Below, piece after piece: positions 1 through 64,000 of a DNA stretch of 64,000 bases (the first letter of the stretch is position 1; each line of letters opens with the position of its first letter). The DNA is from Tubiluchus corallicola (Eukaryota > Animalia > Priapulida), in assembly GCA_030141605.1 (NCBI GenBank), contig JAQGDQ010000167.1:335877-399876 (forward strand), read 5' to 3'. The position numbers and the translations under genes were made by a program. The notes beneath the pieces are model-generated. The model searched no databases and was not told the DNA's origin. It saw only the letters and a list, made by a program, of their open reading frames with translations.

Positions 1-48
1 AAGTGTTCTAGATTTTCGTGAAATTTACAGTCCTGTTACTGAAAGAAA

Positions 49-1011
49 ATGAACAACATTTCTGAAAAACAGCTGTCAAACTATACCGACTCTTTCAACT
101 ATGCAGCTGCATTTGTATTTTCCAACATTGGCATATCCATTCTCATTGCAGCCAGTAACGCTCTTGTGATGGCTGCACTTATCACCGAAAAGCAGTTTCA
201 CAAGGTGGCATACGCTTTCGTCGCAAACCTGGCAATTGCAGACTTCATGACAGGAATGTTTATGCTGTATAACACGCTGTCGATATTGGTACCAGAACTG
301 CTGAACTCAAAGTACGCTTGCCTGACAGTGTATATGGGATGTATCCTTTCTGGACACCTGTCAATTCTGAGCATTGTTTTGATTGCAGCCGATCTATACG
401 TGAAAATCGTCCATTCTCTCAAGTATCACGAAATCATGACAAGCAAACATGCAGGGCTCTTAATACTTGGTACGTGGGTGGTCTCGCTAACGACGACGTC
501 TTTGCCGTATTTGGGCTGGTCGAACGACTATCCGGGCATATATGCTTGCCTCTTTTTAACGGTTCTCCCACCCAGTTATCTCTTCTTTTGGTTTGTTGTC
601 AATTTTGTCATCCCAACATCCGCTTTTGTTTTCATGTACCTTCACATAACAAGCATAGCTCGTCACCATTCCAAGCAGATTGCCATCCAAGCCCAGGTAG
701 GTCACAGTGGTGGTGCAGGAGGTCCGACTCAAATGCAGCTTATAAATAGAGAACTGAAGATGATGATCACGACTATGATCGTACTACTTACGTTTATTGG
801 ATGTTGGTCGCCATTAGCCGTCGTCGTCTTAGTAGACATTTACTCTTTTCTCGTTCATCCTGAAACGGCAACCCACGCAGACATAATGGTGGTGGCTTTG
901 TTCGTCTACTGCAACTCGTTTTTCAACCCGATCATATATGGCATAAGAGATCGCAACTTTCGCAGGGCGTATCGTAAAGTTATCTGCTGCGAAAGACCTC
1001 AGCAATGGTAA
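49..1011 (+). CDS. Class A (rhodopsin-like) GPCR, GPR119/adenosine-receptor-like; single coding exon, 320 aa
   Basis: Seven hydrophobic segments with family motifs: TM1 SNxLV, TM2 NLAIAD, TM3 Cys plus D-L-Y, TM4 W and LPYLGW, TM5 P..Y followed by IARHHSKQI, TM6 CWSP, TM7 NSFFNPIIY, helix 8 NFR and CC. N-terminal N-glycosylation sequons. Acceptor-like tttacag ending at 30 suggests a 5'UTR exon upstream of the window. Confidence 0.93.
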   Translation: MNNISEKQLSNYTDSFNYAAAFVFSNIGISILIAASNALVMAALITEKQFHKVAYAFVANLAIADFMTGMFMLYNTLSILVPELLNSKYACLTVYMGCILSGHLSILSIVLIAADLYVKIVHSLKYHEIMTSKHAGLLILGTWVVSLTTTSLPYLGWSNDYPGIYACLFLTVLPPSYLFFWFVVNFVIPTSAFVFMYLHITSIARHHSKQIAIQAQVGHSGGAGGPTQMQLINRELKMMITTMIVLLTFIGCWSPLAVVVLVDIYSFLVHPETATHADIMVVALFVYCNSFFNPIIYGIRDRNFRRAYRKVICCERPQQW

Positions 1012-2338
1012 CACTTAATACTATTACCAGTAAGGCTTGATATAAAAAGGCTCTGCAGTTGCTTGTATGTCAATGGTCATTATTTAAGCCAGGTGATTCA
1101 CCAAAACTGAGCTTCGTGAATGCTCAAAAGAGAATATTTAAGGTTCTCTTAAATAAATAATACGCAAGAGACACAAAAACAACCATTGTGATTCTGATTG
1201 CCATTGTGCTGTATCATTGTTATTATTTCGACATTGTGTACCCATAGTTTTCTCTGTATTGATGTATCTAATTTGACTAATTTCTTTGCTGATTAAAACA
1301 CTGCTGTTTTTACAAAATAATAAGTTGGTGGCAATTTTCATGAATTGTAATTTTCGGAAAAAAAGGCTTTTATTTTTGTAGAATATGCTGTAAAATTGCA
1401 AATTGTGGTAACTTACAACAACTTAGGACAGCAAAATAATTACTAGCAAATGTGAATGTTGATTTTCGTTTTCTTGTGCACTAGCAATTCAGAAATCAGC
1501 AGCAGAGTAAATAAGCAAAGAGAACTTAGCAACAACATTTTCACTTCTTGTGAGTATCAATATATTCACAATTATATTTAATTTTATTTAGTTATTATGG
1601 CTGTTTGTCTTTGAAGTGTCAGTTTTTCTCAGAGTTCTTTGTATTTTAAATATGGAAATTTTCGTACCCTCTGATAAGAACCGTAGCAAACATGTTTTTC
1701 GTATTGAAGTAATAAGTAGACTTTTACGTTTCAAAAACTACAGTAACTTTTTGGCAAAGTTTAAGCTATCAATTATTCTAGTCAGTAATGGATATTTGTA
1801 ACTTGATATTAGATATTCGTTGATTTGCATTGCTATCCTGTATGCTTTGTACTTGGATGTACTTAGTGCCATCTAGTGTTGAAAATTAATATATTACTGT
1901 GTTCATTGCCATTTAGTTTCTAAATTTCATTCTTAAATTTCTTTGATTTTCCCGTGTAACACAAACAGTCGCTTTTTTCTTATGGTTTGCTGAACAATGT
2001 TATTAAACTGTTCTGATATTTGAATATTTGATCAAAAGGTCTCTGGTGAAGAATACAAAGCTATTTCTGTCACAAACTTTTCACATTTTTTTCTTTTTGT
2101 CATGTTTGGTTTAAGAAATGGAAAAGCGTGTTAGTTCCATCATCGGTATAATTAAGTTCATTTCTTGGTATAAAAATGCTAAATAATTTTCACTTAATTC
2201 ATTACATAAGATAATAAGAGATATAAAGATTAGCCATAGACTAAATTTTAACAACGGATGAAAATAGGAAGAGGCCAAAATTCCAAACAGCAAATTTTCT
2301 TTGCTTGTTTGTGCTTCAAAGCGAGTCTTTAATATTAA

Positions 2339-2931
2339 AGGAAAAAAGGATAATTTTTCGTACCCTACCATAGTTTGAAGTATGGTAAAAACTATATATT
2401 TTAACACATATAATAATGTCAAAGCATTTTTGGTAATTAAGTAATGGCTGAACAATTTAAATAACGGTTCGCGAGCCAAACTACTGATGACATCACAGCT
2501 GAACATAATTTGCAACAGCACAAACACGAGAGTGTTGCACGTGTTTGTAAAAATGAAATTAGAAGTACAGTGCTACTGTACAACATTCAGTGTGATATAC
2601 AAAAAAATCAACAAATTTCAAGTTTACGGTTGTACTCACGCGTGAACTGTTGAGCATGTGTATTATGTCACAACTGAACACCTCTGATGTGAGAAGTACA
2701 GCAGTTCTTTTTCGTGCAACACGTTTCATAGATACCGGAGCTAGTGCCCATCTAACTAGCAAATGGCGAAATGCACGTAACAGCGAAGAACTAGTGGCGT
2801 GAACGCAAAATTGCGTTCTGTGCTAAGGATTCTTTCACGTAAACCATTATTGAAAAATAGCATGTTTCCTTTCAATATTTTATATATTAGATTGTTTTGA
2901 GCTATAGTTTAAAACTGGGTCTGGTTTTCCT
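2339..2931. mobile_element. Non-autonomous Kolobok/T2-type MITE, family A, full-length copy
   Basis: TTAA at 2335-2338 and 2932-2935 flank AGG...CCT termini with short imperfect TIRs (AGGAAAA). Internal sequence recurs at 5247, 16433, 38041, 41717 and about 60625. Confidence 0.8.
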
Positions 2932-4639
2932 TTAAATTAATGTTGAAGTTTTGGGTTTTGGTTTCATAAGCCCACCGTAGTCAGTGATGAAGTGATCTGA
3001 GATACTTAAGTAAGTTATCCTAGAGTGACAAGACATTGTTGTCACCAAGGCAAATGTAGCTTAGCCATAGTGAATACAGTAATTGTTTCATACAAGTGAA
3101 AAAACGTCCATTAATCTTGAAATATGTTTAAAGCTAACATGATAGTGTGATGTTATTAAAATACAAAGAAATGAAATCAGCTATAGAATGTTGAAGCAAA
3201 AATTGTTGTTCATATTTTAAGGCGACTTTTTAATTAATTTTTTGATTGCTTTCTATTAATTAGGATATAACCGTGTAATCTAAATTCTTATGAATACTGT
3301 TTTAAAAGAAAGTTGAATGCAATTTTATAATTCCACTGGCAATTTTTTTGTGACAAGAATCAGTTGCTACAGAGCTGCCTTTGCAGTAGAAATGACAGTG
3401 AAACGTAGAAAGCCGGGGAGAGTCTCCCCCTGGGAGGGGGAGGGGGGATGAGCAAATTATGACCCAGAATTTTTTCCTTTTTTTGGATATCAAAATCAAA
3501 TTAGCAAAAACTGAAGCAAAAAATAAAAAAAATAATGTAAGTTTAAGATACCAGTTAGCTTTTTTGTGCCGTTATTGGAGTTCACTATGCCTTATATATA
3601 AATAATTGTTCTTTTGTACACAAGAAAAAGACTCAGTAGCATCCAAAAGTGCTTAATTTTCAATAATTGTAATAGCCTTTTGTGTAATGTACATCGTGAG
3701 ATTCATGAACGCTACTGTATTATTGAGAATACTACTGCTAGTAATTATGTTGTGATTTGTACTGGTGGCAAAGGAAGCCATTCTAGCCAGGTGATTTGCA
3801 AACGTGCCTGTGAAGCTGTGGAATGCATGAGAATTGAAATTGGATGCCTGTCCATGTGTGAAAGGCTTAAAATGCGTGTGACACACGCCTAATGAGTGAG
3901 AGTTGGCCGGTATGCTTCTTGCTTTTTCAGTTGTTAATCAGTAGCATAGAACTGTGTGCTGAAGATATGGTCCCATTTTTAATAATAATAACCTTTATTT
4001 AACGTCAGCGTATGTTTAGCAGACAACACAAACCTGCTGTGGGGTTACATGCAGGTCTTAAATAACAGAATAAAATTAAACAAAACAACAAAGATCAGTA
4101 TTGCTTTGCCTTTACTCTTATTTTCATCTATTAGTTTGTTAATATAGTCCTGTTCTGATATGTTTCCAGGTTTCGTAACCCCAAAATCACAGTCCTAAAC
4201 TGAAACCTGCTTACTGCTCGGAACCAACTAAAACCCAAACCCGTTAACTTGCTGTAGGATACTGTTTCTATATGTATCAACCAACTTAATTTTAGAGTTT
4301 GATTTTACGGTTCCCTCAAAAAATACCATTTGTTTTGAGGTACAAGACTCTCTGCAGCCTGCAGTGGGCTGCCAGGAAACCAAGCGGAGTTGGTACAAAT
4401 ATGAAACAACTTTTTTTTGAAATTTTCTTCTAAATTAATAATTTTTAAAAAGCACAATTCTTCTTAATGTTTTCTATTTTCTTGCAAGTTTTTTTAGTTT
4501 CAATGAAGATTTTATTTCATTTCCTGTTCCACTTTCCAGTTTAACAAGTAACAGTATGCATTATGTGTGTTTGCGTAGCTTATAGTGCTTATTTGTTTCA
4601 CATTTCAAAAATGAATTGTTGAAATCAAATCAAATTTGG

Positions 4640-5170
4640 CAGAGTTATCTGTGGCACCTGCTACCTTATTAGGGATAATGAAGTCACAGGTGGCTGCGTC
4701 TGGATAACTTGGTGTATTTTACAAAGCCATTGACATCTTGAAGATGATGAGAACAATCTAACCAGATTTTGCACAAACACTGATATACCTGTGAGACGGC
4801 TACATGTGTAGATCTGAAAGGTCAGAGGTCAGGGTCACAGTGAGACTTAGTATATCGTAAATCAAAAATGAATACACCAGATTAAACAAAATTTGACAGT
4901 AAGTTTTTCCACAACATGTACTTGAATTACGCTTGCAGTCAAAAATCTGACAGTCAAAAGTCAAAGTTACAATTACAAGAATGATACGAATTTGACCTGA
5001 TTAGAATCAGCTAAAGGTCAAACAGGTGACATAGTATATTTAGAGATAGATCTCATAGTTCATAACCAACTCAGGCAAATTTGACTAACAGATTGTAGTC
5101 AAATAACAATTTGTATGCAAATTCTTGAAAAGTCAGGACCTCATGATCACTGCAATTGCTGGGCATTACT
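4640..5170. repeat. Degenerate interspersed repeat rich in AGGTCA/GGTCA-like motifs
   Basis: aaaggtcagaggtcagggtcacag at about 4817-4840, gtcaaaagtcaaagtt near 4953, aaaggtcaaac near 5013. Boundaries approximate. Confidence 0.4.
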
Positions 5171-5246
5171 CTAAGGTTTAGTGAAAAAGTTTTGTGCCAA
5201 GTATGCTAGTTTTTGACTCACTGCAGTAAGGGAACTTAAAAATTAA

Positions 5247-5712
5247 AGGCAAACTGGACCCACTCTTAAACTGTAGCTCAAAACAATCTACCTATAAAAT
5301 ATCGAAAGGGAACATGCCATTTTTTCAAAAAATTTTTACGTGAAAGAATTATTATTATCACAGATTCGCCTTTTGTTTGCCTTTCACTAGTTAGACAGAT
5401 AGTAGCACTTGTATCTCAGAAACATTGTGCACAATAAGTAGGTGGCTGTACCTCTCAGTAAGAGCTGTGATGTAGTGCACACGTTTGAGAGTTCATGCGT
5501 GAGCACAGTGATAAACTTAAAATTTGAATTTTAAACATAAACTTTGTCAAGTTTTTGTATACCACACATTAGCACTGTACTTCAGTTTCTGTTTTCATGG
5601 AGTTTCCAAATTGCTCATGAATGTTTGAGCTGTTAAAAATTATGTTTATTTGTGACGTCATCATTAGCAGGTACCGACCGTTAATTAAGTTTTTAATTAT
5701 TATTTAATTATC
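5247..5712. mobile_element. Kolobok/T2-type MITE family A, opposite orientation, truncated
   Basis: TTAA-AGGCAAACTGG start; reverse-complement similarity to the 2339-2931 copy; second terminus missing. Confidence 0.75.
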
Positions 5713-5936
5713 ACTGACGTGTAAATGAACCCTTCGGGTGTTTTTAAGTAAAGTTTGGCCAATTCTGTGACGACAATATCATTTTAGCATTCGTATTCCA
5801 GCGTCTCATAATTAAGTCATGAGCAATAACCAGTGTCTTTGTTTACCAAGTTATTATGACTTATATATCTATGTAATTTTTGTTTGTATCTCAGTGTGAG
5901 AAAGCTCAATAATTTATAAATTATTGTTTCTTTCAG

Positions 5937-8518
5937 ATATTTGTGCCTCAGATTTGGTGACTTCCACAGAGGACTGGAATGAGTCAGAAGTGCTGGACAA
6001 AGTTGAGGTGCTACGTGGTGTACTATCTAAACTCCCAAATGAGACACCAAAAGGGACAGCAAAAGTGCAGTTATCGCAGAACGAGTTGCAAAATGGCACA
6101 TTGAGTAGTATTACAGGGTCAAGTGGTGATTTAAAACAACCAAGTACAAATACTGCTCCTAGAAAATGCCTCAAGGCTAAGAGAACAAAAAATAAGACAA
6201 CGCCTGAGGCAGCTCACAAAGAAAGTAATAAAAGGATACTGTGTGATAAAGACGAATATTGTTTTGAAAATGGTGATATGGATACAAACTGTGATATAAG
6301 TAACAGGCTAGAGAGGGGCTGTGGTGATGTTAATGAATTAGTTGAACAAGTTGTTGAAAACTGTGACACTGATACATTTGGCGAAGAACATTCCAACGTT
6401 CCTGTGAGACATGTAGAAACTGGTGCAGGTGATAACTGCTTGAACAGCAGAAAAGCCAAATTACATTCAAATTTTCGTGAACCTCACAATCAGACCAGTG
6501 AACACAAATCACCTACAAAAAATTTTTCACCGGTGATGAGAGAACGGCAGGACCAAAGTCAACAAAAGCAAATTCGTCCATTATCCGTCAGTGAAATAGA
6601 GAATCCGAAGATCTGTGAAAAGTCTGAGGAAACGGTCACCTCCAAAATCCCAAAGGGCGAAGAAACAAGCTGCACCATTGTTGCTAACCCAATTTACTCT
6701 TCAGAGGTGGAAGATAGAAATAAGAAGAATATTAGCGAAGAAATTTGGAAGGACGAAATTCACGCCCAAAACCAGCTTAATCTCGATACAAAAGTGACCA
6801 AAATTATTTCTTCGCTAGATCTATTTTCTTGGGGCAAGAAAGCAAACCGCGAAGCCTTTTGTACATATGACGATACTTTGGAAGACTATAGAAAATTTGA
6901 GGTTAGTCTTCCAGGTGAAAAGAGAGACATGCTGCTGCATAAGTACAGTGTTCAACAAACTACTGCAGCAGACAATGAAAATTGGCAAAAATTTGACCAA
7001 TTTGATCAGTCCGTTCCTTCTGTGCAAATCAGCAAAAAGCAATTAAAATGCATTGATCTATATCTGCAGCAGAGTGCTTGTGACTTACACATGAGAATTG
7101 AGCAGACTTTGTCACAGATCAGAGCACTTCAATTAAAGAAGATGTTAGATAACTTGCTGCAAAACGAAGATGTGATTGATACTGAAGCAAGGATTAAGGA
7201 AAGTACAATTCTTTCTAACCTAGAAAACAACGAACAGACTACAATGAACAGGCTAGAATCTAATGTCAATGAGTGCTCAAAATTTAAGGATGAATCAAAC
7301 TCACAATGTTCATCCTCAGTAAAAGAGGACACTAAAAGCTCAACATGTGAACCCAAAAAACCACAGTCACTTGTGGATGAAAATGTCTGTAGTAGTTACC
7401 CGCGGTTTGATCTTCTACATGCTGATAATGATCAACCAAAGATTGCCACGAATACGCAAACTCCAGTGTTTGATTTTCCTGTCACTAACAGATCAATTGC
7501 TAATGTTGTAGCAGAATCAGACAGCATAAAAAGTGATACAAAGTTTCATTCTAATGATCCTTATGTTGTTCAACATTTAGCCGATATGGGAACAGATACG
7601 AAAAGGAAAGGAAATTATGTTTTTAGAAATAATCTCGATGAAGCGCACCTTTCGGCCAATACATTAGCAAACAATGATGCCGATATAGGTAACATACCTA
7701 GCAGAAAAGTCTTGTCACGATCCACGATACCTTTACTCAACTTTGCAAAGGAGATCAGTGAAAATCCCTTTATATCTAACAAAACTGAATTAACCTTCAG
7801 AGAACAAAAATTATTACATTCCAGTCAGCAAATAGAAGATTCTGATGAACTTTTTACCAGTTATAATTGTACTGAACAAACTTCTATTAAAAACATGACA
7901 GGCACGAAGGAATGCCTTCTAGGTTCCTCTTCGGATGATAGTGAATCAGATGCCACTTCCAGTGACAGTAGTTCGCTTCCAGATGTTTGCTACAGAAAGA
8001 ATCTGCGCAGACATTGCAGCGGGAAAGAACTGCCAGGTGATGAGCCAGGAGACTTTAATACAACTGACTGGTGTTCTGTTAACACCTGCACTAAACACAA
8101 AAATGGCAATTCAAATGGAAATAGTAAGAGATGCTTTGAAAAGAATAAAAAACATGCCAGTGTAGTTAGTAGTGACGAAAGTGATTCCGACAATGAGGAA
8201 TGCGAATTTAGGCCGAGCACCATCACACAGCGTGGCGCTAGCTTTTATAACAGTGAAAATCAAGCAACATCAAATAAATCGCAGGCCTATAATGGTCATT
8301 TTGACATGTACCCATATAATTACGCAGCTAACTTCTTGTGGCCACATGACATGCCATTTTATTATGGTTACTGGTATGATTATTGGCAAACATGTAGCAA
8401 CTATGCAGTCGAGCCTGTGCAGAATTATTGCACAAACTTTCAGCAGCATTATATACAATACATGAGCCAGTGCTGGGAAAAAATAAAAAAGTCTAGAAAT
8501 AGTGAAGAAAACAGCTGA
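5937..8518 (+). CDS. DDX20: Large terminal coding exon, probably DDX20/Gemin3 DEAD-box helicase (disordered C-terminal region)
   Basis: Acceptor ttgtttctttcag ends at 5936; exon starts in phase 1 (x|AT) and stays open for about 860 codons. Start (D)ICASDLVTSTEDWNESEV resembles the recalled start of the human DDX20 last exon (DPIPSGLMEECVDWDVEV). The end YYGYWYDYW...FQQHYIQYM resembles the recalled Tyr/Trp-rich DDX20 C-terminus. The helicase exons are not in the window. Confidence 0.68.
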
Positions 8519-9794
8519 AAGTGGCTTTATAAATTTTACTGAAGTTGCGAGTTTTAATGACATTTTGCTAAATTTGTTTTAATGTCCCATCATCATTATT
8601 ATCATGCTTTCGTGTAGCTTATACTTGATTAATTTCTCTAGGTAGTTTGACGCCCTAGGCAGAAGTATTTTAGTGCCCCCTTTTCCTTGCGGTCCCCAAC
8701 GCACCCCAAAAACGAATTTTTCTTGTATGATATTATAACAAAGTATAACTGTAGCTGTTAGTTAGGCTTAAACATTAAGTGTAGTTAATCACCTGTGTAC
8801 AGCTTGCGATAATTTCACTTGAAATTGTATCTATGACCCAGTTGTACATCCTGGGAGCACTGGAAATTTGGTTGAAATCAAATTTCTGAAATTTCTGGTT
8901 CTCTTGACTAGATTTTCCCTCAGAGTTTTCGTTTTCGCTTCATTACCTTCACAATCATAACTCTGGTCTGGTTGCAAATTCTTCATTAGAGGTTCTTTTT
9001 GCTGTTCAATGTAGCCACACACCAGCTTTTTCCTTTCGTTTCCTATATTCCGCCACTGAAGACTTATTCCAGAATTTGGTGCCATAGGCAAGTGCGTGCT
9101 TTGCCTAGTGGTAGAGCCGGCCTTGATTAAGACCTTATTTGCTTGATTGACATTAAATTCTAGTGAAAAGTTAGCGTTTTTATGCACTTGTCTGCACTCT
9201 GCACACACACACCTGTGACTGTTACAATCACACATCTTTATTACAAGTAATTATAGGTGTATGAAATACAAAAATATTTTTCTCATGTTCATATTAGGTG
9301 GGATATATGATAACCGTACCAGGACGAACTCATGTGCTGCTAACCATTCTCAAGCAATTTTATTTTAATAACGACATGCTACGCCCAAACTGTTTTGAAC
9401 TATTAGCTCGTTTGAAATGATTTGAAAGGAATACCCGATTGTAACACGTTTTTGTAAAAGTAAAACTGCTAGGGCTATGATTCAGTACACTGGTATTACA
9501 TGTGCTTTGAAACAAGCTTTTCTTTTCTAGAAAATTTGTATTTCCCGCTGTTTAACGTCAAGTAAGTTAAAAACCTTGTTTACTTATGTGTATGAGTGCA
9601 CATTTGTTCTGTAGAAACAGTAGAAGAAAATCATTGAAACTCGTTGTTTGTATCTCAGCTGGACAGAAATGTTTTGTCTCATTGAACCTGGTGACTTTCA
9701 CACGTATGCTGTAACTTGAAACAGTAGTCTGCTGTATAATGTTTTTCAGTATTTATGTAATTATGTGTATAGCAAAGTGTAATCTTTTAAATAC

Positions 9795-9998
9795 AATAAA
9801 CAAAATTAAGTACTGTGATTCGTGAAATTATTTTTAATGCATTTTATGTAACTTACGCTTGCTTTCTGATGTGAAAGTTTCCTTTAAAAAACGAATGTCA
9901 CTTACAGGCAGCACTTAAAGTTTTACTTCCTTTTCTCGCTATAAAAATAAATAATTGGAACTCGCTGGGACTCGTGTAAACTTGAACATTGTAATAAA
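9795..9998 (+). terminator. Candidate poly(A) signals for the + strand DDX20-like gene
   Basis: AATAAA at 9795-9800, 9946-9951 and 9993-9998, after about 1.3 kb of UTR-like sequence. Confidence 0.4.
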
Positions 9999-10788
9999 AA
10001 TGCTTCACCAAAATGAAACGCACTAGTGAATATTAAAAAATAACAAAATGACTTCTAAATGTCTGCTAACAAAACATTTTAAATTAACAATTACAATGTT
10101 ATTGGCACAAATAAAAAATACTGTATATATTTGTATATACAGTTTTAAATTAAAACAGTAACCACTATTAAAGAAAATGTTATAAAAATAATAATAATGA
10201 TAATAACTAATTTTTATGCTTACACAAACTATCTTTTTTAAACATGAAATAATAATTATATACAAAAATATCTGTTGTACTGTTATAACTTGGAAACTGG
10301 TAAAAACACTAAATACTTGCAATAAAAGTCTAATTACTTGAAATGAAAATAAAATTTCGTATGTGAACGCGAAAAAGATAACTCAAGAACAATAAAATTT
10401 TGATCAGATATAAACACCTATTGGCTAGCACAATGACCCTATATTTATAATGTTTTTTGGCTAGCCACTACTCGTACCAAGCGAATACTGTTTTTGGCGA
10501 TATCAGAAATAATTCAATGCATGGAAATGAAGTTTGTAGTGATCGTCAGAAATCATACAGCAGTAAATAAAGTAATACTAACAAATAGATGTGAATAAGA
10601 AATATAAAATTGGTATAATGACAATAGTTATCAAAATGAATTAGTAAAAATCAGTATACTTAAGAAACAGTATGTAATGTTAATTAATATAAATAACAAT
10701 GAAACGAAAGAACAAGAAAAGCACGAAAAACTACAAAGAAAAATTATGTTAAAAAAGAGTAGAGTGTGTATGTGTGTAGCCAACATAC

Positions 10789-13110
10789 TTACTTGAACAA
10801 CATTTGGAAAGCATCAGTATTTGGCCGGTCAGTTGGTGAAGATGATGACCCAAAGTTGAATGTGAAGCCACTGTTGTTATCACTAATTTTAGGAGAACAG
10901 CTATCGCCTGAGCCAAACATGTTGAATGGTTGTGCATTATCAGAGTTAGTGCTAGCGCCACCTATAGTAGAATTAAACGTGTTGGCGAAAAATGACGGCA
11001 CAGCAGCCTGGTTTGTATTGCTATCAGTTGTTTCTCCAAAGGAAAATGGCTGTTTAGTCTGTGAAAAGTTAAAGAAATTTGTCGACCTGTCAGCATCTCC
11101 ACTTCCTTTTTCCACAGTACCTGAACGGAAAAATGGTGCTGCTTTAAACGTGAATTCCGGCGACTGGTGCAGTTGCTGCATTTGACCACGAAAATCGTCA
11201 AAAGACGTTGGACTAACGGACATTTCTGTCACAGTAGGAGGCAAGTCTGCAGGGCTTGCTGAAATGACTGGTGATATGGAGAAGTTACTTTCCATAGATA
11301 TATTCATCTCACCAAGTTCCCCTTGCACTTGTGTAGAAGGAACAGATATGGCTTCTTGCATCATTGGAATGTCAACAGGCTTACTAGTGTTGCCCTGTGT
11401 TTTAGCTGCGGAAGCTAGGGGTGGTGTAGGTTCAGCGCTCTTAGATTGTGCAAGAGAGCAAATTGTCATTGGTTCAATCTTTTGCTGTTCTTGCAATTGC
11501 TGCTGTTGTTGTTTCTGCTGATGCACTTCTAGTTGGCGCTCTGCAATAGCATTTTCCACAATTTCCGTGTATGGATAACCGTCAGGTTGGAGTGGCGCAT
11601 TTATTATGTCAATTTCCTTCCGCTTCTCAAAATGAAATTCCGAAACGCGCGTTGTAGACTGAGTAGGAGGTGCAAATTTTACTGGGAGGAAGGTTGGTAC
11701 AGAGAAAGGGTGAGATCCTCTAGTAAAGTGTCGGGATGTTACAACGGTAGAAGTTGTGGCAGGTGTTGAATTAGGGGGTCTTGCAGTGAAAGATTTCGCA
11801 CTGGTAGGAGATTGAAGTGGTGCAGAAGCAGTGGTATCCGTTGAGCTATCTGAAACGTTCATACTTTTACGGGACGAACTAACTGGTGTTGAGCTTGTGC
11901 CATTAAAAGAATTACCTGAAGGTTGCATTGTAAAGCCTGTGGTGCTGTTAGAAGAACGAAATGGTATTGACAACGTTGGAATGCTTCGCACATGTTGTGT
12001 TTTCACAAATGTTTTCTGCATTTTAATAGGAGTACCGGCACTGACAGCAGACATGGCTGCAGGGCGATTCTTACACAGGGATGACTGCTCTTGTGTACAG
12101 TTTTCTGTTTGTTCTGCTGCTTCAGGAGCAATAGTGGCAACATCTAGCAATGCCTCATTTTGAAAATGCTGAGGCTCAGTTGTGTTATCTTTAGCAGGCG
12201 GTATTGGAAATTGCTGTGGGATAGTGGCAACTGGGGACTGTGAAGATGGTGGATGTATTACAGTTTGCATTAAATTGGGATTATTCGAAACATCAATGCT
12301 AGGCTGGGTGGGTTCCAGCTGGGTGCCCATAATTTGTCCTGATTCAGCTAATTTCTCAGTGTTTCTTGTTATCTTGTCATTCTCTTGATCTAGCATTAAT
12401 TGTCTTTCGACTTTCAACTGCTTAGTTTCTTTTATTTTGAGGAAAAGTTCGTCAGATTTTTTCTGAAGCTGTTCAGTTTCTACATCAGCCTGCATAGAAG
12501 CAAAACGGAAGTTTGCAAGTTTTAGAATAAAGTCAGTCATCCCTATAAATGGCAGTCCATTTCCTTTTCCCAAGACTCTACGTAATACAGCAAGTCTGAA
12601 CTTGTTATCTTCCACAGCTTGTTTAAGTTCCCTTACTTGTTTTTGCTTTTCTCTTAGCTTTATTGTTAAGGGAAAAGATTCATACTTTTGCTCATACTTT
12701 TTCCAAATACCATCATAGTGATCGACTATCTTCTGCCTCTCAAGTGCTTCATTTTCCATGACTGCTTCCATACTTTCCCTTTTCTTGACAATCATGTTTA
12801 CATGTTCTTTCAGCAGCTCTATATTCTTTTTCAGACTTTCACGCATTTCCATATTGTTAGCAAACTGTTTGTATGCTATCTGTGTAGCGTCATCTAGCCT
12901 GGCAATATCAGCTTGTAGCTCTTTTATTTGTCTCTGCTTCTTATCAGCTTCTGCCTCAAGCGCTGCTGTAGCTTGCTGTTCTTCCTCAATGTTTTTTATG
13001 TGTTGTTCTTTTTCAAATTCTAAAGCCTTGACAATTTTGTCCAAAGCTGGGCTGTCGATGCTGTTCAGCATAGAAGAAAATTCGAACGTTGTCTTTGAAG
13101 TAGATTCCAT
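10789..13110 (-). CDS. SIX6OS1: SIX6OS1/C14orf39-like synaptonemal-complex central-element protein; intronless CDS, 773 aa from the ATG at 13110
   Basis: N-terminal coiled coil of about 250 aa with segments matching recalled human SIX6OS1 (YDGIWKKYEQKYESFPL vs YKEVLKQYQLKYSETPF; PFIGMTDFILKLANFR vs PFPSLTKWTLNIVNLR). Disordered S/T/P-rich middle; Phe-rich C-terminus (PFSFG, GFTFNFG, FQMLFK). Acceptor cttaccacag shortly upstream of the ATG. Confidence 0.68.
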   Translation of the reverse strand: MESTSKTTFEFSSMLNSIDSPALDKIVKALEFEKEQHIKNIEEEQQATAALEAEADKKQRQIKELQADIARLDDATQIAYKQFANNMEMRESLKKNIELLKEHVNMIVKKRESMEAVMENEALERQKIVDHYDGIWKKYEQKYESFPLTIKLREKQKQVRELKQAVEDNKFRLAVLRRVLGKGNGLPFIGMTDFILKLANFRFASMQADVETEQLQKKSDELFLKIKETKQLKVERQLMLDQENDKITRNTEKLAESGQIMGTQLEPTQPSIDVSNNPNLMQTVIHPPSSQSPVATIPQQFPIPPAKDNTTEPQHFQNEALLDVATIAPEAAEQTENCTQEQSSLCKNRPAAMSAVSAGTPIKMQKTFVKTQHVRSIPTLSIPFRSSNSTTGFTMQPSGNSFNGTSSTPVSSSRKSMNVSDSSTDTTASAPLQSPTSAKSFTARPPNSTPATTSTVVTSRHFTRGSHPFSVPTFLPVKFAPPTQSTTRVSEFHFEKRKEIDIINAPLQPDGYPYTEIVENAIAERQLEVHQQKQQQQQLQEQQKIEPMTICSLAQSKSAEPTPPLASAAKTQGNTSKPVDIPMMQEAISVPSTQVQGELGEMNISMESNFSISPVISASPADLPPTVTEMSVSPTSFDDFRGQMQQLHQSPEFTFKAAPFFRSGTVEKGSGDADRSTNFFNFSQTKQPFSFGETTDSNTNQAAVPSFFANTFNSTIGGASTNSDNAQPFNMFGSGDSCSPKISDNNSGFTFNFGSSSSPTDRPNTDAFQMLFK

Positions 13111-13859
13111 TCTTGAAAAACTCAAATCTAGCTGTGGTAAGTGTGACAGCTTAAAAGAAGGTCAAAGTACCAACATGGTCAAAAAATAAAGAATTTCAGC
13201 CAACCAATGTTACTGAAATAGAAAATGTCATAAACCATTATTCTAAATCACAGTTGTTGTCTTGACTGATAAGAAAAAGGAAACAATTCATCCTGCTAGT
13301 ATATTATTATTAATTAATAAGTTCTTCATTTTAGCAAGTCACTTAAATTAATCGTATCCGATGGGTGGTAGCTTACATTGTCAGTTTATATTTAACAGCA
13401 GCAGGGCGAAATTATTAAAAATAAAAACTTGAACAATGAGCACAAAATTTAATGATTAACTTAGTTTCATAACAATACAAAAACACACTAATCATTAATC
13501 GCTGACCTTTGATCACATTGTACAATTGAATGTCATACTTGCTTGCAGCAAAGTCTAAGAGACCTAACCACAACAGGGTTATTGCCGGTCTCTCCTCAAC
13601 AATTTGCGAAATTGCGGTAGATTGATGAGTCAACTGTTTCACTATTAAGTGAATTCCAAGGGCCCATAACATGAGAAGAGAAGAAATGAGCTCTGATGTT
13701 ACTACCTACTGCACAAATAATTTAGAATTGTGTCCAGGTAAGTCACGTAGTGGTCTAGAAAAAATTTATCACTACGCAAAATAGAACTACTACTAATGTA
13801 ATGACTTTATAACAGTTAATAAGATCTATAGTATCACGGCGTTGTTCAAGAGAAGATAC

Positions 13860-14030
13860 AGTCAAGCTGAATATCAGAGGCCAGACTAATACATCTCCAT
13901 TGAGTTTTTTCTAAAGCATTTTTAAGAGTAACATACTGTGGTGACAAACAACGCATGCATATTCCAGAATTGGCCTTACTACAGCTTTATAAAGAGGTAC
14001 AATAACTTTTGCACTACGTGATGAAATGCA
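13860..14030 (-). mobile_element. LINE ORF2 C-terminal fragment
   Basis: Minus strand reads LYKAVVRPILEYACVV, typical of the post-RT region of CR1/L2-like LINEs. Confidence 0.6.
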
Positions 14031-14667
14031 GCATAATCATCACACCAATTGCGATCGCTGTCTCACTTGATTTAAAAATATTAAAAGTTGAGATAGAATG
14101 ATGATGATGAGGTAACAAAATTTTACAAAAAAACTCCTAGCAGTAAGCCACCTACCCAGTGACACTGGCATTATTAGACGACGGAGTCCCGGAACTGCCG
14201 TGAAATTTCAGACAAAGTGGCGCACCTGAAAAATAATTTCCATACCAAGTTTATAAATGTATTTGCAAAAGAGGATTGCCATCCTTTCATGATCCCGACT
14301 GCTTAAGACAGCTAAAACTGCCATTTCTAGCATGCACACGAAAGAGAGAGAAATAATAGAGGCTTATAAAATCCTGGCGCACAGTCTTCGTCCTGGATAA
14401 GGTGGTATAACTGACCTTAAGAAAGCAGCTGATCCATAGTTCGCAACTTTTTGCTACACGCTTCTAGATGGCGCTACGGTCGATTACTGGTCCATGGTAC
14501 GGATAAGCATGGCACCAAAAAAACAAAAGCAAGGAAAATTTGCTATTATTACTGCTGGCATTAAAGATCTCTATGTTGATCCATTTAAATGGTAGTGCTT
14601 TACTCTGCTAATGTTTTGTGCTTGCGCACTTTTAAATTTAAACTTTTACTTAATTGTCAACCATCAG

Positions 14668-15450
14668 GGCTTTTGCCCTCTGTTCTTTCTCATCTACATT
14701 AAAGATTTGCCTCTTCGTTCTAACTCAAACACTCGACTCTTCGCCGACGACACGAGTTTCTTTCTATCAGACACCAATTTACATTATCGCCAAAATCGAA
14801 CTAATTCCGAATTATTAAAAGTCAATAATAGGATGTTAGCCAACAGCCTGTCAGTAAATTTAACAAAAACCAAGTACATGCTAATTGGAAGGAACATATC
14901 ACGAAATGAGAATTTGCTCTTTAATTTAAAAATAGGTAACCATAGCTCAAACCAACTGCATTACGTACCTTGGGTTTCAAATTGATAGTAATATGAAATG
15001 GAAAACTCATATTAATACTATAACAACAAAACTAAGTAAGACTGCTGGTATATTTGCAAAACTACGTTACTTTATTAATATGCCAATCCTCATAATGATA
15101 TATTACGCTTTAGTGTATCCCTATTTACAGGTGCTGCGTGCTGTGCTGTGGAAAAACTAAGCAATGTATACTACAACCACTTACCACCTTGCAAAACAAA
15201 ATTGTTAAATTAATTACATTCTCACATTACACGGCACATGCTATACCTTCGTATAAACAGTTAAATATACTAAAAGTTCGTGATATATATAGTTTGGAAC
15301 TCTTTAAATTTATGTACAGGTACAACACAGGCACTTTGCCAGGTATATATAAGAACTACTTTTTAAAAATAAACGAAGTCCATTCATACTCCACAAGATT
15401 CTCAAAAAAAAGGTTTCTATCCTCAAAAAAATACCATAAGGGAAGGCACG
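14668..15450 (+). mobile_element. Degenerate non-LTR retrotransposon RT fragment (CR1/L2-like)
   Basis: PLFFLIYIKDLP...RLFADDTS RT core, then N.L.VN.TKTKYM and LQNKIVKLI; frameshifted. Confidence 0.88.
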
Positions 15451-16432
15451 AAACTCTCAAAAAATTTACTAGAATGGACAGTAACATACTAACCTAAGGA
15501 TAGTAGCTGGAATCTGAATCACGACATTCAAATCTGTATCATTGTTATGTGGAATAATTCACCAGTGCCGAAGTGATGTCATTTCTTATAGACAGATATT
15601 TTCTGCTTTATTTATATAGCCTAGATACATTTTCTCGTTTTATGAGTATTTTCCAATAACAGTTTTCCTGCGTTTCAGGTCAGTGGTAAAAAGTGTAGCA
15701 TTATTTGCTGTGGGCATATGGGCAGCGCGGGAACTTGCCGACGTTGATCTGATGGAACCACCACCGCCTTAAACATGTTCATAGGTGAAAATGCAGCCTT
15801 ATACATCCTAGTAAGAAAATCTTCAGCATTTCTAATATTTATAGCCAAAAATTTGCATATTGTAACCAGTTCTTTTCTCTTTAATTCAAATAAGTGTAGC
15901 ATGTTTCCTATATCACTAGGTTATTGCAACATTTGGTGGAAGAAAATTCAGAATAGAGCAGCCCTAGTTTTTTTACAAAACTTTGGATAGGTTCTTGTGG
16001 TTTTAGCGTTAAGTTAACGGTATTCTTGACTACAGTGGAGCATTTAAAAAAATTTATTACCCGGATAACATGCATCATTAATAATCATTTTTGCCTCTTT
16101 GCGACGCCTATTTCGTATAGATTGCTGTTCAGTTCCTATTATTTTTGAAACGGATTTCTGATCAGCATTGCGATCTCCTTGCGTGGTAGCGCCATATCAA
16201 ACCTTGTGGGTTGTTGTTAAGATAAAAACTCTCCATCACAGGGGCGATGTTGAGTGATTTAATTTGTCTTAAAAATGCAGATGCTGGTGAGCCGTTATTA
16301 TACGTTATTGTTATAGTGAGATGACTTCTCAAAAAATTAGAATGTACAGTAAATTATATTTCTCTTGCATACAGCTGCATTGAATGCTTTGTCAGATGAA
16401 GTAGTCAAAGCAAGGACTAGAAAATTGTTTAA

Positions 16433-16982
16433 AGGAAAACTTGAGCCAATGTTAAACAGCACCTCAAAACAATCAAAACTATAAAATATTGAAAAGGAAT
16501 ACTAGTTTTTCAGGAATGACTTACGTGAAAGAATTATTATCACAGAAGTGTAATTTTGGGTTAACTCTTCGCTGTCATCAGCGCCTACATCTCGGAAACG
16601 TATTGCACAAAAAACGTGCTGTACTTCTTAGTTCACAAATGTTCCATTGTGGCATACAACGCGTTTGGGAGCTCATGCGTGAGGATAGCGATAAATTGGA
16701 AATTTGCCAAGTTTTTGCATATCACACTAAATTTGTACAGTAGCACTGCAGGTCAAATTTCGCTTTTGCAAACACTCGACATTGTCATGGAATGTTTGTG
16801 CTGTTAAAAATCATGTTCACTTGTGATGTCATTACTAGCTGGGCTGGCCCATCATTAATTAAGATCTTAACCTATTATTTAATTATCAGAAACGCTTTGG
16901 CATTATTCTATGTGTTAAAATGTATACTTTTTGCTGTACTTCAAAATAAGGTAGGATATGAAGAAAATTTCCATTTTCTTTT
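16433..16982. mobile_element. Kolobok/T2-type MITE family A
   Basis: TTAA-AGGAAAAC start at 16429; colinear with the other family A copies. Confidence 0.78.
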
Positions 16983-17169
16983 CAGGTTACAGGAGCTGCT
17001 GATACAAATACCATAAAGCAGTTTCTGAAGCATATGATTTTAAGATGGTTATATGTATTTAGGCCAAATGATTAGTTTGTGTACATTATGCTGTTAAAGA
17101 ATGTGCAAAACTGTACACCTCTAGTGTCCTGGTTCAAGTATTTCTTCCCGCTTTTTACTTTATAAAGGC

Positions 17170-17575
17170 GTTTGCAATAGATTAAAGCTACAAATTACAA
17201 AATTACATGTTGCCTTATGACTAGTTGATGAAATATTGTAGTTTATCTGTTCTATTTTGAGTCTAATGAGTCTTAAATTTTGTTTTGTTTATTTTGATTT
17301 TGTATATTTTATATTTACCATTACTCATACTGCTACATGTCTGCTGCATGAATTTTGTGTAATTTATTATAAAGCTAACCCTAATCTAATTATAAATTAA
17401 TTATGAACTTCTTTTTGTTTGCCGCATGTTGAACATCTTGATAAGGGTGGCTGACTCGATAACGTTGGTTTTTCGCCACCCTTTTCCCTTTCTATTAGTT
17501 ATTTACATTATTTTTGTTATTTGTCGTTGTTATTATGGGAAAAAATAAAAAAATCCAAATCTGAATCTGAAATCT
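17170..17575 (+). mobile_element. LINE 3' end with stem-loop and short-repeat tail
   Basis: AAGGGTGGC...GCCACCCTT hairpin at about 17443-17483, then AATAAA and an (AATCTG)-type tail. May belong to the RT fragment at 14668. Confidence 0.5.
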
Positions 17576-20500
17576 AATGTGTATTTGTTTGTAGGTGGTT
17601 GTGGTCTCGGACCTCTTCAGTTAGGACACTCTTATTAGACAATTCGTGCAGTTCATGTGTTAGAAGAATCAATGTATTGGAAAGCTTCATGAAACGGATT
17701 GGAGTAACTGCTTCATCAATGAGGCTTGTGATTTTTAAACTATAAGTTAAAAAATAAGTGTTAGTCACACTTGTTATTTTCTTCATCACTTATAAAATTT
17801 TGAAAAAAACCAAAATCCTTTTTTTATAGTACGTTTAAATGTTGTATTGCCATTGTAAATAATTCAAAAGTATATATGTGTATGTATACACAACATTTGA
17901 TATACCACATCAATAAATATATTAATGTAAATTGGTTAATTACGTTATGTGAATTTGTTTTGAATAAGTAAATTCACCGAGATTAGACCCGTTAAAGATA
18001 AAACAAAGGATTGTAATATTTTAAGAATGATTTGTGTTTAAAATTCACGTCATGCATAAAACTTGAAGTCAAAGTCATTTAACATCAAACTGTAATTGAC
18101 GACATCAGTGCATCGTCTTTTGCGAGTTACGGGTTCTAAGGACAAGCTCACGGTAATTTTTTGTGCGACTGAAAATACATAAATTTATACCGATATTAAA
18201 TGTTGTTTGAACGAATAGCCAATGCGACCACCTTCTTCCTTGCGAACTTGTCTTCATCACGTCTCATACAATTAGATGTGCTTTTGAGCACGACGTTCTC
18301 AACCGTTTTCTTTATTTTCTCCTAATGCTTATTTTCTGCAACTTTTTCTTGTCTTATCAAGTGACTTTACACTAAATAGGCCATTGGATTACAATCGGAT
18401 GTTAAGGCAACATTTCATGCTTTAGATGAAATTAAAGTTTTCTTTCAAAAGATTACTTTATGTTCAGTCTGAGAAAAAGCAGTGTGTAATTACCTATCGT
18501 TGGCAATGCTGTTGCACGTAAAAAAGGCACCATTGTTGTTAAGCTCTCTTCCAACATACTATTTTACATGGATATTTTTGATTTTTTTGCTCAGTGTGAC
18601 AGACCAGAAGGACAAAGGTTTTGTACCATTAGTAAATAATTAGTACTGTTATCCAAACACTAGCACTAAGCACTAGCAATATAAACCTGGCTACTATAGG
18701 AAAAAACTTGGAATTAAGTGAAGTTTATGCTGGGTTGTCTGATATAAGTGAAAATTTTTAAAATTGCGACTTCGCCTTTTGAATTTTACATTTGATTTTT
18801 TTTGGCATTGACTAGTTTCTTCAAACCTGAGAAAAACAGTTGAGTATTTGGGTGCATTTCGTATTAATTTTCATGACTTTGTTTGGTACTAGTTTTTTAA
18901 TAATGGACAGTTATAAAGCAGTGACAAAAAGCACAAGGCTCTAAACGTGTGAAATTGTATAAACAGGTTTATTGGGATTCAACCATTGGGGCACTGAAAA
19001 CACGTAAAGTTGCAAAGTCAAAATTGTGACATTTACTAGTAAATAGTTATCATCATGGAAATAAAACAGTTCGTCGAAGTACATTTTGCAGTTTTTAGCA
19101 CAATCACAGTAACCAAAATTGCAAACTTCATCACAACTATTTTGCAAAATAGCCACTCAGATACAAAGTAAAATAATTTCAATTTTCCACATATCAGTAG
19201 CACTTGTTTAACTGTATTCTTTCTTAAAGAAATGAAATTTTCAGCCTTTGCATTCGTGTATTTTCTTACATTTTTAATGGCAAGAATTATTCACTCACAT
19301 AATTAGCATTTGCACCAGTTAATGTCATCTTTGGAAAGAATCGTAAGTAACATTCTTGAAAAGTTTATAACATTATCAATAATAACAGAGAAACAAAAGA
19401 GAAAAAAGTAGGAAGTATTAAAAGCGCTATGATACTAAATGTCAAAAATAGTTGCTGTTATAATAATAACGATCCAGCAACTGTAAAGTCAAGAAACCTT
19501 ATTTACAATTGAAACCTTTAACACGATTATTATTAGGTTATTTACAACAATTATAATAAATTATTAAATACGATTAACAAGATTTTGAAGCAACTTGTAT
19601 ATATTTTAACTAGGAAAGGCTGATTGGGTGAAACCCTGCTTCAAAGCAGAAATGGGATGCAATTCAGCATAGCAAAATAAGTACTACAGTGTTTTTGCTA
19701 AAAATATGAAGTAACATTAACTGAAGCAGAAATTTTGTTGAACATAACTTATATTATTAAAGTTTCGTGTAATGACTGTCCGTTAATGTAACTGTCAAAT
19801 CAAAAGTAAAAAAAGTGAAACAATCTAAATGTTTGAGCTGCCTGGTTGTTATCCATATACAATCCAATTCTTGCTTTGAAAGTAAACCTCTTACGCCATA
19901 GTTTATAGCACAAGTATTTTCAAATATTTAACAATTACAGCAAATAGGAGCTAACAAATCAAATGCGCTCATATTTACTCTGTTAACAACTATGGGCACA
20001 AAAATTGCCACTATTCTACTATGCAAAAAACATTAACAGTTCAATGGAATGATTGGTAAAACAATGGCAAAAACATGCAGAGTTAAAAGGCAGAAAGAGG
20101 CTTTGCAAATATTTATACAACTGTAACATTTAATCACTGTTACCAGGCCTTGGCCTCTATGTCCCTTGCATCGTTTACATACCTGAAGTGGGTAAGAATA
20201 AAAATCACACACAGGGAAGTAATATTTATCACAAGGAAACTGCCCGCTTTCTTACGGACTTTTGCTATGTACATTGTACATAATTATTAACAAGCAAAAA
20301 AATTAATATAAACCACACTGTCTTAAATGTCATTTCTAGATTGTCTGACTGGAATAATGAATGTAGAAATTAGACTAGTTAGATTGTGTGTGAGCTTTTA
20401 CACAGGCATACATATTACAAGCTGTGGAAGGAATTCTTTTTTTAGTGTATCGGAAACTCCTCTTCGGGAAGCATGTAATCACCAATGAATTTTAATAATT

Positions 20501-23319
20501 GACCTAACTACATAATCATGACAAGAAGACTGTTTTACAATTTAGAAATAAGAGTTATTAACAACTAAATAACTTCCTTTGAACCTCTGTATCTTTGAAT
20601 GTCTTTGAAAACCTCTGAAGCTTTAAATGTCTGTCCTTAATTTAAAGTACAGTATATGTATCAGACAGCAAATTATGGCTTATCCGACACGTGTTTTCAA
20701 AGTGCAAATCACGAATATTGTCTACTTTTAACTCTCAGTCTTTTATTTTTTGCTTTGGTTATTAGTTTTATCAAGAATTGCAGAGAATGTGTTCCTAACG
20801 AGACGCTTGCTTTTGACTTGCTGTATAGGATGACTAACATACAGAAGCATTGTTTGCCTTTCCTCATCCACATTATTCCAAGATTTTCCCACTGGCCCAA
20901 TTACCACGAAATGTTTGCGATTTAATCACAACTACATGTTGAAAATACGAGTTTAGACCATGGAGATTTCAGAAGATTCACTTGAATTAGATTGCCGTTC
21001 TTTTAGTTTCAATAAATAAACAGCCTTAAAGCCATCTTTACCTTGTTGAACATTAAGGAAGCACTGTTGAAATTCTTGCTTATTTGTTAATTTTTTTTTA
21101 ATTTGATCAATTTTGAATTGATTGTCAAATTACAGTAAGTCCTCTCTTAATGATGCATCATTTAATGATTTAGTGATGATTTAGTTAATGACAAACGTTT
21201 CATATTGAAAATGAAATTTTTTACCTTTAAGAGCTGAAATTTTATTTCTTGTCTTTTCATAGTATAAAGAGATAACTGTTAACAAAGTAGCTAAAGCTTC
21301 GATGTGACAATGTGCAGTACTGATTGATTTATATCAGTCTGTCAGGTGCTGACATGGCACACCTTTATATTACATGCTTTATTGCTTGACATTGGCCCAG
21401 GTGACAAACCTAGGCCTCAGGTACCTGAGCCAAATATTATTGAGTTTTGCCTCTGAAACACATCTTGCAATGTTTAAGTTGTTTTTCTCTGTCTGCAGCA
21501 TGTATGGCTTCTTTTAACAATGTTAACACCACATTTTGCACGAATGCTTAGCATAGCTAAACAAGAACTCACTATACATAATAAAAGCTTTTACAACTTT
21601 AAGACTGTTAACAATGAGCTCACTATCCGACTGTTTTACTGCATTCCATCTTTGAAAGGAAATAAATAAGACTTTTTGAAAGAATTGTTATCACTTTTTG
21701 CTGCAAATTTTCCTTCTTAGTAGCATACCAAGGAACTGGGCTACATGTACGTAGTTTAACCCATCAGCTTAAGTCGGCCAATTTTTGCATTTGTCAACTG
21801 AGCATTGCAGCACCTTAAATACACATAAAACAGATGGTCACACGGCAAACAGACAGGAAAAATTGAAGATGGTACCTGAGAGAGGTCTATTGATGAGAAC
21901 TAGTGTGTTCTTGAAATGTCACCTTTTAATAATAACTAAATTGTTATTAACATAATATTGTGTAATTTTGAGCTAAAAATGTTTGTTTTTGCTCACAAAG
22001 ATCTTCGTTATAATGGCACTTCCTTTTGAGGCTCATTTTTATTGCCGCACTTGGGAAAACGTTTCTAGAGGAAAGCATGTGAGAAGCGTCCCTTAGAAAT
22101 GTTATTTTAATCTAGCAAAAATTATAAAATTGACATGCAGAAAGAAGTCACCAGTAGTCAATGTTTCACCCTTGATCTGCTGAGGCATTTCGCAATACCC
22201 TGATGTGTCCAACAGCCTTCTGATGCTGCGTATTATTTCAAAGCCTGGCCAGCTGCCTGGGCGTAATGTTACAGATTCAAATGGACTATGCTTTGCAAAA
22301 ACTTTAAAATTGGAAACTGTGTTTTCTGGACAGTTCTTGTAATGTCTGTAGGGCAGTACACCTTAATTCTGTGGCACTTGCAAAGGAACTTATTATGGCA
22401 CTTGGGAATATTGCACATATTCATGATACGTTGGCACATTTTCGTAGGGCTTCTTATTCTAATATGCAGGAGTTAGTGGCTTTCTTTTCTTGAAAAATGA
22501 CTGTGTTTTGATGCATGTCTTCTGTATAACATGCTTACAAACTTTGAAATCCCGATGAACATGACGTGACATTCTGGGTATGAACTGGTGGCTGAATGAG
22601 CGTAATTGATATATGCCGTTGCTGCCTTTTAGCAAGTTGACTTTTCTGTAGCATTTACGTCGGAAATGTTTCATGTAATTTCATTCCATATTACAGCTAC
22701 GGTTGTTTACTGCAGAAAATTCAATTTATGGCATCTTAACGTTTGGCATTTGTGCAAGATCCCCTGACAGCTTTCATTAGTGACAAATAAAAACATAGTG
22801 ATAAGAGTTTCACAGATGCTCAACAGCAGCATTGGAGCATAATTAGACATTGCTGTAAATGCATGCATTTGTGCAGAGACTCCTGGTGGGAATAATTCAT
22901 ATAACTTTTACATGTCAGCAGATTCCATTCCCAGGAAATTTAATTTTCAAACTCATGACATTAAATTTCTGTGGATGCTCATGTTGCTGTGGTAACTTGG
23001 CTCATCTAAACCAGAGTTGGTTTTGGGAACTGGGATTCCTCTTGGCTTTTTTGCCGAGGTATAATTCCGTTACACGGCTTGCGGAAGAATCTGTAGTTGG
23101 CACGCTTCATCATTATGCCTCCATTATGAAAACATAACAGTTACATCAGTTTTCATACATTCATTAGTACCAGGCACTTGGTGGAATAGCCAGTACCTGA
23201 TGTGGAGTCTTTTCCACACACTTCACCTGTAAGCGTCCGATATTTTGTTCATCATTTTTTGCATTGCTTTTCGTGAACTGATTTCGTGTTCAGTTGCCCG
23301 AAGCAACACTATACTGTTG

Positions 23320-23489
23320 TTATAAAGTAGATATGCGCACTATATTTGGTTGTCCTGGCGAAGCAGTGCTGCAGGTAGATGGGGTACGCAACGAGTCATC
23401 TCCCTCGGATGCGGGTGTTGGTAAGGTAATGACGGCTGTAACAGTGGTTGCTTGCATGTTGTTAACTGTACTATTACTGTTGTTACTGC
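23320..23489 (-). CDS. KCND: Kv4/Shal channel, last coding exon (GSNNSNS...VTAVITLPTPASEGDD...NIVRISTL*)
   Basis: Acceptor tacttgacag, phase 1. Matches the recalled vertebrate Kv4 tail (VTTAIISIPTP..EGDD..NIVRVSAL); ends in a class I PDZ-binding motif S-T-L. Confidence 0.92.
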
Positions 23490-24161
23490 CTGTCAAGTAC
23501 AAAAATGTTATCATTTTATATTTATCTAAATATAGTATAGGTTACAATAAAAATCACCTAAAAGTTCCTTAAACATTGCAAACTACGCAGAATTTGATGC
23601 TGATTTTGCTTCCAAAGTACGAATAGCTTTCTTACTTTGAAATAGCTGTGCTGTTAAGCGCTTAGCATAAATGAGTCATCAGGAGCGTATCAAGACTTAT
23701 CGACGCCCTAAGTTGATAGCTCTGTCTCGCCCATCTTATTGTAAATTTATGATCGTTTACGTAATGGGCAGATTAAACAATTACTGGGTGGTGTATTAGA
23801 AACACTATTAACCTAGTTTCAACATGGTCATTATTAATTACATGTATTTGCATAGCGCTTATATTCAAGCTGGCTGCGCATGTGCTTGTAATACTTTGCA
23901 TCTAATCGCTATGTGGTACTTATATGAAAGTTGCGCTTAGTAACTGCCTGTGGTGGATTGCAAAATGCGCTCTTTATATGATTATGAAAGTATACTTAGT
24001 TTCCGAGGAGAATAAGATTTTTTTTCTAAAACGTGATGCCCCTAAAACTTTGGCGCCCTAGCCTATAGCCTAGTTAGCCTATTGGTTCATATGCCCCTGT
24101 GAGTCATTATAATGTTGGGTTGTCCCGTTTACTTCATAAAATAGTACATAATTTAACAAAC

Positions 24162-24285
24162 CTAGTTGTGCAGGCTTTGATGATATAGGGATTGCGTTAA
24201 GGCTTGAGCGCGATGAATGATGTGGATTTGATGTTAACGGTGTCTGGACATCGTTGTCAGATGCTGGTGTCGAATCACGTTCGCT
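24162..24285 (-). CDS. KCND: Kv4/Shal exon, 124 nt (SERDSTP...HSSRSSLNAIP...QL)
   Basis: Acceptor cattttcag, donor G|gtttgt; phases 0/1 fit both neighbours; contains the Kv4 SRSSLNA motif. Not in the ORF track. Confidence 0.88.
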
Positions 24286-24837
24286 CTGAAAATGATCAGT
24301 ACCAGTAATCTAAATGTTTGAAGGTTTCCAGAATTTACAACATTGTTTTGTGTATCAAAAATTTTGTACATAATCTTCTATGTCAAAAAAGTACTACCAG
24401 CCGTCACATTTTCATTTTAAATGGTTCAGTAACTATAGTTATTGATTTTATGAAGGTTTTGTCACATTCATTAAAAAAAATCATGCTCGTGGTAAGAGGA
24501 ATAGACGCAGTTTTGACTGTTTGTGGTGTGCAAGGGTAGAAACCGATTTGCCTACTTTGTTACGTATTAGTCAGACACTAAATTCTAGTACTTAGCCAAA
24601 CATAAAATTTATTGAACCACCAATATATAAATGTATAAAAATGTAACAACAATAGAAAAAAGATAACACAAGGAAAAAGACATTAAATCATCAAAGAGAC
24701 ACAGAGAAATCCCCTTACACATTAATCATATATTAGCTTAATTGACGTTTTAGACCTTATTCACTTTGTGCTGACCTTACATTAACTCAATGCCAGAAAC
24801 ATCTTTGGAGATATTATTGTAAGTTCGATGGACTTAC

Positions 24838-25008
24838 ATGGTATTTTTTACCCGTTGAAGGAGGCGCGTGCCCTCGATAAATATCTACTTGTAGATCTGG
24901 ACTGCCTAATGATGGAGTGTGAGCTCCTGACCGTAGCTTGTGATCCGTTGCACCGGTAAATGGACCTATATGTACATCTTCGTCAGTATAAGCTGCGAAT
25001 GTACGATT
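24838..25008 (-). CDS. KCND: Kv4/Shal exon, 171 nt (NRTFAAYTDED...GKKYH)
   Basis: Acceptor ttttgttacag, donor CAT|gtaagt, phase 0/0; positionally equivalent to the NHEF/DREF segment after LEKTT. Confidence 0.82.
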
Positions 25009-25665
25009 CTGTAACAAAATGAAAATTAAACTAATAATCAAGCTATCAATCATAATTGATTGCATAAATTAAATAAGACCCGTGATAACAATAAGTATCA
25101 CAATGTAAATGCGCACTGGCTTCTCATTCAATTTACATTACCCTCTCTTTTAATATTTTGCTTTGCATAATTTGCATAAAAGATTCTTTTTAATTAATAA
25201 ATTAAACAATGAGTAGACTTAAAACTTTTGTAATCCATTAAAATTTAAGAATACGTGACAAATTTTTAATTTTGATACCTTAAAATTATAACTTATACTT
25301 ATTACATACACATGTTTTTTCACTATAAAAATTTTACACTTGCAGTAACCAATAACAGAATTGATTGTGGACATATAAGTGCAGCTTTAACATAGATGTT
25401 CATTATCTCATGAAATGTGTCAGTGTATGATTGGGCTCCGGATCAATTGCTCTAGAGAAATTCACTTACTTTGCTCAGTCAACATATCAAACGGTTCTGT
25501 GCAATTGATACAAAACATATAGGGTTGTGTCATTCCTAAATTGCACAATTGTCTGCCATCACGCACAAGTATAATAAAAGGATTTTACACCCAAGTCACT
25601 TATAGCGGCTTAGTTATACTGTTGGGAGCTGAACATCTTAATTAAACCACTGACTGACATTTTAC

Positions 25666-26814
25666 CAGGGCCGTCGAGAGCCTATGCGGACCCCGCGGCA
25701 GCAAGCATTAAAGCACAAGAAAAGGGGTACCTGAAGCAGGTTTTAGAAAAATCGTTTAAAAAATTATATTGCTTTATAGCAATTTTAGGTGTACATTGTA
25801 CTCGCGTTCAAAGGATTTTTTGTTCGTTTTCATTTTAAATGGCCTTAGTTTTACACTTTAGTTTTTTTTAGTCTGCACTGGACGCATTTGTCTTGAACAG
25901 TGTTGTTTTTAACATTACGCTGAGGATTACTAAATTTTATTATAATGAGTGAGCCATTTTAATGACAAATAAAGAATTTATATATATATATATATATATA
26001 TAAATGTTCTGCAATACTATTCCGACGGCGCCATTACATGACATTATATACGCACAATGTAAATCAAGGGAAGAAAAGAAAATGTTAAACTATGTTCCAA
26101 AACACTTTCCATGCAAAGTTATATTACTTAGCATTTCGCTTACCTGCTCGAAAGACTTATGTAACTAGAAAAGGAAATTATTAATTAATTAAAATGTTTA
26201 CACCAATTGGTAAAGTGTCATTGAGTCACCTCCAAGGTGCACCACTCAATAACCAAAAAAAAGTATTTTTAATCTTATTGACAAGATACAGTAATTTATA
26301 AAATTTTACTTACATAGTGACGTGTTCGTTGTGAATGCTCTTTTTTTTGAAACTTTACTCAGTGTCATCTACACTTGTTTCAAATGACTTATCGTCAAAA
26401 TGGCTGCGTGTAACGGCCATCGCGGGAGTTTAAATTTACATGTTTTATACAGTGCTACCTCCGACGCAAGCGTTGTATGCAAAAAGCCAGTACGTAAGTG
26501 GAAGGTTTACTTGTGCTTTAAGGCCCCACTTCAAGTGGCATAGAAGGGGATGACTTGCTCTCAATTTCGTCAACGTTTGTGAACAATTTCGCCAACCCCC
26601 CATTATTTGTAATGCCTCTACCAATCAAAAAGGTACTGCTGACGATTGAAATGACAAGAAGAAATGGCTAATCCAGTAGACAACTTTATGAAGAAAAAAA
26701 CTTTAGCAGCTCTAGCTATATAAAACTCTGGTTGCGTCTTTAATCTTCTCGAGTCTCCCTAGACACCCGGGCCCCGGGGCACTGACCCCCGTGGTCCCTC
26801 TCTCATCGGACCTG
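25666..26814. mobile_element. hAT-like non-autonomous element
   Basis: Imperfect TIRs CAGGGCCGTCGAGAG / CTCTCATCGGACCTG with GC-rich subterminal GGCCC motifs; no clean 8-bp TSD. Confidence 0.55.
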
Positions 26815-29732
26815 CACTTGGGTTTACATAAGGCGGTATGAACTGTCACCGTAAAAATAATGTCAACTTGTTTTGCGCCATGAATACTTTTGTAGATCAG
26901 TTTTGGTCGGTATGTTTTGCTCAGTATGTAGAGCATAGGCTACTATTCTTTTCCCAAACTTTTCAGCACTGTACTTTATTTGTTCCTCTGAGACAAAAGT
27001 GTATTTTTAGCAATCTGGTTATTTCTTCATTAGAAAATAAGTTGTAGAAATAACAGCACAGCAGCTTAAATTTTCAAAACATTACGTATCATAAAAGTTT
27101 CACGTACACACTGTACTAATTTTACAGTAACATGCTCTAGTAGGATTATAATTTATACAGAAACCTACGCAGTCAGTTGCTAACATGAAGAGCCTTTCTC
27201 TAAACATTAACTATTGCAAATGCTGAGTTATCGTATGGGTTAGTACACAAGCACACACTTAATTAAACTTGTTAAGAAACAAGCACGCCATTCACTAAAA
27301 CGTAGTAACACTACAACACATTATTGATTGTGTATTGATTGATTGCTTATTGGATTATTTGTTGCGATTAGTTAAATGCACTATAATGATGATGGTGATG
27401 ATGATGATGACGACGACAACGAAATGTATCTCAGCTTCGAAAAATAGAGAGTTTACTGTACATCATGACAGATGTGATTGCGATAAGAGTTTGAATGTTA
27501 ACTATGCTTATCATTTTTTACGATAATCCCTTTGTTAAAGTTAGTTCTTTCTTTGAAAGTTGATATATTGGGAAATGATATATCAGCTATCATGTGTATT
27601 TCATTTGGAAGCTTGAAGCATATTTCCACAAGTTGCTGTTTGAAATAATGAGCATCGGTTGAGAAACGTAAAATTTTTAAATAGCCTTGAAGGCAGTTTT
27701 GAATATCTTTTAGATCTTATTATGACAATGAGATTATTTGAGAGTATCAAAGTGCTGTCCTGCATCGTTTCATCATTGTCATGCTCCTTATAGACATCAT
27801 GTTCTTTCTGACACTACTTCTTTAGTGCAAATCTTTTTTGTTTGGAGACCTGACAAAATATTGCTGTAGGGAATTAGTACCTTTTTTGGAAAGTCAGCAA
27901 TGGTCCAACTGTCATGCTGTAATAGATACGTGCGCTTCTCAAGTTTGTGTGTTAGTAGTATTCTTCTCAGGTTTGGATATGAGATTAGTAGTTATTTTAA
28001 GAGTGCTCTTGAAAGTTTAATTATGACATTAATTAGTGCTCTATCGAAACAATATCTGTTGAGCATGGATCTCTCATATCTAACTAACCATGATAGCTAG
28101 CGTTTGCTTCCAATTACGACAACGGCCACTGTTACTTTGTTAACAGCAGGTCTATGTTTTCTGCAAAACGCCCTTAATCACCCACAGGCAACTAAATAAA
28201 CGTGCTCCAAGTATGGTTTTTTCTTTGTCTGTATAGTGTGTGCTCGTTTTAAGGCTACATTGTTTCCTGCTAGTGAGAGAAAACCTATCACTTTGAATGC
28301 CTATTCATTTTTCATTGTTACGAAACTGCAATGTCTTAGTTCGTTTGTGATACAGTGAAATTTTGCCGTTTACTACATGACCCCAAAAGTGTGACTTCGC
28401 TGCCATACGTGGTTTTGAGATGTTGAGAAATCTATGTACAACGGACAACACCGTGTCTGTGTTTCTATAAAATATGTCATACATCTACGGCTTTGTTATA
28501 TTTACTCTACCATATTTCTGGAGAAGTCTCGACTCCTTATGTTCTGTTAAAAAAAAACAAGAAACAAAACGGTAATAATAACAACAAAACATATCATGCG
28601 CAATATTTAAAATTCACACAATGTCAAAAAATACTGAGTCAGGCTAAGTACACGTGTCGTTAACAAAGTAGTTGGATAGGGTGATAAACAATTAAAGGGT
28701 ATAGTCTTGCAATTAGTGCAATGTGCTAAATCAGTGTTAAAGTACAGTTGGTTAAAATAATTTTACTCTTTGAAAATCATATTATTTTAATAAATATGTA
28801 ACTAAATTCTGATCACACATTAACAAATACAGCGTGAAATTGTTTCTCATTAGCAGAACAAAATAAGGTTAAACAAAAACAAAATATTACAAAAATATGG
28901 TTTAAAATATTATTAAAGGTATAATCAGAAGTTCCTTCTTAGGCAGCGTTGTGCATTAGCCCCATCCAGTTGTCTATATCTCCTGCCTTATAGAGGATTT
29001 CACTGGTGTATAACTGTTATCAAATAAAAGTTGGTAACTTTTCTATAGTGATCATAGAAAAATTAACATCAATTTCCTTCTGCTGGTGGTCTGAGAGTAA
29101 CCTTGTCCTTTATCAACTTCAACTGAAGTTCTTCCTGTTCGTCCTAATTATAGCAAGCTTAACTTGTTCAATATCCTAGCTTCATAATTGCTAACAATGA
29201 GATTGGCTTAACCACATCTTACCTTATGCGATTCTGCAAGCATTTGTACTTGTATAAGGTATGTAGTTTATTAGCTGCCTTACGTATACTTATAGTTGAT
29301 AATTACTTTATAGTGTCTTTTTATGATAGATTAATTAGTTTGTTAAACTCTCTTTGCCTGCACTTATTTTCTGTCTTCATGTCACTTTATCTTTTTTTAG
29401 CTAAAACTGAATGTATGTTTAGTAATAGATCTATCACTTTTTGAAATTGTAATATGCCAGAAATGCAATTTTAACAATTACAATGATTGATGGTGGCAGT
29501 ACGATTTTATTGAAAATTTGCTAAAAAAAGTTGAACATTTTAGTATCGTACCACCTAGAATGCGATCAGTAGCAAGAATTCTTAGGCCTAAATTAAGATA
29601 AAATTCATAGCAGTACAGTTTGATTTAGACTTCATTATTCAAACTACAGGTGATTTATTAATGTACAGCATCTGAAACAGATGAATAAAAATAATTAAAC
29701 AAATACTGTACCTAAAATGTGGCAAATAACAA

Positions 29733-29997
29733 CCCAGGCAGCACACGATATTACATGTATCACCATGTAGTTAGGTTCTTGTCAGGATCTTGACAGAAAA
29801 ATATGTTCAGGAAATATTGTCGCCATGTTGGGGCAACATTGGACCAATGTTGTCATCCAATATTGGAAACACATGGCTTACACATATCGTTAAAAATATC
29901 GGACAATGTTGTAGCAAGTCCACATTTCCGTATTATGGTATCCATATTTGCAAAAATATTGTGTAACATTGGTACAATATTGTCGTGCTGCCTTTGG
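29733..29997. mobile_element. EnSpm/CMC-like non-autonomous element, copy 1
   Basis: CCCAGGCAGCAC...GTGCTGCCTTTGG termini and internal CAATATTG-type repeats; inverted relative at 48903-49177. Confidence 0.65.
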
Positions 29998-30356
29998 AAA
30001 AACTAGTAGATAAACACCTGATGTTAACCACGGCCTCCACATTAATTTTAAATATTTTTAGTCATACGTTAAAATGTTATAGGCACCTCTTAATTAACGC
30101 ATCACATGTATTTTAAATAAGAAAGCCAAAATTTGTGTGCAACGTTATTATTATCTTTAGGCCTAAGCGTTGGTGTTGGTAATGGCATTCTAGGTGAATG
30201 GCCTAGGTGCTCGGGTTTTCATTGTCCAAATTTTCGATAATATCGTGTTGCTATTCTAAATTTATATTTACTTGCTTGTTCTTTTTTGCAGTATATCTGT
30301 TTTAGTTTCAACAAACATAGGTGGAGCTGTTCGCACACACCGCGAAAAAAACTTAC

Positions 30357-30539
30357 AGTAGCTTTTTCCAGACAATGTAGAAGGTGGTGATGTTGCAGTT
30401 CGAAACTGTCTTCAGTGTGGTCATCCACTTCTATTCCTGTCTCTTGTGCTAGCAGCCGTCGTTCTATTGCCTTCTTTCTGGCTACAAATGCAGCACCTTT
30501 TTGATTCTTAGCTATGCGAATTCGAGCTTGTCGAGCAAT
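30357..30539 (-). CDS. KCND: Kv4/Shal exon, 183 nt (IARQARIRIAK...FELQHHHLLHCLEKAT)
   Basis: Kv4-diagnostic ARIRIAK and QHHHLLHCLEK motifs; acceptor ttgttaaacag, donor ACT|gtaagt, phase 0/0. Confidence 0.96.
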
Positions 30540-30845
30540 CTGTTTAACAAACAAATGATATCAAGTGATATTCTGTGTAACAAACAAATGATATCAAGTG
30601 ATATTCTGTTTAACAAATAAATGGGTGATATTCTGTTTACCAAATAAATGGGTGATATTCTGTTTAACAAATGAATGGGTGATATTCTGTTTACCAAATA
30701 AATGGGTGATATTCTGTTTAACAAATGAATGGGTGATATTCTGTTTACCAAATAAATGGGTGATATTCTGTTTAACAAATGAATGGGTGATATTCTGTTT
30801 AACAAATAAATGGGTGATATTCTGTTGTGTAACAAATAAATGATG
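30540..30845 (-). repeat. Minisatellite built from duplicated 3' splice sites: two 33-nt units, eight 27-nt units and a partial unit
   Basis: Minus-strand units such as aatatcacccatttatttgttaaacag; CAG ends at 30540, 30573, 30606, 30633, 30660, 30687, 30714, 30741, 30768, 30795 and 30822. Confidence 0.95.
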
Positions 30846-32986
30846 ACAATCGATATATAAATGATTTTGCTAACTACAAAAAAATTATTCTTGACTGCAG
30901 GAAAACCAAATTGAAAGGAGAAACTTGTGTGTATGTTTTTAAAAACTAGTATTTTAGGAAGCAGTTATCACTTAATTGTTAACAAATCGTTGTAGTGTGA
31001 TTTGCTACACAGCAGTCTAAATACGTGTACACAAAACAAAACAACCAACAAATTCTCACTAGCAAATGAGATGTGAAGGACCAAACAAACAGACGGACAA
31101 CAAATGCAAATAAACACAAATAAATGAGCCAGCTAGCAAGGAAAATAAAGCAACTAAAAGTCTAGCAGAATATTCAAAATTAGCTATGCACAGTTTCGCC
31201 AGTGAGGGCAAATAAGGTCCAATAAATTGTGTCATGGGCTTCACTGCATTAAATAGTTTGATGTGTCTAATTAAATAATAATAACGTGGTGTCTATCTTG
31301 GAAAATAAGCGTGTTAAGTTAAAATATCACATGGAAAGTAAAATTTCAAATCTCTTCTGATAAAACTTTAATACCAACTCATATACGCAACTGAAAATGG
31401 CAGCCCGCATTATAAACACAAATCTACATTTATTTGATGTATTATTGTTTTAGTGCACCTTGTTACGTGCAGTTTACAACTTGAAGTAATTAGAATATGA
31501 CATATATGGCGGGTTATTACGATACACTGTTGAATTCATTATAGCCCTTGTGAAAATGCAAAATTGCAGTACATTGTCTCGGCATTTTATTGTTATGCTG
31601 TTATCTCTGTTAATAAAAGTAAAAACAGCACTAAAAGTCTAATCTAAAAAAAATCTAAAAATACGTGTAGCACAATAGCCACTTTGATGTTGCACTCACA
31701 TAATTATATCACAAATAATAATTAAGTGGCAATTTATAAAAATTTTATGTAGGCCTACTTCAGAATGCATATTTCTGTAACGGTCCTAGAATGTCATTAA
31801 ATACTTTCTTCTTGCAATAGTTCAGTAATTTACAAAGAAATTCAGGCTTTTCCAGAAATTAAATTTGTTAATTCTGCAAAGCGGACAAACAGACAGACAA
31901 ACAAAATTAACTTTTATTTAATTTTACTTTAAGTTTAATTTTAATGGCATCTTTCGAGCAGCAAAAACAGAAATTACCTAAAAACATATCCTTGGCGACA
32001 GTTCTAGACTGTGGCCATACAGTGGTCAATGTTAATAACCTAGCAGCACAGGCAAGAAAATAAACGAAATCACGCTAATTTATCTTGCACCACAGTGATT
32101 GTATCCTTTTATCAAAAAATTTTCTATTAGAGTCAGCTATATACAAACACATAGTATCTTGTGCATACAAGTTATGAAATACTTTACAGCAGACGAGAAA
32201 AGTAAAAAAAAATACGAATGCAAAATAAACTTTAATGCACAACCAGTAGCTCCATGACATGTGAACAGACTTTTGTATAAAATCAGCAAACCTACAGCAT
32301 TCACCTTTACAGACAGAAGGGCCAGATTAGAATCGTCAAATTACGGCATGCATTCTGTTTTATACAGGTACATTTGCATTACTGGGCTTCTCAACCATAC
32401 CCATTACTAACATTAGGGGGTTGGTCATAATCTGCCTTTGTAACAATATTGATGAAGTATTTATGAATTATATAGAATTTTATGTGTGTGATATTTTTAT
32501 TGTATATATGTTTTAATATGGGTTCTTGTACCTTATCTTATCTTACATTAAAGAATTATAAAATTCAAATGTAAGTATAAATGCCAAGAATGGGTGCAGT
32601 AAATGAAAAAAAACGACAATTAGGGGAAAAGAGAAAAAAGACATGAAGTTTCAAAGCACCACCGTTTTTTAATATCAGGTGAAGGATTAATTAAGCAAGG
32701 GGAAAACTCGAAATTACTCATTTTAATACTAATTTTTATATGGGCCTATTAGTAGGTGGGGGTAACACAGAAATAACTATCACGCTTAAAAAAGATACAT
32801 TGACAGATAGACAGTGAAAACGGCTATAAGAGCAAAAACACGAAGCTTATAATCCCTAGCCGTAATCATAATTATCTTAGAGAGAGACGAAGTGGACAGT
32901 ATGGTCTGCAACCTGATGACTGTCACTTTTTTCACGGGCGACACGCAACTGTCAAGGCCCACCATTCAGCCATGTTTTGCACCTAC

Positions 32987-33149
32987 CTTTTGAGCTTTGC
33001 GTTTATCGGCACGCTGGTTTTGATGGTAAATCCGGGAAAAGTTTGAGACGATCACAGGCACGGGTAGAGCGATCACAAGCACTCCGCTGAGAGAACACAC
33101 CCCACCAACAATTTTACCCATTATAGTTCCTGGTACCATATCACCATAC
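32987..33149 (-). CDS. KCND: Kv4/Shal pore/S6 exon, 163 nt ((G)[54 protein letters not shown])
   Basis: GYG selectivity filter split by the intron, S6 PVPVIV gate and Kv4-specific [13 protein letters not shown]; acceptor ttgcttacag, donor AAG|gtaggt. Not in the ORF track. Confidence 0.98.
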
Positions 33150-34789
33150 CTGTAAGCAATAAAAACTATTACTTAGATGTGATAAACCTCAAATTTTGCT
33201 CTGAGTTTTCAACTCTAACAAAGTGGCAAGCACCCAGCCTAGCTTTGAATACATTATTATTATAAATGGTAAGGTTTTAGCGGTGTAACCTGTCAGCTGC
33301 AATTGTTAATAAAAATGTATTTGAAGCTAGACTGGATACTTGCTGTTTGGTTTCGTTATCATGTTGAGATTTACAAATTCATTATTTTTTTCTACCGTAG
33401 TACCTTAAACCTAAAGTGCGTTATTGTAGTTACTAAGGCGAGGTTTAGGGTCAGAACCAGGTATCACAGTTAATATCACTTAGGTCAGTAAAGGGTACAC
33501 TCAGGTCATTGGTCCAGTCTCACAAACTACAATATTCTAGCAACAGAATGCAGCCAACAGAAAAGCACAACATGTGCGGTTAATGCCGCTGCAACTACAT
33601 ACGGTTACATATTGTGCAAAGACAGTAACACTTCCAAAAATTAATTTATGGATGCATAATACCACTGAACAGTACGACTAGGGTCACCCATTAGTATTGT
33701 TGATAGATAGCAAAGCAAGCACGTGAAAAAGATAGCAAAAATGTTAAGCTAATAATGTAATTTTTATCAGTCTACACAATCTAATAGTTTAATTTAGATG
33801 ACACTGCCTTGCTGGTGCACGTTAATGGATTTGCTTCCACATGCCCAAGAATAGTTTTAAGGAAAATTAGTCATTGAAATACTATTAATGAAAAACAGAA
33901 ATAACGAAATATGAAAAATGTCATTAAGAATTAAATTTGCGTGGTTATAAACACTATGTTTAAGAGGTCCGTTGCATGATCATTTTACGATACACACAGA
34001 TCTCTAAGTTTGTTCTAGACTTCTAGCCATTTATTTTAACGATCTACATGACTTCCTGCAGGTGTAACAATCTAGTCATCGTGGTTATTTTTAGACGACA
34101 CTGTTGCGTCTCATGTACGCAAATAGATTTTTGGTTACTAGCTTACGAACCAACTTTACAAATGTATTTGTTCGCTTCTGTTTCGCTATGTACACATGCA
34201 CTTTCGCTATGTTGCTGTTCTGTTTCTCGTTGTTCATGTAAAATACTAATAATTTTTTTCAGTTTTTAATATTGTGACGTCACAGTAGAGTTGCTCAGTA
34301 TTCTAAATTTTTACTAAAAAATGGATCCATGGTAATGGTAGATGGTGTTCTAATTGATATCTCCGGGCAGATGGGCAGAAAACTCAATAAGCGGCGAATC
34401 CAATGCTTCGCATTCCAGACTTCTCTAATTACTTATTCTGTGTCCGAAGAGTGAAGAAGAGTCATTTTGCATAGTCGTTTTACGATACACGTGAGTCTCT
34501 AAGGTCATTGCAGCCTTTTATGTCTACAATCTGTGTACTTTTCCGCAGGTGTGACAATCCATTAGGTTCACACCTAGCAGGTAAGAGTGTGAGGAGCAAT
34601 ATTGATCGAGTATTATTCAATCAGGCTAAAACAATATTGTGCCTGCAAGCCCAAATATGAGATGTTTGCTTGAACATGTATGCAACAACGGAATCAAAAC
34701 AGAAAACTTATGAATGTGTGAGTTATGTATGAAACTTATGAGTGACAATGAGTACTGAAACAGTATACTCATCAGTATCCTGCCAGTCT

Positions 34790-35462
34790 TATTATATTAT
34801 GTTACGTTATGTTATGTTATGTTATGTTATGTTATGTTATGTTATGTTATGTTATGTTATGTTATGTTATGTTATGTTATGTTATGTTATGTTATGTTAT
34901 GTTATGTTATGTTATGTTATGTTATGTTATGTTATGTTATGTTATGTTATGTTATGTTATGTTATGTTATGTTATGTTATGTTATGTTATGTTATGTTAT
35001 GTTATGTTATGTTATGTTATGTTATGTCATGTTACGTTACGTTATGTTGTTATGTTATGTTTGTACTATAGTATATCATATTATATTGTATTGTATTGTA
35101 TTGTATTGTATTGTATTGTATTGTATTGTATTGTATTGTATTGTATTGTATTGTATTGAATTGTATTGTATTGTATTGTATTGTATTGTATTGTATTGTA
35201 TTGTATTGTATTGTATTGTATTGTATTGCATTGCATTGCATTGCATGGCATGGCATGGCATGGCATGACATGACATGACATGACATGACATGACATGACA
35301 TGACATGACATGACATCACATCACATCACATCACATCACATTACATTACATTGCTTTACATTACATTACATTACATTACATTACATTACATTACATTACA
35401 TTACATTATATTATATTATATTATATTATTATATTGTATTGTATTGTATTATATTATATTAT
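34790..35462. repeat. Compound pentanucleotide microsatellite
   Basis: Blocks in order: (ATGTT)n, (ATTGT)n, ATTGC x4, ATGGC x4, ATGAC x10, ATCAC x5, (ATTAC)n, (ATTAT)n, ATTGT x3, ATTAT. Confidence 0.97.
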
Positions 35463-36977
35463 CACGTCATATCTAAACAAAAGTACTAAATACATACACT
35501 ACAAGAACTGTCTGTTCTTGCTACTCATGCCAGTGTGCATTGTACCCGGCATCAGAGTGAATTCGAAATGATCTTTGACTAGGAAAACACTATGCCTCAC
35601 TTTATACCAGGAGCAGGATAATACTAACTGTAAATGTTTTAATTTCTCATTTCACAGACATAAATAAGAGTTAATATTTCCTATACTAGTAATTTCTTAG
35701 GTCATTTAGTGTCTTACTGAAATTACACTGAACAGAGTTGAACTCTTATTCAGACAGACAAACTGTCTGTAACTGGAAGGAAAGACTCTACTTCACAGTT
35801 CACACTGCCTTCATCCTTGTTCAGTGAAATATGCAGGTGATACATTTGTTTAGAGTGCAATGTCTTCCTATGATAATTTCAGAATCCGTGAAAATCATGT
35901 GTGGTAGTACTTGTTGCTGTCTGACTATTCTCACTTAAACTATAATTTTTCATCTCACTCAAGTACTTCTAATGCAATATTATATAAAATGTATCGTATA
36001 GAGTTTTCATTTGAGAAAATTTCGACGACTATTTTTCCTTACGTAATGATAACTTCTGTTTAAAATTCTGGTACTTCAGGGTGAACTGCATGGTCATAAA
36101 ATTATCATCATCATCTACATCATCATCATCGTCGTCGTCATCATCGTCATCATCATCCGCATGAAAATTATCATCATTACTATTAGGCTACTACTATGCA
36201 TGTGAACCGGGCGGTATTTATAATACATGTAATTAGAATTTAATTGCGCTAAAACTTTATTTTTCACAGCAATAAAGGAAGAGTGTACCCTTGCCATTCT
36301 GGGTCGCAAGGCCAAAGGTCAATGTCACAGAAGCAAATACTTGAAAAGACTTGCGTGACCCAAAGCTATGTCTCAGTGCGAGGCGATGCTTCGCCTTGTT
36401 CACTTTAAATCCACGTATGAGTGGAACGTGAGGGCTAAGGAAGCGGTAGTTAATTACACCAGACTGGAGATGCATAAATAATATAACATTCACTATACAT
36501 AATGGTAATTTGCAAAGACGGTATATTTTCCTTGTGTGTGCTTTTAATGGATGTAATTGTCGGATAAAGTTTGTGGGTCATGCAGTGTAGTCGGTAAACA
36601 ACGCTGCGTTTGTTGCTTCAAACTCGAAGGCGTTGAACGATTTAAGAGGTCCTTAATTGTTGGTTGATGGGAGAAATGTAGGCTTCGTAGATTTGTATAG
36701 GAGTCAGCGAAAATACATTCCAAAGTTTATTTTGAGTTGGGTCATTAGTTGTATGTTGTTGAGAGCGGGTCCAAACGTCTTTAGTAGGACGAGTGGGCCA
36801 ACATTCCACACCATTGACACCCATAACAAACTATTAAGTAAATACTGTCACAGATATGTCAAAAAAACGTCTAAGCAGCTATATTTTAGTAGATGTATAG
36901 CTACTTTACGCTTATATAGACCGTAAAAACAATTTTTATTGTAAAAGACAACGTTGCTTTAAAGATTAGTTATTCAA

Positions 36978-37153
<176 letters not shown>

Positions 37154-37754
37154 TATATAGTTATGTATTCGATCGTATTGACCATAAACTTACAGCTTCC
37201 AGCATGGATAGGGTCAAATGGATAGGGTACAGCATAAATGAACGCTTTTTACCCCTCCGATCTTCTCTGGACGCTTTATTTATTTTAAGTTTTTCTACAT
37301 TACAACAATTCACTGATCCGGATAGAAGAAAGCCTAGAAAAACAGTCTCTAGGCTCGTGCAGTCTAACTGACCAAATTTGGTCCGACAAGCTGCAGTAAG
37401 AAAACATTGACAATGCAAAACTGCATAGGCGGAATCGCATAGGCAAGTACGAAGGTAATTATAAGAAACAAAAAACAAATTGGACATTTTGTTATTACAA
37501 ATCCTATCGTCTCACTTTCTGAGTGATATTCATTATTACTTCACTTTCGTGTATATTTGTCTAGGCCTATAATATGTCTCTCAGTGTGTGTACATCTAAC
37601 TTAAATGGTGTACTGTTTAACTTAATAGATAAATTTACGTATTTACCTACTTCCTTACTACAAATTCAACTTTGTAATTATTAGAAAAGATTAAAGTTAT
37701 TAGACTTGGACTCCTTGAATCAAGCACAGTAGGCTGTTCGGCTGTAAACTATTA

Positions 37755-39183
37755 CAGGGTGTTCCAAAACAACCAGCAGACTACGGATGAGCATCGAACA
37801 TTCCAGTTCGAACGAGTTTTTTTAGTTTAAATTCGATTCGAACCTGAAATTATAAATTCGAATAATTCAACGCTTCACTACATATACTGTCATACACTGT
37901 CATTCAAACATTTGAAACATCTTTCAGTCAGCGCAATTTAGCTGTGATTTCTCTGCACAGTTTTTAAACGAATATTAGTGTTTTACTGCAGAACAAAATC
38001 AAGCAATATGCATAATCTTTGTGAGACTGCTTTTTATTAAAGGTAGACAAGATGATTTTTCGTATAATACTCCATTTTCAAGTCCGATAAAAAGTATACA
38101 TTCTAACACAATACTGCAAAAGCGTTTCTGATAATTAAGTAATAGATTAAAAAGTTAGTTAACGGTAGGCGAGCCCAACTATTGATGACATCACAAACTA
38201 ACATAATTTTCAGTGGCAAAAATATTCCACGAGCGTGTTGCACGTGTTTGCGAAAGCGAAAATTAAAGTACAGTGTTACTGTGTGTTGTGTTAAAACTAG
38301 ACAAGTTTCAAGATAAAAATTCAAATTTCTAATTTACCACTGTACTCACACATGAGCTGTCGAACGTCGAACGTGTGTAGTTCGTCACAAACGAACACAT
38401 CTGGAATGAGAAGTACAGTACCTGTTTTTGTCCAACGAGTTTTCGAAATGCAGGCGCTAGTGCCCGTCTAACTAGCGAATGGCAAAATGCATGTAAAAGC
38501 GAAGAACCGGTGGCGCGAACGTGAAACCGTGTTTATGTGGTAATAATTCTTTCATGTAAGTCATTTTTGAAAAAATAATATGTTTTCTTTCAATATTTTA
38601 AAGAGCAGATTGTCTTGACCAAGAGTTTAAGATTGGGCGCAGTTCTGCTTTAATGATTCGAAAGTTTCTTCGAAAATCTTTGAAATTGGATTCGATTCGA
38701 TTCCCATTTTAAAACCTCATAATTCGGTTTGATTCGAGTTTGAAAGCCACAAATTCGTTTCGAACTGAATTCGCTTTCTTTTTGTTAATAATTTGTTGTT
38801 TTGGGCACAGTGCGCCGTTCACGCATACGTTCTTCTATCTCAGTCAGCAACGCGCATTATTATTGGCTGTTCACCCCCAAAATGGCTGTCGACACTGACG
38901 AAAATCAGGACCAGCTTGACATTGTCAAACTTGAATGACATTCAAATTTCACTGTCATTCTTGTTGTCCAGACGGTCCTGAAACACCGACAAACTCGAGG
39001 ATGACAGTGTTCTGAAGGACTGTGTGAACGACCAATATTGCATAATACAAAGTCTAATATTGGTAGTACTAAATTTGAACTAATGACTACTGATGTCATT
39101 ATGATGTCATGAGCAAAAATCTAAGCTGATTTTGTCAAATCTGTCATATATTTCTACTGCACTGTTTCTTTGGGACCACCCTG
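37755..39183. mobile_element. Tc1/mariner-like non-autonomous element containing nested insertions
   Basis: TA flanks at 37753-54 and 39184-85; 22-nt TIRs CAGGGTGTTCCAAAACAACCAG vs CAGGGTGGTCCCAAAGAAACAG (18/22 identical). Confidence 0.65.
38041..38649. mobile_element. Kolobok/T2-type MITE family A, full-length, nested
   Basis: TTAA at 38037-40 and 38650-53; colinear with the 2339-2931 copy. Confidence 0.8.
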
Positions 39184-40164
39184 TATATTGCGCGTCAGTG
39201 CACTTGGCGTGTACAGACACCTAACTCAATTACTTTCGGGCCCTGCATACACTTGTAAGCCATCAATCATTTTTTGTTACAACATCAAACAGCTTGTTGA
39301 CGTAATCTGTTTCTATAAAACATGACAATAACCATCGGAAAGGCGAAAAGTAGTGACATTGTTGTTGCAAATATTGAATGATTTTAAAATTTGTGAAGAC
39401 TCTAGAACCGAAAATTTGCTTCAACGTTTTCCATTTCAAAATAAAATACAGTCTAGAGAGTAATAACCCTGCGACATTGCGTCAATGTCTCTAATTTCTA
39501 CTTTGGAATGGCTTCAGTCAGAAGCGCCAAAAAGCTACTATTCGGCTAGTATAATTATTCCGTAACAAGGGAAGAGCCATGAGTGTCGGACGAAAACATG
39601 GTCTTTTCTCAATACACACGTAATGTTTCAGCAATAATTTGCCCTTATTTGTTTGATATATTGTTTGTCTTCCAAGCGTTTTTCAACAAATGTCTGGAGT
39701 GCCTGATTATGGACTGCAGGCTTCATGCTTTTGGTCATTGGACAGTAGACAGGCCGTTCGGATGTATTTTTCCCTAAAGAACAGCATGTATTTCTGAACG
39801 AGGTTATTAGATGAGTGAAGGCTCGCTATCGATTTTGCAAGACTAAGTACTTTACTTAAACACAGAAGCCAACCATCCCGATTAAAAACTTAACGCAGTA
39901 ATATCGTTTAGCAGGCTTTCAAGCTTTGTCTCTAACAGTCATTAGATTACAAAGATATCTAAGCTTCACTTTACTCCATGTTGTCCCAACCGGAACTGAA
40001 AATTTAATGAATCGCCGCAAAGAATGGTCGGTTTAATTTTCTAATTAATATGAGTAGTTGCGTGTTCTCATCTGTACATAAATAAAGCCGAAAAGACACA
40101 CAAAACGTAAACAACTCTTTCAAAATCCCGTACAACGTTTAGTTCGTTTTCTCATCACGCTTAG

Positions 40165-40579
40165 CAGAAAACAAACTGCTATAGATGGACGTTACGTTAG
40201 ATGGAATTTTTGTCTGAGACAAGACTTGCTTCACGTGTTTCGTCAAGATTGATCTTTACACACTTTACACTTATAACATTTCATATAATTCGTGCATAGT
40301 TATGAAAGTGTGCTATAGAAAAGCACAGACTAGACGGTTTAGTCTGTTGGTAACACGTCCACTTTCCGTCCGGGAGGTCGTGAGTTCGATACAGCGGTCG
40401 GGTTATACCAAGGACGTTAAAATTGGTACCTGCTGTTGCCCTGCCCGGCGCGTGTTGTTAAGGTAAAAGTGGAGTAATAGTAGTCACTGTTATGTAGTTG
40501 TAGTTTGTTATTTACTGTTGGCAATAATAGCTCTTCTGAGCTAATGTTAATTGCACCAAAAATCCGTCTTTAAATAAAG

Positions 40580-40665
<86 letters not shown>

Positions 40666-40672
40666 TATTATT
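40165..40672 (+). mobile_element. tRNA-derived SINE (head from about 40328) with a shared 5' extension and (TTA)n tail
   Basis: A-box-like TAGTCTGTTGG (40340-50), B-box GTTCGATAC (40384-92), central body, AATAAA, (TTA)n; highly similar inverted copy at 61581-62054. Confidence 0.8.
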
Positions 40673-41716
40673 GTTGTTGTTTATACACTAAAACAAAGTG
40701 CAAGCGAACAAAGCTTACCATTTGACTGCTGAACCACAAAACGTGTATTCGAACAGTGTCTCAAAAAGTTTCCCACAGATGGATTCATGGTCGACGTATA
40801 TTTGACATCCTGAATTTTTACGGGCGTACACGAGGAGCAAAGTTTTCTCAAAAATGAATGTCTTTCATGAACTTGAGATAAAAATTAATGATTGTTGTAC
40901 AAACATTTGGCTTGAAATGATGGCTGATATCAGAAATGTACGCTTAATAGTTAAGTGAAATGTTCGGATAAGGTGGCACATGCGTTACGAAGCGTATAAA
41001 GCCCACTTCTTTTTCAGGTTTTCATTCAACTATGCTAAAGGAATCCTCAAGTTTTATTTCATCTGTCTTGCAAGATTGCATCTTTAAGTCCACAAATCCA
41101 TGTACATGTTATACATTTACAGGTCTACCGCTGGCATCTCCATTTGACTTTTAGACGTTCAATACAATAAACCAAAACATTTATGCAGCAGTTTAGTTCA
41201 GAAACGGTTAAAAGAGGTAATTTTTAAGAATATTAGTTTGAAAACAATTTGGGAAGGTTCCCGAAAAGAGAATCTAACTTTACCTTCAGGTCAGCCCTCA
41301 TTCTAGACTTTCAAGAAGTATGGGCGCGCTTGTGAGTTTGACCTGCAACTGTCAATAGTATCTACGTCTCTGATGGAGCATACGTTAAAAGCTTTGTCAA
41401 AACAAATCCAACCCATTCATTCCTAATCCGGCTAGAGCAGCTTCATTGTTGGGCGTCAACACTCGAGGGAGCCGGAGTGCGGGAGAAAACACGAATTAGC
41501 GCTTCGTCGAGTGTTTGCACGCCGGAAATCCTCTAATGAAAAAGCGGCAAAGCATGATGGAAGACGACAGAGAGATATGTGAGCGGTTATTTAACTTTGG
41601 CGTCAGAAGCAGAACTGGGAAAAATTCAAGCTTATCAGCTTTGCTTATACCTTTTAAAATGTATCATACAGCATGATAACTGTAGAAAGCAGACACAAAA
41701 AATCAAGAATTATTAA

Positions 41717-42144
41717 AGCAAAACAGGACCCAATCTTAAACTGTAAGTCAAAATAATCTACTCTTTAAAGTACTTAAATGAGACGTACTAGTTTTTTTTC
41801 AAAAATGACTAACACAATTTCACGTTTGCGCCACTAGCTCTTCGCTGTTACATTACATTAGTTATATTACAACACACTGAATCTCTTACAGTAGCACAGT
41901 CCTTCGATTTTCGTTTTTGCAAACACATGCAACGCGTTCATAGAATATTTTAGCTGGTGAAAATTGTGTTAGTTTGTGATGTCATCACTAGTTGGGCTCG
42001 CTAACCGTTAATTAAATTGTTGTTAATTTAAATTTTTTAAAATCCTTTATTTATTTATCAGAAACGCTTTACAGTATTATTGTTGTTAAAATCTACACTT
42101 TTTACCGTATTTGAAAATGATATGAAAAATTATCCTGTTTTCCT
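41717..42144. mobile_element. Kolobok/T2-type MITE family A, internally deleted
   Basis: TTAA at 41713-16 and 42145-48; both termini retained. Confidence 0.78.
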
Positions 42145-42956
42145 TTAAGTCTCCATCTCTGTTAGCTATATAACAACGCAACTGCAGGACTGTCGAGTAA
42201 TTCTTAAAATGTGGATAGAGCTTTACTAATGGAAAAATAAACTTTCTCAAAGGTATAATATACGTAACAATTTTCTGTTCTACTTTTATCTCACTTTGCT
42301 TCTCATCAGTAGCTTGATTACTATGATGACAACAACGATGCTGGAGATGATGATGACTGTGACGAGAATAATAAGGTGCAGGCGTAAGAAAAAAGACCAG
42401 CTTTTACCTGAACTGAAAATTATGCACAGATAGCAGGTGTGGCATAAAAAGACAACGTATGCTTGAATAGTTTCTCTGTTTTTTGCCACATGGCCTTCGC
42501 GGCAAAGCAGTTAATTATCGCGACTGCATATTATCCTAACAATGCTTTTGCTAAGAACCTGTGCGGCTGAATTACAAGCATTTACATCATTCAACGAAGG
42601 AGATCCGCCGAGATTTGATGCACCGACGTTGTGACTGGATGAACTTAATGGCAATCATAATCTGCGATTAGCGTCAGCAGCAGCACAAGTCCTTGATTTA
42701 TCACATAAGAACTTATCAGCAAAAATTATTGGTTTTTAGTCAACCGAAAACCCAAACTGAGCTTTCGCCCGGCGGCAATAATGAACAATTAGAAATCAAT
42801 CGATCACCATTAGGCCGTTAGTCATCCAGTGCTGATTAAAAAGGATTAACAATCAATTAACCAATCAAATGATTGGGTTGACTAGCTTTTGCGGAGCTTA
42901 CGACTATGATGCCCTCAGAACGACGATGATAATGGAAAAGATGACAATAGCGTAAC

Positions 42957-43550
42957 AATTCAATTCAATTCACATTTTTATTCCCGACTTTAAATTCATA
43001 TAAAACAACGTGCATATAAACTAAATAAAATATATGCATGTAAGATATTAAGACCACGCATTAAAACATAAGACTAAAATTACTGAAATTACAATAAAAC
43101 AGCGAACACAACAACAAAAACACACACAAGAGGACACGCTATCCACATAATTATAATACAAAAGACAATACACACGAAATTAATTCATTAAAAATGATTG
43201 TTTTCTACAACAAAAACGCCGTGCAACGACTTAGTAATTTATGCCACTTTTTAAAAAAATGCGATTTATGAAACCTTTCACTAATTTTTTGTGTTACAAA
43301 CAATACATTTCGAATGTCAGACAATAAACGATGCCGGATACTATATGCTGCCGTTCTTCGTATATGTATGAACTGCGGGAGTCTAAGGTGGTACTGATAC
43401 CAGATGAACTGCAGTCATGCCTTAATTTAAACAATTTTCTAATACAATTATTGTAAGCAACTCTTGGTCTATTGAGTATACTTTAGTGGGCTTAGTCTAT
43501 TGTGCTAACCACTAAGAAACAACAAATCGCTTTTGCAAAACAGTCAATAA
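42957..43550 (-). mobile_element. LINE 3' fragment with (TGAAT)n tail
   Basis: Minus-strand AATAAA followed by a tgaattgaattgaatt tail; degenerate ORF2-like codons upstream. Confidence 0.5.
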
Positions 43551-44116
43551 CAATAATTATTATTACAATTCATCGAGTCACCATAGGAGACGTTCCTCAT
43601 CGCGACTTTTATCTTGCCTAGCTAAATTCCACCCAGAAGACAGATGAGTATAATTATACTTGTACTATTTACGACAATATAATAATGCTTTATTGCATAC
43701 GGTATAATGTAAGTATTTGTTGCAACTGGAACGATAACATTCATAATTATTCCCGCGTGAGGCCCGTATCTGACTCTGCCAGTGATCAGAACAGCACAAA
43801 AGTAATAATTTCACTCACAGCAGACGGCCTGAACACGCAGGTATTCTTCACATCACCTGTAATTTACTTAAACTCGCGTCGGCTGCTTAGGACAACTATC
43901 ACGTAATTGCAGGAATATTAGCTAAATCGACACACAGAATAAGCGGAATCAAGACACAGGCTCATAAACTAAAAATAAATACCACTCCCAGTTTACTTGC
44001 AAAACCTCCTGTTCCTACCTTGTTCCTATTTTTAAAAAGGGCGATAGTTGTGATCCGAACAATATAGTACCTTGTCTCTTACATGCATATCTTGCAAAAT
44101 AATGGAAATGTGTATA

Positions 44117-44734
44117 ATTGATGAAATGTTAAAATATCTCAAATGTGACAACCTATTGTCTAAAGGACAGCATGGTTTTTTCAACACGCAGGTCAAGAAA
44201 TACACAGTTTTTTGAATGCTTGTAGGATTTTAGTATTGCTATAGATTATAGCTATGTTTTAGATACAGTCTATATTGACTTTAAAAAAGCATTAGACACT
44301 GTAAGCGATCCACAGCTTCTTCTAAAATTGGAATCTATGGGAATTATGGGTAAATTGTCGTTTTGGACTCGCAGTTTTTTGTCATTTTGAAAACAGGGTG
44401 TTGTCATTGTAATGAATGTTTGTTCTGATTACGTGAGCGTAATTTCTGGAATGCTACAAGGACGTGTCCTTGGACCTCTATTGTCTTTGACGTTTGTTAA
44501 CGATTTAATAGAAACAGTTGACTCCGTAACACTTAGACTTTTTAGGCGGCATTATGAATTATACTTTCATTAGTAGATTATTCAATTTTACGATGACTTT
44601 AAATTTTTTAAGTACTATTTACAATTTATGTAATTTTGTAATTTTAGGAATGATTCATTTTGTAATTACTGTATGTATCTGTAAATTGTAAAGTGCATCG
44701 AGGTCTCCGATGTGATGCATTCTGCAAATAATAA

Positions 44735-44814
<80 letters not shown>

Positions 44815-45660
44815 ACTATTTACAGACGACGTTAAATTGTATCAAAATTGGTTACGGAATCAAACCAGCGATATTCAATCTGCTCCAAATACATTGTTTC
44901 AATGGGCAACTATGTGGCAATTGTCAATTGCAATGCCGAAATGTAATGTATATGTACATGGGTTTTAGAAACTCAGAGTTTACATATAAGTTGTCAGAAA
45001 ATGAGTTGCCTGTTGTACGCAATATGCGTGATCTTGTGTAACATTTTCAGATAATTTGAAGTGGACCACTCACTGTATTGAAGTTGCGGCAAAGGCTAAT
45101 AGAATTACCAATATCATTTCTGAATGTTCTCTACAAATGACAAAGAAACATTACTGAAGGCTACATTCACTACATAAAACGTACATTAGACCAAAAGTAG
45201 AGTATTGTTCATCTGTGTGGAGCCCCATGTTGTTGACTAATGTTGATAAAATTGAATCCGTTCAAATGTATTCTATCAGACGTTTGGATTATAGATGTAA
45301 GGTTACTTATGTGTCATATCCGTTACGGTCGAGCTTTTTAAATCTTAGATCATTAGAGGAAAGAAGGTTACATAAAGATTTAGTACTGTGTTATCAAATC
45401 ATACATAAAGACATAGATATAGACAGAGACATTTTTTACAATAGCTACCTCTAGTCGTACAAGAAATAACAACTCACTTAAATTGCGTGTCAAGCGATCT
45501 GCTAAAAAATATTTGGTCTAACAGGGTTGTTCCGATTTGGAGTAGTTTACCAGAAATTGTAAATGATGCACCATTGGTAAAAGCTCGAAATTCAAACTTT
45601 TAAACTGCGATTAAATTATGTCGATCTAAATGTTTTCTCAATTTTTAACCGGCATTAATG
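44117..45660 (+). mobile_element. Degenerate CR1/L2-like LINE RT, interrupted by an insert ending in (TTA)n at about 44737-44812
   Basis: Recognisable Q-H-G-F, YIDFKKA.DTV..LLLKL, QG.VLGPLL..FVNDL, RPKVEYCSSVWSP and SLEERRL..DL segments; many stops and frameshifts. Confidence 0.85.
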
Positions 45661-48600
45661 TAAGAAGCGTTTGTTCATTATGATTCCACATAAGCTACCA
45701 TTGTTGCGAAATTCGTTTTTCGTGAATATATTGAATTGTCGATGATGGTGCTGATAACGGTGGTCACTAATATACGTGTGGAAACATCAGAATTTGTGTC
45801 CAAAAATTAATGTTAAACTTGTATTGTTATTTCTTGTACTACATATCTCATTGTGGGTTGCGGAACTGATGCTGAGTTGGTGAAACACACCTGTCCGTAC
45901 TGATACTGGACCACGGAACCATTACATACGAGTGCTTTTATACCTGGTGTGCAATGCCGACACGCAATGGCTTTGTAATGTATCGAGCCATTATAACGTA
46001 GAGGTGAGGGCGAAAAAAATGGTTGCCGTCGTTACAATATAATTTAGAACACCATTTACTATTGTCATGTAATCCGTTTTAGCACGTGAACGAGAACGGC
46101 ATTATGGCGAAACAAATCTCTTTATAGATTTACTACACATGAAAGTAACGAAAAAATAAAATTTGGCAGAACTAGGTCTGTCTGCTTATAATCTGGCTGT
46201 CGCATGGTAGCCTACTTGTCTTGCTGAAACCGTTTAAAATACAAAGGATGAAAATGAAATCATAATCTTAAAACCAAACAAATTTCGCAAAACATTGTTG
46301 TGGTCATCGATCAATGTTGTGCTTGTTGAAACCATTTGAATTATAACAATAAAAGACATCACCGTTCACGTGAAATAACAATGAAAGTCTTGCCGGCTGG
46401 CTTAGCTACCTTCAAGCTAAAGCGCAAAATTTAATCCAGCTTCTTTCGCTCAGAAAACATCTTGTCATTTGCAATTTTTTGCTAAAAATTTCCTGCATTT
46501 TTTCTTTCTTTTTCATGGCAAAAGCTACAAGTTTTCGCTAATTCTTCAAAATTTGCAACATGAAGTTTAACAATGTTACATGGCAGTTTGCTGTAATCCA
46601 GCATTTCTTGAAAATATAGGTATATATATATATAATGTATGAAAAAATGTAGGCTTTTCCTTAAAAATGTGAGGCTGGTATAGAAAACAGCTCAAATAAT
46701 CAACAAGTAAATCCAGGAGTAGGCAGTTTTAATATTAAACTAATTCAGGGCGATTATCGCTTCTTTACTTGGACCTGCAGTCTAAAATGCCAATTTTATT
46801 ACAGTAATCATTAAATGTTTCTTATAATACAATTCAATATTCTCATGAAATTCGAGAGCTGGACCACGTTGGTCAACCTTGGATAAACCATTAAGCAAAA
46901 TAAGCATGTGCTTATGGCCTCTGGGGAAGAGGGCTTCGCACAGTTTTTTCAAATCGAATAATTAGACAAAAGTAAAATATGCCCAAATATGTGTAGCGGC
47001 TTCTATGTTTGTTGTTAAACAACAGAACTCTACGGATGGCCATAGAAATTCTGGCTTCTGAGCACCCTGAGCTGCTCACTGCCCATATGATGACATTGAT
47101 TGATTATATAATGTCGTCTCTGTAGTCTGTATTTCTAATCTAATATCACTTTTTTATGCAATGTAAAGCTGATGCCTTACCATTTACTTTAAATAAATCT
47201 TACTGCAAGTTTATTATTCATTTTTTAAGATCAGATTTCATTCTACAATTTAATATTGTCTTTATCCTGAATTACACATATATGTGGTACCATAATGTTC
47301 TCAGTGCTTAAGGCCTCTTGAGTTCTTAATGCGTCCCTGGGGTTGGGCATAGTCCTGATAGGAAAAGGCCAACACATTGTTAGTGTGAGCTCACCTATCA
47401 ACTATCTAGAGTCCTAGACCATCTTTCCGAATTAACAGTCCATAATTCGAGCATTACGACCCCTGGAGGCCATTTACTGACGTCATCCATGAAAACAAAA
47501 TGGCTTAACTCGTAGTAATTTTCAATAAGCAATGAATAATATATGAAAAGCTGGGATGCCTAGCAGCTTTGTAAGGATGGGCAAGTTAATAGATCAAGCA
47601 AAACAAGGCATAGGCGTTATAATAGTTCATTAAGCGCTATGATTTTGTTAATATTTTATGCTCACAAATGTTCTAATCATGATAATTAAATAAGTAATTC
47701 CTGACACCAATTATTATTGAAATTATTATTTAATGAAAAGTAGCTCCTTTTAATGAATTTGCAGAGGCGATCGTCATTAACATCTAGAGTCAGTGTCAGC
47801 AGATCCAGATCCAGGATAAAAATCCAAATATTGAACTTTGAACCAGGATGAAAAGCAATGACAACATTTTTCTTTAATAAACAAATTATTTCAATTCACT
47901 TTTTATTTCATAATTAATATTGCCGTATAATTCACAAAACATAATAAATTACTTCACATACACAAACACATACTAACTCTACTAATTACATTCAACAGCA
48001 AACCACGCCAAATAAGGACGAACACAACCAAAAAAATGTTGAAGTATATCGTACATCAGAGCAACATTGGCCATCAGAGCACAATTCTGCTAAACAGACT
48101 GCAATAACACTTGTGTCACATATGAATAAAATGTGGAAGAGAAGTGTAACATCTAGCCATACCTTCTACATTAAGTCACTAACGTTTTTCAAACATACGT
48201 AATCCAGAATTGGCAGGACACTAGGTGTAACAGACTCTGTTGGTAAGCAGAATTAAGTGATATCTGCGAATCAATTTAAAACCAAAAGAGTCAAGAGAAA
48301 GGTGAATGAAAAAGCCAAGAATTCGGAGAACTATAAACTAAACTGCTGAGAAGTTTCTGATGATGAAAGCATTGCGAAATTTGCTGGAAATTTATTTTGG
48401 TATTCGCCCCCTCCTTCCCTCTCATAGGCCCAATTAAAAAATAAACCATCAATGAAGCGACACTAGACACTCACTACTAGATCGAGACCTTTCGTTTGAT
48501 ATGTAGATCGCCAAAAACGGTTGCCGTCTTTGGAACTGTAGCCTCGAATCTTATATATATATATATAACTTCTCTATACCTAGCGTTCCGCCAATTTTGG

Positions 48601-48902
48601 ATTACGTATTATGTGTATACATAATACGTATAATATATATGTAATATAACAGCCTATACCACCGAAATTAATATATAGATAGCATATTTGATGGCAATAC
48701 CACTCGATGAGAAATGTTTCAAATAGTTTGACTAGGCCAGCTTAGGATAAGATCAAATGTGACCATCAACGATCAGTGGTGAAACGATGTAAACGTATAG
48801 GAGTTTAGTTTTAACCATGTCAGCCCGCATAAAAATACTTTTCGCTGTAAAAGCTACGCTTGAAGCTCCGCCCACAATTTGCCGGGTCAGAGGCTTGGCC
48901 CT

Positions 48903-49177
48903 CCCAGACAGTTTGACAATATTGTATCAATGTCGTGACAATATTTTTGCAAATATTGACATAATGTGGAAAATTGGACTTGCTACAACATTTTACCGAT
49001 ATTTTCGGCAATATACGTAAACAATACGTTTCCAATATTGGACGACAATGTTGTACCAGTATTGGACAAAAATATCAATATTGTACCAACATGGTGACAA
49101 TATTTTCTGAACGTATTTTCTGTGAAGATCCTGACAAGATCGTAACCATATGGTGACAATATTGTGTGCTGCCTGGG
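48903..49177. mobile_element. EnSpm/CMC-like non-autonomous element, copy 2 (inverted)
   Basis: CCCAGACAG...GTGCTGCCTGGG termini; reverse-complement similarity to 29733-29997. Confidence 0.65.
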
Positions 49178-49380
49178 TTAACAGTTTGGCATCTCGCTCC
49201 TGGAAGACAAAACATATTACCAAAGTAGCCGCAAGAGGTCCCTGTAGATTCGAAAAGTCTGTTTATTTATCTTCTCTCAACATGTGAAATTTAGTAATGC
49301 ATACCCAGAACCCACTGATAGCTTTCCTGAGTTTCAAAAATCTCCACCTCCATTTCATTCTTTAATGCTGTATGTTCGTT

Positions 49381-49401
49381 TCCCTCTCTTTTCTCTTTTC
49401 T

Positions 49402-49441
<40 letters not shown>

Positions 49442-49545
49442 CCTTCCTTCTTTTTTTCCCATTTTACCTTTTCACTTTACCTCACTTTACGCTTCTACTT
49501 TACTTTACTTTGCTTTGCTTTACTTCACTTCATTTCACTTTACTA
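49381..49545. repeat. (CT)n and degenerate (ACTTT)n simple repeats
   Basis: Read directly from the sequence. Confidence 0.85.
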
Positions 49546-49981
49546 CATATGTATATACATTAGCAATGGTTGCGGCTGTTGCTGGCCATTAGGCATTCTA
49601 AGCGTTTCTAAAGACTAATGGTAGTGTCATTATTTTTCCGGCTCTCACAACAGCCAAGCACCCGAAGAGCCATAAAAGAAACGACACGTATAAAACTAAC
49701 GTAGTAAAAAGACAGAAAAGGCCAGAAAGCGTTTGAAACAGTTCACCGAGTTGCTGATTGCTGTCGGACGTTTGGGGAATTAACCAGAAAAAACAGAATT
49801 AGGCCAAAGAACTTCCGTTGCGGATATTTTCCCTGCAGTGAGGCGAAATGTGCATGAGCCACAAAAGCTATTGTTCTTGTTGAAACCCTGAAAATTTACT
49901 GCAATTTGTATAGTAATTTTCACTCCTTTCACGCATTATGTGTATTCCATGGTTTGATAATGTCTGGCAGTAGGTGATAAG

Positions 49982-50075
49982 AAGCCTTTTCATAGTTTCG
50001 TTGTGCGCACGCGCAGTTGCTGAAGGTCAAAGGTTAAGTGAACCATAACAATGCAACTACAACCGTCACGTGAAC
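49982..50075 (+). repeat. Short interspersed element, copy 1 (truncated), with DR1 and E-box
   Basis: AGGTCAAAGGTTA at 50024-36 and GTCACGTGA at 50065-73; longer copies at 57489 and 60354. Confidence 0.75.
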
Positions 50076-50580
50076 AGAAGGTTTTCATTGACACTGTAAG
50101 TCATTTTGTCTTAGACCATAACAACACATGCAGTTAAATGAATGTATACAGGCATTAGATTTAAGTTCCAGGCATGAAATCAAGCCAGAATCATAATATA
50201 TAATTAATGCAGTTAAATCATTAATATAATTTCATAAAATTAATTAAATCAATCATTTATCGTCTACAAAATGAAAGGCTTTATCTAGTTGAAATTTTCG
50301 TCACTGTACTCAAATTTCGCCCTATACTGTGGGTAGGTGGCTCGGACTCACTGCGTTCTACTATGACGAGCTTACAGATCTGCTTTGTTGAAACTTCTGT
50401 AATTAGATGTCATTGGCGTAGTTTGTTATGTCGTTAATTGTTATCTGTGTTATTGTTGTGTTTCATGATTTATTGTATTATTTGTATTAATTTGTGATGT
50501 GTTTATGAACTTTGTGAAGTTTGAAATAAAATATTAAATCTAAATCTAATCTAAATCTGTTATGTGAGCTGATAACTTAA

Positions 50581-51106
50581 ACGGGAGAGTATACGATTCT
50601 CTAGGTTAATTATTTAATATATATACACAATTAGTTAGCAATTGTTTTTAATATTTCAATATATTATCTAGGACAGTTAATTAACGGCAACCGAACACAG
50701 CTATCAATTACGTCACAAACTAACCATAGTTTGTGCAATGACAGACATCTTCCCTGCGCGTCAAGCACGTTTGCGTAAGCGAAGATTGCTATAACACGCT
50801 GATGTGATGTCACGAAAATGAACTCTACGTCACACAGACGTCGCAGACGAACCTTGCAGCTGATGATAATGCTTATCACGGTACCGCGTCTATTTGTTGG
50901 CCACGCGAAGGTGACAAAAAGGGACAATTACTAGTCTACGTGGATTCGCTGAGCCGCGCGTAGCTTTGAAGGTTTAAAAAAATTTAACTATTCTAGGCAA
51001 TTATTATTTAATCTAAGCTTTGATTTAAGAAAAGCTGTTGCAGTTTTCAATATTTTAGATCATACTTTATTTTGAACTAATGCTTACACGATCGTCCAGT
51101 TTCCCT
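50581..51106. mobile_element. Kolobok/T2-type MITE family B
   Basis: TTAA-flanked, ends TTTCCCT-TTAA; shares ggcaaccgaacacagctat and the right end with 63355-63546. Confidence 0.65.
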
Positions 51107-51658
51107 TTAAGTTTTTGAATTCACAGATCAATATCGAAAAATTTAGTTTGAATTTTAAATGAAAGTGTTAGACTGTCAATACAATTCATATATTTATGAA
51201 AAAATAAGACCCACTGTCGTGGAAGCTAAGTACTGACTAGGGAAATGAACTAAGGCCAGTAGTTCGGGCGAATATACAAAAGAGAGGGCAATTATATTTG
51301 AGTTTAGATTCGCAAAGGGTACTCCTGGGATACTGCTTGAATGTACTTCGCCTGATATGGTTGTGAGGAAGATTAGCTAACACAAGTGGAACGATCTAAA
51401 TTATTCATTCTAAGTAATGATGATCTTAAGGAGAACTGCAATATATGCGTACCTAGGCCAAACCTAGTTAAAGTGCTAAATTTATGACAATTATACTGGG
51501 TCACAACTAACAGGTATTATCCTGCAGTTTTGTTCCCGGTTCCTGCAGATTTTGCAATAAATTGTGGGCGAAGTGAAGTTTAACAGCGAAACTTTTGTAA
51601 GAGAAGTGTTCTAAAATGTAAACCTAGTTAAAGGGAAGCCAATGTCTTCTGGGAAGTT

Positions 51659-52000
51659 AGGCTTATTCGCGAACATTGCTAGAAGGATTTAGTAACAAGA
51701 CTACAATAAGCACTTCGCGTAACGAGTAAAATCAATTTAAATTCACGATCACTTCATGTTTGGCCGCTCCCATTTTCAATGCCCATTCTTCTTCCAATGA
51801 CGTCTTTCGTCTTGAAGGAAAGTAGAACAATGTCAATCTTCACCAAAAGTATAATAAGTTCTTATAAAAAAATCAGGTAACTAATTTTGTAATATCTTTG
51901 CGTGAACATTAGGTAAACTGCGGAAGTTTAAGCAGCGCGCTTACGGAAAATCACGACGACTTACGAAGTCTCCCAGTTACGTCATGATTTTCCGGCAACC
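51659..52000. mobile_element. Diverged DNA-element pair, possibly PIF/Harbinger-like; partner inverted at 58845-59208
   Basis: Shared ctaattttgt.atat.t.tgcgtgaa.attagg and gcgcttacg..aa.tcacga blocks; TAGGCTTATT terminus in both. Confidence 0.5.
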
Positions 52001-52225
52001 ACCATTTTAGATATAAATCTAGTTAAACTGCTTAGACTACAATTATGAATATTTGTTAGATGACAACAGGCATTTCCTGCAATTTTGTAGCTTTTAGTAT
52101 AATTGTAATTTTTCCTCTATATTAGAAATGAAAACTACAGCACATGTAAGTAGTTGTTTCGAATGGTGACAAAAAATTATCAAGAGATAAAGCTATAATG
52201 CTCAGCCACTTAAACGAGGTCTACC

Positions 52226-52650
52226 AAGGGCTGGATTACCCTATAGGTTAGTATAGACTGCAGCCTAGGGCACTGAAGTTTCAGGTCCTATACTTTGCAT
52301 TGCCAAATAATTCATAAAACTTAAAATGAAATTTCAACTTTAAAGAGGCGGCCAGGAAGTTTGAAAATCCCATTTTAAAGTGGCTCCTCATTTGAGATAA
52401 AGGGTCCCTGTTTGAGGTCTTTTATTTCAGACAAAAGGCCCTTGTTGGAGACCCTTTATTTGAAATAAAGGCCCCTCTTTGAAGCCCCTTTATTTGAAAA
52501 TTGGGCGCCCAGCTATGCAAATGTTGCTGAAGGTTATCACAAGTAAAAAAAATTCGAGACGAGTGCAAACAAATTAGAAAGTGGCTCCGTCTGACGGGCC
52601 CCATAACTTCATTAGCCTAGGGGCCCCCAAAAGGTCATAATCCAGTGTTG
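52226..52650. mobile_element. hAT MITE with a perfect 8-bp target-site duplication
   Basis: GGTCTACC at 52218-25 and 52651-58; TIR core CTGGATTA/TAATCCAG. Confidence 0.85.
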
Positions 52651-53342
52651 GGTCTACCATAACAACAACAACAACAACAAAAACCACCACCACAGCAACA
52701 AAGACGACAACACCGACAGCGACAATGCTAACGTGAGCTAAAGCCACAGCAACAATAACAACGCCAGCCATAGCGATAGCTACAGAACTGCGGCAACAAA
52801 AACTTTGACCGTGTACATATAGTATTCTAGACAAGCTCGTGAAAATGAATTCTCTCTGCTGAACAAACTTTTCTAGCAAAATCTGACAAGACTTAAGAAG
52901 GAACAGTGTCACCTTCCAAAACAAGGCTGCCATGAAATGTTATGCATCAAATCTATCATGCAGTCTGTCTCATTAGACATGTATCCTACTTCAGTTATTA
53001 GAACTTCAAGGGCGAAGCTAATCTATGCCTCTTGACAGAGCAAATAATTAGATCACCTACTTTAATAATATTTCAAAGCTGTAAAAACTGTTTGAATTCA
53101 TACCGATGGGTAAAATTCTACGGCTACTATAATCTTGATGCTTCTAATAATAATCCATTGATTTCTGTTGGATATCTGGCTCACTTAAGGGTATAATTAC
53201 ATGTTCATCAGCCATATGTCAAAATATGTTTGGCAGAGGTTAACGGTCAGAGTCCGAAAACAACTGTAAAGTTTACTTTACAGGAAAACCGACTATTAAA
53301 ATTATCATAATAGGATTTTAGTGGTGTCAATTTACTGATTTA

Positions 53343-53551
53343 CCTCTAAAAATTGCAAGAAAACGTTTTTAGGTGTCTTGTCGTAGTATTTGATCCATAG
53401 AATAACATATCCAAATGGCGGCCATCTTTTTTGACGTCATAATTAGGTTCTTTGCAGTGCTAAGTCTAATTTTGGATATGTGGATATGTTATTCTCCGAA
53501 CCAAATACTACGACAAGACACCTAAAAATGTTTTCTTGCAATTTTTTAGGG
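53343..53551. repeat. Fold-back inverted repeat with arms of about 70 bp (MITE-like)
   Basis: Left arm aaaaattgcaagaaaacgtttttaggtgtcttgtcgtagtatttg pairs with right arm caaatactacgacaagacacctaaaaatgttttcttgcaattttt. Confidence 0.88.
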
Positions 53552-53782
53552 TGGACTATGTTTTCCCATTATATTGACTCTACTATTTAAGAATTTAGGC
53601 TGTATGCCAAAATAGCGCAGATAACCCTAATTTGGTATTGCAAAATTGTATGTAGTTTTTTAACTAGAATTAGAAGAAACAATGTAGAAGCCTGTTTGTG
53701 ATGAGTTGTTACAACAAAAATATCCAACCCTTCATTGCTATTGTGTTGATTGCTATTATAAAACCATCGAAAACTCATCAGT

Positions 53783-54487
53783 GAGTTCAAGCATAGGTTT
53801 AATTAGTGAGCATGCTGTACATGTGACAGGAGTTCAAGCATAGGTTTAATTAGTGAGCATGCTGTACATGTGACAGGAGTTTAAGCACAGGTTTAATTAG
53901 TGAGCATGATGTACAAGTGACAGGAGTTCAAGCATAGGTTTAATTAGTGAGCATGCTGTACATGTGACAGGAGTTCAAGCATAAGTTTAATTAGTGAGCA
54001 TGCTGTACATGTGACAGAAGCTCAAGCATAGGTTTAATTAGTGAGCATGCTGTACATGTGACAGGAGTTCAAGCATAGGTTTAATTAGTGAGCATGCTGT
54101 ACATGTGACAGGAGTTCAAGCATAGGTTTAATTAGTGAGCATGCTGCACATGTGACAGGAGTTCAAGCATAGGTTTAATTAGTGAGCATGCTGCACATGT
54201 GACAGGAGTTCAAGCATAGGTTTAATTAGTGAGCATGCTGTACATGTGACAGGAGTTCAAGCATAGGTTTAATTAGTGAGCATGCTGTACATGTGACAGA
54301 AGCTCAAGCATAGGTTTAATTAGTGAGCATGCTGTACATGTGACAGGAGTTCAAGCATAGGTTTAATTAGTGAGCATGCTGTACATGTGACAGGAGTTCA
54401 AGCATAGGTTTAATTAGTGAGCATGCTGTACATGTGACAGGAGTTCAAGCACAGGTTTAATTAGTGAGCATGCTGTACATGTGACAG
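53783..54487. repeat. 47-bp minisatellite, 15 near-identical copies
   Basis: Unit gagttcaagcataggtttaattagtgagcatgctgtacatgtgacag; 705 nt = 15 x 47; no spacers. Confidence 0.96.
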
Positions 54488-55096
54488 GTTGTAAAATCCT
54501 GATGACAGAGGGAGATTCTAGGAGGGCAACTTTTTTGCTGTCTCCGCGCCGCTTCTCTCGAGTAATTGGTTAGAACAGGGGGAGGGGCTGCTTCGCAATG
54601 AGAATTTCCAAGCTGAAATTTCAGGTCTGAAGTTTGCTGACGACTTTTGGTGATCATAGTAGGCGACTTTTGATGATTATAAGTCAGATTGGTGTGCAAA
54701 ATACCAAAATAGCTACGCCTGATCAGTTTAAGTAATTCAAAAGTTATTAGAAGTTAGACGTAAGGGAGTTGTCTCTAACAGATGTGATAATGCTCTAATA
54801 GAGGTTTACCTTGAAAAGCGATTCAAGATTACTTACTATTGAAGTTATATTTTTTAAGCTGCGGATCAAACTTAGTAAGTTCTAATATAGGTGTAGGTTC
54901 GTTTCTTGTTTGAACCATAAATCTAATCCCGTGTTCCTTGTCTGTTCAAAAACGAACCGGTTCAAAATTAGACATAATTGTTCTGTAGAATGGAACTAAT
55001 TATCTACAGTGTGTATGTAATAGCCTTTTATCGTTCTTTTGAAATAGAAAAAATTAATTTCTAAATTACCCGAAAAATTAGGCCATCTATAACAAC

Positions 55097-55668
55097 CAGT
55101 GGCGGTTCGTGTATAGGTACTGAAACACCCCCTATTATCGATAATATTCAATATAATAAGTCTTTTATCATTAGTTCTTTTCCATACTTGTGCAGAACCG
55201 GACCATGTGAGGGAAGTACAAAGCCCAAGCAACGTGGTGTTTGGCTGTTGCGCGCATGCGGCCCTAACACGCTGTACGCTGGCATCTGCTGCTAGGTAGA
55301 AATGTACTGTCTCTAATACAGTAACAGTTGCAATGTGCTTACCTTACCATGTACCGTCATATTGTTGAACGTGATAAAGTGTAAATTTAGCCTGTGTGCT
55401 TAAAACTAAAATTATTTAACAATGGACGCCTTGCATCCCCAAGAAATCAGTTCTGTGACTCTAAGTGAACTACAACAGCTTAATTTTTCACAGTTGTCTC
55501 TCCATGAGAAAGTTACACTTAAGAAAAGAGCCCGTTCAAAACCTGGTCTTCAAATATAACCACTAAATTAAAATTACATATATTTGCTACGTTTTACACA
55601 TATTAAAACAATGGTTAAAAAATTTCTGAAGCAGCACTCCCACTAATTTTTGCTACGAGCAGCCATTG
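55097..55668 (+). mobile_element. hAT deletion derivative retaining a transposase N-terminal stub
   Basis: TIRs CAGTGGCGGTTCGT / ACGAGCAGCCATTG; TSD ataacaac vs ctaacaat (6/8). Internal short ORF ...NFSQLSLHEKVTLKKRARSKPGLQI resembles the start of ZMYM1-like hAT transposases. Confidence 0.7.
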
Positions 55669-57488
55669 CTAACAATTACCTCAGATTACGTTTTCGTTCC
55701 ACTCTTCGGGTATTGTAATTATTGCAGAATCAGCAGAATTCAATTGGATGGAATTGGGACTTCGTTTTTTAATCCTTTTCCGCCGGATCACTTAGACTAT
55801 GAATTTAAATTTCACTAATTTAAATAGAACTTTATCGAATACACAGTGATCTGGCAATGTATTATTTTATATTACACGGAGATCTATAGACAAAGATATA
55901 TTTTTAGCAAAGCACCTTTATCTAGTGTAACCAGGGGTCACCGGGTTTGAAGTTACAGCCCACTCACTGCTGAATTGACTGTTTTAAAAGCCTTTTCTCA
56001 AAGAGAATAATTAAAATTTGGAATCAACTCCCAGAGTTTGTCAGCGATGTTCCCTTGGTCTGTCCTCAGAGTAGCAAAAACGAGCAAAAGATGTAAATCT
56101 TAATAAGCATTTATCTTTTAACAGGCATTTGTAAGTAGCTTGACTCTTTCTGTTTTTATCCGTCATCTTTTGCTAGCCATTTTTATCTGCATCTGTGCTG
56201 TATACACGTTTTATCCTGGTTTTATGTCTTATAATTTCTTGTAAATATTTTGATATTTTTAATAAAGATTACGTATTAAACTAAACTAAATTATTGAACA
56301 AGCAAAAAGCTTGACAAACATGTAACTTGTATAGTAAGAAGTTTAAGTATAATATCGTTTTCATCGCCAGGTGAGAAAATACTTAATCAACTCTACTCAC
56401 TGGTCATCTGAACAGAGCTTTCAGGAACCAAGGTTTTCCATGATGCTGAGGTTCTTTATGAAACAGGTGCATTTTTGCGATAATAACTATGTAAACTATG
56501 TAAATTATACTACAACAACTCGCATAAGCAGTACGACTGCCGACACGACTCGTCGTGGACTTCGAGCAGCTTTGGTGACGAGCAGTCGCGGACACGATGT
56601 TATAAGGACTGTCAAAAATAGATACCATGCCCCATACAGAAAAAAAACCGCAAGATATTCACACCCTTGGTGGCCATTAGCTGACATAGATTGGATTCTT
56701 GAAGGTTTCTGAATGGAAATAATGTCACTTTTCTTCAAGAATTGCGTAATTTTTCCATTTCCGGGGTTAAAAAATTATGTAAGAAACAATAATAATGATT
56801 AAAATATATGTAAAAAAACACATTTGTATCTCGTAGACATGAATGTGTTTTTTGATATTTTAATCATAATTATCGATATCGTATTTATCGATAATTAAAT
56901 ATTAATATCTATTACACCCATAAGCCAAATACTGTTATAGCGTTTTACTTTCATGCTAAATTTGCTCACACAATTCGTTTTCGTCGCGTCGCAGTGAAAA
57001 CTCTGAAGCAGGTGGTGCGCCAATCACTGTGGAAATTAACAAGGATGCACAGGCAAAGTGCAGGTGCCAACGTCACACAGGGGAGACCGATCACCTACAG
57101 ATAATTTATAACTTCGTTCACAGACGCATCCTTAGAAAGAATGTCTGAACCTCTTAATCAAACATTTTCCCGCGATGTCTGTTCGTGCAACAAATTTCTA
57201 TGAGACGTTTTTTTATTTTAGATCAGAAAGAAAGATGACAGATCAAGATACGATTAAGCATCTTCGTTCGAGACAAGCTTGGTTCAACGATATTATTTCT
57301 GAAAAGTCTACTAGGGCAAAGATTTCTTTGTCATAATCGTTGTCATACTTATTTACAGTTATAGTTTTGCAAATTAACCAACGCAGTTCGTTTAAGCACA
57401 TTGCACTAACCATGTGCCAACGCATAGCTCTTAGTAGCTTGTTCGCATAAAGCCGTAATACTATATTTTACTTATGTCACAGTTAAAT

Positions 57489-57680
57489 AAGCGTTTTCAC
57501 AGTTTCGTTGCTCGCACGTGTAGTTGCTGTAGGTCAAAGGTTAAGTGTACCACAGCAACGCGTCTTAACTATAACCGTCACGTGACATTTGGGTAAAGCA
57601 AAGCCGTCTGCCGCATCAGTTCAGTAATTTCAGTTGTTTTACGTGGACTTTGCTTAACTATGCATTAGTCTGTGCGTAGA
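57489..57680 (+). repeat. Short interspersed element, copy 2 (DR1 and E-box)
   Basis: AGGTCAAAGGTTA at 57531-43, GTCACGTGAC at 57577-86; about 190 bp colinear with 60354-60556. Confidence 0.8.
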
Positions 57681-58255
57681 GTGATTTACTAGGAGGATAT
57701 ATTGCTTGGGAACAAGAAAAAATTGAACTAGGTTAGGTTCTAGTTAGCTGTTAAAACTGTTATTATTACAACAGCATAAGCTGCGAGGCGTTGTCAAGGT
57801 AACCCAAGTGCGTTATCTGATACACTTAATTTTTAACCCGTTCACGATCATCGTCAATACTTGGAACTGTGAAAAAGCTTACTGAAATTTTTTTTATACG
57901 GCAATATATAAGCAATGATAAACCTAAATATGACAGATTGCTGCACCGAATAATGAAGCTCCGCCCACCTGACAAAGAACCAACAGGGTTTGCTCATTGC
58001 TGAACACACCATATCCTATTATTATTATTAGGACCTAATATAAACCCGATATCAAAAGAAGTAGTTTTGCAACAGCGGGCACTTTTATTCATCACAAGTT
58101 TACTTCAATTTGGAAAATGCCATTTTTGAATGTGTTAATTACACGCCATCTAAATTTAGACGGCTATTTCTTAAAGTATATCCACGAAGATACATAAATT
58201 CCATTATCCATCCATCCCCCAGTGACCACTGCGTCTTCATCTGCTCGAAATAACG

Positions 58256-58269
58256 GTTACTATGGCAAC
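58256..58269. promoter_or_regulatory. RFX X-box motif
   Basis: GTTACTATGGCAAC matches the 14-bp consensus GTYNCY-AT-RGNAAC and lies in apparently unique sequence. Confidence 0.5.
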
Positions 58270-58844
58270 GGCAGCAGAGAAAGCCGCCTGGTCATTTCCC
58301 AACGTTTATGGTCCGAAAAGTTTGTCGTTTTGTGTATACAGTGGTTATCAAGTAGAACGGACGACATCAGATCTGGCTTCAAAAGTCTAACGTCATTATG
58401 ACTATGGGGAAGCCAAAAGACAAGCTAGTGAAAATTATTAGCTGAAAAACTGATGCTTGTTGATTTTGGCTTGAAGACCGTTGAAGCAAACAACAGATGC
58501 TTATAAATCCACTTTATTTTCTTCTCTTCGGACTTCTTGCCTATGGAATTCTCGAACAGAAATTGTTTTCCGGAAAGCTACAGCCGCACTCGATTCAAGA
58601 AGAACACCAACAGACATTTTTGTCATCAGTAAAAGAACGTGAATTCTATTTCTCAAAGTAGGATAAATTGTGGCGAATTCAAATCTTAAAGGAAAAAAAG
58701 TAACTCAGCATGTTGGGTTTGTTGTACTGTTATCACTTGAACGTAGAAAAATATAATAAAGAAATTTGCAAAAAACTGTAGAAACTAAAGTTAATTTATA
58801 CTGCCTCTGTATATAAACTTTCAGGCAAGGTGGTAGCACCGTAG

Positions 58845-59208
58845 CAGTCATTCACTTGAAAATTATGACGTAAGTCGTAGCTTCGTGACTTTTCGTAAGC
58901 GCATCGTGTCCTATCGTAAGCGAGCGTCGGTTAAAATAATTGAAACTTCTGCATCTAACCTAATATTCACGCAGAAATATGACAAAATTAGCCTTTTCAT
59001 TTTTTGTAAAAACTCCTTACACCTTTGACACCATTGAAGCACGCTGTTTCTCTTAAGTTGACAAACGATTTTATTCGTTTAGAAAAAGAGTTCAAAACGG
59101 CAACATCCAATGATCCCGTTTTGAAGTGATTTTACTAATTAAACGAGGCACTTATCGAACTTTTATTACGAAAACTTTCTAATTATTTCCAGATACTGAA
59201 ATAAGCCT
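58845..59208. mobile_element. Inverted partner of the 51659-52000 element
   Basis: Reverse-complement similarity; ends AATAAGCCTA. Confidence 0.5.
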
Positions 59209-60353
59209 ATCTTCTTAGAAGGATTGACCTTTTCTTGCATAATCTTGGTATCTCACTCACTTTAGCTTTGCAGAACTTTGCAGCTAACTGTCCAAATGCA
59301 GAGCTATCTAAAATATGTGATGTCTCGAGTTGTTTACAATTTTTAATAAAACATATAAATTTTAATTTGAAAAACCCCCTACCATGCCCGTTAAGGCTTT
59401 TCTTGTCTTTGACTTTTTTCCGTTTCATAAGTTTGTTGTAAATTATAAATTTACGGTAAATTCTAGTAACTTTGGAGTAAAGTAAGTTATTCGAAGACAA
59501 GACAATTTAATGAACAATTAACGAGATTATACCTAATCACTAGAGCGAAACTGTTTTTTTATAAAGCCTAAGTCGTTTTATAACTATAAACAAACAATGT
59601 TCAGATTATTGCAAAACTTGGTAAACTTATTGTTGCTCATTGAACATGGGAGTTATAAGTTATAAGTTTATTTATTTCCACTCTGCATCTAACAATTAGA
59701 AATTACAAAATGCAGCATATACATGTGCAAATTACATTACAGAATAATTTTGATGCATACAATTTGAGCCTAAAAGCATAGCTTGACAGGCCGATTCAAT
59801 TCAATCCAATTCTTGATTTTTTCACACACCGTTTGCGGTCGGACAATGTAAATTTAACCCTTATTTACTCGCACCTAACTTTAGAAACTGATTAGCATAA
59901 CGGCGATGTTGAATTTGGTGTTGATAATAAACAGCAACATTTCTAACAAGCAAATAATTCTTGATGACGAGACTAGATACCATTAAAGGGGGAATATCAT
60001 GAAAATCAAGTTAAGCTTATTTTATAGTTGCCTTACCTGTGAACAACGTGGCGAATTCTTTTTAGCAGTACGTTGTCTAATTAATGAGTAATTAACTTTT
60101 TTGTATTTCGCGGGAAACGCCAAAGAGCCGCACTTACGCCTCTTCCGTTAAAAAAATTGAACTAGAGCAGCTCTGCTGATGATGTAGCAGAGTGTACCCG
60201 CAGTTTGTTGTGATACTGTCGTACACAACTGGACAAAAAATAAAGCTGTTATTACTACATTACAGTATTTGACCTTGGGTCGGATAGGTCAGTAGAGCGC
60301 AAACCTCCGTCAAAGCCTTCTCATAATCATAAAGCTGTGGTTAATTTACTATT

Positions 60354-60556
60354 TAAGCCTTTTCACAGTTTCGTTGTGCGCTCGCGCAGTTGCTGTAGGT
60401 CAAAGGTTAAGGGTACCACAGGAACGCGTCTTTTGACTAAGGGTACCAACCGTCACGTGACATTTGAGTAAAACAAAGCCGTCTGCCGCATCAGTTTAGT
60501 AACTTTAGTTGCTTTACATGGACTTAACTTAATTATGCATTAGTCTGTATATAGAG
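60354..60556 (+). repeat. Short interspersed element, copy 3 (DR1 and E-box)
   Basis: AGGTCAAAGGTTA at 60397-60409, GTCACGTGAC at 60452-61. Confidence 0.8.
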
Positions 60557-60624
60557 CGCCAATGGCGTTTTTCTTAATTTAAAAACTTTCATCTTCAGTT
60601 TTAACAATTATCTTTCTTACATTG

Positions 60625-61049
60625 GTGAAAGCGAAAATAGAAGTACAGTGCTACTATAAGCAGTTCAGTGTAATATACAAAAACTCTTTATATAATAAGA
60701 TTAAGATTAAGATGGGCAAGTTTTAAGATAAAAATTCAAAGTTCAAGTTTATCACAGTGCTCACGTATGAGCTGTCGAAGGTATGCAGTACGTCACAAAC
60801 AAACAACTCCGAACTGAGAGGTACAGCACCTGTTTTTGTGCAACGCGTTTGTGAAATGCAGGCGCCAGTCTAACTAACGAATGGCGAAATGCATGTAACA
60901 GCGAAGAGCCAGTGGCGCGAACGCGAAATGCGTTTGTGAGGTAATAATTCTTTCACGTAAGTCATTCTTGAGAAATAGTATATTTCCTTTCAAATTATTT
61001 TGCTCAGAAAGAGCAGATTGTTTTGATCTAGAGTTTAAAATTTGCTCCT
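60625..61049. mobile_element. Kolobok/T2-type MITE family A, right portion
   Basis: Colinear with about 2550-2931; ends CCT-TTAA (TTAA at 61050-53). Confidence 0.75.
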
Positions 61050-61578
61050 TTAAGACAACAATAGTAAATATCAGACTGTTCCTCAGGTAGTGACAGACTT
61101 TGCAAGGTATAGGCCTTGCCTTGAGGTTATTCATGTTAATGCTTTATAGGGTGGTTTAAGAAGCCAGTAATAAGGCTTCTTTAATGCGATATTCGCGTGC
61201 CAAAGTTCCATTTTGGTCATGCCTTTGTTAAGAATTCACTGAAGGAAACAGATTTAAACGAGGCCTATTGACCGAATCAATATATGCACATTTACACAAC
61301 ATGTCTGTCGTGTCTGATGCATTGATCCGGAGCATAAAAACCTGCATACTCCTATTAACGGGGAAACACTTTCGCAAAAACCTTTCAAACATTTTGAATG
61401 CGGGCTGTTCCCTCCTCTGCACGAATCGCTTTCAATGGCGCTTTTCAAGTTATTGGCTGTATACTCGATGTGTTCACAGTTTTCTCACTTTTGAATCGTT
61501 TCAAAAAATCTAGCTAAGCCAAAGGATTACAGTAAACATGCAGCTGGACAACAGTTTGAGTAAGCCTACGTAACGTTT

Positions 61579-61580
<2 letters not shown>

Positions 61581-61655
<75 letters not shown>

Positions 61656-62054
61656 TTTTATTTAAACACGGCTTTTGGGTGCAATTAATATTACCTCAGT
61701 AGAGCTATTATTGCTAACAATAAATAACAAATTACAACTACATAACAGTGACTACTATTGCCCCACTTTTACCTCAATAACACGCGCCGGGCAGGGTAAC
61801 AGCAACTACCAATTTTAACGTCCTTGGTATAACTCGACCGCTGTATCGAACTCACGGCCTCCCGGACGGAAAGTGGACGTGTTACCACCAAACTAAACCG
61901 TCTGGTCTGTGCTTTTCTATAGCACACTTTCATAACTATACACGAATTATATGAAATGTTATAAGTGTAAAGATCAATCTTGACGAAACACGTGAAGCAA
62001 GTCTTGTCTCAGACAAAATTAATGTAACGTCCATCTATAGCAGTTTGTTTTCTG
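61581..62054 (-). mobile_element. tRNA-derived SINE with the same 5' extension, inverted copy
   Basis: Reverse complement aligns to 40165-40672, including about 150 nt upstream of the tRNA-like head; tail appears as (AAT)n on the + strand. Confidence 0.8.
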
Positions 62055-62074
62055 TTAAACTTCATAAATTAAAC

Positions 62075-62760
<686 letters not shown>

Positions 62761-63354
62761 GCTAAATTAGCAGTTCCTGAACAAATGAACAAATTGACAA
62801 AGAGACAAGTGAATAAACTAATCAGAAACTGAACATATGCTTATTGAATGAACGAATGAACACCAAAAGAAAAGTTAAATGAAACAACTGATTGTCCTAA
62901 CAAGGAGACGAACAAGTACACGAATCAGTGCAAAATTAAATAACAAAGAAAAAGACACGCGAACAATTGAAGCAACATGTGAGCGAATGATGAACACAAG
63001 AAAGAATAAACTCAAGCAAACGGTCAAATGAACAGCTGAAAGAATGTGCAAATGAGCATGGAAAGGAACAACAATGGAAATGTAGTACTAAAGAATATGC
63101 GCGCAATTGCAATGGACAAATGTTGCAACAACGAACAGATGGAATAAACAAACTAAACAATAAGTAGTTCGAACCTGGCTGTGACACTTCTGCTGGTTCA
63201 GTGACTCATCTTAGAGGCATAGCCTGCAATGAGTTCGGCTCCGATACTGCAGCAAACATCTAACCGAACAAGACTTGCTGTTGAATGCTGAGTTGCAGCT
63301 TAAAGTGTGCTGAATTGTATTACTAAAAAAGGTGTGAATAAAGGAAAATCTTAA

Positions 63355-63546
63355 AGGGAAACTTTGACTAATATATTTGACTAATTAGCTTAGAAAGTTA
63401 GTTAATGGCAACCGAACACAGCTATTGCTTACGTCAGAAATTTGAATATCTGAGGTAATTATTATTTAATCTAAGCTTTGATTTAAAAAAAGCTATTGTA
63501 GTTTTTTCATTCTGAACTAATGTTTATATAATCGTCCGGTCTTCTT
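63355..63546. mobile_element. Kolobok/T2-type MITE family B, short derivative
   Basis: TTAA-AGGGAAAC start and CTT-TTAA end; matches both ends of 50581-51106. Sits inside a degenerate (GAAT/AAAC) low-complexity tract. Confidence 0.65.
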
Positions 63547-64000
63547 TTAACAGATAAATAAGAAATGAATTAAAACAATAATAAACGAAAAAATGAAGCA
63601 AAAAAGCGTTTCAAAGCAAAAATGAATTAACAAGCACACGAACAAGTGAATGAATAACAGATATGTGAGTGAATGAATGTTTGAAGAGAACGACGAATAA
63701 ATAAATCAAAAGAACAACAGATGAACAAAGAAATAAATGAAAAACAAACAAGTAAACAGATAGACAGTCCAGTGTTGATGCAAGTTGAAAGCGTTGTAGG
63801 CCTCAACATAAATTCCCTTTCTTTAAACAGATACTATTAAAGGCTCATTGTTATGTATATACCAGTAAAATTGGCACTTTAATTCCTTTCTGAAGATTTT
63901 ATAATCATTGTTATACTGAAACAGCCTGGACTACCCGCTGTGACCTCTTCGTAGTTATGATACTGAGACTTTCTTGTAGCGTTAATAATTTAAGCTTTAA

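What the first reader, a model, noticed from the sequence alone, without database searches (positions are those of the whole stretch)
30357..30845. Eleven tandem splice acceptors in front of a Kv4 exon; only the last one gives a full-length channel
Seen: the minisatellite abutting the IARQARIR exon is the exon's own 3' splice site repeated. All 11 minus-strand units end in ...ACAG, spaced 27 or 33 nt apart, so every one is in frame with the phase-0 pore exon. The 27-nt units translate openly (NITHLFVKQ, NITHSFVKQ, NITHLFGKQ, with two variants alternating mid-array). The two exon-proximal 33-nt units carry a c-to-ttgatat change that creates an in-frame TGA (N-I-T-stop) and also a YTRAY branch-point-like motif with its A 22 nt from the unit end. 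Inference: any acceptor other than 30540 yields a channel truncated just after S6, lacking the cytoplasmic tail and PDZ motif, or an NMD substrate. The array could act as a copy-number-tunable productive/poison splicing switch for A-type current. It may also be neutral slippage that the spliceosome ignores.
Basis: partly seen in the sequence, partly recalled or inferred. Interest (0 to 1): 0.85.

Follow-up and report, generated by a model that had tools for sequence, protein, structure and literature searches.

The report
Repeated splice acceptor in Kv4 intron
The last 27-33 bases of an intron in an invertebrate potassium-channel gene have been copied head-to-tail, leaving eleven look-alike splice sites in an array that likely differs in length between the animal's two chromosomes; the one RNA seen uses the site next to the exon, so this is probably a harmless repeat of a kind already described, not a regulatory switch.

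Summary
In detail: 11 in-frame AGs (30822 to 30540), eight 27-nt and two 33-nt units, and a TGA in the 33-nt units that would truncate any product of the 10 upstream AGs. The array is no assembly artefact. Contig depths in two DNA runs of one sample reproduce its units and fit two different alleles far better than two copies of the window allele, so it is a VNTR. One spliced RNA contig joins donor 32987 to acceptor 30540, but that animal is diverged and may lack the array, so use of the upstream AGs is untested. The 'poison' design is weak evidence: every YTRAY motif contains a stop triplet, 80% of 434 simulated intron-end duplications are poison anyway, and 0 of 17 distant Kv4 introns repeat their acceptor. 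Splice-site-reiterating minisatellites are in print (amphioxus 'mirages', human F7, CBS, ABCA7), mostly with the authentic site used. This scan found the same kind before on other DNA (109 notes, at least 22 genomes). Verdict: probably neutral slippage; a tunable switch is unsupported but not excluded.

The parts
32987..33149 (-). Kv4 pore/S6 exon (YGDMVP...RKAQK), ends at a phase-0 donor AAG|GTAGGT
   Evidence: covered by spliced RNA contig of run X6 (tables 5 and 8)
30540..32986 (-). 2447-nt GT-AG intron
   Evidence: joint 30539/32987, ends CT..AC on + strand, 1 contig of X6
30822..30845 (-). diverged partial unit ending in the most upstream AG (30822)
30606..30821 (-). eight 27-nt units of three variants in the order A C G C G C G A; open reading, no YTRAY; the three G units hold a weak donor-like TTG|GTAAAC (30748, 30694, 30640)
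30540..30605 (-). two 33-nt units, each with TTGAT (A at -22, in-frame TGA); the second ends at the authentic acceptor 30540
30357..30539 (-). 183-nt exon IARQARIR...CLEKAT, first exon of the cytoplasmic tail; donor ACT|GTAAGT
   Evidence: joint 30357/25008 in RNA contig
24838..25008 (-). next tail exon (acceptor reads CAG|AATCGT, so AG|AAT is usable in this gene)
   Evidence: 5' end shown by RNA joint; 3' end predicted
24162..24309 (-). predicted tail exon
   Evidence: weak tblastn match E 0.071 and open frame; not shown in RNA
23320..23489 (-). predicted last coding exon ending ...NIVRISTL-stop
   Evidence: tblastn E 1.3e-4

Best explanation
This is a tandem array made of the last 27-33 bases of a Kv4 intron; it is likely length-polymorphic and probably neutral, and the spliceosome likely keeps using the exon-adjacent AG at 30540, the one site seen in RNA. 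Shown: the anatomy, the reality of the array in reads, and the 32987-to-30540 splice in one RNA run. Inferred: (1) it arose and still changes by slippage or unequal exchange, the terminal 33-nt units keeping the original branch-point motif while the inner 27-nt units, which lack it, turn over; (2) 30540 wins because it is the only AG followed directly by the real 183-nt exon and paired with its strong GTAAGT donor (exon definition), and is the first AG after a YTRAY at -22; (3) any rare slip, most plausibly to the near-identical 30573 site, would put a stop three junctions before the end and would be cleared by NMD, so it costs little and is tolerated rather than selected.
For: RNA contig joins 32987 to 30539. 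X2 contig depths fit 5A+5C+5G units over two alleles, relative RMS 0.039, against 0.353 for two copies of the window allele and 0.122 for the best homozygous model; with the window allele (8 units) the partner has 7 (0.045 vs 0.447 without the two inferred contigs). X1 also disfavours homozygosity (0.305 vs 0.142 and 0.080). Only the two 33-nt units of 11 have a YTRAY. Decoys are ordinary here: 23 of 95 non-array AGs in the same intron are YAG with at least as many pyrimidines as the real acceptor, 5 of them with a YTRAY. 0 of 17 distant homologous introns repeat the acceptor. 80% of 434 simulated intron-end duplications would be poison. Literature: amphioxus mirages show length instability and do not disturb splicing (PMC3087553, PMC3902484, passages); F7 uses only the exon-adjacent site whatever the repeat number (PMC1557585, passages); CBS c.844_845ins68 splices at the downstream copy of a duplicated acceptor (PMC7490669, passages).
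Against: The RNA is one assembled contig from one run; contigs drop rare forms, and NMD would hide upstream use. That animal differs from the window (9 of 28 letters in one exon patch, about 3% elsewhere) and may not carry the array. 30573 has the same branch motif and tract as 30540. In human 6-16, CBS intron 13 and ABCA7 the nearest pseudo-sites are used to some degree. The homologous introns compared are all distant (55-70% exon identity), so lineage-level conservation is untested. X1 and X2 disagree on the second allele (9 vs 7 units).
Confidence: 0.74

Rival explanations
1. Unselected leak: a measurable minority of transcripts splice at 30573 or 30606, are destroyed by NMD, and the loss may scale with allele structure (an ABCA7-like splicing QTL), without being an evolved switch.
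For: 30573 matches 30540 in branch motif and pyrimidine count and is only 33 nt away. AG|AAT is a used acceptor context in this gene at 25009. ABCA7's 25-bp VNTR gives one-unit retention with a premature stop and length-dependent isoform change (PMC5954066, passages).
Against: The only RNA contig at this junction uses 30540. Both inferred alleles keep two 33-nt units (depth 320, four copies), so the variable part is the branch-motif-free 27-nt block, furthest from the exon. F7 splicing is unchanged by repeat number.
Confidence: 0.18
2. Selected, copy-number-tunable poison switch that sets Kv4 (A-type current) level or makes a tail-less subunit.
For: All 11 AGs are in frame, all upstream ones lead to a stop, and the array appears polymorphic. 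The Kv4 C-terminus shapes inactivation (PMC3311039, passages), so a tail-less subunit would differ.
Against: No upstream junction seen. In-frame spacing is not needed for a poison product. 52 of 140 in-frame simulated units contain a stop, as do 41 of 96 AG-ending 33-mers of this intron. 0 of 17 distant introns share the design.
Confidence: 0.04
3. The G-variant units supply weak internal donors (TTG|GTAAAC), letting part of the array act as a 19+27n-nt frameshifting cassette exon.
For: Three such GT sites at 30748, 30694, 30640, each downstream of array AGs.
Against: They match the donor consensus less well than GTAGGT and GTAAGT of the flanking exons; the RNA contig skips the whole array.
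Confidence: 0.03
4. Assembly artefact.
For: No single contig spans the array.
Against: Two runs hold every unit junction at depths that scale with copy number, for example 413 against about 160 for a 74-mer present three times.
Confidence: 0.01

Closest known systems
Amphioxus 'mirage' minisatellites (Adh3, BflGb6, BflGb9, TnC, PGBD5; PMC3087553, PMC3902484, passages read)
   Same: Tandem copies of a splice boundary, including acceptor-side ones (BflGb6); unit size within the Adh3 range of 10-72 bp; alleles differ in unit number; splicing reported as normal.
   Different: Mirage units span the boundary and carry an exon head. This unit stops at the AG and shares only the +1 A with the exon.
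Human splice-site-reiterating VNTRs: F7 intron 7 (37 bp), 6-16, CBS intron 13, lamin B2, PDGF (PMC1557585, passages read; the last four known to me only through that paper)
   Same: Polymorphic minisatellite whose terminal unit holds the authentic splice site; the exon-adjacent site dominates.
   Different: They reiterate donors; this reiterates an acceptor with its putative branch point.
CBS c.844_845ins68 (PMC7490669, passages read)
   Same: Duplication of an intron 3' end; the copy next to the remaining exon is used and the upstream copy is spliced out.
   Different: A single 68-bp duplication with 16 exon bases, not a multi-unit array.
ABCA7 intron 18 VNTR (PMC5954066, passages read)
   Same: Splice site in every unit; use of the next unit gives a premature stop or NMD; precedent for length-dependent splicing.
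   Different: Donor side, 12 to about 427 units, effects measured; here 10 units and no effect measured.

Membership tests
Splice-site-reiterating minisatellite (VNTR) | Head-to-tail units of 10-100 bp that each repeat the splice-site sequence | tested here: met
Splice-site-reiterating minisatellite (VNTR) | The terminal unit holds the authentic splice site | tested here: met
   RNA joint 32987/30539
Splice-site-reiterating minisatellite (VNTR) | Unit number varies between alleles | tested here: met
   Inferred from contig depths of one sample; no spanning reads
Splice-site-reiterating minisatellite (VNTR) | Authentic site dominates in an animal that carries the array | tested here: inconclusive
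   One RNA contig from a diverged animal whose intron is unknown
Amphioxus-type mirage (strict) | Unit spans the exon-intron boundary and includes exon sequence | tested here: not met
   Unit head AATATCAC does not match exon head ATTGCTCG beyond +1
Regulated poison splicing (AS-NMD switch) | Alternative event gives a premature stop upstream of later junctions | tested here: met
   Predicted only:
Regulated poison splicing (AS-NMD switch) | The unproductive isoform exists and rises when NMD is blocked | not testable with these tools
   Only contigs of one RNA run were available
Regulated poison splicing (AS-NMD switch) | The poison element is conserved across species | tested here: inconclusive
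   0 of 17 distant introns share it, but no close relative was available
Recursive splicing (ratchet) sites | AG directly followed by GT (criterion recalled) | tested here: not met
   All upstream AGs are followed by AATATC

The most novel reading that the evidence does not exclude
A heritable splicing rheostat for neuronal excitability: array alleles of different length and unit order divert different fractions of Kv4 transcripts to upstream acceptors, giving NMD substrates or tail-less subunits, so that a minisatellite genotype sets A-type current.
Probability: 0.05. Interest if true: 0.7.

Novelty: new member of a known kind. Interest (0 to 1): 0.2.

Why it matters
If neutral, it is one more natural case showing that the spliceosome picks the exon-adjacent site among many near-identical acceptors. 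Its modest value is as a clean test system: two 33-nt units with the same branch motif, eight units without it, no copied exon head, and two alleles in one animal, which separates branch-point strength from exon definition. If upstream use proved allele-dependent, it would be an acceptor-side, invertebrate counterpart of the ABCA7 VNTR acting on an ion channel.

Tried and rejected
No whole genome is held for this window, so a genome-wide count of acceptor arrays was not possible. No RNA holder was listed for the stretch; X6 came in by species label only. Run X4 (another sample) covers the exon to 30548 and resumes at 31030 with nothing laid on the array; cover is patchy and no contig joins across, so this says nothing on presence or absence. 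Run X5 has no depth over the exon or array. RNA folding of 30500-30860 is unremarkable (z -1.14, 13 of 100 shuffles as stable), so hairpin masking of the upstream AGs was rejected. Recursive splicing rejected (no AG|GT). A protein-coding role for the open 27-nt units rejected because the TGA lies between them and the exon. A search with the receptor-like ORF at the window start, meant to place the animal, found nothing at E 1e-20; the clade stays undetermined. Paper searches: 'minisatellite + multiple splice + acceptor + repeat unit' gave 0; searches listed no paper on a Kv4/Shal acceptor array (one search showed 12 of 316, 15 of 37). PMC2630376 passages were mostly reference list and were not used. 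No earlier scan note matched this exon by sequence.

Full report
Observation. On the minus strand the intron before the exon IARQARIR...CLEKAT (30539-30357) ends in a tandem array. It has eleven AGs, at 30822, 30795, 30768, 30741, 30714, 30687, 30660, 30633, 30606, 30573 and 30540, spaced 27 nt eight times and 33 nt twice, all preceded by AC and all in frame with the phase-0 donor at 32987. The eight 27-nt units are of three variants in the order A C G C G C G A. The two exon-proximal 33-nt units carry TTGAT, which is both an in-frame TGA and a YTRAY motif with its A at -22. Translation from each of the 10 upstream AGs stops at N-I-T-stop; only 30540 reads through. The 30822 unit is a diverged partial copy, so there are 10 full units.

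The gene. The upstream exon matches Kv4.2/Kv4.3 best among solved structures (E 1.6e-26), and both exons align with Shal/Kv4 proteins of many invertebrates. Using 30540 adds no extra residue relative to those proteins. A five-exon model from the pore exon to 23320 is open to a single stop, gives a 223-residue tail and ends VRISTL; calling that ending a PDZ-binding motif is from recall. The last two exons are predicted, not shown in RNA. The N-terminal exon or exons were not found in the window. The animal's clade was not determined: the last exon matched a mollusc protein best among 11 tested, and two unchecked scan notes on this genome suggest a priapulid.

Is the array real? Yes. Two DNA runs of one sample (X1, X2) hold contigs for the unit junctions. 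In X2 single-copy contigs have depth 151-160 (188 on the exon side). The C-to-G contig has 413, G-to-A 236, A-to-C 259, G-to-C 162. Two contigs hidden from the table were solved from bin means as 320 (shared by the 33-nt units) and 392 (A unit; its position is one of several numerical solutions, chosen because the repeat graph predicts it). These fit 5A+5C+5G units over two alleles at about 80 per copy (relative RMS 0.039). Two copies of the window allele fit badly (0.353), and the best homozygous model gives 0.122. Without the two inferred contigs the figures are 0.045, 0.447 and 0.129. Fifteen units cannot be split evenly, so the sample is likely heterozygous; if the window allele (8 units) is one, the other is ACGACGA (7), though 6+9, 4+11 and 1+14 fit equally. 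The shallow run X1 also disfavours homozygosity (0.305) but prefers an 8+9 pair (0.080) to 8+7 (0.142). This is one sample, possibly the source of the window, and an inference from depth, not from spanning reads.

Which AG is used? In run X6 (RNA by the tool's guess, but spliced at two GT-AG introns) one contig of depth 76.7 joins 32987 to 30539, skipping 2447 nt and the whole array, and another joins 30357 to 25008. In the narrower lay 2 X6 contigs were laid, neither on the array. Limits: contigs drop rare forms; NMD would remove upstream products; and the X6 animal is diverged, with 9 of 28 letters different at 30408-30435 and about 3% elsewhere, so its intron may have no array. The RNA therefore fixes the authentic acceptor but does not test the upstream ones.

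Is the 'poison' design more than chance? Little more. YTRAY always contains TAA or TGA, so branch motif and stop are one feature, in frame one time in three. A poison product does not need in-frame spacing, and a coding insert could not tolerate the stop, so 'in frame plus stop' favours neither adaptive story. Doubling the last 20-50 nt of 14 homologous introns (of 17; three near-duplicates dropped) gave 434 cases: 140 in frame, 52 of those with a stop, 80% poison by stop or frameshift. In the rest of this intron 41 of 96 AG-ending 33-mers have an in-frame stop, and 23 of 95 non-array AGs are YAG with at least as many pyrimidines as the real acceptor, 5 of them with a YTRAY (a crude score, no trained model was available). 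Folding shows no structure that would hide AGs.

Conservation. A metagenome scan returned 43 loci. I examined 36; seven were left out because the match did not begin at the exon start or was weak. Seventeen have an intron at this position and 19 do not (L016 was auto-labelled AG but is continuous coding). None of the 17 repeats its acceptor; the same test found 9 of the 10 upstream copies in the window. All are distant (55-70% identity in the exon), so this excludes deep conservation only.

Mechanism. Most likely slippage or unequal exchange duplicated the intron's 3' end. The terminal 33-nt units kept the branch motif, and the inner 27-nt units without it have been expanding and rearranging. 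Only 2 of 11 AGs have a YTRAY in range. The first AG after the branch point is normally chosen (PMC12081236, passages). Between 30573 and 30540 the tie is probably broken by exon definition, since only 30540 is followed by the real exon; this step is inferred from general knowledge and from the CBS and F7 cases. Rare slips would carry a stop ahead of three later junctions and would be NMD substrates if NMD here is junction-dependent (untested).

What is known. [quoted passage not shown] Human F7 uses only the exon-adjacent donor with up to 12 units; 6-16 and CBS intron 13 also use the two nearest pseudo-sites; lamin B2 and PDGF use only the authentic one (PMC1557585, passages). CBS c.844_845ins68 duplicates 52 intron and 16 exon bases and splices at the downstream copy (PMC7490669, passages). 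The Kv4 array works like a mirage but is not a strict member, since it carries no exon head; it is a member of the wider class of splice-site-reiterating VNTRs. I was led to the mirage papers by earlier scan notes: 109 findings in at least 22 genomes hold my search words; these are unchecked AI notes and are not support.

Verdict. Real and accurately described; likely a heterozygous, neutral VNTR of a described kind. Neutral 0.74, unselected leak 0.18, selected switch 0.04, internal cassette 0.03, artefact 0.01. Interest 0.2.

Noticed in passing
window 33149, run X6 contig (tables 7 and 8): The RNA contig continues 5' of the pore/S6 exon into 29 letters that are not in the window (0 matches at up to 3 mismatches) and do not encode the expected TMTTLG end of the preceding Kv4 exon: possibly an alternative upstream exon beyond the window, or a mis-join.
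   Followed up: partly
window 30408-30435: The X6 transcript differs at 9 of 28 letters here (five mostly conservative residue changes) but only about 3% elsewhere; X5, under the same species label, shares next to none of the window's words. The label may cover diverged lineages.
   Followed up: partly
window 30537-30539: The exon starts with Ile (ATT) where all 36 examined homologous loci have Lys.
   Followed up: no
window 30895 (minus strand): A strong-looking out-of-frame decoy acceptor (pyrimidine-rich, CAG) lies 355 nt upstream of the real one, just outside the array.
   Followed up: partly
window 53783-54488 and 52390-52499: Other minisatellites (47 bp x 15; 34 bp x 3.2) and many long microsatellites (34792-35462, 36977-37153, 40580, 44735, 61580, 62077): the genome is repeat-prone.
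   Followed up: no
window 43-1011 (+): Intronless 322-codon frame that reads like a seven-transmembrane receptor (by eye); no hit at E 1e-20.
   Followed up: partly
window 5900-8518 (+) and 10789-13161 (-): Two long uninterrupted frames (872 and 790 codons), convergent, unidentified.
   Followed up: no
window about 23800-24100, 25700-26450, 32100-32350: High-copy dispersed repeats inside Kv4 introns (summed depth in the thousands).
   Followed up: no
window 40218-40466 (+) and 61769-62008 (-): Two near-identical copies of a dispersed element in opposite orientation, each near an ATT/TAA microsatellite.
   Followed up: no
L011, 35 to 12 nt before its acceptor: A 5-bp microsatellite occupies the polypyrimidine-tract position of this homologous Kv4 intron.
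   Followed up: no
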